Assembly: GCF_006345805.1 (NCBI RefSeq)
Contig: NC_043005.1
Span: 66,774,001 to 66,838,000, forward strand
Length of the DNA stretch: 64,000 nt
Reading direction: 5' to 3'
Origin: Octopus sinensis
Lineage: Eukaryota
Below, in pieces: positions 1-64,000 of this stretch. The notes under the pieces are model-generated. The model made no database searches. It was not told where the DNA came from and saw only the letters and a program-made list of their open reading frames with translations. The position numbers were made by a program, and so were the translations under genes. Within the stretch, counting starts at the first letter, position 1. Each line of letters opens with the position of its first letter.

Positions 1-62
1 ACATCATGCACACTTACATACAATAATACATACATATATACATATACATATAAATATATGAT

Positions 63-100
<38 letters not shown>

Positions 101-328
101 AACACATTTACACATATGAATTCAAATGCATATATAATCCTGGTGGTTACCGTGTTTCATCTTAAATCGCTTTTATACGACTAACCACAGCGCGTGTATA
201 CACGCACACACACTCTCTCTCTTCCTCTATTTCTCTGAAACACACACACACACTCATATGTATGAGTAGAAAAATAAATGAAATGAGAAATAAGGAAAGC
301 TTCTACCACTGCAGAAAGATTAAAAACA

Positions 329-366
329 CCTTTATATTTCAGGCGCAAAGACCTATCTTCAGAAGA
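329..366 (-). ncRNA. Minimal type I hammerhead-like motif
   Basis: Minus strand: TCTT-CTGAAGA-T-AGGT-ctttgc-GCCT-GAAA-T-ATA|AAGG. Helix I is TCTT/AAGG, helix III is the palindrome ATAT, and there is one extra base after the core. Confidence 0.45.
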
Positions 367-1216
367 ATAAAGTGAAAGAAATGTGTATTTACATTACATA
401 CATTACATACCGATTTATTTGACTGTATTCTTTGAAGACATAAAGGTTTATTCAAAAAACTTTTTATAAAATTAGAAGCCCTACTTATTTCTTCTTTCAC
501 CCTTCTTTTATATTTCTGTACTCAAATGCTTCAAGCAAATACCTTGCTCTTCTTCCAATGGCAATTCATCAATATCAGTCACTCCTGAGTGGGATTTAGG
601 GCGGAGTTGTCTGCCGGCGAACAAGCAAAACAAATACATTGAGCATGTGGGTTCGATACAAAACACTATCACTGCTCCTAATTCATTTTCGTATATATTC
701 TTATGTTTGCAGTGTCGTGACATACGAGCAAATGGGTTTTACCCTATTTATATATAATCATGGACTGGTGATCATGTTCGTCTCCGATTCGGTTCAGGTA
801 CGTGGTATTGATAAGCCACAAAAATAGCGAAACACCTATGTCCATCGCTCCTGATAGCATCTGGGACGAGGTCTCTCGCCTGTCTGTGACTTCCAGTTGT
901 TTTAACAGCCGGCGCTTTAAAACAGTCCCCCACACCATATTCAACCGCAACCCACTGGCAAACAATCTTAGTGCATGGATTGAGTATGCGTGGTCGTTAT
1001 TGAGTTTATGCTGGTATTAACACGAAGTAATCAGAATTTAGGACATGTTATGCAGGAATTAATGCAAATACTGAAGCATTATCGTTACACAATAATACAA
1101 AAAATAGATAGCTAATAATTTAAATTCTAAAAGGTATATAATCACACGTTGAATTTCACCGACGTTATCCTAAGAATGCACATTTACCGGTCAGTCAACT
1201 GTTAGAACTGGGCAAA

Positions 1217-1393
1217 AAAAGCAGGCAGTCAGAATTTTGTATAATTCTGTATTAGTGCCTTCGTTCATTTAACTCTTCAAGACAAATATTAAAACCAAAG
1301 CATCCTTTTGGTTTTACATTCTGTTTTGAAGAATTCGGTTGAATGAACGAAAGTGTAAATAAAGAATTTTCCAAAATTCTGACTGCCTCTTTT
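1217..1393. repeat. ~177-bp fold-back palindrome (MITE-like)
   Basis: aggcagtcagaattttg (1223-1239) and caaaattctgactgcct (1372-1388) are perfect reverse complements. Inner arms pair up to a loop of about 4 nt near 1301-1304. Confidence 0.8.
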
Positions 1394-1420
1394 CCTCAAT
1401 GTACGAAATACTTATATATA

Positions 1421-1870
<450 letters not shown>

Positions 1871-3103
1871 ATGTACATATATATCTGTCTAAGTATGTAT
1901 TTGATAACTTTCCTCAGAAAAGATCTCGGTAAAGGGCTGCAAAGATGTATGTTCTGCTGCCACAAATCTCGGGGTTCAAAATCATTTAGAACGGAAATAG
2001 TCGCAAGCGAATAAATGCGTTGTAATACATAGTTGTAATCGGCATTTAGTTACATACATGTATTCATATTGGGCTTTGAATTGGACTTTATTTTGCTGAA
2101 TGAATCCAAAGCTGAGGGCCTGAAATAGGTCAACCTATCTTACCGCACCGCTTAATTGTTCCGAGCATTGACAGTAACACGAGCGTTTTATAACTCGTCC
2201 CGCAATAGCTAGGCACAATTGCGAAATGGACACATACATACATACAAGCATACATACATACATACATACATACATACATACATACATACATACATACATA
2301 CATACATACATACATACATACATACACATATCGCATGGGCTTTTGAAATATAGCGTAAAACCAATGTCACAGAGGTTGACAAAAAAAAACACAAACAGAA
2401 AAACAAGAAAATAATTAAGCATGGAAAGTAATTACATATATATATGTGTGTGTGTATGAATAAATTTGCTTGGAAATGGATGCGTGGCGTTCAATTGATT
2501 AATAATATAAATAATATAGTGCTCCTACCTCACCGTACCCTTGTTCTGCGTCATATTTATTCACGTCCTAAATAGTTATTGCAACAGAATATTGTAATAT
2601 ATGTTTGAGAATGACAGTTCCTGATACCTGGGTAATGGTAGATCAACAAAAAAGCAGAATTGGCTTCGATAGAATGGAAACTAAAACTGTTCAATCAACT
2701 ACAGGAATTCAGTCTTATAGCTATACTGAAATCTTTGCCTATTTAATTCTTGTAGTCAATAATCACTGAATAAACCGAAAGAAACCAAATACAGTAATCC
2801 TACTAATTCATTGGTTTCAGATTTGCTTTCGACATGATCAAGATCAGTATTTTTCGGCGAAGATAAAAATATGTGTTGGCTTCAATATGATGTAAAAGAA
2901 GTTAGAAAATACTACATTCGTATACAAACACACAACCACACACGCACATGTATACATACATACATACACACTCAGGCACGCACATATATCTATATGTACG
3001 GACGAGTGTATATATATATATATATATATTATTATATATATATATATGAATATATAAATAAATAATATAAATAAACACACATATATATATATATATGCAT
3101 GTC

Positions 3104-3135
<32 letters not shown>

Positions 3136-3226
3136 CATACATACATACATACATACATAATGCGCGTGTCTCTGTGTGTAATTGCATATGTGCGTGTGTA
3201 ATATATATGTGTATATCTATATAAGT

Positions 3227-3515
3227 GAAGGGGCATAGCTTAGTCATTCATTCGTAAGGCCGTAATTTCGATTCTATACGGCGCAATGTGCCCGTGAGCA
3301 AGACACATTCTTTCACGTTGCTACGGTCTCAGTTCTGGTAAAACGAGACGTGTCTGTATTTGAAAGCCTTATCACATTCTGTGTTACGTTGAAACTCCCT
3401 GAGAGTTGCGTTAAGGACATGCGAGCCTGTGGAAACCCAAACGTTTGCAAGTTTATTTCATGAGCAGGTTATTCCGTTCATCGTGTCAGCCAGAACCCTT
3501 GTCGTCCTCACCGAC
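3227..3515 (+). mobile_element. SINE family B, diverged copy of 61452-61778
   Basis: gagcaagacac...ctccctgaga...agaacccttgtcgtcctcaccgac. Confidence 0.75.
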
Positions 3516-3547
3516 AGTATATATATATATAATATATATATATATAT

Positions 3548-3579
<32 letters not shown>

Positions 3580-3909
3580 AGTATGTATGTATGTATACGT
3601 ATATATCTGTGTATGAGAGTGCGTGATTCTGTTTGTGGATGAGCTTACATGTATCGGGTATTGATGCGTGTGAATGTATATCTGGAGTTGGTCGATTGAT
3701 CTATCGAACTAACAAAAGCATCTTACCGTTGTTATTTGAAGCCCTGGCATCATCTCTCGATTGCAAACACTGAAGAATGTCACCGATGTTCGGACAGAGG
3801 TCTTTTAACAGACAGCGCACGGCATCTGTTCGACGCTCTAACAATTCGTTACTAATCTAACGCTCTGGATTAGTATATCTTTATACCGACAGAGAGAGGA
3901 TGGAGAGAT

Positions 3910-3941
<32 letters not shown>

Positions 3942-4053
3942 TATATTTATACATAGTTAATCCAAACAGGAACAAAGAGAAAACACAACAACGTGAGGAC
4001 GTGGAACAAGTATAGTGTTATTGTACGCTCAGGAAACGTAAGAGAGAAGAAGG

Positions 4054-4088
4054 ATTTAACGTTTCTAGCGGAGCTCTTCGTTAGAAAT
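4054..4088 (-). ncRNA. Decayed minimal hammerhead (G5 mutated to A) inside a ~200-bp microsatellite-flanked repeat (3955-4150)
   Basis: Minus strand: ATTT-CTAACGA-AG-AGC-tcc-GCT-A-GAAAC-GTT|AAAT. Helix III is the palindrome ACGT. Confidence 0.45.
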
Positions 4089-4184
4089 ATAGAAAAAAGG
4101 AAAAGTCCAAGGAAGGGAAGACGGAGAAAGAAAATCGCCAACGATACATACGCGATCACACAATCACACACACAGACACACACA

Positions 4185-4223
<39 letters not shown>

Positions 4224-4358
4224 ACACACACACATACACATACATATATATATATGTAATTTTTTTTAAATTTAAGAATAACACCTAGGATTGATTTACA
4301 GCGCGTCTGTATATTGAGAATAGGGTCATATACATCGAGAGATCACATAAATGGATTG

Positions 4359-4421
<63 letters not shown>

Positions 4422-4426
<5 letters not shown>

Positions 4427-5680
4427 GTTGGACAAAATAATGGAAACACCTAGCATCATACCAATTTATAATTCTGAAATATCTATAGAACCGTGAAAAG
4501 CTTGTTTATTGCTATGTTTTTATATTTATTATTAGTGTTGATTAATATGCCTAGCTAAAATTACTGTTTCTTTTCAGATATCATCAGAAAAATGTATTTA
4601 AAATTCATTAACATGACAGATCTATCGGGTTTTCAAAGAAGTCAAATTGTTGCTGTACGTATGGTAGTCGCTAGCGTAACGAAAATAGCCGAAATGTTTG
4701 GTGTATCAAGAATTACTGTCTGGAAAGTAATGACAGCCTTTGAGAAGGAGGGCAAAAACCTCCTCGTCAAAACAAAAGTCCGGAAGAAATCCAAAACATT
4801 CAGATAGAGACCGTCGGACTCTTGCGTGAATAATTAGAGAGCTTCAAAAAAGTACAGCTCCCAAAATTACTGCAGAGCTCAATGACCAGCTCGAGAACCC
4901 AGTTTCCACCAAATCTGTTCTCCGGGAGCTGTACAAAGCTGGATTTCATGAGTGCGCTGCGATCAGAAAGCCACTAATTTCAAAAACAAACGTTGCAAAG
5001 CATTGAGAGAGGATTAAAAACCTACATCATTGGTCACTAGAACAGTGGAAGAATGTTATTTTCTTGGGCGAGTCATCGTTTACCTTATTTCCGACCACCG
5101 ACCGAATACACGTGCGGAGACAGCCAAAAGAAGCATTTGAGCCGGACTGCCTTCTTCCAACTGTTAAAAATGGAGGAGGATCTGTGATGATCGGCGATGG
5201 GGTTAATTCTTGGAAATCATCCGGCCCAATGGTTTCCCTTCATGGCATAGTTAAGAGTCACGACTATTTAAGTATTTTATCTGATCAAATTCATTCTATG
5301 TTTGCGGAACTCTTTCCAGAAGGAAACGCAATCTTTCAGGATGATAATGTACTAATTCACACAGCTAAAGTTGTTACTGAATGGCACGAGGAACATTCTA
5401 GGGAAGTTGAATATCTTACCAGGCCACCACAGTCTCCAGAGTTCAATATTATTGAACATTTATGTAAGGAGTCGATATCCTCCTCCATCATCACTTCAAG
5501 AACTGCAAAGTGTTTTAGCTAAAGAATGGACAAAAATTCCTTAGGAAAAAATTCAAACTTTGTACGAGTCCATACCTCGTAGAATTCATATTTTAATTAC
5601 TGCCAAAGGCGGTCCTATCCCGTTTTAAAATAATTTTGTTTGAAATTTTAAGGTGTTACCATTATTTTGTCCAACCCCTG
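4422..5680 (+). mobile_element. Tc1-family (DD34E-type) DNA transposon, near full length, transposase disrupted
   Basis: 29-bp TIRs at 4422-4450 (tagtggttggacaaaataatggaaacacc) and 5652-5680, inserted in TA. HTH fragment at 4592-4807 (LSGFQRSQIV...IAEMFGVSR) and catalytic fragment at 5064-5522 (ESSF...TVKNGGGSVMI...FQDDN...PPQSPEFNIIEHL). Confidence 0.92.
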
Positions 5681-6380
5681 TATACACATGCATACGCATA
5701 TATGTTAAATGTAATCTTTAGTTATCAATAAGACCATTGTTTGTTTGTAAACAATATTAGCATTAATTAGTGTTAATTAAAGAAATCTGCATTGCAAACG
5801 AATAGTATAATGTCGATACGAAAATCTCTTTCTCGTATATTTCTACTTTGAAAACGTACACTCACGCAAACACACATACACACAAACACACACGCAAGCA
5901 CGCACACACACACACACACACACTACATAATATATAAATAAATATTCGTATACCTATATATGCCACTATGTATATCCGCTGTAACTACCAGGTATAACAT
6001 TTTCTAGTTGATTCATAGATACATATGTGTATATATGGGTGTCACAAAGAGTGACAGCAGAAAAATAATAGTGAAACTGAGAAAGAGAGAAAATGAAAGA
6101 GAGAGAGAGAGAGAAGATGAAAGAGAATGACAAAAAAAAGACAGAGAAGGAATAGAGACAGAGTAAGAATTAGACTAACAGCAAGAAACAATGTACGTTC
6201 GTTATATTAACTCTGACTTCACGAAATGCCTTTTCAGCAACAAAATTTCCAGAAAATGGCATTCAGTAACTGATATTCCAGTTTACCCTAACCTGGCGCT
6301 TACGCATGCTGCATAAAACATAAAGTTGTTAAAGTATTTCGAAAATGAGAACGAACAATGAATATTTAAGTCATAATATT

Positions 6381-6684
6381 GGTTTCAATGCTTAGCACAA
6401 GGCCAGCAATTTCCTGGGACATAGTAAGTAAATTAATATGACATTAGTACTCAACTGATACTTAACTTATCGAACCAAAAGGATGACGGTCAAAATCAAC
6501 CTCGGCAAAATTTGAACTCAGACCGTGCTAACAGTTCTGCCATCTCAGCGCCTTTTTACGTGATAATAAATTTTAGCCCAAGGCCAGTAATTTCAGGAAG
6601 GGTGAGACGATTACGTCGACACAATGCTCAGCTTCTACTTATTTTATCGAACCCGAAATGATGAAAGGCAAAGTCGACCTCGAC

Positions 6685-6722
<38 letters not shown>

Positions 6723-6921
6723 GCACAAGGACTGGAATTTTGGGGTGGGATGAGTCGAGTACATCGAACACAGTACTCAGCATGTACTAAGGTTATCGAC
6801 CCTGAACTAATGAAAAGGCAAAGTTGATGTCAGTGAAATTTGAACTGAGAACGTATAAAGACGGATGAAATGCCGCTAAGAATTTTGTGCGGCATACTAA
6901 AGATTCTGCCAGCTCGCTGCC

Positions 6922-6922
<1 letters not shown>
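6381..6922 (-). mobile_element. Stack of three tRNA-derived SINEs (family A): 6381-6553, 6572-6684 and 6720-6922, with an (AGT)n spacer before the third
   Basis: Head aggcagcgagctggcagaatc (A box), ttcaaat B box, body gtcgactttgcctttcatc...tcgataaaataagta, tail ccttgtgcct. Confidence 0.9.
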
Positions 6923-6970
<48 letters not shown>

Positions 6971-7000
6971 CAACAACAACAACAACAGCAACAACAACAA

Positions 7001-8755
7001 ATGTGAATGACCTTATATATTCCGCAGCCTCCATCGCTGTAAAAGCTTTCAGAGTTAAAAGTCAACGAAGAACGAAGGACAATGTTTCATGAGAACCAAA
7101 TTAACAGCTCAAAAGAGATTGTGGACGGATAAATGCAATCATAGAAAAGAAGAAAATGAAGGAAAGACGCAGGAAATGCAACATAAAACAAAAGACCTGC
7201 AAGTTGTTAAAGAAGGGTTGTGACAAAAATCCAAACAGTGACGGGTTAAAAAGAACAAAAAATAGTGTCAACAAAGATCAAAGCAGTACGAGCAGAATAA
7301 ACTCGTCGAGCACAATGAATGGAAATTCTATGACCAACTGAAGAATGAAAAACATCAAGAAATTTCTGGGAAAAAAATCGAGAGCCAAAAGTCCAATATA
7401 ATATATAAGCAGACTGTTTACGGGAATTTGTCTGATGTTGTAAAATTACTACAAGACATCATCATTACATCACTGTGGAATAACGACGGGTACAGACATG
7501 TAGAACTGCTGCAAGACGAGAGCATAATGGAAGGCGAAATAAGACAGAACGTCACTAAGGAGTAAAAGAAGAGAATTAGAAAAGTGATTGAAACAAAACT
7601 TAATTGAAGGAACATAATAAATCTCATAAACGCATAGGCTAATCAGGTATTGAGATATTCTGCTCCCTTTCTGAAAGATCGAGATGCAGAATTTGGATAG
7701 AAGAACTAGAAAATTACTCACAAAGCACAACGCACGCCATCCTAAAAGCAACACTGACCAATTCTATCTACCAAGAAAGGAAGGTGGTAGAGAAATACTA
7801 AACGCAGAATACACTGCTAGTACTTCGATACTGGGTCTTCACAATTAAGCTTTGCACTGGACAATATCAGCAGCCAGATGCACTTTATACGTGACTGAAA
7901 TTGTAGACGAAATCGCAGAGAAAAGAAAGAAAAACAGAATAAATAAATGTAATGAAATGGAACCGCATGACCAATTCATGCAGCAAAACAAAAATGGAGG
8001 AAGTAATCATCGCTGGCTTTGGTTGACGGACGGGGGCTTGAAACGAGGGGCAAAATCGCAAATTATAGCCGCTCAGAAAGAAGCCCTTAGAACGAATCTG
8101 ATAAAGGCAAAGTTCGAGAAAATTCGGTCAGGCAGCAATTGTAGAATCTGCAGAAAAGGAGACGAGAGTATCAATCACATTTTGAGTGGGTGCGGCATAT
8201 TAGCACAAAAGGTGTATAAGTGCAGACATGGCTGTGCTGGCGAAACAGTGCATTGGGATGTTAGCTGAGTGTGAGGCCTGAAAGCAACAGAAATGTGGTG
8301 TGATCACGAAACTAGGGTTTGGGTTAGGGTTAGGGTGAGAGAAAATGAGAATTACAACTTGTGGAATTGATCACAATACTGAGGCAAGAAAACTAGACAT
8401 GGTTATAGAGGACAAAATAAACAGTCTAAGATCATAGATTTTGCAATTACCTATCACAGCAAATTCGATACCAAAGAAATTGTAAAAATATTGAGAAATA
8501 TCAGGATTTAGACAGAGAGCTGAGGAGACTGTGAGAAAACGACAGCAATTATCCCTGTAATAATTGACACGCTCGGCACAACATACAAAAGGCTTACCAA
8601 ATAACCGAAAAAAATTGGAATTGAAACTTGCATTGTCAACCTCCAGAAAAGTACCATCCTCTATTTCGCCAGATTCCTTTAAATGATTCTTGAGATTTGT
8701 GGAGACTTGTTATCGCCGTCAAACCTCAGGATAAAATACCTGCTAACTAAATTAG
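7001..8755 (+). mobile_element. R4/Dong-like non-LTR retrotransposon relic (RT C-terminal part, CCHC knuckle, REL endonuclease), internally deleted
   Basis: WLWLTDGGLK...IIAAQKEALRTN...CRICRKGDESINHILSGCGILAQKVYKCRH at 7852-8268, and FYLPRKEGGR near 7760. The 5' edge abuts (TAA)n(CAA)n. Confidence 0.85.
8312..8336 (+). repeat. Short interstitial telomere-like tract
   Basis: ctagggtttgggttagggttagggt. Confidence 0.7.
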
Positions 8756-9018
8756 CATGTAATACACGTATTGAAAAAAGCACTGTCGCTGTGAATTTTC
8801 TTTCCTTTTCCCCCAGTTATTTTCTTGGTTTTCTACTTTCTTCATTTTTTTCATTAATTTTTTTTCTTCCTTTCTTTGTTCCCACTTTTCTATCACGTGA
8901 CTTTGTAAATGAACAATCTGGTGTGTTCATCTTAAAGGCCTACTAATGTATAGAGTGATCATTCTGTTCTAGGTGTCAGGAAGACACTCGGTAAGAAATT
9001 GAAAGAGAATTGATAGAC

Positions 9019-9051
<33 letters not shown>

Positions 9052-9073
9052 TAATAATACTTTACAATCATAA

Positions 9074-9272
9074 TTTCAAATACTGGTACAAGGCCAGCAA
9101 ATACGGAGAAGGGGTGATCCGATTACATCGACCCCAATACTCAACTAGTGCTTATTTTATCGACAACCAAGTATCAAAGGCAAGGTGGCCTCGGCGGAAT
9201 TTGAACACAGAACGTACAGACGGAGGAAAAGCCGCTAAGCATATTAGCCAGCGTGCTAACATCTCTGCCAAT
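9074..9272 (-). mobile_element. SINE family A
   Basis: Same head, body and tail; flanked by (TAA)n. Confidence 0.85.
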
Positions 9273-9283
9273 TAATCGCATTG

Positions 9284-9384
<101 letters not shown>

Positions 9385-10697
9385 TTTTTACTACTACTGC
9401 TGCTGTTGTTGTTATTTCGTTAGACCTGTTGTTGAATATTGTATTTTGTGTTGAAATATACGAACGTTTTCGAGACATCGTTGTAATTTTGATGAATAAA
9501 ACATAGTTTTATCTTTATACAGGGATTTTCAAATGTCTGGCCGTCTACGCAATCACCGGGGCAGGGGAAAATGTCTGGCTTTTACATATCCACACAACTT
9601 TTGACAAAGTACTGCTTAGTAAACATTTAACATAATAAAAGTACATTCACTGGGTGCAGCTGAAGGAACCTCTAAACGTAAGTGTACTAAGTGGTGAATA
9701 AACAGTAATATTTTGGGGTTTTGGTTTTTCTTTATATAAATTTTGAAAGCAATATCACAGAGGTTGAAGAAAAGACAAAATGATAAAAAGTTTGAAGATG
9801 TGGTTGCAACAAAAGTTAAAGGATAAATAAAAACGGATATACTTCTCATAAAGATAACTGGCGTAGCAGCAATTTTGTTAGCGTTGCTAATCAGATGGGG
9901 AAAATGTTATTGGCCGGCTCTCGGATCGAGGTTACTCAGATCACTGTCTCTTAGTCGTCGTATTCATACAAATTTGGGTAATTATATAACTACTACTACT
10001 ACTATTGCACACATGATGATGGCTATATATAACAATCACCATTATTATTTGATAAAAGAAGAAGGATCAGAATAAAGGAGAGCAGATACATTCAGAGAAA
10101 CAGATGCAAGAAATATCTACACGTTAAGGAATGAGAAGAAAAATTAAGCATTTCTTATAGAGTTAATAACCATAGCAGTAGTTAGCTAGCATTGAAAATT
10201 AGAATGACGTAACCGATATAGCGCGTGAAAAGTGGCACGCCTCTGATTTTCATACATGGAGAGTGCTAACATATTCTTATGATGGAACAAATGGAGGAAT
10301 CCTTGACTAGTAGGTCACACGATGTGTTGTATCAACCTAAATTGGACCTACGGAAACACAGTCTTTGTTAGCAAATGCAAGGAGTCGATAGAAGCTGGTG
10401 CTCCACACACCTTCCCACTGGTTATGACCTAAATATATAAGGATACGAAAAGCAAGTTAGACGGACAAATATATGAATAGTGACGTTGAATCTGGCTAAT
10501 CATAAGCTTTCAAAGATACGTGGTAAACGCAGACGGGAATAAATTGTATGCAGTAGAGGGCCATATTTATGTTTACGTCAGTCTTAAGCATTTCGAAAAC
10601 CACAAAGTATTCCAAACATTTGAAAGGTAAAAACCTCAAATCCTTAACCTTTGGGAGAAAGAGCCATTGAAGTTTGGAAAAGCAGAGGAAAGAAACT

Positions 10698-10737
<40 letters not shown>

Positions 10738-12109
10738 TAGTGGACGACATTAGATGTAACAACAGAAGGAGTTCACACACAAATATTGCTGTTTCCAGAG
10801 CATATTTGCGTGCATCTCCAAAGCAGGAAAATTGACTTCATTCCCACTGCTAGACAGCATGTGCAGGAATTTGAGGATCCCTTTCAGTAGTTCTACTCTG
10901 TGGAGTTGGGCAAGAAAAGGAAAATATAGAAAAGACACATGTAGTTGGTGATCGCACGGAAAGAAAAACCAAGGTTGAGTGCATCAAAAAAGTAAGCTCA
11001 GCCTAGAAGCAAAGCTTAACTCATTGGAAACGACACAAGTACTAGAATCATACGAATCGGCAGAAAGTAACACATATCATCTGAGTTTATTTAAAGGATA
11101 ACGGGAAATGTGCTTGACTAATTAGGAAAATGTGACCAGATTTTGTATAAACGCTTAAATGCTAAATTGCTTACAAGCACAAAAAACAGCTACGTATATA
11201 CAAATGTATGTGTCCTAAATAAACGGTATGAGAGTGTTCAAGCCCGAGCGAAAACCCAAACCACACAACTGAACTTTTGGGAACCAGTTTTGACACGGGG
11301 GGGAAAAGTCAATTAGGTTCCTAATGTGCCACGATCCAGGTTAAGTGGCGCTTACATCACTAGAGATTTAATAAACATTCATTAAGTATTGCATTGAAGA
11401 AGGCAGGCAGCATTGAAATGTGATGTGACTCAGCGTTGTGGTGGATTCTGCATTAGGCGTGCGTCGTTCTCGTACATGTATTTGTACACGTTCCTTTCAA
11501 CTGGACCCATACACACAGATAAAACACACACACACACATTTGCCAAAGACCACATGCACACACATATGAATTCAATAATGCTATAACCCTAGCGGTAATA
11601 ATTACGAAATTATCAATATCATCAATTTGATAAAATTAGTATCATTGTCATAGTTACATTTAATAAACTATGTCTGAGAAAAAATGAATTTTTTATCTTG
11701 CAAGACGTTTATGTAATTTTGGAGAATAGGAATATACAATTCATAATTTTATATCGATAATTTTGTTACTGAATATTTTCCTGTAGAGAGATATCAAGTT
11801 TATTAGGAGATGCTTCAATAATAAGTTTCAGAGTGCGTAAATATGAGTAGTAGAGAAGTTTTTTTGCGAATGATTCAAAATTAACTAATCAGGTGTATAT
11901 AGAGCAGTTTTACTACGGTTTTTATCTCCATTTATAATTTCTTATGCTGTCTCATAAAATACAACACAGATGTGATTTCCCCTATGCAGTGTAAGTAAGA
12001 ATTGTGGCTATTCTAACCACTATATATATATATTAAAATGTGTGTTTCTCATATCAAAATATTCATCAGCCATTTTCATTAATCCTCATCATTATCTTCA
12101 TCATTACAT

Positions 12110-12320
12110 GGGTAGCGAGCTGGAGGAATCGTTAACAACCTGGACAAAATGCTTAGAAACATTTTACAAGACTTTCAGTCTGATGTCAAAATTCATCGAG
12201 GTCGGCTGGCTTTAGCTTTCATCCTTTCGCGAGCTATAAAATATGTATCTGCTGAACACTGAGATCGATGCAATCAAGAAGCCCCATCCCGCAAAAATGT
12301 CAGGCCACTTGCCTCTAGCA
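12110..12320 (+). mobile_element. SINE family A, diverged
   Basis: gcgagctggaggaatcgttaac...ctttcatcctttcg...aggccacttgcct. Confidence 0.8.
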
Positions 12321-12366
12321 GAAAATATTGCTGTTATTATTATTATTATTATTATCATTATTATTA

Positions 12367-12399
<33 letters not shown>

Positions 12400-14336
12400 T
12401 ATTATTATTATTATTATTATTATTATCAGTATCCTCGTCTTATGAATAAACACACGGTAGAATCGTTGAAATGTGTAATAGTAACTGTTGGTATCAAAAT
12501 ACGTCAATATAGGTTATGAGTTGCTTTTGGAGTTACACACAATACAGTCAAGTGGTCTTTCGATTTAATCGCCTACCTCGAAAAATATCTGCCTTGATAC
12601 CTATATTAGAAATTATAGTGGCATCCGAAAAATATAACATAACAAACAACATATTTGTCTACATCAAGACCAATAGCAAATATGCTTACTTAGTGAAAGG
12701 AAAATATAAAGAACGTTAAGTAAGAATCATTAATTCAAAAGTGATTTTGAAAAGGAAACCCAATACGGTGATAGAATTAACCTTGGCTGGGTTTCATTCA
12801 CAAACCGAATTGCAGTCAACTATAATCTATCAAAATAAATGTTGGTCGATAGTTGTCCCTTGACAACACAATTGCGGCATTCCTTGTTCATTAACATATT
12901 TCGAAAAGCCAAAACAGTCATGTTAAGTGAGATCTCGTTTATTAAGAAGAGAATTGTGTATGGCACAATGTGCAACGGTATCAAATATAAAACAGCAGAT
13001 GTTCAATTATCATATGACACACTTGCTCATATGTTTGTCACAAAATATTTCAGAAGGAGAAACACAAACTGGAATATGAAGAACAGCGGTAACACTGTCA
13101 CTTTTTTAACAGAATCCCTGTTTCCGCACAATCTGAGCTGGTATTTTGTGGCTGCGTATTATTTAGCAAATTTACGCAGAGTTGAATCACCAGGAGTCTA
13201 CAAGAAATTCCTGATCCCGCGAACCACAAAACAATACAGAAAGTGTACCCATGGAGAATGCTGGAGGAAGGTTTGCAACACAGCATACAGGGTGCAAGGC
13301 TCAATTGCTTAACATACAGTATAAAAAAATGTCTAAGGTTTTTCTGAAGAAAAATTATAACGTTGTACCGCAGCATAACGTAACACCAGGCATAAGGCGA
13401 CATCAAAGTGGTACCGAGTGATCAACAAACATTGCCGCAATATCATTGTAAGGAAATAAACAAAAAAGCCTAAGACATGTTTCTCTGGGATATGGGCTGT
13501 ACAAATATCATGAAATAAAACTCTGCCCATGTTCACAAGAGCACTAACCAATACACTAATGATGATTCGAACTAAATAGTGGTCAAAGATGTCTGGGCAA
13601 TCTTTCGAGGGAACGAAATCAGATCCGAGTAACGATTGTTAAAACACTCCATAACAAGGAGCCGCTCACCACTGAGGAGGCCGTTTATGAAAATAATGCC
13701 ATCTCTGTTGAAGATGGGCATCTCTTTAGGAAAGGGTAATATATCATGTGTAAAGAGCTATCCTGAAGGAATATGAATTCATCTCCTACGCGAATGAATT
13801 AAACTTCACAGCCATTGGAAAGTTCGACAAATATCTAATAAAAGTCATATATACATATATGCATTTGAGACATACAAACGAAATGCTGATATGGGAAGTT
13901 GGGGTGAAAAGTACAAAAAATCCCAAAATAATGCAATATAGCCAAAAGTTTATTTGACATTTTACAGCTTCACATGTCACCTACACTCGAACGTGTGCTC
14001 TTCCGTATCCACTCTGACCAAGGATACCTTCAAGGAGTATTCTGGATCCAGTAGTGTTAAACAAAGCATGATGAACATGGAAGGGATGGGATGTGTAACG
14101 AGAATGTTATAGCGGAGTTATGGTGATTTGATCAACACATGTATTTTGCATTCATATAATTTCAGATTTATTTCTCTCATTGGATGATTTATCTTTACTT
14201 GCAACACTATGTATTGTATACACAATTTCATCCGCTCCCTCACATTTCTATAAACTGTCTGTTATATTTGATATATATTTGTTTGATGACCACTATACTT
14301 TAAATGTTTGGCCTCTACCAAATTTGAGACAAGAAA

Positions 14337-14690
14337 GTGGGGTGGTGAGCTACCAGTATCATTTGCACTTCGGATAGAATGTTTAGTGCATTTCCTCCGG
14401 CTCTTTACATTCTGAGTTCAAATACCGCTGTGATGAATTTTGCATTTTTTTCCAATACGGAATCGATAGAGTAAGTACAAGCTGACAGCAGCATCATCTG
14501 CTGTTGATGCAGAAGATGCTGTGAAGTGGAATCATTAGAACATCGGGAAAATTGGTTTCCAGTAGTTGAGATGCTTCTATATTTTGTGTTCAAATGCCAC
14601 CTAAGTGAAGTATGACTTTCAGTCATTACGTTCGATAGATTAAAGTATCACTAAAGTAATGGAATCGATGGTATCGAGTACTTTTCTTTC
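14337..14690 (+). mobile_element. One or two degraded SINE family A copies
   Basis: ttctgagttcaaatacc at ~14410 and tgttcaaatgccacc at ~14590. Confidence 0.55.
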
Positions 14691-14726
14691 TTCGAATTTG
14701 CTGGCCTTGTGCTTTATTCAGAAGAC

Positions 14727-14790
14727 ATAGTCTTTCTTCTTCTTCTTCTTCTTCTTCTTCTTCTTTTTCCTCTTCTTCTTCTTCTCTTCT

Positions 14791-14829
<39 letters not shown>

Positions 14830-14920
14830 TATATTATTATTATTATTATTATTATTGTTATTATTGTTATTATTATTATTATTACTATTATTATTATTAT
14901 TATATTATTATTATTATTAC

Positions 14921-14961
<41 letters not shown>

Positions 14962-14988
14962 TATTTATTATTATTATTATTATTATTA

Positions 14989-15025
<37 letters not shown>

Positions 15026-15108
15026 GTTATTATTATTATTACTATTATTATTATTATTATATTATTATTATTATTATTATTATTATATTATTATTATTAT
15101 TATTATTC
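14727..15108. repeat. Compound (CTT)n/(ATT)n microsatellite
   Basis: Read directly. Confidence 0.95.
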
Positions 15109-15545
15109 AGGCGCCGATCTGACAGAATCGTTAACCCGCCGGGCAAAATGCTTAGCGGCATTTACTCGATCTTAACTTTCTGAATTCAAATTCCACCGCG
15201 GTCGACTTTGCCTTTCATCCTTTCAGAGTCGAGAAATTAGGTACCAGTGAAACACTGGCGTTGATTTAATCGACTAGTCCCCTCCCCCAAATTTCAGACC
15301 TTGTGTCTATAGTAGAAAGAATTATTATAATTATAATTTTTTTTTGTTTGAGGCGCCGAGCTAGCAGTATCGTTAGCACGCTGATAAAAATGCTTAGCGG
15401 TTGTCCGTCCATATTAATATTCTGAGTTCAAATTCCACTGAGGTCGACTTTGACTTTCATCCTCTCGGTACATAATCACTGGTGTCGATTTAATCGACTA
15501 TCTCTCTTTCCCAAAATTTCAGATATTGTGTCTATAATAGAAATT
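15109..15545 (+). mobile_element. Two tandem SINE family A copies (15109-15320, 15350-15545)
   Basis: Both have the A/B-box head, the gaggtcgactttg(c/a)ctttcatcc body and the ttgtgtctata tail. Confidence 0.9.
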
Positions 15546-15599
15546 ATTATTATAAGGCAATGGGATCGGTGGATGTTCCGCTTTAGAAATTAATAGCAT

Positions 15600-16300
15600 A
15601 TTATTGGCGTGGAAGTGCAACGACGTTCTCAGGGAGACTCCGGGCACCGACGAGAACGAACCAGCTAGCCTGTTCCGGAGAACTTTCCGGTCGGGAACGA
15701 TCATGGATAATTTCCAGATGTCCTTGGCCTTGCAATACTACCGGGGGTGCGGGTGGGGTCGCTGCCGGTTCGAGATAGACTCGAACCGTCAGTACGGATT
15801 TGCTGCCAGACGGACTTGTTCGATGTACGCACTGAGTGACGAAACCGTTCTGCGCACCCTCGTTCAGTTGTCGAGTATTTCTGATTTGTGTGGATTGTGT
15901 TGAACAGCTGCTGTCACGTGTGGGACAGGTCTATCTGTCAGCCGAGTCCGTAGTGATGATCGTACTGCCACCCTTCTTTAATCGGGTAGACAAGACAGTT
16001 CTTCTTTACCTGGTGTCTGTGGTGAAAGAGGTTGTTTGGTAGACAGGGCTGAAACGCATAAGGACAGATACGTTCCTCTTAGGTGGAGCTCTGATTGACG
16101 AGGAAAGTGAGAGTAGAGATGGAAGTATTATTCTCGAGTGAGTTTATTGAAAGTTGGGTGAAAGTTACGAAAATGGCAAGAGTGGATGATACTTCTCTAA
16201 ATTAAGACCTGTTAGTCGAAGAGGAATTGGAGAGGGCAATTGCTCCTGGGTTTTTAGGGAAATCTCGAAGTGTAGGTTTCCTCGATAATGTCTATTACTA
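15600..16300 (-). mobile_element. Penelope-like element relic (RT N-terminal region, possibly fused to GIY-YIG remnant)
   Basis: PNNLF...VKKNCLVYPI / KKGGSTIITTD resembles the PLE motif NL...L..N.DIVI.PADKGG..VIMD. The downstream GC-rich part (AYIEQ...RF...RKVLRNRL...VPG) weakly resembles GIY-YIG. Frameshifts and stops are present. Confidence 0.45.
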
Positions 16301-16329
16301 TTATTATGATTATTATTAAGCAGTCTTAA

Positions 16330-16570
16330 TTTTATCACATGCATTCACTGCAATACGAAGCCCAGCTTTGTGTGCCTTGGTTATATGCTGTGGTGCTCTT
16401 ATTTTTACTGTATTGAAAGTGCTTTACGTAGGATGCGTGCGATGCCCAGTAGTGCTATTTTCTGTATGTTATATATATTTGTTAGTCCTGGTATTTTTGT
16501 TATGTATTTGTCTGAATATCATACCTAATGCGCCCACTATAATAGGAATTGTTTGCTTTTAGACTCTATA
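16330..16570 (-). mobile_element. 3' end of R4/Dong-like LINE
   Basis: Minus strand encodes IPIIVGALG...KYITKIPGLTNIYNIQKIALLG..RILRKALSIQ*, the typical C-terminus after the REL domain. Confidence 0.75.
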
Positions 16571-16668
16571 TTCGTTAATATTATATGATATATATATATA
16601 TATATACACATACACACATACATATGTGCGTACGTATACATGTATGACTAGAGGTATGTGTTTGTATA

Positions 16669-17164
16669 TTAGTTAGTTAGTTAGTTAGTTAATTTGGCTC
16701 AAAAGCAAATAGCAAGGCCATGTAGGGGGACATGGAGTTAAGTACAGGGTGGTGTTCATGTAAAGAGTTCAGGCCACTTGAGGTCAAGGGAGGCTTTGAA
16801 CAAAGCGGTCGTCGGCATATTCACCATCTCGTCTGGCAACTTGTTCCAGGGATCCGCAACCCGGATGGAGAAAGCTCCTCTCCTTCGATTGAGATTAAAT
16901 CGTCGCAGATAGAGCTTTTCGTAATGACCCCGCAGCCGACGCTCTGGAGCAGGAGTGAAGAACAGCTCTTTCGAGAGGTTACACTTTCCGCTTATGATGT
17001 TGTGAGCGAGAATGAGATCAGCACGGCGGCGGCGTTTTTCTAAAGAATAAAGGTCGAGCGTCCTCAGCCTTTCTTCATAGGACAAACTTTTGAGACCATG
17101 AACCATGCAGGTAGCCAGCTTCTGGACTTTTTCGAGATGCTGTATGTCTTTGAGGAGATAAGGA
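16669..17164 (-). mobile_element. 5'-truncated CR1-clade LINE 3' end, little decayed
   Basis: Open frame YPYLLKDIQHLEKVQKLAT...LSYEERLRTLDLYSLEKRRRRADLI...LRGH...FSIRVADPWNKLP...FKASLD, a short 3'UTR and an (AACT)n tail. Truncated at a (TA)n tract. Confidence 0.9.
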
Positions 17165-17169
17165 TATAT

Positions 17170-17301
<132 letters not shown>

Positions 17302-17505
17302 GTTGGATGCATGTATAAGCAGATAATCGATTTCTGTTTGGCAAACGATGAAAAAGATCAATGTTAATTGTGTATATATACAGGCACTTACGCCCGAATA
17401 AACACGTACATACTGATGAAACACACACAGACGACACATATAGACGCATATATACAAGTATCTATGAATTTAACTACATACATTCGCACATATGTATGCA
17501 CACAC

Positions 17506-17563
<58 letters not shown>

Positions 17564-17730
17564 ACATTAATATATATGCATATGTATATATGTATATGTC
17601 TATATACACACATGTATATTTATATGTATATACATATGTATATATATATATCTATCTCTATATATATATATTTAACATGTTTTCTCATTTTCTTCAACCT
17701 ATTCTTAATGTTTATAATAATAATAATAAC

Positions 17731-17802
<72 letters not shown>

Positions 17803-17804
<2 letters not shown>

Positions 17805-17950
17805 TGGTTTCAAATTTTGGCACAAGTGTCGTATTTTGACACCTCAGTGCTGATCTAATGTCTCGATTCCGAGGGGATAAAAGCAAAGTTGGTCTCGGTG
17901 GAACTTGAACTCAACACATAAAGAGGGACGAAATGCTATAAGAATTTTGA
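17803..17950 (-). mobile_element. SINE family A, degraded
   Basis: ggtttcaaattttggcacaag...ggtctcggtggaacttgaactc. Confidence 0.7.
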
Positions 17951-18544
17951 CCAAAGCCTGGATCCGTTCTCAGCCAGAAAGGTAGTACCTTACAGGATCC
18001 TATCTATGCGTTAAATGCAGAGTAAGCTCTCACTATTTTTCACAAAGCTGTGAAGTAGGCAGCTCTTCTAGGCGGAAGATGCATTTTGCAATGATTCTCA
18101 CAGGAACGTTCTATGATAATCCAAAGAATATTAAAAGTGTGCTCCTGATTTTTGTCACTGAAATCCAGTGAAGTACAAAGGTGCCATTATTGTGAGACGG
18201 CTTTTAGATGACTAGATAATAGGTTAATATCATTTTCATAATCATCGTCATGGTATTGTATGTATATATACGTATGTGTATATATATCTGTGTATACACA
18301 CAAATATGTAGAAAATTTCTCGAAGAAGCCAGAAGTCAAAGTGATTGATTTGCATTCTAAGAATAACTCTGAAGACCTCCAATTCCATTTGTTGCCGATC
18401 ATCATGCTGTAAATATATTATGTTAACTGTGAGTAATATGAAAAGTTTATTATAGAATGTGAGATATAATTGCAAAATAGTACTATATGGGATTCTTAAT
18501 TTAACTAGATCGATTACTCTCAGCTCATCACTTACAGATATATA

Positions 18545-18596
<52 letters not shown>

Positions 18597-18718
18597 GAGG
18601 GCATTATACATACATGCTATATATATATATATATAGACACATACACGTGTAAACTTACAGATACATATATAAGCGCAATAAGTATCCACATACGTTTAAA
18701 CATCCACACACATACATA

Positions 18719-18769
<51 letters not shown>

Positions 18770-19627
18770 TATATAATATATATATATATATACACATACA
18801 TATTTATATATAATGAATGGTTATATGTACATACACACACAAACATATAACACTCGCATGACACATACGCATATCTATATGCTTGTGGCTTGAAATATTC
18901 ATATGCATATTAGCAGGTAATTGTATTTGAAATGTTTCTATTCGTTACCTTAAAAAGAAAAATATAAGCAATTGTTTCTAATTCGGTTTTGAATTGAAGA
19001 TCTAATGGAAACAATTGGTCCTTGTACTTGATGTTATTTTTGCATTTTAAGAAATCTAGATTGATAAAAACTAAAATGACCTCTGGTATTTCAACGAAGA
19101 ACGTAAAGAACATACATTCCAGAACTCTAACAATACAGCCAAACCACAGATATCGCAGTTCTTTCTAATTTCGGAGGAGTGTCGGTATTTCTGATGGGAG
19201 AAGTCAGTCGCTCATATAAAACACACTTCTGTACTGGCTTTATAATTTGTTAGCCATGGCGGCATGATAGATAAAATTAATCCCAGCAATGTGAAAATCT
19301 AATTTCAAATTGCAACAACAAATAACGGACTTTCATTTTAACCGACGCTCTAACACTTCCGCTAATCTTCTGTCGTTACATGTGTAAGGTAGGCAAAAGA
19401 AAGCTGCGGAAAGGTTTAAGTCTTCTTAGTTACACAAGGGCTTGACCGATACTAAGGCAAAAATATTTTAAGGAGCAGAGTAATATGATACCAGTGAACT
19501 TAGTATTCGATCGTATTTCTATCGTACCGAAATCGAATATGAACGAAAGGCAACGATGACTTCAGCGGTATTTTAATTCAGAACGCAAAGAACTGCAACA
19601 AAAATGTCCGATGCAGTAATAAAACCG

Positions 19628-19688
<61 letters not shown>

Positions 19689-19699
19689 AATAATAATAA

Positions 19700-20020
19700 T
19701 AGTTTCAATTTTTGTCACAAATGCACCAATTGTGGGGAAGGGATTAAATCGATCACATCGACCCCAGTATACAACTGGTACTTATCTTATCGACCCCGAA
19801 AGGATAAAATGCAAAGTTGACCTCGGCGGAATTTGAACTCAAGACGTAGCGGCATATGAAATAACGCTAAGAATTTCGCCCGGAGTGCTAACGATTCTGC
19901 CAATAATAACAATAATGGTTTCAAATTTGCCACAAGGGCTGCAAGTTTGGAGGAGGGGATGAGTCGATTACATCGACACCAGTGTTTAAATGATACGTAT
20001 TTTACCGACCCCAGAAGGGC
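19700..20020 (-). mobile_element. Two SINE family A copies (19700-19903 near full length, 19915-20020 partial)
   Basis: tatcgaccccgaaaggat...gacctcggcggaatttgaactc...gtgctaacgattctgcca. Confidence 0.88.
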
Positions 20021-20450
20021 ACTACCAAACAGTTGTACTCATGGTTTCTGAACTTAATTGATTGGAAGTGCTATAATGTACATCGTTTTGTCTTGGTATA
20101 AAAGGTTGGCTACATCAAATGATCTGCTAAATACCACAGATTTGCTTGTCAGTTGGTTGACCTTAACCATGCCCATTAATGGCTGACGATATATGCGTCT
20201 CTGATTACGAGCAGAAGTAATGGGGGGGGAGCATCATAGCCATGCATTGAGAATAATTATTTGGGGTTTGAATAATTCATCCCTGGAAAAATGAATATTT
20301 CGTTCAGCATTCTTAAACGACCCTTATTCAGAGATCTTTTCAGCGGGCAGGACTACTTGACTTGAAGAAAATTCTAACCGGCCCCACCTGCAAGCTCATG
20401 CATTGTTTTTCTGGATATCAGATCGCAATATTGCGCAAATATAGGTACGA
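20020..20450. repeat. Unclassified interspersed repeat
   Basis: ctctgattacgagcagaagtaatgggggggagcatcatagcc...gaagaaaattctaaccggccccacctgcaag. I recognise it as a common octopus repeat from memory only; class unknown. Confidence 0.45.
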
Positions 20451-20476
20451 AGCATTCGATTTTATGAGTGTATATA

Positions 20477-20529
<53 letters not shown>

Positions 20530-20614
20530 TTGAACTCAGAACCTGATATCCATTGTTCAGATCGTAATTGTCCATCGTTCAATCAGTATCAACAATCTGC
20601 CAGATCGCTGCCTT

Positions 20615-20616
20615 AA

Positions 20617-20715
<99 letters not shown>

Positions 20716-20838
20716 TAGTGAAGAAGAAGTAGAAGAAGAAGAAGAAGAAGAAGAAGAAGAAGAAGAAGAAGAAGAAGAAGAAGAAGAAGAAGAAGAAGAA
20801 GAAGAAGAAGAAGAAGAAGAAGAAGAAGAAGAAGAAGA
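20615..20838. repeat. Compound (TAA)n/(GAA)n microsatellite
   Basis: Read directly. Confidence 0.95.
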
Positions 20839-22103
20839 GACGTATTGCAAAATATTTGTACTTTGAGATCCAAAACTATCTAAAATATGTGTAATGGTAC
20901 GTATGCAACGTGGGCGTATACAAGCTTGCGAAAACCCATGACAATTCTGCAAATACATGTGAGGTAATGCTTTACCAAATGAGTAGTGGAATGTACGGCT
21001 GATTTTCCCAGTGAGGAAATGAAAACATTAGAAATGTAACTTGCCCTTACATTCAATACTATTTGGGGTGACGGTTTATGTCGCACCTTTTTGTCGCCAG
21101 CCGATTCTGATGTAAATTCTCCTAAATTTTGAATACATGAGCGGTGAACTTGTGCTCAGTGATATTATGACATGGTAACATTAGGCACATAAACTTTTTC
21201 TTAGAAGCTAAATTTTATTGAGACCCAAAACATTCAGTTTGTAAAGAAGTGGTTACGAATAAGTAATTGTTAAAGTAACAATAATAATGCGTACAGAAAA
21301 TAAATAAACGTAATAAAACATAGCTAAAGACCGCTATTCAGAGTGTAGGTTACGAGAGTAATATTTCCAGCCATTACGAAGATTATTCGAGTGTAGTCAG
21401 GGCATATGTTATGATGTATACATACGAACGTGTACTTCTTGAAGAAAATATCTATTTCTGTGGTTAAATATTCACCAACACACCAGTCAATTGCCTATAC
21501 AGTATTTGAAAGAAAATAAACTAGCTTTTTTCTAAGTTAAACAGCATTTTTCAGGATATATTAACTCATACATAATGAAGGATGTATGAACGAACTTTGG
21601 ATTCAGAACGGTGAGTTTTCGAAGTAGTATTGGAGACTTTAGTGTGACATATCTACTGGTGATAATGTTTAGGCAAATATGAAATACTTGCACAGAAAAT
21701 ATAGCTCAATAATTTTTCTGTTTCTGTTACACTTCAATATTCAATATATAGCGCTTCAGAGGAATTCTTATGACAGTTCTGAATGCCACTTGATATGCTA
21801 TTAAAAGGGAACGAAATCCAAATAATACATCTTTCCTAGCGGAAAAGGAAACACTATGTCACAGGAGGACTTAATATAAGTGTCGAGTCTTTAGTTGAAA
21901 ACCTTTATATGCTTGTAGTTACAGCTAATATGATATGCATTTAATATTCAGTATAAACAAACGTGCCGGCTCGTGTAAATATATTCCAATTCATATTTCC
22001 ATAGTTACAGGCACGCATGTACTCACTTATGCACGCACACACATATATCTGAATATATATATATATATGTATACATATATAAATATATATATGTATATAT
22101 GTG

Positions 22104-22169
<66 letters not shown>

Positions 22170-22768
22170 ATATATATATTAATGTAAAATTAGCAGTATA
22201 GCTAAGGTGGATGTCTGTCGATGAAAAGCAAATTACATTTTATATTCATGAAACACTAACCGCGTACACACAAAAAAGACTCAATATATTTACTGTAATC
22301 AAATGCTAATGGATCTGTTGTGTGCGACATTTTTCCAGATATGTAACATTTTTTTTCTGGGACGCAACTAGTCATTTAATGGAGTGATTTCTTGAAATAA
22401 TTCAAGGCCCGTATCTTAAGATGAGATCCATAGTGAAATGTGTTTGTATGTGAAATAAATTCTGAATTATTACACATTAGATACACTAAAGTCATCTATC
22501 AGAAACTTATCCTGTTAATCACTATATTACGTAGGGCTCATTGACGCTAATATCTTCGTTTTAAACTAAGAAAGGCTAAAATAGCAATGCTTAATTTATT
22601 AATCTGCACCTGTGGTGGCTACATAGAAATGGAGTACGAAGGCTAATTTCGCAAGTAATCCGATAGAAGATAAAATTGTCTGTGAAATTTAGGAATTTTA
22701 CCGACTTTATTGCAAATATTTTTATACATGCATGCATAAATGCAAACATACTTAGCAAGATATATATA

Positions 22769-22850
<82 letters not shown>

Positions 22851-23018
22851 GACACACATACACACCAATATAACGTTTCAAACATTGCCACTGCAATGTC
22901 AGCGTTATCTTAGTACAGTATATACATACAGATATATGTGTGTGTATGTGAGTGTGTGTGTGTAATTGTGTGTGTATGTATATATGTACATGCATACATA
23001 TATATACATACAACATAT

Positions 23019-23083
<65 letters not shown>

Positions 23084-23123
23084 CATACATACATATATAT
23101 ATATATACAAACATACATAAATA

Positions 23124-23157
<34 letters not shown>

Positions 23158-24439
23158 CTTATTGATATTCCTTTCTGTGTGCGTGTGGTTTTAAATTTAT
23201 GTGCATGTGTGTGTGTGAACGTTTGTGCTTATTTAATAAAATGGATTGCAAGTAGTACGAAATTTACTCGAATACAGATACGGAAGAATATAAAATTTCA
23301 ATAAACATTTTGAATATTGAAGGTTGTAAAATGTAAGCATGTAAAATATAAGTCCATATACTACTACGGAAACACATATGATGAAATATGTGCGTGTTGA
23401 CAAATTAAAATGTGTAGAACTGTTCGTAGTCTTTTGTTTTTTTACGTCACAGAAAACAAGATGGAATTCTTGTAATTTGTACGTTGTATGTTTGTACGAC
23501 TTTAATAGCATTTCCAATAACAAATGCCTAGTCTTGTGTCTAGTTTTCAGACCATAGATATAATGTAATATATTTTGTCGGAAATGGTGTAATTGCTTTG
23601 ATCGTCATCGCAATCAATATGACAAGAGGGTTTTGGGGTTCGATTTTGGTTGGCATTATACTTTGATAAATGAATATTTTTCTGGAATCTTTCCATTATT
23701 GGTGTTTTGATAGCTCAAACTTGTTTCACTAGTTGTTGTAATTTTGTGGCGTGATATTCTTAAATTCAAATTTTTGTAAGAACGAAGTCTCTTGTTGGTG
23801 CAATGTGTCAGTTTTCTATGTTACAGAAATTCCAATGTTCGACTTTTTTAAATCGCCAATTAATCACTCCCGCACTTTACCTCTACATTTCTTGTACAAT
23901 GTCTTCCTGTATTAGATCTTCGTCTTCTGTTTTCAGAGTCTTCCTCTCATTTATGTCCAATGATATATTGTTTTCACTCAATTTATTCATTGAATGTATG
24001 TATATAAATTATGCTTCATTAGATTTTCTTCCATACTTCAATGAAGCTCTTTTCTTGTCTTTGTTGTATCTGCATACTTTTACTATCCTTTGGTCTTTCG
24101 TTACTTCCAAGAGGCGAAATTCCATCGAATGTTATGAGATTCAACTAACTTAATTATCAATACATATCATTTTCATACATGGCAGTTATTAGTAAATGTT
24201 GCCCTATCTGTTGTATGAATTTTACTTATTATCACATCATATAAATATATTTAATATATTGGGCACATGCGCACATAGTATCTAAATATATAACCATACA
24301 CACTTGTACACACATATGTGCGTGTATCTCTGTACATATGTATGCATAATTTGTTAGTACATAGTCATACACAAGTATAAATATAATGGTTACAGTTATG
24401 GCCAAGTGGTTATAGCGATTGGTTCGCAAATATTAGGTC

Positions 24440-24730
24440 TTGAATTCAACCACAGGGTGGCATCATGGGCAGGTGGTTTTACCTTAGCCACATTTCGATC
24501 AAGCATTGTGGATGAAATTCACCATGCACCATCTGCGCAAGCCTGTCGAATATACTGTGCCTGGAATTCAAATCATCTCACCCACTCTGCCGCGCAGACT
24601 TGGTCTGGGGATTAAGTTAACAGAACATGAGTTCGTAAAACATTCAGCCATTCACACTATGATTCAAGGAGGAGGGATTTCAGCTGATTCAATCACTTCA
24701 GTAATTATCGCCGAAATTTGGGAACATATA
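24440..24730 (+). pseudogene. Possible CRE-like non-LTR RT C-terminal relic
   Basis: HHLRKPVEY...TLPRRLGLGI resembles LR..LE.I....TLP.RLGGLGI. Confidence 0.3.
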
Positions 24731-25166
24731 AAAAGTTTCTGTTGTTATGCACCCAAAATATCTCTGCAAGGATTTCAGATTTAATACATATATTTTGTAT
24801 CGTATGCAATTTTTTGTCTTTTTCCTCTACAAATGAGTTGCATCCTATTTTCATAGTGTTATGGCGAATTATCAAATTATATTTAATCACATGTTTATCT
24901 TCATACATATGCCAGGCATATATCCGTGGCGGAATAACGTTTGCGCAACTATGTCACAACACACAAACATAAATAAAACTGACATAACGCTATATTCTAA
25001 CACACATAACTGTATGTAGGTAAATCGGATGAGAAATTAAAATATTGATATAATGGAAATGGGGATTCAAATAAAAGTGGATGGATGAAGCAATGTATAT
25101 CAATAAAATAGCAATAAAAAACGTATAACATTTTCGCACATACAAACGCACCCGAAAATAATGTAC

Positions 25167-25236
<70 letters not shown>

Positions 25237-25650
25237 TTGTGTGTGTGTGTGTGTATGTGTGTGTGTGTGTGTATGTATATATATAGATATACGTACATAT
25301 ATATCTGTTTGTATTATATATACATTCAGCCATGCATATATACATTTATATAACATACACACATATGTATAGGCATATGCATATACATACACATATATGT
25401 AGATATTTGATACTTCTGATTATCTGTATGTGTATCTATGATTTAACTATGGATATTTATGTTAACATAATATATAAAACCATACATCAGTTGAAGACTT
25501 TTTGCATAATCATAGGTATTTGTAGAGATATTTAAAATTAGCACATGGTATTCATTTACGCATCGCTCTCCGGAACTCTTTACTTCCTTATTATTTCCTA
25601 TCTAAATCCAAAACACTCATAATAATTCTGAATATATATATATATAATAT

Positions 25651-25742
<92 letters not shown>

Positions 25743-25989
25743 TATTTTTTTCTTTCTGTACAAGTGAAATTTTAAATTCAATGCGCTGTAATATTTCATC
25801 TTTTTTCTTTACACTGGCATACAACTTTAACAGTTGATATATGGTGAGTAAAAGTCAGTAGTTCATGATCATAAGACCCAGAAGTGACATAGTAATAAGG
25901 AATAATAGCAAATGAAAAAAGTTTGGTAACCTGATAAAAATGAAAATAAAGAAAATGCAATATATACGACTACACACAAAACACTTTAT

Positions 25990-27280
<1,291 letters not shown>

Positions 27281-27769
27281 ACACATACGTGATTGTTTTT
27301 GTATCTATATAATTTTATACATATCACATATATTTATGCGTATATAGTGAGCTACATTAGGTATGCAGTCGTCGATATATGGAGGAAGAATAGGGGTTGA
27401 GGACATTTATACATTTTCTGAAGATTTTGTGCATGAAATCGAACATTGCTTATCAATATTCCCCAGAGAATCAAAAAAAATTTCTCTAATATATCGAAAA
27501 ATTGTGATGTGAAAAACAACATTATTTTTATATGTGTAACAGTTTTACATTAGAATACTTTGTTGATATCACTCAGATTATTGGCAGTATTAAAATTAAC
27601 GTTTAATAATAATATTTATAGTAATTACGATAATCATTTAAGTGTAAATCATTATTATTTCCAAATTCAAATGAGCCTTATACGATTGTGTAAATACGCC
27701 ACAAAAAGTAAATACGATTATGGACAATTGAATGTGTAATAAAATATGGGAATTCGTTCAAAAGAGTTC

Positions 27770-29800
27770 ATGTAAAACAGCATGAAAAATTGTAGGTGCA
27801 AAATAATTGCCACAGAAAGAAGATAACCAACAAATCATCTACAATTATTAATCAATAATTAATCCTCCTACACTTTAGCGATATTGAAAATAAATTTCAG
27901 TAGTATGGGTTGACTATAAAAAGCTTTATGTTATACCTCCTCTTTATGGAATAATCTAATGGTTAGGCATGATTGTAACAGCAAAATGTATAAGAATCTC
28001 GACAGTAAGAAATATGAGTAATAGCCAAAACCAAATCTAACCTGGTGGTATGTTATTAAAAACACCAGGAGAATATTCCCCGGTAATAGTTTAGCACCTT
28101 TTTATTTCGCGATATATGCGATAACATAATACTACAATGGAGTGTCAGTCATTTTTATTAACGATGAACACTGGAATCAGTCACTTCTTATTTGTGTGCA
28201 GAGAAATTACAAATATCGAATGTATGTCTTACTGCGAATTTTATATAGAGATCAGATGAGGCAATTAGACTTCTGTGGATTCTTTTAGGTAATAATTTTC
28301 ATGGAATTGAAGAATATTATGACCGTTGTAAGCCTTCCCACATTAGCGAGATTTACGTTCTTGTACTTTAGCTGGAACTTCTACCGGGTGATAACTGTAA
28401 GGGCAAAAATGTAACGGAGAATATTTCCGGAGTGTCGCAATTCCAGAGAGAAAATATTACTCAACTCTTTAGTATGAGCGTCAGGATGAGATGTAGTAAA
28501 CATGACCAGAAAAGAGAGTAGAGTAATTTTTGGTACACAAATTGCTAGTTTAAACGTACCATGACCATTGTAATAATAGCTGGAATCAGCGTATCATTAG
28601 CTCAACGCTTGTATGATTAAGTGAATGCTTTGCTATCAGTGAGAAAGCCACTTAATGTAAATTTGAATGCATGGGTTTGTTCTAGCAATGTTGTCATTCA
28701 GATAAGCTCAAGAACATAGTAAACTTGAAAGAAATATTGTTATATTAAGCAATATCATTGCAATATAAACAGGCAAGCAAATAGAACAAAATGCTGGTTG
28801 GCACGATTGACTTGCACAGGAAATATACGTAATTTATTACAGAATAAATGAAGTTGATGAAATTAATGATTAATCTAAATTTCTAAATAATACTTCAATC
28901 ATAAAACATAAGCCATATCTTGCGGAATGGAGGCGAGACATAACGGATACGGGACTCTGTGGGAAATAAAGGTTATTTTAAGACTCGGTGAGGGAAATCA
29001 AAAATGAATTCTGAAAGAATCAAGGTAAATATGATAGATACACATACAAAATCTTCCGCGTATTATGTTGAATCCTAAAATCGATTAGGATAAATTTTAA
29101 ACATTCAGTACTAAAGCAAGACAAAGATTGGAGATTTCTAAGAGAGTATTGGTACGAAAACATCACAGTAGCATGATATATAAGAAACAATATGGCGTAT
29201 CTATTGAGGATAAAAACAATTAAAACTGAGGAAATGCTTCCTCTACAAAATTTGAAGGAGAGATGTTAAACAGAAGAAAAGAAAAGAGAGTGGAGTGAAG
29301 GGAAATGAGCGATTGATTATGAATATATTGGCTTTATAAAAAGGATAAAGAATTAAGAATTGGAACAAACCTCAGGCCCAAATATTGATATCGAAGCAGC
29401 TGATACCTACTAACACGTTCTCTAAACAATTCATGTAAACTTTCTTAGAAATATGAAGACTGATTTATAATAACCTCTATGTTTATGTAAGAAAATGCGA
29501 GAAGTGGGGTGCTTAATAAGTATACCCAGTAATATATCTTCTGGATCGAATGTTGGATAATATGTTACAATGACTTCCAGGTCGTCTAGAATATAGAAAA
29601 ATGGGAGTTTATATATAAAATGGAGATTTGTGACATCTAGCCTCTTTTATACGGGAGTATAAAGACAGATGTGTATGTGAGACTTAAAGCATGAAATTAG
29701 TCCACATGATCAAATATGAAACATGATATTAAAGATATAGGCGTTATTGAGCAGATGACAATAATTTATAAATTTAAATACCGCATACAGTATTTCTGGA
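27770..29800 (+). mobile_element. Highly degraded R4/Dong-like LINE relic, interrupted by other sequence
   Basis: VWVDYKKL near 27900 resembles the RT motif WIDYKKAYD. There are REL-like remnants near 29600-29750. Confidence 0.4.
28100..28700 (-). pseudogene. Possible PIF/Harbinger transposase relic
   Basis: SYYYNGHGTFKLAICVPKITLLSFLVMFTTSHPDAHTKELSNIFSL resembles the DDE_Tnp_4 YS.YK.HNTFK...SD region. Many stops; recognised by eye only. Confidence 0.3.
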
Positions 29801-30017
29801 TATACTAGCTGTAATGAAAGGATCTCAAAAGCTAGCTTATGTACATTCATACATGTATACATACATACCTATATACATTTACACATACACACACATATAT
29901 GTATACACACATACACATATACATACGTAAGTATGTATATATATATATATACATATATATATATAAATATGTATATATATTTATATATATACATATACAC
30001 ACACATATATATACATA

Positions 30018-30062
<45 letters not shown>

Positions 30063-30205
30063 ATACATGTGTGAACCTGTGGGTGCGTGTTGGAACTAAA
30101 ATTCATTTATGTATGAGTGTATTTCTCCCAACAACAAACGTTTTCAGTCATGTGTTACACTAATATAATAGGCAAAATACGAGACACGATGTTTAGAACT
30201 GAAAC

Positions 30206-30264
<59 letters not shown>

Positions 30265-30271
30265 TATATAC

Positions 30272-30324
<53 letters not shown>

Positions 30325-30692
30325 TATATATATGTGCATATATGTACGTATATATATAATTGTGTGTATATATATATATATACAATATTTATTGTATCCT
30401 ATATAATTAAGTAAACCAACAAAAATTACAACAATATATTAATATCAACTGTCATAATTATATTTATTCATACGTTAAAGTGACGGTGATACAAATGAAA
30501 AGTAATTATTCTAGCCTGAATAGCCTCATTTCATATAGATCAAGAGATCTATATGAAATGATGCAAAATGAAATACCTTTTGAATCCTAACAATCTTTTC
30601 AATAGATGTTCAACTGATATAATGAGGACATCGATCATCAGTAACAAAATGGTATTATTATTATTATTATTATTATTTTGTTTTTGTTTTGT

Positions 30693-30904
30693 TTTTCCAG
30701 TTTCAGCTCTTGAGCTGTGGCCATGCTGGGGCACCGCCATTGTGGTGAAAGAGTACAGCAGGGATCACCACCCCCTGCCGGAGCCTCGTAGAGCTTTTAG
30801 GTGTTTTCGCTCAATAAACACACACAACGCCCGGTCTGAGAATCGAAACCGCGATCCTGCGACCGCGAGTCCGCTGCCCTAACCACTAGGCCATTGCGCC
30901 TCTA
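30693..30904 (-). mobile_element. tRNA(Arg)-like-derived SINE (family C) joined to a family A head (30905-30973)
   Basis: Minus strand gaggcgcaatggcctagtggttagggcagcggactcgcggtcgcaggatcgcggtttcgattctc has A box, TCG anticodon-like loop and B box. The tail is cccagcatggccacagctc. Confidence 0.85.
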
Positions 30905-31019
30905 CGTAAAGACAGACGAAATATCGCAAAGCATTTCGCCCAGCGTGCTAACGTTTCTGCCAGCTTGCCGCCTTATTTATTATTATTATTATAATTATAA
31001 TTATTATTATTATTATCAA

Positions 31020-31090
<71 letters not shown>

Positions 31091-31327
31091 TATTATTATC
31101 ATCATCATTATTATTATTGTTTGACACTGAACTACAATGGCGGCTATTGTCACGTTATCTATGTGGAGGATTTTGTAAATTCTCATTTTCTAGAGTATTG
31201 AAAGTACTCCTCGTGACATAGCTATAAAACTTACTACTGGCATATATGCACATTTGTTACTTCCGTGCACTTCTGTTATGTAATTTGAATAATTATTTCC
31301 AAGGTATCTGTACGCATACATTTATTC

Positions 31328-31388
<61 letters not shown>

Positions 31389-31536
31389 ATGTATATATAT
31401 GTATGTATGTATATATGCATAGATATATGTATATACATATAAATAGATATAGATAAGATACATATATATATATATGTGTATATATATATATGTACACACA
31501 CATATGCATATACATACATGCATATATATATATATT

Positions 31537-31599
<63 letters not shown>

Positions 31600-31912
31600 C
31601 TTACGTATCTAGATATCTAATTTGAAAAAATAAATTTCTGTCAATTTCTGCATCAAAAACATATTCTATTTGGATAAATTCTTTAACTGATATCGGAGAA
31701 GATTATTAGTTTTTTATAAAGTGAATCCCTAGTCAAGAGGTTCTCTCTTTACTAGATATCCACGCTAAATAAGTCTTGCCGATTAGCTGTGATCACACTC
31801 TCTCTGTAAATTATTGTCATTTTATGATCTGACAAATTTGCTGATTTGTGTACCATCCAGCTTTTCCGGCAGCTATTTAGCTATTTCGTTATTGTTATTG
31901 TTGTTGTTGTTG

Positions 31913-31959
<47 letters not shown>

Positions 31960-32299
31960 ATATGAGATTGTAAGGAAATGAATATGCTAAAGCAAAACTT
32001 CAGATATGGTACATTCATTATCTGTGTGTTTGCAAATGTTGACCTTGAATTATGATTAGCAAACATATAAATTTATGCCAACATTTAATATTTAGAATCA
32101 CCACATTTCAATGAAAACGTTTTACATAGCGTAAAACTTTGTAAATCCTTTTTACGCTTTCTTACATGCCTCTGATAATATCAAATTAAATCTTAACTCA
32201 CGGAACAACACACAAATATATGCATACCAGCATGCATGAATGCATTCAAAGTCAATGCATTCATACATTCAATATATATATATGCCCATATATGTGTGT

Positions 32300-32550
32300 G
32301 TGGAGGCGTGGCTTAGTGGTTAGGGCGTTAGCATCATGATCGTAAGATTGTGGTTTCGATTCCTGGACCGGGCGACGCGTTGTGTTCTTGAGCAAAACCT
32401 TTCATTTCACGTTGCTCCAGCCCGCTCAGCTGGCAGAAGTGAGTAACGCTGCGATGGAGTGGCGTCCCTTCCAGCTGGGGAACACATACGCTATTGAAAC
32501 CGGTAAACCGGGACCATGCGCCTGGCTAGGCTTTAAAAGGGCGCATATAA
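32300..32550 (+). mobile_element. tRNA-derived SINE (family B, variant with V-domain-like body)
   Basis: gtggcttagtggttagggcg...gtttcgattcc...gttgtgttcttgagcaaaac...ctgcgatggagtggcgtcccttccag. Confidence 0.85.
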
Positions 32551-32899
32551 TATGCATGCCTCGATTGTTTGTGAGAGTTGACAACGCTTATATTCTATTT
32601 TCCTTCGAGGCAAATCGCACAACCTACTTGCACGCATATATGTCGTATCTTCGGTAAAGGAAAGTATACGCGTATAATCACATATTCACCCAGACGCATA
32701 CACACTTGCATATACATACATATACATGTACACATATCCACACACATACATATACATAAATATAAATGTATATATATGCATGTATATATATCCTTATAGA
32801 TATATAACTATGTGTGTGTCTCTCTTTATTATCATATACATATACGCTCTCCTGTCTCTCTCTCGCCCTATCAATCTCTATAAATAGTGAAGCGTATTT

Positions 32900-33450
32900 G
32901 TATATATTATTTATCAGTACCTATGTATATATATATATATATCCGTATATGCAAATATATATTAATATATAAATATATCCATGTATACATATATACATAT
33001 ACATGCATATATATATATATATATATATATACACACTTATATATACATACATATATGTATATATATATATTATATATATATATATATATATGTATATTAT
33101 ATATATATATATTATATATATATATAATATATATATGCATATATGTATGTATTATATGCATGTATGTCTGTGTCTCTGTGTCTGTGTGTACATATATATG
33201 TATGCATGTATATGTTTTTGTATGCATTTTCAAATCTGCGCGTATGAAATATATCAACATACACAGGATATATGTAAATAATGTTTGAACTTCCGTACAT
33301 ATGTACATATACGATTGTCTAACTGTGTATATTAATACATATTCTCGTAGCCCTCTATCTATTCATCTATCCATATATCGGTCTATCTATTTGTCTTTAT
33401 ACACGTCCATATATATGTGTGTGTATATATATATATATGTATATACATAT

Positions 33451-33488
<38 letters not shown>

Positions 33489-33670
33489 TTATATATACAT
33501 ACATATATGTATATATATGTATAATATATATATATATATATATATAATATATATATAGTTATATATATATATACATATATATATAGATTTAGATATATAC
33601 ATATATACACGCATATGTACATATATATATATATATATGTATATGTATATGTATATGTATATATATGTAT

Positions 33671-33720
<50 letters not shown>

Positions 33721-33950
33721 TATACATATATATTCATGCATACTTATAAATATGTGTGTATATATTTTCGTATTCATTTATTTTTGCATATTTACTTATG
33801 TATATATATACATAGTATATATATATATATATATATATTTACATACATATATATATATATTATATATATATATATACAAACATATATATATATACATATT
33901 TATACATACATATATACATCGATATGCATACCTGCATTCATATGTATACA
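32900..33950. repeat. ~1-kb degenerate (TA)n field directly downstream of the toxin-like stop codon
   Basis: Read directly. Confidence 0.95.
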
Positions 33951-34051
33951 GTTTATAAATATACATTTGTGCATATATCTAATATATATTGTTGTCTTAA
34001 TTGTGTGTATGCGTGTAGAAAAGAATGTGAAATAGAAAAAATTTGAAAATG

Positions 34052-35401
34052 TCACACACTGGTTACTTTGGCTAAGCTGGTTGGACTTTCGATACTCCTT
34101 CTGGCCGCAGTTCCCGTCTCAACAGAGCGCGTTTGTCGTAATGGACCAATTGGTAGTTCGGAAGTCTTTAAAGCCACAGGTACACTCTGACGCCTGGACA
34201 GCGAGTGTGGAGGCATAGATTTCTCCATCGGGGACAGTTGCTTTTCTCCTCCCTTCAACATCCCTGGTGGCTGTTCTTCAGCCATTTCGGTAATTATTGT
34301 AGGAATATTTGGAAAACGCATATCTTTGGTTTCGGATATCTCAGATTTTTCCGATTTTTCTGACTTCTCTTCTTCTTGCGGTGTATGTGGAACGAGATTC
34401 GCATCCATAGACCTCGTCGCGTGTCTGACTACTTGCGAGCAAACCTCCTTTGTTTCGATGGGAATTACAGATTCCTTCGACTCAAGTGAGGTAGACTGCG
34501 TCTGCTTCATATGCTCCCTCGCACTATCCAACTTCGCGTCGTGGTCTATGGGGTGGGACTCGAGCAGTATTCTTTGATTTCGCCAACGGATACTTTGCAA
34601 TATGCCAATAGTTGTAATTTCTATATGGTACGTTATTTTACGGTCACCCGCCGTAACTTCAATAATGGATACGTTACAATCAGCGAATACATCACTGAGA
34701 TCTGTAATCATAACTATTCCTTGAATTTCCATATCTTTCTTTCGTCTTATGGTTACTGGAGCTTCCCCCGACGGCATTCGAAGTGTTGAGCGTACTTCAA
34801 AGTCTGCAACCATTTCATCTTCTGTTAACATAATTTTTGCTTCTGTTAGATAGTTTGGTTCGACCACAACGTCACTATCTGTCTCCCAGATATAAGTCTC
34901 TTCAATTGTTTCGCCAGGAGGTCTGGTTACGGTCAACTGACCGCTTAAACCAGCACTAACACCGCAATCAGAATATTTTTCTGGAAGCTGAAGTTTCAGA
35001 TAGAGATTGGTGCAACAACCAACCATATAACCACGCTGACAAGTAATTGTAGTCGTTGCTTTGGTATGTCTTTGTGTCTTCAACTTATAAGATTGCTCTT
35101 TCTGTGTGTTGTTTCTAAAGTTGGTCGAAAAAAGAACCACCTGTTTCTGCTCTCGAAGGCCACTGGCCAGCTTCGAACGGGGAGTGAACTTGACCGTACG
35201 ATGATAAATTTCGAAGAAACTCCATGGTATGTCAATGATGAAATCGCTCCGGCGGACAAAGATACCTTGGATGCAACACACATCCCGGGTGAACTCTTTC
35301 CAGACGTAGTCCTGAATAAGTTTCTGGATGTCAATGACAGGGCCATAGTCGACCGCCGGGTCAGATCGTTTCCTTCTTGGACATAGCATGCCTATTTTCA
35401 T
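34052..35401 (-). CDS. Aerolysin-like beta-pore-forming protein (ETX/MTX2 fold, LIN-24-like), 449 aa, single coding exon, with ~164-aa low-complexity C-terminal tail
   Basis: The only long non-repetitive ORF. In-frame TAA at 35462-35464 makes ATG 35401 (MKIGMLCPRRKRS) the first Met; the track's GTG start at 35452 is not needed. Motifs typical of the family: VVLFSTNFRNNTQKEQSYKLKTQRHTKATTTIT, an alternating amphipathic hairpin (NLYLKLQLP...GVSAGLSGQLTVT), then ETIEETYIWETDSDVVVEP and AKIMLTEDEMVADFEV. Family assigned by motif recognition, not by HMM search. Confidence 0.8.
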   Translation of the reverse strand: MKIGMLCPRRKRSDPAVDYGPVIDIQKLIQDYVWKEFTRDVCCIQGIFVRRSDFIIDIPWSFFEIYHRTVKFTPRSKLASGLREQKQVVLFSTNFRNNTQKEQSYKLKTQRHTKATTTITCQRGYMVGCCTNLYLKLQLPEKYSDCGVSAGLSGQLTVTRPPGETIEETYIWETDSDVVVEPNYLTEAKIMLTEDEMVADFEVRSTLRMPSGEAPVTIRRKKDMEIQGIVMITDLSDVFADCNVSIIEVTAGDRKITYHIEITTIGILQSIRWRNQRILLESHPIDHDAKLDSAREHMKQTQSTSLESKESVIPIETKEVCSQVVRHATRSMDANLVPHTPQEEEKSEKSEKSEISETKDMRFPNIPTIITEMAEEQPPGMLKGGEKQLSPMEKSMPPHSLSRRQSVPVALKTSELPIGPLRQTRSVETGTAARRSIESPTSLAKVTSV

Positions 35402-35526
35402 TGACTCAACTAAGGAAGAGACTGTGAAATGATACTTAATCGGAAGCAACACAATGGCGGTTTACGAGTGAGGTCATGCGACTTTCAGATACTTATAACG
35501 ATTTACCACTGAGCCATAAGCAGCAC

Positions 35527-35580
35527 CTGAAATATACAAGAAAAAAGAAAACAAAGATAAGTCAACGTAGGAAAATTAGT
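35527..35580 (-). promoter_or_regulatory. 3' splice acceptor (branch point, polypyrimidine tract, AG) upstream of the toxin-like CDS
   Basis: Minus strand reads actaat...ttgacttatctttgttttcttttttcttgtatatttcag|GTGCTG. The exon would start at 35526 with 125 nt of leader before ATG 35401. Confidence 0.7.
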
Positions 35581-36057
35581 GATTGAAATATAAATATTCA
35601 ATTTAAATAGCAATCAATAACAGAATAATCAAGTGGTAGAAAATGACCATAAACTAATACATCAAGCATAAATACGATTTACCGTTTTATTGATATCAAA
35701 TTCATTGAACACGTATTATATATGTGTGTGTGTGTGTGAATGTAAATACACACAGAAATACGCACGCACACACACATACACAGACACTCATACACACACG
35801 CGCACGCACACACATATACAAAATAGTATACCTGTACATAGATATCTTTATTTGTATGCGTGAGTCTCGGTGTGCGCGTCTGTAGTGAAACACACTGTTT
35901 CTTTCTCTCTTTTCCTGTCTGTTTTTCTATCTGTCTGTCTTTCTCTCTCTCTCTCTACCACTTCACGACTATATTTTGAGTACCTTTTGATACAGCTAAA
36001 TTGTTGTCAATCAATGACGGGGGCAATAATGATGGAAAGCGTTTTTAGTATTCATGG

Positions 36058-36094
<37 letters not shown>

Positions 36095-36099
<5 letters not shown>

Positions 36100-36720
36100 A
36101 GTTACAGTGGAATACATCCACTTGTTTTCAATAATAGAAATATTAAAATTACTAAGTCTCTCTAAAGGAGATTACAGCAGCGTTACTGGATATTAATAGT
36201 TATCGCCATACTAATATGGCAGTCTATAGATATAAGACTTAAGCTGTCGCTGATTAGCTCCAGCAGGCCATCGCCTCTAGCTAGCTATATGACACACGAA
36301 CCTGCGTCCATTAAAACCTTCGAACAGGGGAGGTCAGACGCTTCACCTTGCTAGTCAGACATCTGCAGACATGTTTCAGGGTTGTTGCCCTTTATCAATG
36401 CAGCGTAGTCAGAACCAGCAGGTGTCGCTACTGACCGTCTGTTCGAAGATTTTATTTACCTAGTTACAGTGGGATACATCCACTTGTTTTCAATAATAGA
36501 AATATTAAAATTACTAAGTCTCTCTAAAGGAGATTACGGCAGCGTTACTGGGTATTAATAGTTATCGCCATACTAATATGACAGTCTATAGATGTAAGAC
36601 TAAAGCTTTCACTGATTAGCTTTAGTCTTATATCTATAGACTGCCATATTAGTATGGCGATAACTATTAATATCCAGTAACGCTGCCGTAATCTCATTTA
36701 GAGAGACTTTAGTAATTTTA
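36095..36720 (-). mobile_element. Hammerhead-bearing non-autonomous retroelement (retrozyme-like / Penelope pLTR-like): 362-bp unit, partial tandem copy and inverted arm
   Basis: tacctagttacagtgg starts at 36095 and 36457 (period 362). The direct repeat is ~165 bp with 8 mismatches. 36506-36607 is inverted at 36618-36720. Both flanks are (TA)n. Confidence 0.75.
36363..36403 (-). ncRNA. Minimal type I hammerhead ribozyme with U3-A8 core variant
   Basis: Minus strand: CTGCA-TTGATAA-AGGG-caacaa-CCCT-GAAAC-AT-GTC|TGCAG. Helix I is CTGCA/TGCAG, helix II is AGGG/CCCT, helix III is the palindrome ACATGT, and the cleavage triplet GUC places the predicted cut between 36368 and 36367. Confidence 0.85.
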
Positions 36721-36830
36721 TATATATATACATATATATATATTTACCCCCCACACACACACACACTCACTCACACACACACCACACACACACACACACA
36801 TATAAAAGTGTGTGAGTGTTTGAATATGTA

Positions 36831-36901
<71 letters not shown>

Positions 36902-37261
36902 AATAAAGGTACAAACTGGCAAAAAAAATGTATCAGGTCCGATTATGACATTTATACATTTATACATTGATAAAACTTCAGGGAAGACATGGACGTTGCA
37001 GGAGTTTAGATCACAAATGATCAATAGATGTCAAGTGATGAATAGCGATTGTGATATATGCTGGTATTTTCCCGGTAGAGTTATAAGTTAGGTTCGTTTT
37101 AGTTATTAGATTAAGGCAGGTCATCGTTCCCGATTGAAATATTGTTTACAGCCAATCATTATTATACAGTTATAACATCCCTGGATTTAAGTCGGAGAGT
37201 AGGCAAGAAATCAGACTGAACACTAGCGTGATTTACTTATTGGATTACGTCATCATAAAAC

Positions 37262-37303
<42 letters not shown>

Positions 37304-37544
37304 ATATATATAATATATATATATAATATATATACATATATACATATACTCACATGTTTCAAATATATTTCAATATGTAGGAACGTCAGGTTGAATTTTA
37401 AAAATAAATCTCTAACGTCTGAACGCATGACCTAAACAATGCGAAGCTGCAAATATTTCGAGATTGGTAAAACCAACATTTTCCTATACAGCATAGGAAT
37501 TTCCTCCCAAGGTTGAATATTGTGATAAGTTAAACACTACTGCT

Positions 37545-37675
<131 letters not shown>

Positions 37676-37689
37676 TAGACACGTCCAAT

Positions 37690-37995
37690 CGCTGTTTGTT
37701 AATCGTAAGGGCATTGCTTTCATCGCGGCAATGCCAGACCGCACACCCTCTTAGCAGATGTAACAGAAAATATTTGGGCCTGGCCGGGAACTTTTGCGGT
37801 ACTTTCCATCTTTCTCCGACCTTGCGCTTCAGATTTTCACCTTTTTCAATCTCTCTGCATTCATTGAATGGACAGAGCTTCAACATATTAGAGGATGTAA
37901 AAATACACCTGGAGGGGCTATTCGCCAGCAAAGGTAAGAAATTCTTTGAGCAGAGATCTACCCACAAGATGGTAGAATATACTGGAATGAATGGC
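37690..37995 (+). mobile_element. Mariner (DD34D-type) transposase C-terminal fragment
   Basis: Across frameshifts reads NRKGIAF..NARPHT...SDL...DFHLFQSL..SLNGQSFNILEDVKIHLEGLFASKGKKFFEQ. Confidence 0.75.
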
Positions 37996-38049
37996 TAGTT
38001 TTATCCCTGATCCAATAAATCACTTTGTGTTAAAAAAAATCTTGTGTCA

Positions 38050-40250
38050 TATTTCTACTTAAGAAATAGAATGGAGATTTTGACTAACCAATGAATAGCA
38101 AATCTTCACAAGAGAAAAATATTAGTCGAGACAAACACTAGGAAAATATAACATAATGAAATAGGTTGCTGAAGTCAATGATAACCTCAAAGAACAGATC
38201 CTTACTAAATAGCAAAAATCTGTCAGTATTAATGCCGAGAAGGTTTCTCAAATCAAAACAAATATAAATTTCGAGTGATTATATCAAGAACTTGGTAAAC
38301 AATAGTGCAGATCGAACATTAAGAAAAGCAGTTTTCATTTGATAGGGAAGTAATGGCGGTGAAGGATTTACCAGTAAGACATTTGCTGAAAACAACATTG
38401 GCCGAAGAATCGTAGGGAATGGGTTACAATGGCAGAACTAACTTACAAATTACAAATTACAAATAACGAGAAGGTACTGGACAAGATAAATTTTAAAACT
38501 GCAAGTTTCAAACATCTAATTCTGCTAATTATGTAGAAATGATTATCTCCCTTACGTCACAAGAAAACAGTTAGTTAAAATATTTTGGAGGAACGTGAAA
38601 TGGAAATTTGATGAGATCAAATAACACCTGAGTGTCTAACTTGGTGGTGATTCATCTTAATTCCTTCAACAAAAGAAACCACAAACTCTGAGAACTAGAG
38701 ACTCATATCTTCCATTCCTACAATCTACAACTCATTAACTGCAATTGATGCAGCAAAGACCTGTTGTTCTGTTTTCACAAGACCGGAAAGAATATAAAGG
38801 CTTTTGTGGCTATAAGGAACACATAAACAAAGAGTAAAGAATGCATAATAAAGTTTTGAACTGGTCATAGACTGAATACCCGAAGGCTTTTGATAGTATT
38901 TCCCATCCGTTGATCCTGGAGTTATTATCCATGAGTAAGGTGGATCCAGTGAAAGAAGAAAAAATGTAAGAAGAAATATCGTGAATATTGCAATTTTGCT
39001 GATACAAACTAGAGAATTGAAAATAACAGGAACCGATCACCATTGAATGAAAACCATTCCAAAGGATTGCCCTTTCCGATCTCTTCTTTTAATCCCGATT
39101 CGTATAACTATTATGTCAAACAGGATGAGACACGTACAGAAATGTGACAGTAAGACATCAACCGTGTTTTGTATATAGCTGACCTCAAGACGTATGATGC
39201 AAATAATAACCAACTAGAAATACTTCTGCAGACAAAGATTCGAAATAGAAATATGTGCTAAGGCAAATTGGATGGAGAGATTTAATGAAGAGCCATAATA
39301 ACATGCTAAAAATAGAAAGTAAAATAAGGGAACATCAAAAGCAAGTCTACAACTATTTTAAATCCGATAACCTAAGCAGTGAAAGTGTACAAAATATACT
39401 TTTGAAAAATTATTATAATGGCTTACGTTTAATACTAGAATGTAAGTTGAATCAAAAATATCACGAAACGAAAAGAAAAAAATAAGCCTCACATATGTAG
39501 CTGCTCCGATAATAACTCATAATAGCCCCAATTGGACGTTAAGCTAATTTGCAAGACTTGACCACAAGAAAAACAGAAAATACGTTCTGTATACTGAACG
39601 CATAAATCCAATTTAGAATAATTATACTTACTAGGATTACTGGCTTGTAATGACCTTTTGCAATTAAAAAAGAACTAAATATCATTATAGTATAACGCAA
39701 ATATCTAGAAAAGTGTCAGAGAATATTATTCCCCGTAGCTACTAAATGGAAATAAAAGGAATAAAGAGTGTTCACTTTCTAAGAAGAAGTCATACAAAAT
39801 ATTGTATTCACAGCTGAGAAAGAAAAGAAACAACAGAAATTCAGAAAAGCCTCTGATCTATACTGAATTCAGGGCTGTAGAGAAACATGGCGAACCTCCG
39901 GGAAGCCAAGCATCAGCGAGATCAAAGTCTATAAAAGCAACACTGAAGCATTTTCCATTACGGTACCAGATAAATGCATTTCCTTTCAGAAAACTCTAAC
40001 AGCATTTAATGAAGCAGAGTACAGTAAATAAATTTATTCCCTTTCTTCAAATGCTGCTAGAGTTGCGACTTCCAGTTGAAGATATGCCAGCATTAACAAA
40101 TCCTCCACAAAACTGATAGCACCACAGAAGGTCTCAGAGAATCAAAAATCGATGATACTATTAGCTATGTCAATACACAGTTACAGAGATCAAGAATAAT
40201 CGATCACATATTGTCATCAAGTAGAGCAGGATATGAAATATCTTTTCATC
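38050..40250 (+). mobile_element. Degraded R4/Dong-like LINE (RT core)
   Basis: KAFDSISHPLILE near 38880, and VLYIADLKTYDANNNQLEILLQ (decayed YxDD) near 39170. Confidence 0.7.
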
Positions 40251-40466
40251 GCGATAGGACAAAGTAAAATGAATACCATATACCGCAAGTGTTTCAAAAG
40301 CCGAAGAAAATGAAAGCGCTCCACAAAATCTCTTTTCCATCCGGTTTACGTTGATATGCTCTTATAAAACAAAATTAATATCATGAATAATTATTGAATT
40401 TATGAAAATCTTTTTATCAAACATTGTTACTGAATCAAAAAATTTACTCGCTCTCTCTCTCAGTCA

Positions 40467-40651
<185 letters not shown>

Positions 40652-41120
40652 CAGTTTATCTATCTATGTGTGTATGTGTGTTTCTGCGGCTGCATATCAA
40701 CGATATGACTTATTCATTGTAGAATACACTGTATATGCTATCACAAATGAGATCTCAACAAGCTACAAAACTGGCACATGCCACACACATACACACATAT
40801 GTGCCTACGATTACACACATGCACTCACAAGTGTATCTGGGGTATTTAGATACGTTATCCAGTAGGACGCTATATGCAATTTTCTGCAGGTCGAGGGAGT
40901 AGAGGTCGCTGACTATTCAGCTCTCAGAAAAATTGCTTTGCTCTTTTTCGTCTACAACTTCCTCACCCTGTCTTGCAGTTGTTATCTCATCACCCTGGGT
41001 AGTTAGTGTAAGAAATTAGACTGGTTATTACATCTGTAATCTCGTCCTTCAAAGGAGATGTGATGGGAAATGATTGCACGGAAGTCTTTTGTTTCGCATG
41101 TGTAAATATTCTTTACTACG

Positions 41121-41505
41121 ATAGGCACAAGGCCCAAAATTTTGGGAGAGGGGGTCTGTCGATTAGATCCACCCAATACACAACTGGTACTAAGTTTATC
41201 TTCCCCGAAAAGATGAAAGGCAAAGTGGACCTAAGCTGATTTTAACTCAGAACGTAAAGACAGACGAAGTTCCTATTTCTTTACTGCCCACAAGGGGCTA
41301 CACACAGAGGGGACCAACAAGGACAGACAAACGGAGTAAGTCGATTATTTCGACCCCAGTGTGTAACTGGTACTTATTTAATCGACCCTGAAAGGATGAA
41401 AGGCAAAGTTGACTTAGGCGGAATTTGAACTCCGAACGTAACGGCAGACGAAAGACCGCTAAGCATTTCACCCGGCGTGCTAACGTTTCTACCAGCTCGC
41501 CGCCT
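41121..41505 (-). mobile_element. Dimeric SINE family A
   Basis: A full monomer with the long tail is joined to an A-box-less monomer at ...aaagaaatagg(a/t)a|..cgtctgtc. Confidence 0.88.
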
Positions 41506-41915
41506 GCGCATGCGTAAATATCGAAGCAATCGTTATTATATATAAGACGGATCAGCATATAAGTCATATATAAACCAATTGCTGTATGCTAGCTGAGAAA
41601 TATATATATACACATACCTGCTAGGAATTTAGGTTTAAGTTATATAGTTCGTTGATTGGATCAAGTTTATACATTGTTTAAAACATTACTGACATAACAA
41701 CTAAGTGATAAGCAGCAGTAAACGCATAGTCCCACACTATAAGTTGGTTATTCACACAGAGCCATAATATCAACGGACTATAATAACAAAACAAAAAATA
41801 TATCATCGAAGATCTGCATTCTCAGCAACGTTGTGGGACAATGCATATCTTGTAACAAAATAAGCTGTGAACATTATTATATAAAGAATATACCAAAGAG
41901 AATAGTATCAATATC

Positions 41916-42100
41916 GGGTTCAAATTATGGAAGCAATTTGGAGACGGGGGTTAAATCTATTACATCGACCCAAATGTTCAACTGGTATTCATTTTATTGA
42001 CTCCGATGGGACGAAAGGCACAGTTGACCTCGACAGACGGACGAAACAACGCTAAGCATTGTGCCCTTGCGTGGTTAGAATTCCATGATCTCGCCTCCTT
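41916..42100 (-). mobile_element. SINE family A, internally deleted
   Basis: tacatcgaccc...aactggta...gttgacctcgacagacggacgaaa...gctaagcatt. Confidence 0.75.
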
Positions 42101-43021
42101 AGAGAATCGCATTGTTATGACCAATCTTACTATCATCTTAAGATTGTGGTGATAGTAATAGTACTGTAATATTAACTTTGCAATGAAGAGGAGAAATGAA
42201 TTCAGTATAATTTTACTAGATTTAATAGGCATATATTAAATGGAAAATCAATAATAAACAAATATTCAAGGCATCGAAGAAATTAGAATCAAATCAATAA
42301 CAATGAATCGGATAGTGTTATGTTGTGATTATGATAGCAGCGTCAGCAACAAAGTCGACGTTGGATCAGTACTCCGAGCTAGGTCATAGTTGAGCTTCAT
42401 AGAAGGTTAGTAGTTGTTAGAATCTCTGAAGCGGGCGTTTAGACATTGAGATCAGTATTTGCAATGTTGAACAATTTGCGTTGCCATGCGTTATGATCAG
42501 TGTTTGTGATGCAGGTATATAAAGTGATCATCAGTTTTGTAATCTTGTGCTGATCTTGTTTAGTGCAAGTGGATGAGATGGAATAAATTTGATTTGGTAC
42601 GAGCTATGATTGTACTGACTGCCGTCGAGGAAAACGAGTTTTGCATTAATACCTTCAGGAATAATTTGCAGTTCAACACAGAGACAAACACACAAGCACA
42701 TAGATTTGTACACACGCACAACACAAACATGCACTCACGCGCACACAGGAAATCACAGTGTATAGTTCAATAGGTAATCGCAAAGTTAGAACGCAGCAGA
42801 GCTTTTGAAATAGAGACATCAAGTCTCTTTGTTAAAAGCAATGGAGCTCTAATACACACACACACACATACGTATACACGAAACATTTATATATACATAT
42901 CTGTAACATATAAATATACACATATGCATATATGCACATATATATATACACATACATAAGTATACATATACGTATAGATGCATAGTTATAAATGCTATGA
43001 ATGTAAAAGTTTGTATGTATG

Positions 43022-43099
<78 letters not shown>

Positions 43100-44071
43100 C
43101 CACTAATATAAATGTCTGAATATGTACATGTGTGTGCGCGCACGTCTGTGTGTGTGTAAGCATAACTAGACAAAGCATAGCTACAGAGACATGTAAACTT
43201 TTCTCAATACATAGATGCAATATATCTAAATTGAATGCATATATACTCAATAATGTGATATATATATATATATATTACGAAGATACATACCATTTGACAC
43301 ATAGCAGTATACTGACGAGATCATTGAATGATTGTCGTGAAGTGTTACGAATTGCACATGTTAGCAACTGTATACGTCACAGTTGCTAACACTGTGTTAG
43401 GCTGGAATTCATGCAAAGTAGCGCTTCTTAAATAACACCATTTAAATGCCTTACTCGAAGAGGTCTCGGTATTCACTAAGTTAAACTAAATTGCTTAAAC
43501 ACCTGTTTATACATTTCGTATTTGCTTAATAATATTCAGCAACAAGGAAGACAAAGGAAATATATTTCCATTGCAAAAATAAACGTAAGATAAATGATCC
43601 AGTCATTGTTATTTCAAACTTTACATGAAGCAGCATTTAATGAGATTCCTTTTCACAAAACAAGATCTCTAACTATAGAATTAGGCCGGCGTCGTCATAA
43701 GGACTTCAAATTTGACTCAATTGATTTAATAGACTGAAGCCACGAGTAAAATAGCCTGCTATTAATAAAACTTTCCTTAAAATAACATTTATTTTTAATA
43801 GCGGAAACGTTTTCAGGCATTAAATGACTTATTAAATACAAAGCTGACAAAATCTGTAAAATCGATACTGAAGCATAAATAATGAATTTAAATGCAGTGT
43901 TACTTTATCTAATATTGTACTCTTTAGGTGTTAAAACTGAAACTGTTATAATTTGTTTATATACGTCAAACTAATTGTGGGCTAAATACATGTGTGGCGC
44001 GCACTAAATTTTCCTGTAACAACAACAACAACAACAACAACAATAACATCAACAATAACAATAACAACTAC

Positions 44072-44134
<63 letters not shown>

Positions 44135-44144
44135 CATTTTTATT

Positions 44145-44292
44145 AAAGGCACAAAACCTGGTATTTGTGAAGAGGAGGATAGTCGATCACATTGTCCCCA
44201 GTACTTGACTGGCATTTAATTTATCGACCTCGAAAGGATGAGAGGCAAAGTCGACCTCGGCGAAATTTGAATCAGAACGTAATGGCGGACGG
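44145..44292 (-). mobile_element. SINE family A, head truncated
   Basis: tatcgacctcgaaaggatgagaggcaaagtcgacctcggcgaaatttgaatc. Confidence 0.85.
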
Positions 44293-44329
44293 GTGCAGAA
44301 AACCTGTCGAAAAGGAGCGGGGGAACTAT

Positions 44330-46170
44330 AGATCAGCTATTCATTTACAAGTTAATCATCAGAAACTACAAGAGAAGGCACACGAATTTGAGCATGGCGT
44401 AGATTGATCGTCGTCAAAGATATGATGCGATACCAACTTCTTTGATAACAAGATCTATGGGAAAGCATGGAATAGGAAAAAACGCGAAAAGCTTTAAAAG
44501 GAACAATATGAAATGGTGAAGATCTCAATTGGTGGCAGGGTATCAGGTGTTATAACAAATAAAAATTAGGCGATGAATCTTCCAGGGTGGCTACATACCC
44601 CTTGATTTTTCTTCTTGGGATGATTTCATCGAGTAAGTTACTGCGTAAGATAAAGTTGGGGTATGATCTGGGAAGTTGTAAAGTATCTATAGATGATATG
44701 GGGTTGTTCACCAGAGTGTGACAGAATTAGATTGTCTAGTTCAACTTGGACAAATTTTCTCAAACGATATCAAGATGGAGTTTGTACTTTCAACATATGC
44801 TGTGATGGTGATTAGACGAGGAAATCATGTCAGGACAAAACGTGTATATATGTCAAGTGGTTAGCTGATGAAAGCAACTGAACCTTAGACTGAATATAAA
44901 TATCTAGGAATACGTGAGGAAGATGGAATTAAGCGTGATGATATGAAAGAAAAGACAAAGAAACAGCATCTGCGGCGGTTTAGAAAAATACTGGATTCAA
45001 AGTCGAATGCTGCAAACATAATTTCGGTAATAAACTCGATCACAGTTGCAATGGTTCGGTATCGCGCTGGAATACTGAAGTGGACAGATAAGGGGCTAAA
45101 GGAGTTGGAATATATATATATATATATACCGGATTAGTGATTATATGGTGTGCCTATATTGTAAAGACGTACAAGAAAGCTCCAAACCATGTGTGGGATA
45201 CGTGCAAACATGAAAAGAGCATATGGAGGAAGAGGTCTGATATGTGTGCAAGACTGCTTGCATATTCTATGAGGAACGTGTTGAGATATGTAACCCAAAG
45301 TGAGGAATCTCTGCTAGTAGTGTTAGAAATGAGGACATGATGAAACCAAGAATAAGGAAAAGAAGTAGAAGGACATGGGGAAGCACTACTCAACAAAGGA
45401 GTACGTAGCCAATTCTATGTAGCCACAGCTGACGTTGCTATAGAAAATGGATAAGGCTAGTTAAAGAAATGAGTATTTAAAAACGAGACTAAGAGCATTA
45501 TACTTACAGCGCAAGGCTGAGCTTTGGTCGCAAATTTGAGGGTCAATCTTAGAAATGAGCAAAGGTCTATGTTGTGTCGACTTCGTAATGAATTTGACGA
45601 AACCATTACGCATATTGTAAATGAATAACCTCGACTTTCCCAAACCCAAAAGGAGTAGCGAAATGATGAGGTAGAAAGTGACGCATTAGAAACTGTGAGA
45701 AGAGGGACAGGTCCTGTAACGAACACAAACTATAGAGAATGGCTGAATCGGATTCTTGCAAAATCCTGAGGGATTTCCCAATTCAAACGGATGAGGTAAC
45801 TGAGCAAAACAAGCCGAGCATAGTAATGGTGGACAAGGCGCACCACATGAGTTCTATAATTGATGTTGCGTACCCATTTGACTCAAGGATATTTAAGAAG
45901 TATGAGAAAATAGATGTGTACAATTCTCTTAAATACTAGATAGCTTGACAGTAGAAAAATATGTGAACATAGTGCCAAATTTTGTTGTGGCTTTAGGGTC
46001 AGTATCAGAATGTGTTCAGGGAATATAAATGAACCGGAAATAGAGTACTCCGTAGAACTGTTTCACAAAAGTTTGCTTCCTTGGCACAGTCAAAATAATC
46101 AGGTAAGTAATTGTGAAAGAGAATAAATAGTAGTCAGCAGGTAAAAAGACTGCTACTCATGCAAGTCTCC
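44330..46170 (+). mobile_element. Degraded R4/Dong-like LINE (RT C-terminal part and REL)
   Basis: RRFRKILDSKSNAANIISVINSITVAMVRYRAGILKW at 44943-45137, and KILRDFPIQTD...NKPSIVMVDK...IIDVAYPFD at 45739-45939. Confidence 0.85.
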
Positions 46171-46258
46171 AGTTGTTCCGACAAACCCCAGGGTTATATG
46201 TGTGTGAATGTGTGTGCGTGCGTGTATGAGTGTGTGCATGTGTGTGTGAATGTGTGTG

Positions 46259-46294
<36 letters not shown>

Positions 46295-47478
46295 ATACAT
46301 AATCTATTGGTTACAAATTTAGAAAAAAAGGATCACTTATACACACACAGTCAAATAATAATACACTCTCTATCAGATACTTGTGTGGAGTACGCATATA
46401 TGTGTCTCTTCGTTTGTATGTCTTTGAAGAAAGACATATATACACAGAGAAGTATATATAAACATATACATAAATACATGGATATATTTATACGCACCCT
46501 CATATATCTTTAGAAAAATTTCAATAGTATCTGAGGAAATACATTGAGAAAGTAGTTTAGTTGTTACCTGATGTTCATATGGGCGGTTTGCTGACAAATT
46601 CCGAAAGGTACAAGCAAATTGTTACGTTAACAATCAGCGAAAATTATCAATTTCTCAGGTATATCATTGGAACATAGCACACAATCCCCTTCACTCGCTA
46701 CATTAAACTAAACAACTCAATCTTATGCATATTCTATAATACAATACATCCGCTATATGCCCTTAAATGTCTTCTCCTCAAATTTTGCAAACAAATCTTG
46801 CTTTTCTTATGTCGAAGCATCTTTCAACAGAGTAGCAATTATATTTATATGAGAATTCAATGACATCTATCGGTTAAACAAAATAGCATTAATAACAAAC
46901 ATGATTAGATAATACGCATAAAAACTTCGTTAAAATTATTACAAATCTACCATTTTCAATAATAGTAACTTCTCCGATTATCAAAATATTCTTCAATTTC
47001 CTAAGGACATTTTCGACGCACAAACGCAGAAACATATCAATGTATATTTAAAACCACCTATCTGAGGAGTCTTATACCGAAAGAAGTATGTACTTATCTG
47101 ACGGGCTTTTGGAAATAATATTGCGAGAGCAGATCAATATTAGTTTCACTTTGTACAAATATACTTAATACTATACGTTCTTATTATATTATAGCTGAAA
47201 GAAACACTAGAACAATTCAAATTGAAATTCTGATTAAAACTAGGGACAGAAATAAAATGCTTTACGGAAACAGCTGATATACTTTCCACACATTTAACCT
47301 CTCTTGACACGAGTCCTTTTTAACGCTAAGTATATCTTAAAACAACTTCAAGTTTTACATTATTCAATTTCAACCTATTAGAATAGTGTTAGTCTTCTTA
47401 TTGCTATGTTATACTATCGTAGTCGCTCTTTACTTTCCCGATAATATTTGAAATATTATTCACGACACACGATATATA

Positions 47479-47683
47479 TGAGGGGGTGCTGAAAAGTTCT
47501 TGGCTTTGGATAAAAGAAAATAGAGTAAGATCATTTATGATTATATTCAATACACCCTCCCTCTCACATCCACACACTTATTGCAGTTGTTCTAAGCCAT
47601 GTAAAAGAACTATGAAGTTTGGGCCCCTAACCAGACATCTCCCGATTACCTTAAAGATAAGTATTTTTCAGCCCCCACCCTCT
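47479..47683. mobile_element. Mariner-type MITE
   Basis: Imperfect terminal inverted repeats gagggggtgctgaaaagttct and aagtatttttcagcccccaccctc, about 205 bp apart. Confidence 0.6.
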
Positions 47684-47886
47684 TGTTTCAATCATTCTTC
47701 TGTTGCCATGCTGGAGGAAGGAGTTCTGTATTCGTTCGATTGTACAACAAGCACATATATATATTAGTTCTTTCAAACATAAATAAAATTCAAATAGGAC
47801 AGCCTACTCATTGCCGAAGGAGTTGATTATATTAAACCGGCTTCCACGAGATGTAACACATGACAAGAGTGTGGAGCAAGAGAATA

Positions 47887-48120
47887 AGGCGGCGAGGTGG
47901 CAGAAACATTAGCACACCAAGCGAAATGCTTAGGTGTATTTCGTCTGTCGTTGCTTTCTGAGTTCAAATTCGGCCGAGTTCAATTTTGACTTTCATCCTT
48001 TCGCGGTTGATAAATTAAGTACTAGTTTCGCACTGGGGTCCATGTAATCGACTTAATCCCTTTGTCTGTCCTATTCTATCCCCTCTGAATTTAGCCCCTT
48101 GTTGGTAATAAAGAAATAAG
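47887..48120 (+). mobile_element. SINE family A monomer with long tail
   Basis: aggcggcgaggtggcagaaac...ttagccccttgttggtaataaagaaataag. Confidence 0.88.
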
Positions 48121-48264
48121 TGTGTGAGGCACCGAGCAGAATAAAAGCAAACTCTGTCCCTTGTAAAGGCAGAATAGTTATTTGAGAGCCAACGGCAGCA
48201 AAATCCTTGGCATAAGTTGAGCGCCACAAGGATTACAAGGTTTCATGTTAAAATTAAATAGAAG

Positions 48265-48646
48265 ACTAGCAGTATCGCCCGGCGTTGCTCAGGTTTGTAA
48301 GGGAAATAACTATAAAGCATTTTTAGAGAGTTATAGCCAAAAATAGCAAAAAAATGGAAAAAATGATGGTAAATTTTTTTTGAGATTTAAAAAAGGTAGA
48401 GTTGCGTCCCCTAGACAGTTTGTGGTTCGTATTCCTGATTCTCGACCCATGTCGAATTTATCGATTTTTTTCAGAACTGGGGGAACTTTCAAAATTTTCG
48501 CTGCGTTAGTTTTGAATTATGACATTGGGCTATGTGTGTGTCAAGTTTCATCAGAATCGGTTGAAAGCCGTGGTCAGGGTGAGGGTACAAGCAAACAGAC
48601 ACACAGAAACACGCACAGACAAACTGCCGTTTATATAGAGAGAGAT
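48265..48646 (+). mobile_element. Non-autonomous Helitron-like (Lep1/HINE-type) element
   Basis: Starts actagc...cccggcgttgc, contains aagtttcatcagaatcggttgaaagccgtgg, then an acag-type microsatellite, and ends tttatatagagagagat. Confidence 0.6.
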
Positions 48647-49002
48647 ACACCACTGTCTAATTTTATAAAGGAGGGTCGAATAACGGCTAGTCGGTTGATC
48701 CCATCCCCAAGAAAAAGGGAAGATACCTCTGCAACAGAAACGCCATCAAAACAATTTGACTTTTACCCTGTATATTTTATTGTTTTTCTTATCCAACAAA
48801 TGTTGAAATATAAATGTAAATCTTTCCTCGGTAAGATCTAAGTAAGTTTTGTTTCTTCTTTCTATAAACTTTCAGTTTGGTTGCATATAATATTTGATAT
48901 TTTTCATTTAATTCTCATAATGATGTTCGGTAAATCACTTCTCCCCACCACTAATAAATATAGGCACACGCATCTACTTATTCATACACAGACACACACA
49001 CG

Positions 49003-49088
<86 letters not shown>

Positions 49089-50267
49089 ATATATATATAT
49101 ATATATTTTTTATTGTGTGTATGCGTGTGAGCGTGTGTGTGCGTGTGTGTGTGTTTGTGTTTACGCTTACATATATATCCTCTGTCATGATCACAGAAGA
49201 TGCGGTTTCGATTCTCTCGGGCAGTCTTCGGCTGTTTTCTATCTAGAGGAATTTTATACCAAAATTTTGTTTGCAATTATTTACGTCTTCATCTACTTCG
49301 ATTTCTATTGTTCGGAATATTTATTGCATACACGCACACATATACATACACACACATTTATACATATATACATACACACACATACATGCATCCATCAAGC
49401 CTATATGGATATATATGCATGAGAATGTATGTGTGTGTGTGTGAGTGTGTGTAATACAGTATTATTTCATTTTTAACCTAAATGATATTTCGTTATATTT
49501 CGATATCAGATTTTAGCCTCACCGAGTTTTATTTATTATCAAAAATTATACCCAAAACTCAGTTATGTAATGTAACATCTACAAAAAAAAATATCCTTCC
49601 TCGAACAATGCAGATGTCTACCTAGGGTATACAAGAAAAAACACTCCTATAATCTAAACTGTGTAAAACAGTCGAAATACACACAAGTACATACATGCAT
49701 GTATAATGTTTAAGAAGCAGAGATAAAGAAACAGGGCGAGAAAGAGAAAGACAAAAAAAAAATATGTGTTCATGTGTTCGCATCATGACTTAACAACGTG
49801 ACTAACCTCAATGTTTCATTTTGTTTATTCAAATATTTTGGTGTTCCCTTTCTATTCCAATCGATATTGATTCTAGGTGCATCAACCTTTTAAAACTTTT
49901 GTATTTTTATTTTGTGATGGAAATGGTTATTGGTGAGGATTTTTATTGCCATTTTATAACAGATGAGTGTCATCGGTAGGATGCTGTTCGAATAACTGAT
50001 GTTGCTATCTTTAGATTTGAATACTTTTCGTCGATAAACTAAAGGGTGTTTTCATTTACTATGACCTTGTCTTAGGCTATCTCTGTAGTTCACTTCAGAG
50101 TTGTTGTTTAAGTTGTGTTTTAGTATAGGTGTAAATTTTCGTCCAAAACAATTGTTATTATCAAGAAAATTGCTATACCAGCCTCGCCCTCTGTTAAAGT
50201 GGCTCAACAACATCAACAACAAAAACAATAAAAACAACAACAGCAATGTTTATAATAAATTTTTCTA

Positions 50268-50462
50268 CTAAAGACACGAGGCCTAAAACTTGTGGGAGGA
50301 AGATACTCGATTATATCAACTAAAATTCAACTGGTACTTATTTTTTCCACCCCGAAAGGATGAAAGGCAAAGTCGACCTCGGTGGAATTAGAACTAGAGA
50401 CCGTCGACATACTGCTAAGCATTTCGTCATATCGTGCTGATGATTTTGCCAGATCGCCGCCT
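50268..50462 (-). mobile_element. SINE family A
   Basis: ccccgaaaggatgaaaggcaaagtcgacctcggtggaatt...ttgccagatcgccgcct. Confidence 0.85.
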
Positions 50463-50487
50463 ATAAAAAAAAATAATAACATTACTC

Positions 50488-50873
50488 TAGGCGCAAGGCC
50501 CGAAATTTTGGGGGAGGGAGCCAGTCGATTACATCGACACAAGTACGCAACTGGTACTTAATTTATTGACTCCGAAAGGATAGAAAGTAAAGTCGACCTC
50601 GGCGGAATTTGAACTCAGAACGTAAAGGCAGACAAAATACCTATTTCTTAACTACCCACTAGCGGCTGAACACAGAGGTAACAAACAAGGAGAGACAACC
50701 GGAATAAGTCGATTATATCAACCGCAATGCGTAACTGGTACTTATTTAATTGACCCCGAAAGGATGAAAGGTAAAGCCAACCTCGACGGAATTTGAACTC
50801 AGGACGTAGCGGCAGACAAAATACTGGTAAGCATTTTTTCCAGCTTACTAACGTTTCTGCCAGATCAACACCT
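50488..50873 (-). mobile_element. Dimeric SINE family A
   Basis: Same two-monomer layout and junction (~50635). Confidence 0.88.
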
Positions 50874-50979
50874 ATGAACATAAAATAATATTGCAAGGCA
50901 TATTGTCTCACATTCTATTGATTATTTCAGTTCACTGAGTTGCTCGTTTCTGATTTCTACACAAAGCCAGAGGTGACAA

Positions 50980-51068
50980 CAATATTGACTCCAGTATTTG
51001 ACTGGTACCTTATTTTATCGAATCCGAAAGGATGAAAGGCAAAATTGGCCACGCCAGAATTTGAACTG
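50980..51068 (-). mobile_element. SINE family A fragment
   Basis: actggtaccttattttatcgaatccgaaaggatgaaaggca. Confidence 0.75.
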
Positions 51069-51317
51069 AAATTTTGAAAAGAATAGGTGAGGTAGGCGTA
51101 GAAGAAGGTCTCAACGACAAGAAATAAAAAGAAGAGATCACATGCTTTCGCCTATTTTGATAACAGGGAGATCGTTTTCTTCTACTAGAGGCTGTTATGA
51201 TAGACTAAAAAAATGAGCGGATAGGAGTAGGATATCTTTAAAGTAGATCTATTAAAGATAGAGTAAAATTTATGTTGACGTGAGTTGGAGTTTTGTATAT
51301 TCGTTTCTTTTCTACTC

Positions 51318-51519
51318 TAGACACAAGGCCCAAAATTTTGGAGGAAAAGGCCAGTCGATTAGATCGACCAGAGTACGGAACTGGTACTTAACTTATGGAC
51401 CCTGAAAGGATGAATAGCAAAGTCAACCTCGGTGGAATTTGAACTCAGAACGTAAAGACAAATGAAATACTGCTAAGCATTTCGCCCGGCGTGCTAACGT
51501 TTCTGCCAGCTCGCCGCCT
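51318..51519 (-). mobile_element. SINE family A, full length
   Basis: Ends gctaagcatttcgcccggcgtgctaacgtttctgccagctcgccgcct. Confidence 0.9.
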
Positions 51520-51639
51520 TTAGGATTCTATTATATTATTAAAAAATGATTTAGCAAAATTGTTATCATTTAGTGAAAAGGGAGGTACATACCATAGAAG
51601 AGAGCGTCCGTTGCTTTTTTTTGTTGGTTAGGGGTAGTA

Positions 51640-52400
51640 TAATCTATATTTTTAGAAATTAATGTGGGGATATATGGTCCGCTATTGTTTGCTTGTTTAG
51701 CTTTTTACCTCGTGTTATATATGTGCGTGTGTCCCCCGTACCATTTACTTTACTTATCTCCCCACCTCAGTGCTTTTCAAACATATGACTCCACCTCCCA
51801 CTCCTCACACATATTCCTTCCTTACATTCTTAAATCTTCCTTCTATCCTTCCCCTTATTTCTTTTATCCTGATAGCTCTCCTCTCTCATCTCCTCGCATT
51901 ATCTTGACCACATCTAGCACTCCTTTTTTATTTTTTACTTTTCTTCTTAATTCATTTCTTTCTTCTTTCCTCCCCTATTCCTTTTGACTAATACCATTCT
52001 CCTCCTAACATACATATCTGTACTCTTCTCTTCATCTACTTACCCCTACCTGTGCATTCTCAAAATTTCATTCACATCTCAAGACCCCTTTCAATGAACA
52101 ACACATGGAATTTATGTCCCCACACTATCTACTTGTAATGAGAAAATATGAACTCCTATCTGAATCTACATACCATGGAGAATAAGCATTTCTACCTATT
52201 CTACACTGTACTTTCCTTGTATAATGGAAATGCAATTGCAACTTCCTACATATATTATTACGTTTATTTTTATTCTCTTATTTCCCTTTATACTTCCTAT
52301 ATCCATCCTTTTCCAAAATAACTCCTTACATTGAACTCTTCTATTTCCCTCTAGTTAACTCTCTAATAGCGTCTCTGGGGAAGGGATATCCCTAATATAC
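51640..52400 (-). pseudogene. Purine-rich degraded LINE (RTE-like) 3' relic
   Basis: Strong strand purine skew and Arg/Lys/Glu-rich remnants. No intact motif. Confidence 0.3.
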
Positions 52401-52494
52401 CAGAAACAGCTGTAAGACTACCTTTTCTATTTATAGATGTCCTATAAATTCCACACTGCCTTGGTTTTGTTGTCTCATTTCATTTAACACACAT

Positions 52495-52638
52495 ATGCAC
52501 ACACACACATACACATACATATATACATACATACATACATACATACATACATACATACATACATACATACATACATACATACATACATACATACATACAT
52601 ACATACATACATGCATACATACATACATACACACACAT

Positions 52639-52730
<92 letters not shown>
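52495..52730. repeat. Compound (CATA)n/(CA)n/(TA)n microsatellite
   Basis: Read directly. Confidence 0.95.
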
Positions 52731-52733
<3 letters not shown>

Positions 52734-52820
52734 AATGATAAGGAGTACAGAGATTTTTCCTATCCATAATCCACTTAACAGTTAGTTGCGGCATATATTT
52801 CGAAACGGTCTAAGGTCAAT

Positions 52821-52900
52821 GATTCTGATGAAACTACACCGAGATGCTAGGCCGCATATCCAACAGTGTGTAGTTACTGAAGTTGAAACACGTGTAGGTA
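52821..52900 (+). ncRNA. Type I hammerhead-like motif with long helix II loop and weak helix I
   Basis: CTGATGA (52825-52831), AACT...AGTT, GAAAC (52885-52889), ACGT, GTA. Helix III is the palindrome ACACGTGT. Helix I (ATT/GGT) is poor. Confidence 0.5.
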
Positions 52901-53145
52901 CGGAAAATATGATGTAAATAATTGTTAAAGAAACCTTATTAATGTTATTAATTACTCAACGGATAATATGCAGTCTTGAACGGGACTCACGTAATTAACC
53001 AGCGAGAAAAGTTAGCAGGGCCTTACAACTCATTTTTAGCGCGAGCACCATATACGGACCGTTGTGGTTAGTCGATATCTGAAACCGACTTGAGAGGAAA
53101 TATGGTAACTATCAGGATAATATATCCCTTTATGGTATACATGTA

Positions 53146-53212
<67 letters not shown>

Positions 53213-53241
53213 ATACACATACATATATATATACATATATA

Positions 53242-53291
<50 letters not shown>

Positions 53292-53911
53292 CATACATGA
53301 ATAAACATATTACTATCATATCCAAACACAGCTTACGAGATAAAAGTGACACACCAAAATGAATATATAAATAAATACAGAAATAAATATAAGCGAAAAT
53401 GAAATAAAAACATGAAAGCAGGCATTCCAAAGTTCTGTTCGCCTGCTTCCAATTCATCTAATGATAGTATTTATAGATATTTCTACTAAGAACCTTATAT
53501 ACGCTGGAGCTTATTGATGCATGCTAGATTGTATTTGTACGGGAATTTCTTATCGATATACATACACACATACATATATGCTTACACACTGACGTACATA
53601 CACACAGAGGAAAACGCACAGACATGTATATGTATGTATATATCATACACTTTCGCCTGGAATATTGTGCCGTTTCTGGGCAACACACTAATCTCTTATA
53701 GTCTCAGACAACCAGACGCCAATAATGCCGATCAGTTTTCCTGCAGAATCCGCTCTTTTCCTTATATCCTTAATATTATATTATTGTATTCCTTGTTTTA
53801 TATATCCCAACATGTACTTTAAGTATTTTTTCCAAAGAATAAGCATGTACACTCATACACAAACACGCACACACACACACACATATGTATGCATATACAT
53901 GTATATGTAAT

Positions 53912-53959
<48 letters not shown>

Positions 53960-53993
53960 TATATATATATGTATATATATATATATATATATT

Positions 53994-54111
53994 GGCCTGC
54001 TCGCTTAGCCAGCGGGGTGGCGTCATTCAAAGGCTAAAACAATGCGAACGCATTGTGACCAGCGATGTGTAACAACGTCTGATGGTCTGGTCGGTCACGT
54101 GATCACGTGAT
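53994..54111 (+). repeat. Short retroposon 3'-end fragment in (TA)n
   Basis: gcttagccagcggggtggcgtc...ggtcggtcacgtgatcacgtgata; both flanks are (TA)n. Confidence 0.5.
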
Positions 54112-54191
54112 ATATATATAAATATATATATATATACTAGGTTCAACATATATGAAAAAATGTATGCACACACACAAACACACACACACAC

Positions 54192-54225
<34 letters not shown>

Positions 54226-57200
54226 GTGTGTGTGTGTGCGTTTGTGTGTGTGTATACATTCTTTCATATATGTTTACCTAGTATATTGGTATATGTATAT
54301 GTAAATACACATGTTTGCGCGTGTATTATTTCTCTATTCCGTTATAGTATAGCACTTTGCTCCTACTTGGACTTACTTCTCTGTCTTTCATTCTTTTCTT
54401 GTGTATATAAGCATGTTATAAGTCCCAGTTTGCACAGTCATTGCAACGGGACGCCTGAGGTAAATATTCAGATGACTTAATCACTACTTAGTTATGTGCA
54501 TGATTATAGCTCAGCAATTATGCAAAATACACCTCAAGTTCTGCGCTTAATGATATGGCGAACAATAATTAATGAAATAACATTAAGTGTCCGCACAAAG
54601 TACCAAATCTCCTATTGGTAACATTTAAGACTAAGACTATATCGATATCCAATCCAAGAATTTAAACCTCCCAATACACACACACACATACACAGATACA
54701 GACAGACAGACAGACACACACACACACAGATATATATGTCAGTAAATATGCTTGATATTATATGAATATCTACCACTGTTCCATATAAACACCTCATCTA
54801 TTGGATGTCCCTATATTGCTGTTTACATGTTTAGTAGAGGAAAATGGACATAGCTCCCATATCAACTATCAGCAGTGAAAAATGTAAACTTTTCAACATG
54901 ATTATATGAACCATGCCATGATTCAAAAGAAACCCGGAGAGATTTGGAATGAGAAATTTGTCAGAATTTTCACGAAGTTGGAGGGAAAAAAATAAACTTC
55001 AGCAGAAAACATACGATTAATAAAATAACGAAATATAATGAAAAGTAGCAATTCTTTTGTTTGATGACAGTCAGTAGAAAACATTTCTAAAATGGATTTG
55101 AATTTGAAGAATGGCAGATTTAATTCTTTTGATAAAAAAATTAAAATTGGAGATATTTCTTGTATTCTAAACATTATACGTATGTATTTCTCAACTCTAC
55201 TAATAGTTTTATTCATCATGCAGCAAATATTTTTCAGCAAAAGTAGCAATTCACTGATGCAAAATATGACTACATGAAATAAAAGTAAACCAAATTGTAA
55301 ACAGCAAAAAATATTTAATAATTGGATTCAGCATGATTAGAAATCATTTTCCTTCTAGTGGGATAATGTGAAAATGAATTTTACATGGGCGTGTGTGTGT
55401 AGTGCCAGAATATGTTAATAGGAATGCGCTCTCTCCACGGATATACACATAAATGCATACACATTTATATACAAATACATATGTATGTATATGCATATAT
55501 ACATATAGATCTGCATACCTGTATATGTATATTTGCATACATGCATGCACACACACACACATACACACACACACACACACAAATAAACAAACAAACAAAT
55601 GAACGCAAACACATATTTAAACGTACAGGCACACCTTTTGAAACAAACTTCGTTCTTGATTTATTGTTAAACCTGTTAACCAAAATTAGGTTTTGAGGAA
55701 GCTACTATATTATTATTTTTTTATTAAATACTATTTTTTGAATTCATATATTTCTGTTATTAAGAATCATAAATCACTATTTTTACGCTATTTCTTAATA
55801 CTTTGAAAAACCTTACATACTGCTAAGTTTCTGGAGTTTAAAAATCAATAACGTGCTTTTCCTAAAAATTCGAGCAAATATTTTTCGTGTACAATCTGAT
55901 TGGCAAATAAATAAATGAGACTTTAACTCTGATATATAAGCTTTATAACGTTGCTAACATTTTCTGAATCATATTTTAGTGAAGATGCCCATGTACACAT
56001 GCAAGAGTTATAAATGATCAAGTTTTTCCTTGTAAGTACCTTTGAGGAAGACATGTTTCCGGACAATAGAAACCGATACAAGTTATGTTTTCTTGATCAC
56101 CATCTCCTTGACTTTAAAAAAAATACGCCTTTGTTTTTGTCAAATGAAGCCAATATTTTTGTAATTATGTTTCATTACTCCTGACACATGGTAATAGTTT
56201 CTTCTATGTTTAATGAAATATACCGACTGTTATGAGAAGAAATATTTTCCAATGAATATGCGATAAATCGATTATATCACTAAAGAAAACACGAAATACA
56301 ATACATGTACCACCGAAATTAACTTCACGCCCATAACTTTTACTGACAGTAAATAAATTCAAATTTGCGTTGGGTTTAGTATTAGGAAAACAGGAACATT
56401 TTGTAATCAGTTTTTCTGGTTTTCAAGACATTTTGAGTGGAACATATTTCTACGCATAGGGATTTACTATTAATTAGAAACTTATAATTTAGCCAGATAT
56501 GGCTAAATCATATGACTCTCTTCTTGTTTGAAACGCACTCCACAGAGCAACGTAAGTAACTAAGCATCCCTGAATTACTTATATACACTGGTGTCTATCT
56601 TTCAGACGTGTTTTGAAATATTCGCAAATTCAATGATAATCTTTTGGTAAAAGATGACTACTAAATATAGCGATATGAAATGTTTATAAATGCAATGAAG
56701 TACTCTCAGTTTGTTTTAGACACGTGATATTGATAAGGCATAAAATAGCGAAATATCGATGTCTGTCCCTCCTTAATGAGATTTGGAGCGAGTTGTCTCG
56801 CCTGTCTCTGACTGTTTTAGCACCCTGTGGTTTCAGGGAGGTATCCTTCTCGCGCTAAGTCGCAACCTACCGGTGCACAAGCAAAGCACATACATTTGAG
56901 CATTGAGTATTTGTAGTCGAATATACATGTATATGCGCGTGTGTGTGTGTGCGTGTGTGTGTGTGTGTGTTTGTGTGCCTGAGTGGGTGTGGGTACGTAC
57001 ATATGATTGTCTGTGTATAAGTTGTGCGTGCTTTGTTGTTATATGTTTGCCTATATATATTGTAAAATATAGAGGGAACAAAAAACAATTCGAGGCATGA
57101 TGTTTCTTCTATCTGTTATATAATATTATATATTGAGAAAACCATAATCGTGTATTGTTAGTGTATCTTTAGGATATCAGTATCTAAAATAAGTAGTTTA

Positions 57201-59919
57201 TCTTCAGTCCTAATTTATCAAATTATTTTGTCTAAATTGGAACGTGGCGTACGATATAATATCCCAACTTAAAAGTCATTAATATTCATTTATTAAACTC
57301 TAAGATGTTATAGATGTTAAGATCTCAAACTGTACAAGCGACGGAACTTTTTCTTAACATGTAAAATATAACATTTGGTGAATGGTATATACTGCAGTAT
57401 ATTTCCGCTTAAGGTCTAACATAGAGGCTCATCAAAGAGGAATTTAAATTTTACAAATAATACATTAATTTTAATCTTATTCTCCTTTAGAATTTGTGCT
57501 GCTGCACTAATTTAGTCACATAATGTAACCATAAGATCTACACAGAAAAGAAACCTAATTATTAAATACTGCTTATTGAATTACGATTTCAGCATTACAT
57601 CCAAAACATGTTTTTGATAAGCTTCTGAGACATGAAGTAATATTTATTTAATTAGTTTCTGTTAATTTATCCACTTAATATTTCTAGAAAATGTATATTC
57701 AGAGACGTAAAAGGGAAAATAATTGGGTCTCTCAGTTTAGCCCGATTCCGAAATTCCTATATTAATTGCACATCATAACCACAGCCGATACTAAGAATCG
57801 TTTAATGCAAGAACGTCTGATAAAATATATTTTTATTCTATACCATGCATATTTTTGTACAATCGATAGTAAATCCTATAACATTACAAAGCTGCTGTTG
57901 GAATCCCTCAAAAATTAAATTATTGTATGTAATCAAGACATCCGTAACGTAAATATAGTTAAATAATTGTTAACATAGTCAAGGTAATGAGCAAAAATAA
58001 TAGTAGTCCAGTGAGTAATATATTAAACATTACGGTAAACATCGGAGAAAACTCTAGATCTGTTTCGGTTTTACTGAAGCATGGTTTCTTTGTGGTAATT
58101 CATAATTGTCATCGCTAACTTAACCTTTCTACTTGATATTTCAATTGATAGTGAATTCACCCGTTGTCACCTTATTCTTCTGAGGCTTATAAAAGAGAAA
58201 CAAAATGGCTATTCTGATTTTCTATCCTCATTTCGTGTATATGAAAATCTAGCAATTAAGAATACTCCAAATCACTGGTAATGTTCTAGATTTGACGTTA
58301 TCCAATTTTCATATATTTTTCATCATGCTTACTCATCTTTTTGCCAAATTAATCTAATATATTGATGGCAAGTGTGTGACTTAATACGCTTAAATAATAC
58401 TCCCTAACATCTGTATTATTAATGTTTCCATAAATGCATCAAACAATATTATAATACATCTCTAAGCAAATCGGAATCTGATTCTGCTTACTTGTATATA
58501 ATTTACTTTCATAATTAATTATAAAATTTACGGAAATAATTTATTTGAATGATAATATAGGACAGGCGCTGAAGCATCGATTATATTGCTCTGCTTAAAA
58601 CTGTGGATTCTCAGTCGGTTTCAGCGATGATTATTAGGATATCTGATCAACTGAGCAAACAAGACGTTAAAGTAGCGTGGAAGAGGCTGGGCATTCCGTA
58701 AACAGGTATACTTTTAACCTATCAGTCAAACGGAATCAAAATGGGACATTGCGTGACAAGTTTACAGACCTTTCAAATTACAGGTCTAATTCAAACAAAA
58801 TTCTACAATTTCTGACAAGACAATTTCATTCGAAATATTTCGAATTACACGAGGTTCTGATAAAAGTCGATTACATTTGATGCTATGTTGTGCGATTGGA
58901 CTAATGAATTGGTGAATGCACTTAAAATATTGGAATGAAACTACATAGTTTTAAATTACTACTAAAGTTTCTTGATATAGTTATATATATAAATAAGCAA
59001 AGAGACACAAAGAAATACTTATTTAGAAATATAAATAGATATATAGATAGAAATTCAGAGAGACAGGCATAGATATAGTTAAACAAAAAGAGATAGAAAG
59101 TCACCTGGACGTTGATAGCCTTCCAAACTTATATGTTAAAAAAATATTATAAAGGTATAGAAACAAATATAGAGTTATTACAAACAGATATTTAAGGTCC
59201 CATCAGAGAGGGCGATAGAAGATGGCAAATTAAACACAAATCCATAGTGAACTGATATATGTAAACATATTGCATACATACAGAGAAATTGAATCCGTAG
59301 ATAAACAGATGTAGAACGTAATGAGGACTTCATTGTGTTATTGTTTATCTTCACCTTGTTTCAGTCATTGGATTGTGTTTATGCTGGATCATCGCTTTGA
59401 AGGTTTTAGTGGAAGCGGTAACTATTAGTAGTTATTTCTTTTAGCTTGGTACATAGTCTATAGATGTCTCTGGCGAATCACGAAGCTGCTACGACGGAAA
59501 GCGCCAGCATCGGTTAAGCTGTACATATTTGAAGTGTTAGGGAAAGTATCAACACATACCAGAAACTATTTCTTAGAGTCTGTAAGTGAGTATAACGCTA
59601 TCTGGTAAACGTTGCTCCTAACGAAATACGTGATTGTTAATATGTTAAACAATTTCAACAAATGAAGGCCAAATAACTAGATATCACCTCTGAAAGAGAT
59701 CGCTGGTCAATTGAAAACAAATCTTAATGTATAAGGATACATACTAACGTAGAAACACACACACACACATGCACCAGACACGAACCAAATATGGTGGAGT
59801 ATGAGTGTTCTTCAACGTTTTTTGTTTACAACCCAGGATAATGAAAATTATACCCATACGATTAGTTTGGAAAACAAGAGAGGTACATATGTCTGTGTAT
59901 ATATGTATATGTACAAGTG

Positions 59920-59934
59920 TATCTATCTATCTTC

Positions 59935-60030
<96 letters not shown>

Positions 60031-60066
60031 ATCTATCTATCTATCTATCTACCTATCTATCTATCC

Positions 60067-60103
<37 letters not shown>

Positions 60104-60119
60104 ACCATCTATCTATCTA

Positions 60120-60190
<71 letters not shown>
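59920..60190. repeat. Compound (TCTA)n/(TA)n microsatellite
   Basis: Read directly. Confidence 0.95.
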
Positions 60191-60191
<1 letters not shown>

Positions 60192-61366
60192 GAATTCAAA
60201 CAAATGGAGGAATAGGTAAATTGAAGTCGAAAATTCACAGGGTAAATAAGAGAATTAATTAGAATCTGCTTACATTTTATAATATTAAAGTACACTTTAC
60301 TGAGTTCACATTAAAGTTAACAATTAAAAAAAAAGAGGGAAATGAATAAACATAATGATATTTGTTTACATAAAAGTGTCATTAATAATTATCGTTTATT
60401 AATATTTCGAAGAACTAAGGTTCAACATAGCGGTAGATGTAATCGACTAGTTCCCTTCCCCCAAATTCCAGGCTTTGTCCCTATAGTAAAAAAGATATTT
60501 CAATCGAAGAATTATGTTGTTAATGAATGCTAGTACCTCACCACCAACACATTGAACATGTTTAAAAATATCCCTTGTTTTTTTTAACAAATTGTGTAGT
60601 AAGATAACAAGGTGTGGAGTAAATAAAGAAGAAGATAGATGCTACACGAATTGTGATTTCAAGAACAACCCCAAACAGGTATTCTACAATATTGTAATTT
60701 ATAGGAAAATGAGAATCGTGTAGTACTGATGATTGTTATAGCCTTTTTAGCAGTGCAGCGTCTTGTAATTTCTATGATGAACGAACTCTCCATATTAATT
60801 CTTGTTTGGTCAAGATTATTGTCTGAAAATTCATAGAGTGGGAAGGCAGGGATTTGGGAAATTTAGTTTTACCGGATGTGTACACATGGTCACACATTAG
60901 AATTTATCTTGTTTCGCGATCAAATATTTGTTGACAGTGAATATTTACTCGCACTCTTAAAGTGAGTTTAGTTTTCCCAATGCAGTCCATTGAATATGAT
61001 GGTATGAATTAACAGCATTATATTTGGATGCAATAATAAACAATAATTATATGTAACACCTTTATGTAAAAAAGCATTATCACTTATTCATATCTCGCCT
61101 TTCAAACTGACATATGGTATATTCAACCGTGGAAAAAAAATATGCGACAATTTCCTGCGACTGCCACGTCAACCAATCAAGTTGTACATTAACGGATAGC
61201 ATCTATTCTTATAACAACGGCTGAAATTGATATAATCCGTGACACAACTACATCCACGTACTATACACCTTTGAAAATTTAATGTGAAACCGGTAAAGTG
61301 TTTTCTTGTATTTTCAAATAAAATTAACTCTTGTGATTAATTCTAATATATTTTCATTGCTTTTTG

Positions 61367-61451
<85 letters not shown>

Positions 61452-61454
<3 letters not shown>

Positions 61455-61778
61455 GCCGCGTGGCTTAGTGATTACGGCATTCGGCTCACGATTGTAAGGT
61501 CGAGAGTTCAATTCCCGGCGACGCGTTGTGTCCTTGAGCAAGACACTTTATTTCAAATTGGTTCAGTCCACTCAGCTGGCAAAAATGAGTTGTACCTGTA
61601 TTTCAAAGGGCCAGCCGTGCCACACTCAGTGTCACGCTGAATCTCCCTGAGAACTATGTTAGGGGTATACGTGTCTGTGAATTGCTCAGTCACTTGCACT
61701 TTAATTTCACGAGCAAGCCGTTCCAGTTATCGTATCAGCTGGAACCCTCGTCGTCGTAACCGACGCAGTGCCCGCCCT
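61452..61778 (+). mobile_element. tRNA-derived CORE-like SINE (family B)
   Basis: gtggcttagtg...gagttcaattcc...tgtgtccttgagcaagacacttt...gaaccctcgtcgtcgtaaccgac. Confidence 0.85.
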
Positions 61779-61837
<59 letters not shown>

Positions 61838-63590
61838 GAGAGAGAGATAGAGAGAGAGAGAGAAAGAGAGAGAGAGAAAGAGAGAGAGAGCAAGAGAGAA
61901 TTGGGAACTCAATATGAGTGCACATAATATCAATCGTCTATGTTAAAAAGTGTATGAATTTACGATTACGTTGCGTGATTGCATTTGTAAAACTGATACA
62001 GTATGTATCCATCTACGCATGTGTAGTAACCAAAATAGTATTTCAATGAATATATTAATTAGCATATATTCTGGAGAGAGAAGTCTTTGATCTGAACACT
62101 ATTTAGTGATAAGAGAAAATATTCAAATATCTGACGTCAAACACTTGCTTGTGATACCTCTAAAGACTGTCAGATTAAATTGTTCTGATGAAAAAAAGTG
62201 ATAGCGTTCTCGGAATATACAATTCCCTTATGATACATCACTTAAATTAACTGATCAGCGATACATCTCCAGAATTGCATCAGAAAACATTCAAAATGCT
62301 TATAAATTACAATCAAACTTTCATGAATAACTTAAAGCAAGAAATAGGAACGACTCATCGACAAATTTCGATGCATTTAAGGTAATATGGCATTGTATAT
62401 TAAAGCGGCCTGAAATTATTATAGTAATGGAGATTGGCTGCATTGTTTCAAAATGTGGAAATGTTAGAAACATTACGGTACTGGTATTTAGTCCCGACTT
62501 CTGAAGTTCCTAGCTCACATTTTGCCGTGATCAGTTTTATTTTTTACTCTACTGGAGTATTTGCTACTGATTCAGTCATGCGTTTCTTCCGCTTCCTAAA
62601 ATTCCGATCTCCTACGTATGTTTTAAACTAATATTTATCAATGATATAAGCAATAGTGTCGAACTGAATGAAGCCTAGTATTACTCGTTTCAAAACTAAA
62701 GTCTGCTCTGACTTTATTGCCTTTGAAAGGAGGGTAGAGAATGTGTCTGACACTTTACACGGCTCTTGAGAAAGGGAGTAATTCATCCTCATAAACGAAA
62801 TCCCTGTCCCAATGCTTCCGGTGAATGCGGCGGAGCTAAATTCTTACCAAACGCAAAGTATACATGACCAAACCGTATTTTGTTCAATATTATTTACCTG
62901 GGTGTAGAATAACCATTGTATTGAAGTCTTCCTTAAAAGAAACAGAAATTCGGAGGAAATTTTAAAGATATTTATAAAAAGGTTAAGTGAGTACAGAGAG
63001 GGATTCTTGTGGTGATGGATCCATTTTATTCCAATTGTTTGTTCACAACTGTGGTTGATTGTGAAATGAATGTGATGGTCGTTACTTCATTCTTAGGTTC
63101 ATTAATTCATATATCTAAATATTTTATCGTTTCAACGGTTCAATAAACAATCTATTAAGAAAATAAAATTTAAATCAATTTTTATAATTGAAGCCGAAGA
63201 AAGGTAAAAAAAAAATGAATGATTCAAATAACGTACAGTGCTTCATAGTGATTTTTGAAATTGTGAATTGCGAATATAATGATGCTCAAACAGTTAACAA
63301 AACACTAATTATTAATATTTAATGAAGCGGTTTCGCAGCGTGCGTTGTATCATAGCTTGAAGTACCTAGCAATAAATGTTTCTCATATTTGCACGGAATG
63401 GTAACAAAAGATACTAGGCAAGATCTCTTCTCTAATACAGAAACAGTGTCTATTAGATGCATAACATACACGTACAAGTAGGTTTATGACATAAACCGAT
63501 CTGCACTTGCATAAACTAACTTGGTACGTGTTTTACTACGAATATATTACTTTGCGAAGTAATGGTACTTTATATAATCCTTTCTAATAT

Positions 63591-63971
63591 AGGCACAAAG
63601 CCTGAAATTTTTGGACAGGTGGTCAGTCGATTACATCGACCCCAGTAAACATCTGGTACTTAATTTATCAACCCCGAAAGGAAGAAAGGCAAAGTCGACC
63701 ACGGCGGAATTTGAACTCAGAAGACAGATGAAACACCTATTTCTTTACTACCCACAAGGGGCTAAACACAGAGGATATAAACAAGGACAGACAAAGGGAT
63801 TAAGTTTATTACATCGATCCCAGTGCGTAACTGGTACTTTATTTATCGACTCCGAAAGGATGAAAGGCAAGATCGACCTCGATCTTTGAGTTTGAACTCA
63901 GAACGTAGCAGCAGACGAAATACGCTAAGCATTTCACCTGGCGTGCTAACGTTTCTGCCAGATCGCAGCCT
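63591..63971 (-). mobile_element. Dimeric SINE family A
   Basis: Same two-monomer layout and junction (~63730). Confidence 0.88.
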
Positions 63972-64000
63972 TTTGAACTTTATATAATGATACTTTATAT

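Follow-up and report, generated by a model that had tools for sequence, protein, structure and literature searches.

The window analysed here, a 64,000-nucleotide stretch of Octopus sinensis DNA, contains a single intact host gene, situated among repeats. The gene and its immediate downstream neighbor are as follows (positions are those of the window):

34052-35401, minus strand: complete coding sequence of 449 codons plus TGA in a single coding exon, read as an ORF and exactly matched by a called gene
32922-33916, strand not given: (TA)n-rich microsatellite of about 1 kb directly 3′ of the gene (Tandem Repeats Finder: period 2, 501 copies)

The reading frame extends from an ATG at position 35401 to a TGA at 34052-34054 and is uninterrupted across its 449 codons, as a preliminary description of this DNA had stated; a 466-residue listing of the same ORF starts at an upstream GTG, and codons are counted here from the ATG. 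A stop-free run of this length has a chance expectation, calculated from the base composition of the window, of 2.8e-16 per position and 3.6e-11 over both strands. It is by far the longest ORF present, and the runners-up are microsatellite read-throughs or transposon relics. The earlier statement that this is the only real ORF in 64 kb is thus correct with regard to intact host genes, but decayed transposon ORFs also reside in the window (a DDE_3 relic at 5007-5519 and a weak zf-RVT match at 7849-8265). The surroundings were fairly characterized as a repeat desert: 14% of the whole window consists of tandem repeats, the share in the 16-40 kb stretch that surrounds the gene is 20-25%, and the GC content of the ORF is 44.6% versus approximately 33% around it. 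A tRNA scan and an Rfam scan of the window were both empty. The protein is encoded exactly by a called gene in the Octopus vulgaris reference assembly (GCA_951406725.2, OX597823.1, a chromosome scaffold of 118 Mb), and it shares 99% identity with O. bimaculoides XP_014769338.1, annotated as “uncharacterized LOC106868423.”

The ends of the coding exon carry sequences that resemble splice signals:

35421-35423, minus strand: likely 3′ splice acceptor, tttcacAG/T, 20 nt upstream of the ATG, proposed from sequence
35527-35528, minus strand: alternative candidate acceptor AG following a long pyrimidine tract, proposed from sequence
34058-34060, minus strand: putative alternative 5′ splice site within codon 448, A/GTGTGTGA, proposed from protein comparison only

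The acceptor AG upstream of the octopus ATG is likely a 3′ splice site. A matching arrangement (...ttttcAG/CCTCTACCTT...) occurs 27 nt upstream of the ATG in a contig from a second octopod (L001), and in Patella the sequence ttttcag is found approximately 55 nt upstream. At the opposite end of the gene, O. bimaculoides isoform X2 is identical to the octopus protein through Ser448 and then continues as ...SHHSFSIVQNINS in place of the V-stop, so that its terminal valine is spliced away. The tail exon of this isoform has no match in the six frames of the window.

Most of the protein corresponds to one structural domain:

34532-35344, minus strand: aerolysin-family (ETX/MTX2-type) beta-rich domain, residues ~20-290, predicted from AlphaFold, Foldseek, Pfam and profile searches

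Profile searches and a structure predicted with confidence give good support to the membership of the octopus protein in the ETX/MTX2 branch (PF03318) of the aerolysin superfamily. The preliminary description had proposed this fold and named Pfam, AlphaFold and Foldseek as means of checking it; AlphaFold and Foldseek agree with the proposal, and Pfam does so through the relatives of the protein. The AlphaFold model displays a pLDDT of about 90 over residues 20-290, which are predicted to adopt an elongated aerolysin-type beta fold, and a second model, built from an independent and smaller alignment that includes only orthologues, has the same domain topology. When the PDB is searched with Foldseek, the top 39 matches, which are all those with E < 1e-3, belong to the aerolysin family. 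The lowest E values are those of Cry23Aa1 (3.0e-14) and Cry51Aa1 (8.3e-14), the best match by TM-score (0.60) is the 26-kDa Bt “non-toxic crystal protein” 2d42, and further family matches include epsilon toxin, parasporin-2, aerolysin, Dln1 and LSL. The alignments to Cry23Aa1, 2d42 and epsilon toxin are full-length, spanning about 280 columns. The match to the lysenin pore is insignificant (E > 5e-3, low probability).

Similar relationships emerge from sequence profiles. A word-indexed search for homologues yielded only four to five proteins, even with a profile of 51 sequences, and the family, which comprises 261 relatives, was instead gathered by exhaustive HMMER search. The resulting profile identifies Cry51Aa1 (1.2e-8), Cry23Aa1 (8e-8) and a natterin-like protein (4e-6) among PDB sequences, whereas a search of the same sequences with the octopus protein alone returned nothing significant, the best match (VioE, E 0.37) being noise. 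PF03318 likewise scores the octopus protein on its own beneath the cut-off of 22 bits (18.5 bits, E 0.002), but it exceeds this cut-off in one orthologue (P0003, 32 bits) and is matched by 33 of the 51 relatives (best E 9.8e-12). PF01117 (Aerolysin) is matched by only one of the 51, with an E of 0.0028. No accessory Pfam domain, whether a lectin or another targeting domain, was found in the octopus protein.

Within the domain are two local features that are typical of pore formers, both of which had been noticed previously:

34922-35029, minus strand: candidate membrane-insertion (pre-stem) hairpin, residues 125-160, recognized by alternating hydropathy
34856-34888, minus strand: WETDSDVVVEP motif, residues 172-182, read in the sequence and located inside the stretch aligned to PF03318

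The candidate hairpin consists of two arms of alternating hydrophobic and polar residues that flank a P-x-x-x-x-x-C-G turn. Hydropathy calculated by column across 51 sequences alternates strictly over residues 125-139 and 148-158, so the alternation that was originally described is conserved among divergent relatives. The pLDDT in this segment is 67-83, lower than in the rest of the domain, as is expected of a mobile loop. In octopods the hairpin bears a two-residue insertion as well as a Cys-Cys pair, and its codons are as constrained as those of the remaining domain (pN 0.028). The Thr/Ser-rich beta strands that had been reported are also present, in the form of HTKATTTITCQ. The description of a W..D..V.V.P motif holds except at its last position: W172 is found in 39 of 51 family members and V180 in 50 of 51, and D175 is also conserved, but residue 182 is proline in only 18 of 51.

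The domain is preceded by a short conserved segment:

35363-35401, minus strand: N-terminal motif MKIGMLCPRRKRS, residues 1-13, a conserved M-x-x-x-M-L-C followed by a basic cluster

Across orthologues this motif takes the form M-x-x-x-M-L-C(-x-C). In 18 orthologues the conservation of Cys7 reaches 90% or more, and most of these sequences have two N-terminal cysteines where the octopus protein has one. An upstream in-frame Met is present in L001, L005, L006 and L007 as well. More broadly, 61 of 149 relatives have a cysteine within residues 2-12 versus an expectation of 17.7%, and 31 have two or more. Judging from this pattern, the N-terminal Cys motif is a candidate site of S-acylation and membrane tethering. 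The octopus protein has no hydrophobic N-terminal segment or signal peptide, and a hydrophobic, signal-peptide-like N-terminus occurs in only three of the 149 relatives; export by the classical route therefore appears improbable. Lacking a signal peptide is no proof that the protein stays inside the cell, because several signal-less animal aerolysin-like proteins are released, as in a Bombina complex whose aerolysin-like component is described as secreted despite lacking one (PMC6370762, PMC7995273).

Downstream of the domain is a long tail with the following features:

34055-34531, minus strand: C-terminal tail, residues 291-449, predicted to be disordered (pLDDT < 50 in both models), Ser/Glu/Lys/Pro-rich, with a (KSE)3 run
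34415-34465, minus strand: conserved tail island 1, IPIETKEVCSQVVRHAT, residues 313-329, from the orthologue alignment
34286-34327, minus strand: conserved tail island 2, KDMRFPNIPTIITE, residues 359-372, from the orthologue alignment
34055-34069, minus strand: C-terminal KVTSV-COOH, residues 445-449, fitting the class I PDZ-ligand pattern x-[S/T]-x-hydrophobic

In island 1, residues I313, P314, K318, S322, H327, A328 and T329 are invariant among the five closest sequences; the island is found in chiton and bivalve orthologues and is not recognizable in those of gastropods. Island 2 extends further: IPTIITE recurs in octopus, chiton, bivalves and limpets, and Pro367 is invariant in 18 orthologues. 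The -KVTSV terminus is conserved over the same range, from octopus to chiton, bivalves and limpets, and constitutes a candidate PDZ ligand by its pattern. Of the 18 aligned orthologue rows, 15 end in -TSV or -TTV, as do 11 of the 149 relatives that begin with Met; these 11 all fall in the long-tail subfamily. In the second octopod the terminus is -VTKL, a sequence that also satisfies the class I pattern. The first model contains a weak C-terminal strand that could be taken as docking of the tail on the domain. This arrangement is not supported, because the orthologue-only model lacks the strand and leaves the whole tail disordered.

Orthologues with the same architecture are present in chitons, bivalves, limpets and snails (Liolophura, Potamilus, Sinanodonta, Patella, Babylonia and Candidula). 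The gene is not specific to cephalopods, as the earlier wording of a cephalopod pore-forming effector might suggest. The coding sequence is a single exon in both of the genomes that were checked, Patella vulgata and Potamilus streckersoni; a distant Biomphalaria paralogue has introns. A rough neighbor-joining tree places the long-tail, N-terminal-Cys subfamily apart from short paralogues, and a nematode relative occurs in Trichinella (E 3e-11). From these comparisons, the gene is the octopus orthologue of an old, mollusc-wide gene with a single coding exon and one architecture.

Purifying selection on the domain is very strong. Between the octopus gene and that of the second octopod, pN is 0.024 in the domain and 0.16 in the tail at a pS of about 0.8 (0.76-0.91), and the domain is 97% conserved; the synonymous sites are saturated, so that dS cannot be estimated and the dN/dS of the domain is obtainable as a bound only. 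Rapid or diversifying evolution and lineage-specific expansion, as are expected for venom and immune effectors, are therefore not what is found here (pN 0.024; one architecture). Together with the lack of a signal peptide and the presence of cytosol-type motifs, the strength of this selection runs counter to the earlier suggestion of a pore-forming effector of immunity, venom or cell killing.

Comparisons with known systems help to delineate what is shared and what is unusual. The best structure and profile matches are to bacterial ETX/MTX2-type proteins (PF03318), namely the Mpp-class proteins Cry51Aa1, Cry23Aa1 and parasporin-2 and the epsilon toxin of Clostridium perfringens, which have in common with the octopus protein an elongated three-part beta fold over a 270-residue domain, long Ser/Thr-rich strands and an amphipathic hairpin. 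The bacterial proteins are secreted or crystal toxins that attack the cells of other organisms from outside, and their identity to the octopus protein is 11-15%. Unlike them, the octopus protein combines the absence of a signal peptide with the N-terminal Cys motif and a 160-residue disordered tail in which motifs are conserved. The superfamily fold is also shared by host-encoded eukaryotic proteins, including the biomphalysins, natterin-like proteins and Dln1, BmALP1 of the Bombina beta-gamma-CAT complex, lamprey immune protein and lysenin (Foldseek E of 1e-6 to 1e-4 for Dln1, the lamprey protein and the Bombina protein). These animal defence proteins act extracellularly, have lectin, crystallin or other targeting domains and belong to the PF01117 or lysenin branches, whereas the octopus protein has no accessory domain and only the one relative noted above touches PF01117.

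Short motifs at the two ends of the octopus protein are found elsewhere in proteins with which it shares no homology. GAP-43 and PSD-95 have N-terminal Cys motifs that are palmitoylated, and the C-terminus of CRIPT is a class I PDZ ligand. By analogy only, the octopus protein resembles these in its N-terminal Met-hydrophobic-Cys(-x-Cys) sequence, the basic residues that come next and its x-[S/T]-x-V end. With regard to the domain, an animal-encoded ETX/MTX2-type protein that works in its own cells is represented by C. elegans LIN-24. This protein has been implicated in cell death (through gain-of-function alleles), starvation resistance and infection, although its localization and pore activity are still undefined (PMC12945463, PMC11860826); it is the main genetic example among animal aerolysin-type proteins, and its mechanism is still open (PMC12945463). 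The term “LIN-24-like” is reasonable for the octopus protein as a concept, denoting an endogenous animal ETX/MTX2 protein that is likened to LIN-24 by description.

Slow evolution, a mollusc-wide distribution, the lack of a secretion signal and motifs typical of proteins attached to the inner face of cell membranes make the protein look internal, regulated and membrane-linked rather than like a toxin. The favored reading, to which we assign a probability of roughly 0.55, is that the gene encodes an endogenous, non-secreted aerolysin-type protein that is lipid-anchored on the cytosolic side, regulated by its tail and active on the animal's own membranes. The protein would be synthesized in the cytosol, and S-acylation of its N-terminal Cys would fasten it to the cytosolic side of a membrane, with the adjacent RRKR basic cluster assisting in octopus. 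Tail motifs, including the PDZ-ligand-like C-terminus, would position or restrain it. The aerolysin module would then act on host membranes in a regulated manner, through oligomerization and hairpin insertion or, at the minimum, through membrane binding. In this case its role would be that of a physiological factor that permeabilizes or remodels membranes, as has been proposed for LIN-24, instead of that of an exported toxin. Several observations weigh against this reading: the octopus protein has a single N-terminal Cys, isoform X2 of O. bimaculoides lacks the terminal valine, the Pfam score of the octopus protein by itself is sub-threshold, and the release of other signal-less animal aerolysin-like proteins weakens the argument from the missing signal peptide.

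Two other readings are each unlikely, though both deserve consideration. One is that the protein is released by a non-classical route and acts on foreign cells in immunity, venom or skin defence. It shares its fold and insertion hairpin with cytolytic toxins, and the long C-terminal extension could be a pro-peptide that is removed upon activation. Activation of this kind is usual for aerolysin and its relatives. Other animal aerolysin-like proteins serve in defence (biomphalysin, PMC3605176; natterin-like proteins, PMC8402412), and some are secreted without a signal peptide (PMC6370762). Against release stand the fixed architecture across Mollusca and the absence, in the sampled matches, of the lineage-specific expansion that is typical of defence genes, as well as the near-identity of the domain in two octopods whose synonymous sites are saturated. 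The conserved N-terminal Cys, tail islands and -TSV end are of a cytosolic type, no lectin or other targeting domain accompanies the fold, and a literature search revealed no link of the gene to venom or immunity and no report of it in a secretion. The other reading, about equally improbable, retains the aerolysin fold but dispenses with pore formation, so that the protein would be a scaffold that binds membranes or ligands, an adaptor or a regulator of pore-forming paralogues. The fold includes non-toxic members, among them the best TM-score match, 2d42, and a Bombina paralogue has been described as a negative regulator (PMC7995273). In addition, adaptors typically carry long disordered tails of this kind, with linear motifs, and the insertion and Cys-Cys pair of octopods fall within the hairpin itself. 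However, the amphipathic alternation maintained in 51 divergent relatives is difficult to account for if the hairpin has no use, and the constraint on its codons, equal to that of the remaining domain, points in the same direction.

That the locus is not a working host gene at all, being instead a pseudogene, a recent retrocopy, a horizontally acquired fragment or an assembly contaminant, is a view that can be set aside for practical purposes. It derives some encouragement from an intronless coding sequence that lies alone among repeats with a GC content above that of its surroundings, and animal aerolysin-like genes have been attributed to horizontal transfer (PMC8047071, PMC10629529). Yet the frame is intact and under strong purifying selection, and the locus is carried on a 118-Mb chromosome scaffold. 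Moreover, the 99% identical O. bimaculoides gene has predicted spliced isoforms, limpet and mussel genomes carry the same single-exon gene and the distant Biomphalaria paralogue contains introns.

Literature on the gene, on octopus aerolysins, on palmitoylated aerolysin-like proteins and on molluscan ETX/MTX2 proteins was searched, and no description of the gene or of its architecture was found. Beyond the lipid-anchored, tail-regulated protein favored here, it may be, quite tentatively, that the gene represents an undescribed mollusc-wide class of palmitoyl-anchored pore formers of the aerolysin type, placed at the cytosolic membrane face by PDZ scaffolds and switched on or restrained through their disordered tails. 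If so, they would be the beta-barrel equivalent, in invertebrates, of proteins such as the gasdermins that act inside cells as executioners or conductances, possibly at specialized membrane domains such as junctions or synapses. Aerolysin-type proteins encoded by animals are numerous, and a physiological role is known for almost none of them. In the present case, a slowly evolving, single-copy-like gene joins a pore module to what looks like a lipid anchor on the cytosolic side and to a PDZ-type tail, and it advises caution against annotating aerolysin-fold genes as venom or immune toxins on the basis of fold alone. One cysteine, one C-terminal valine and two tail motifs provide experimental handles on the question of how a toxin fold can be kept from doing harm in animals and be put to work on the animals' own membranes.

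The window carries a gene that is real and conserved, and its product is an aerolysin-fold protein of the ETX/MTX2 type that has kept its insertion hairpin. The ORF lies on the minus strand, running 449 codons from an ATG at 35401 to a TGA at 34052-34054. The preliminary description had called it the only real ORF in the 64 kb, which holds for intact host genes: from the base composition of the window, a stop-free run of this length is expected by chance at ~4e-11, and the next-longest ORFs, none approaching 449 codons, are translations of TA/TG microsatellites or transposon relics. The GC content is 44.6% in the ORF versus ~33% in the surrounding landscape, and tandem repeats make up 14% of the window, rising to 20-25% in the 16-40 kb stretch around the gene. 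Scans of the whole window for tRNA genes and Rfam families found none. Microsatellites box the gene in: (TTA)n, (TATATACA)n and (AC)n lie close to it (29838-31958, 35748-35814). Other features of the surroundings are:

32922-33916: (TA)n microsatellite of ~1 kb, directly 3′ of the gene
5007-5519, plus strand: decayed transposon ORF whose DDE_3 match (E 1.1e-7) passes the Pfam cut-off and marks a transposase fragment of Tc1/mariner type
7849-8265, plus strand: decayed transposon ORF weakly matching zf-RVT, a zinc-binding region of retroelement reverse transcriptases (E 2.7e-4, short of the cut-off)

The protein is identical at every residue to one encoded on OX597823.1 of the Octopus vulgaris reference genome (GCA_951406725.2), and shares 99% identity with Octopus bimaculoides XP_014769338.1, annotated as “uncharacterized protein LOC106868423 isoform X2”.

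Taken singly, the protein matches the Pfam family ETX_MTX2 (PF03318) below threshold (E 0.002; 18.5 bits, cut-off 22) and has no significant match among PDB sequences. HMMER, run exhaustively over 1.84 billion representative proteins, returned 261 relatives, 97 of them at E <= 1e-10; the orthologue P0003 clears the PF03318 cut-off at 32 bits, and 33 of the 51 aligned relatives match the family (best E 9.8e-12). Among solved structures, the 51-relative profile matches Cry51Aa1 (1.2e-8), Cry23Aa1 (8e-8) and a natterin-like protein (4e-6), as well as the Laetiporus haemolytic lectin and SaroL-1. The AlphaFold2 model built on the same alignment has a pLDDT of ~90 across residues 20-290, and the strand order is the same when the model is built from 18 orthologues instead. 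All 39 Foldseek matches in the PDB at E <1e-3 are aerolysin-family structures, led by Cry23Aa1 (3.0e-14), then Cry51Aa1 and 2d42, a 26-kDa Bt crystal protein with a TM-score of 0.60 on the target, with Sip, epsilon toxin, parasporin-2, aerolysin, Dln1, LSL, lamprey immune protein and the Bombina aerolysin-like protein further down. The fold proposed in the preliminary description is thus borne out, and as a claim on the fold alone it is very nearly certain; as judged from the family's sequences, the ETX/MTX2 assignment is firm at family level. The closest structures are bacterial ETX/MTX2-type proteins, whose identity to the octopus protein is 11-15%. The octopus protein itself falls outside the aerolysin-proper, natterin, biomphalysin and lysenin branches.

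Most of the sequence features that had suggested this fold are also conserved in the family. These include the Thr/Ser-rich strand (HTKATTTITCQ) and the hairpin, in which residues 125-139 and 148-158 alternate strictly between hydrophobic and polar around a Pro-containing turn in the alignment of 51 sequences. In WETDSDVVVEP (residues 172-182), W172, D175 and V180 are conserved, but the final Pro of the originally named W..D..V.V.P motif is present in only 18 of 51. Model confidence within the domain is lowest at the hairpin (pLDDT 67-83), as expected of a segment that must move. In both octopod sequences the first hairpin arm contains two adjacent Cys residues and an insertion of two residues, LY (residues 129-134; window ~35000-35017, minus strand), features absent from every other relative compared.

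The second octopod sequence, contig L001 (Logan run SRR25158137), was compared with window 34052-35409 and shows 87% protein identity overall. Within the domain, identity is 97% for protein and 76% for DNA. Synonymous sites are saturated (pS ~0.8, up to 0.91 in the hairpin), conserved codons share their third base at only 122 of 261 positions, and non-synonymous change per site amounts to 0.024 for the domain and 0.028 for the hairpin, against 0.16 for the tail. This pattern points to strong purifying selection rather than an arms race. Synonymous differences exceed random expectation and GC3 is 0.51 versus 0.43, so that codon usage has changed between the two species. L001 may be a transcript, to judge from the AATAAA and subsequent poly(A) at its end.

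The protein begins MKIGMLCPRRKRSDP and has no signal peptide; a hydrophobic nine-residue stretch occurs within the first 30 residues of only 3 of 149 Met-starting relatives. By contrast, Cys is present between residues 2 and 12 in 61 of these 149 (17.7% expected from composition), and at least two such Cys in 31, common starts being MLCGC, MLCSC, MGCC, MACC and MFGCC. Cys7 is at least 90% conserved among the 18 closest orthologues, and an upstream in-frame Met giving M-x-x-x-M-L-C also appears in contigs from four other species. A start of the form Met-hydrophobic-Cys(-x-Cys) with basic residues after it resembles known S-palmitoylation motifs of cytosolic neuronal proteins, and is by analogy a candidate S-acylation site. 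Just after Cys7 lies RRKRS (residues 9-13; window 35363-35377, minus strand; RGKRS in the second octopod), which fits both dibasic processing and basophilic-kinase patterns and is not conserved beyond octopods. Membrane binding could be switched by it, electrostatically or through phosphorylation.

Residues after 290 are disordered in both models. The sequence of this tail is nevertheless not random and carries three conserved elements:

Residues 313-329: IP...KE..S....HAT, in cephalopod, chiton and bivalve orthologues
Residues 359-372: RFP.IPTIITE, from octopus to chiton, bivalves and limpets, with Pro367 invariant in 18 orthologues
C-terminus: -(S/A)K(V/M)TSV, or -TTV in snails

A class I PDZ ligand has the pattern x-[S/T]-x-V at a free C-terminus, and the octopus protein, which fits it, would carry a putative ligand. 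The O. bimaculoides isoform X2 (P0001) departs inside codon 448 (window 34058-34060, minus strand), where the window reads A|GTGTGTGA; of the -TSV end it lacks the last residue, Val, alone, and it gains 13 other residues, while its downstream exon has no match within the window. We infer a usable donor here, swapping the terminal Val for another exon, and likewise the following acceptors:

20 nt upstream of the ATG, minus strand: candidate 3′ splice acceptor tttcacAG, matched in the second octopod by one at 27 nt, both followed by the similar CTCT(T/A)CCTT
35527-35528: alternative candidate acceptor

Because isoform X2 replaces this Val, alternative splicing may toggle the PDZ-type end on and off.

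Orthologues of the same architecture, all annotated as “uncharacterized” or “hypothetical”, occur in the chiton Liolophura sinensis, the freshwater mussels Potamilus and Sinanodonta, the limpets Patella vulgata and P. caerulea, the whelk Babylonia and the land snail Candidula. The annotated gene is exactly as long as its CDS in Patella and Potamilus, which therefore also have just one coding exon. In Sinanodonta woodiana the long-tail orthologue occurs at two loci close together (P0154, P0155). Short relatives (~300 aa, tail-less and mostly without the N-terminal Cys) are found in bivalves, chiton, Lottia and Biomphalaria, where one paralogue spans 9 kb for 320 residues and hence has introns; more distant ones occur in the annelid Capitella, the nemertean Lineus and the nematode Trichinella. 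In a rough neighbour-joining tree, the long-tail, N-Cys, -T-x-V proteins cluster together, apart from the short paralogues that those species also have, and a duplication predating the mollusc radiation is implied. Four distant Physella acuta paralogues with extra N-terminal regions (P0059, P0111, P0139, P0147; LOC131952918, LOC131952919, LOC131952926, LOC131952940), each on a 502,087-bp contig, most likely the same one, would mean that the short branch has expanded locally. In Trichinella P0095 and its cluster members, the ETX/MTX2-like domain is C-terminal (residues 877-1146) in ERCC-6/RAD54-like models, probably an annotation fusion of neighbouring genes and not a real architecture.

Our overall reading, which we hold at a probability of roughly 0.55, is that the protein would be synthesised in the cell and stay there, with its N-terminal Cys holding it on the cytosolic side of a membrane and its tail motifs positioning or restraining it, and that it would work under control on the animal's own membranes. 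The closest concept is C. elegans LIN-24, for which a similar role is now under discussion and whose localisation and pore activity are also still open (PMC12945463, PMC11860826). The preliminary description had instead seen a defence or venom effector, which would be released non-classically. Secretion is indeed known for some aerolysin-like proteins of animals that lack a signal peptide (PMC6370762), but the strong conservation of the domain between two octopods with no arms-race signature, the protein architecture and the lack of a targeting domain of any kind all weaken this proposal, which we retain only as an unlikely rival. An adaptor that has kept the aerolysin fold and lost pore formation is similarly doubtful, as the amphipathic hairpin is conserved. 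A non-functional or foreign sequence is effectively refuted.

We found no description in the literature of this gene, or of an aerolysin-like protein combining an acylation-type N-terminus with a PDZ-type end. The aerolysin fold and its occurrence in animals are already known; what would be new is the conserved architecture and the life on the cytosolic side that it appears to imply.
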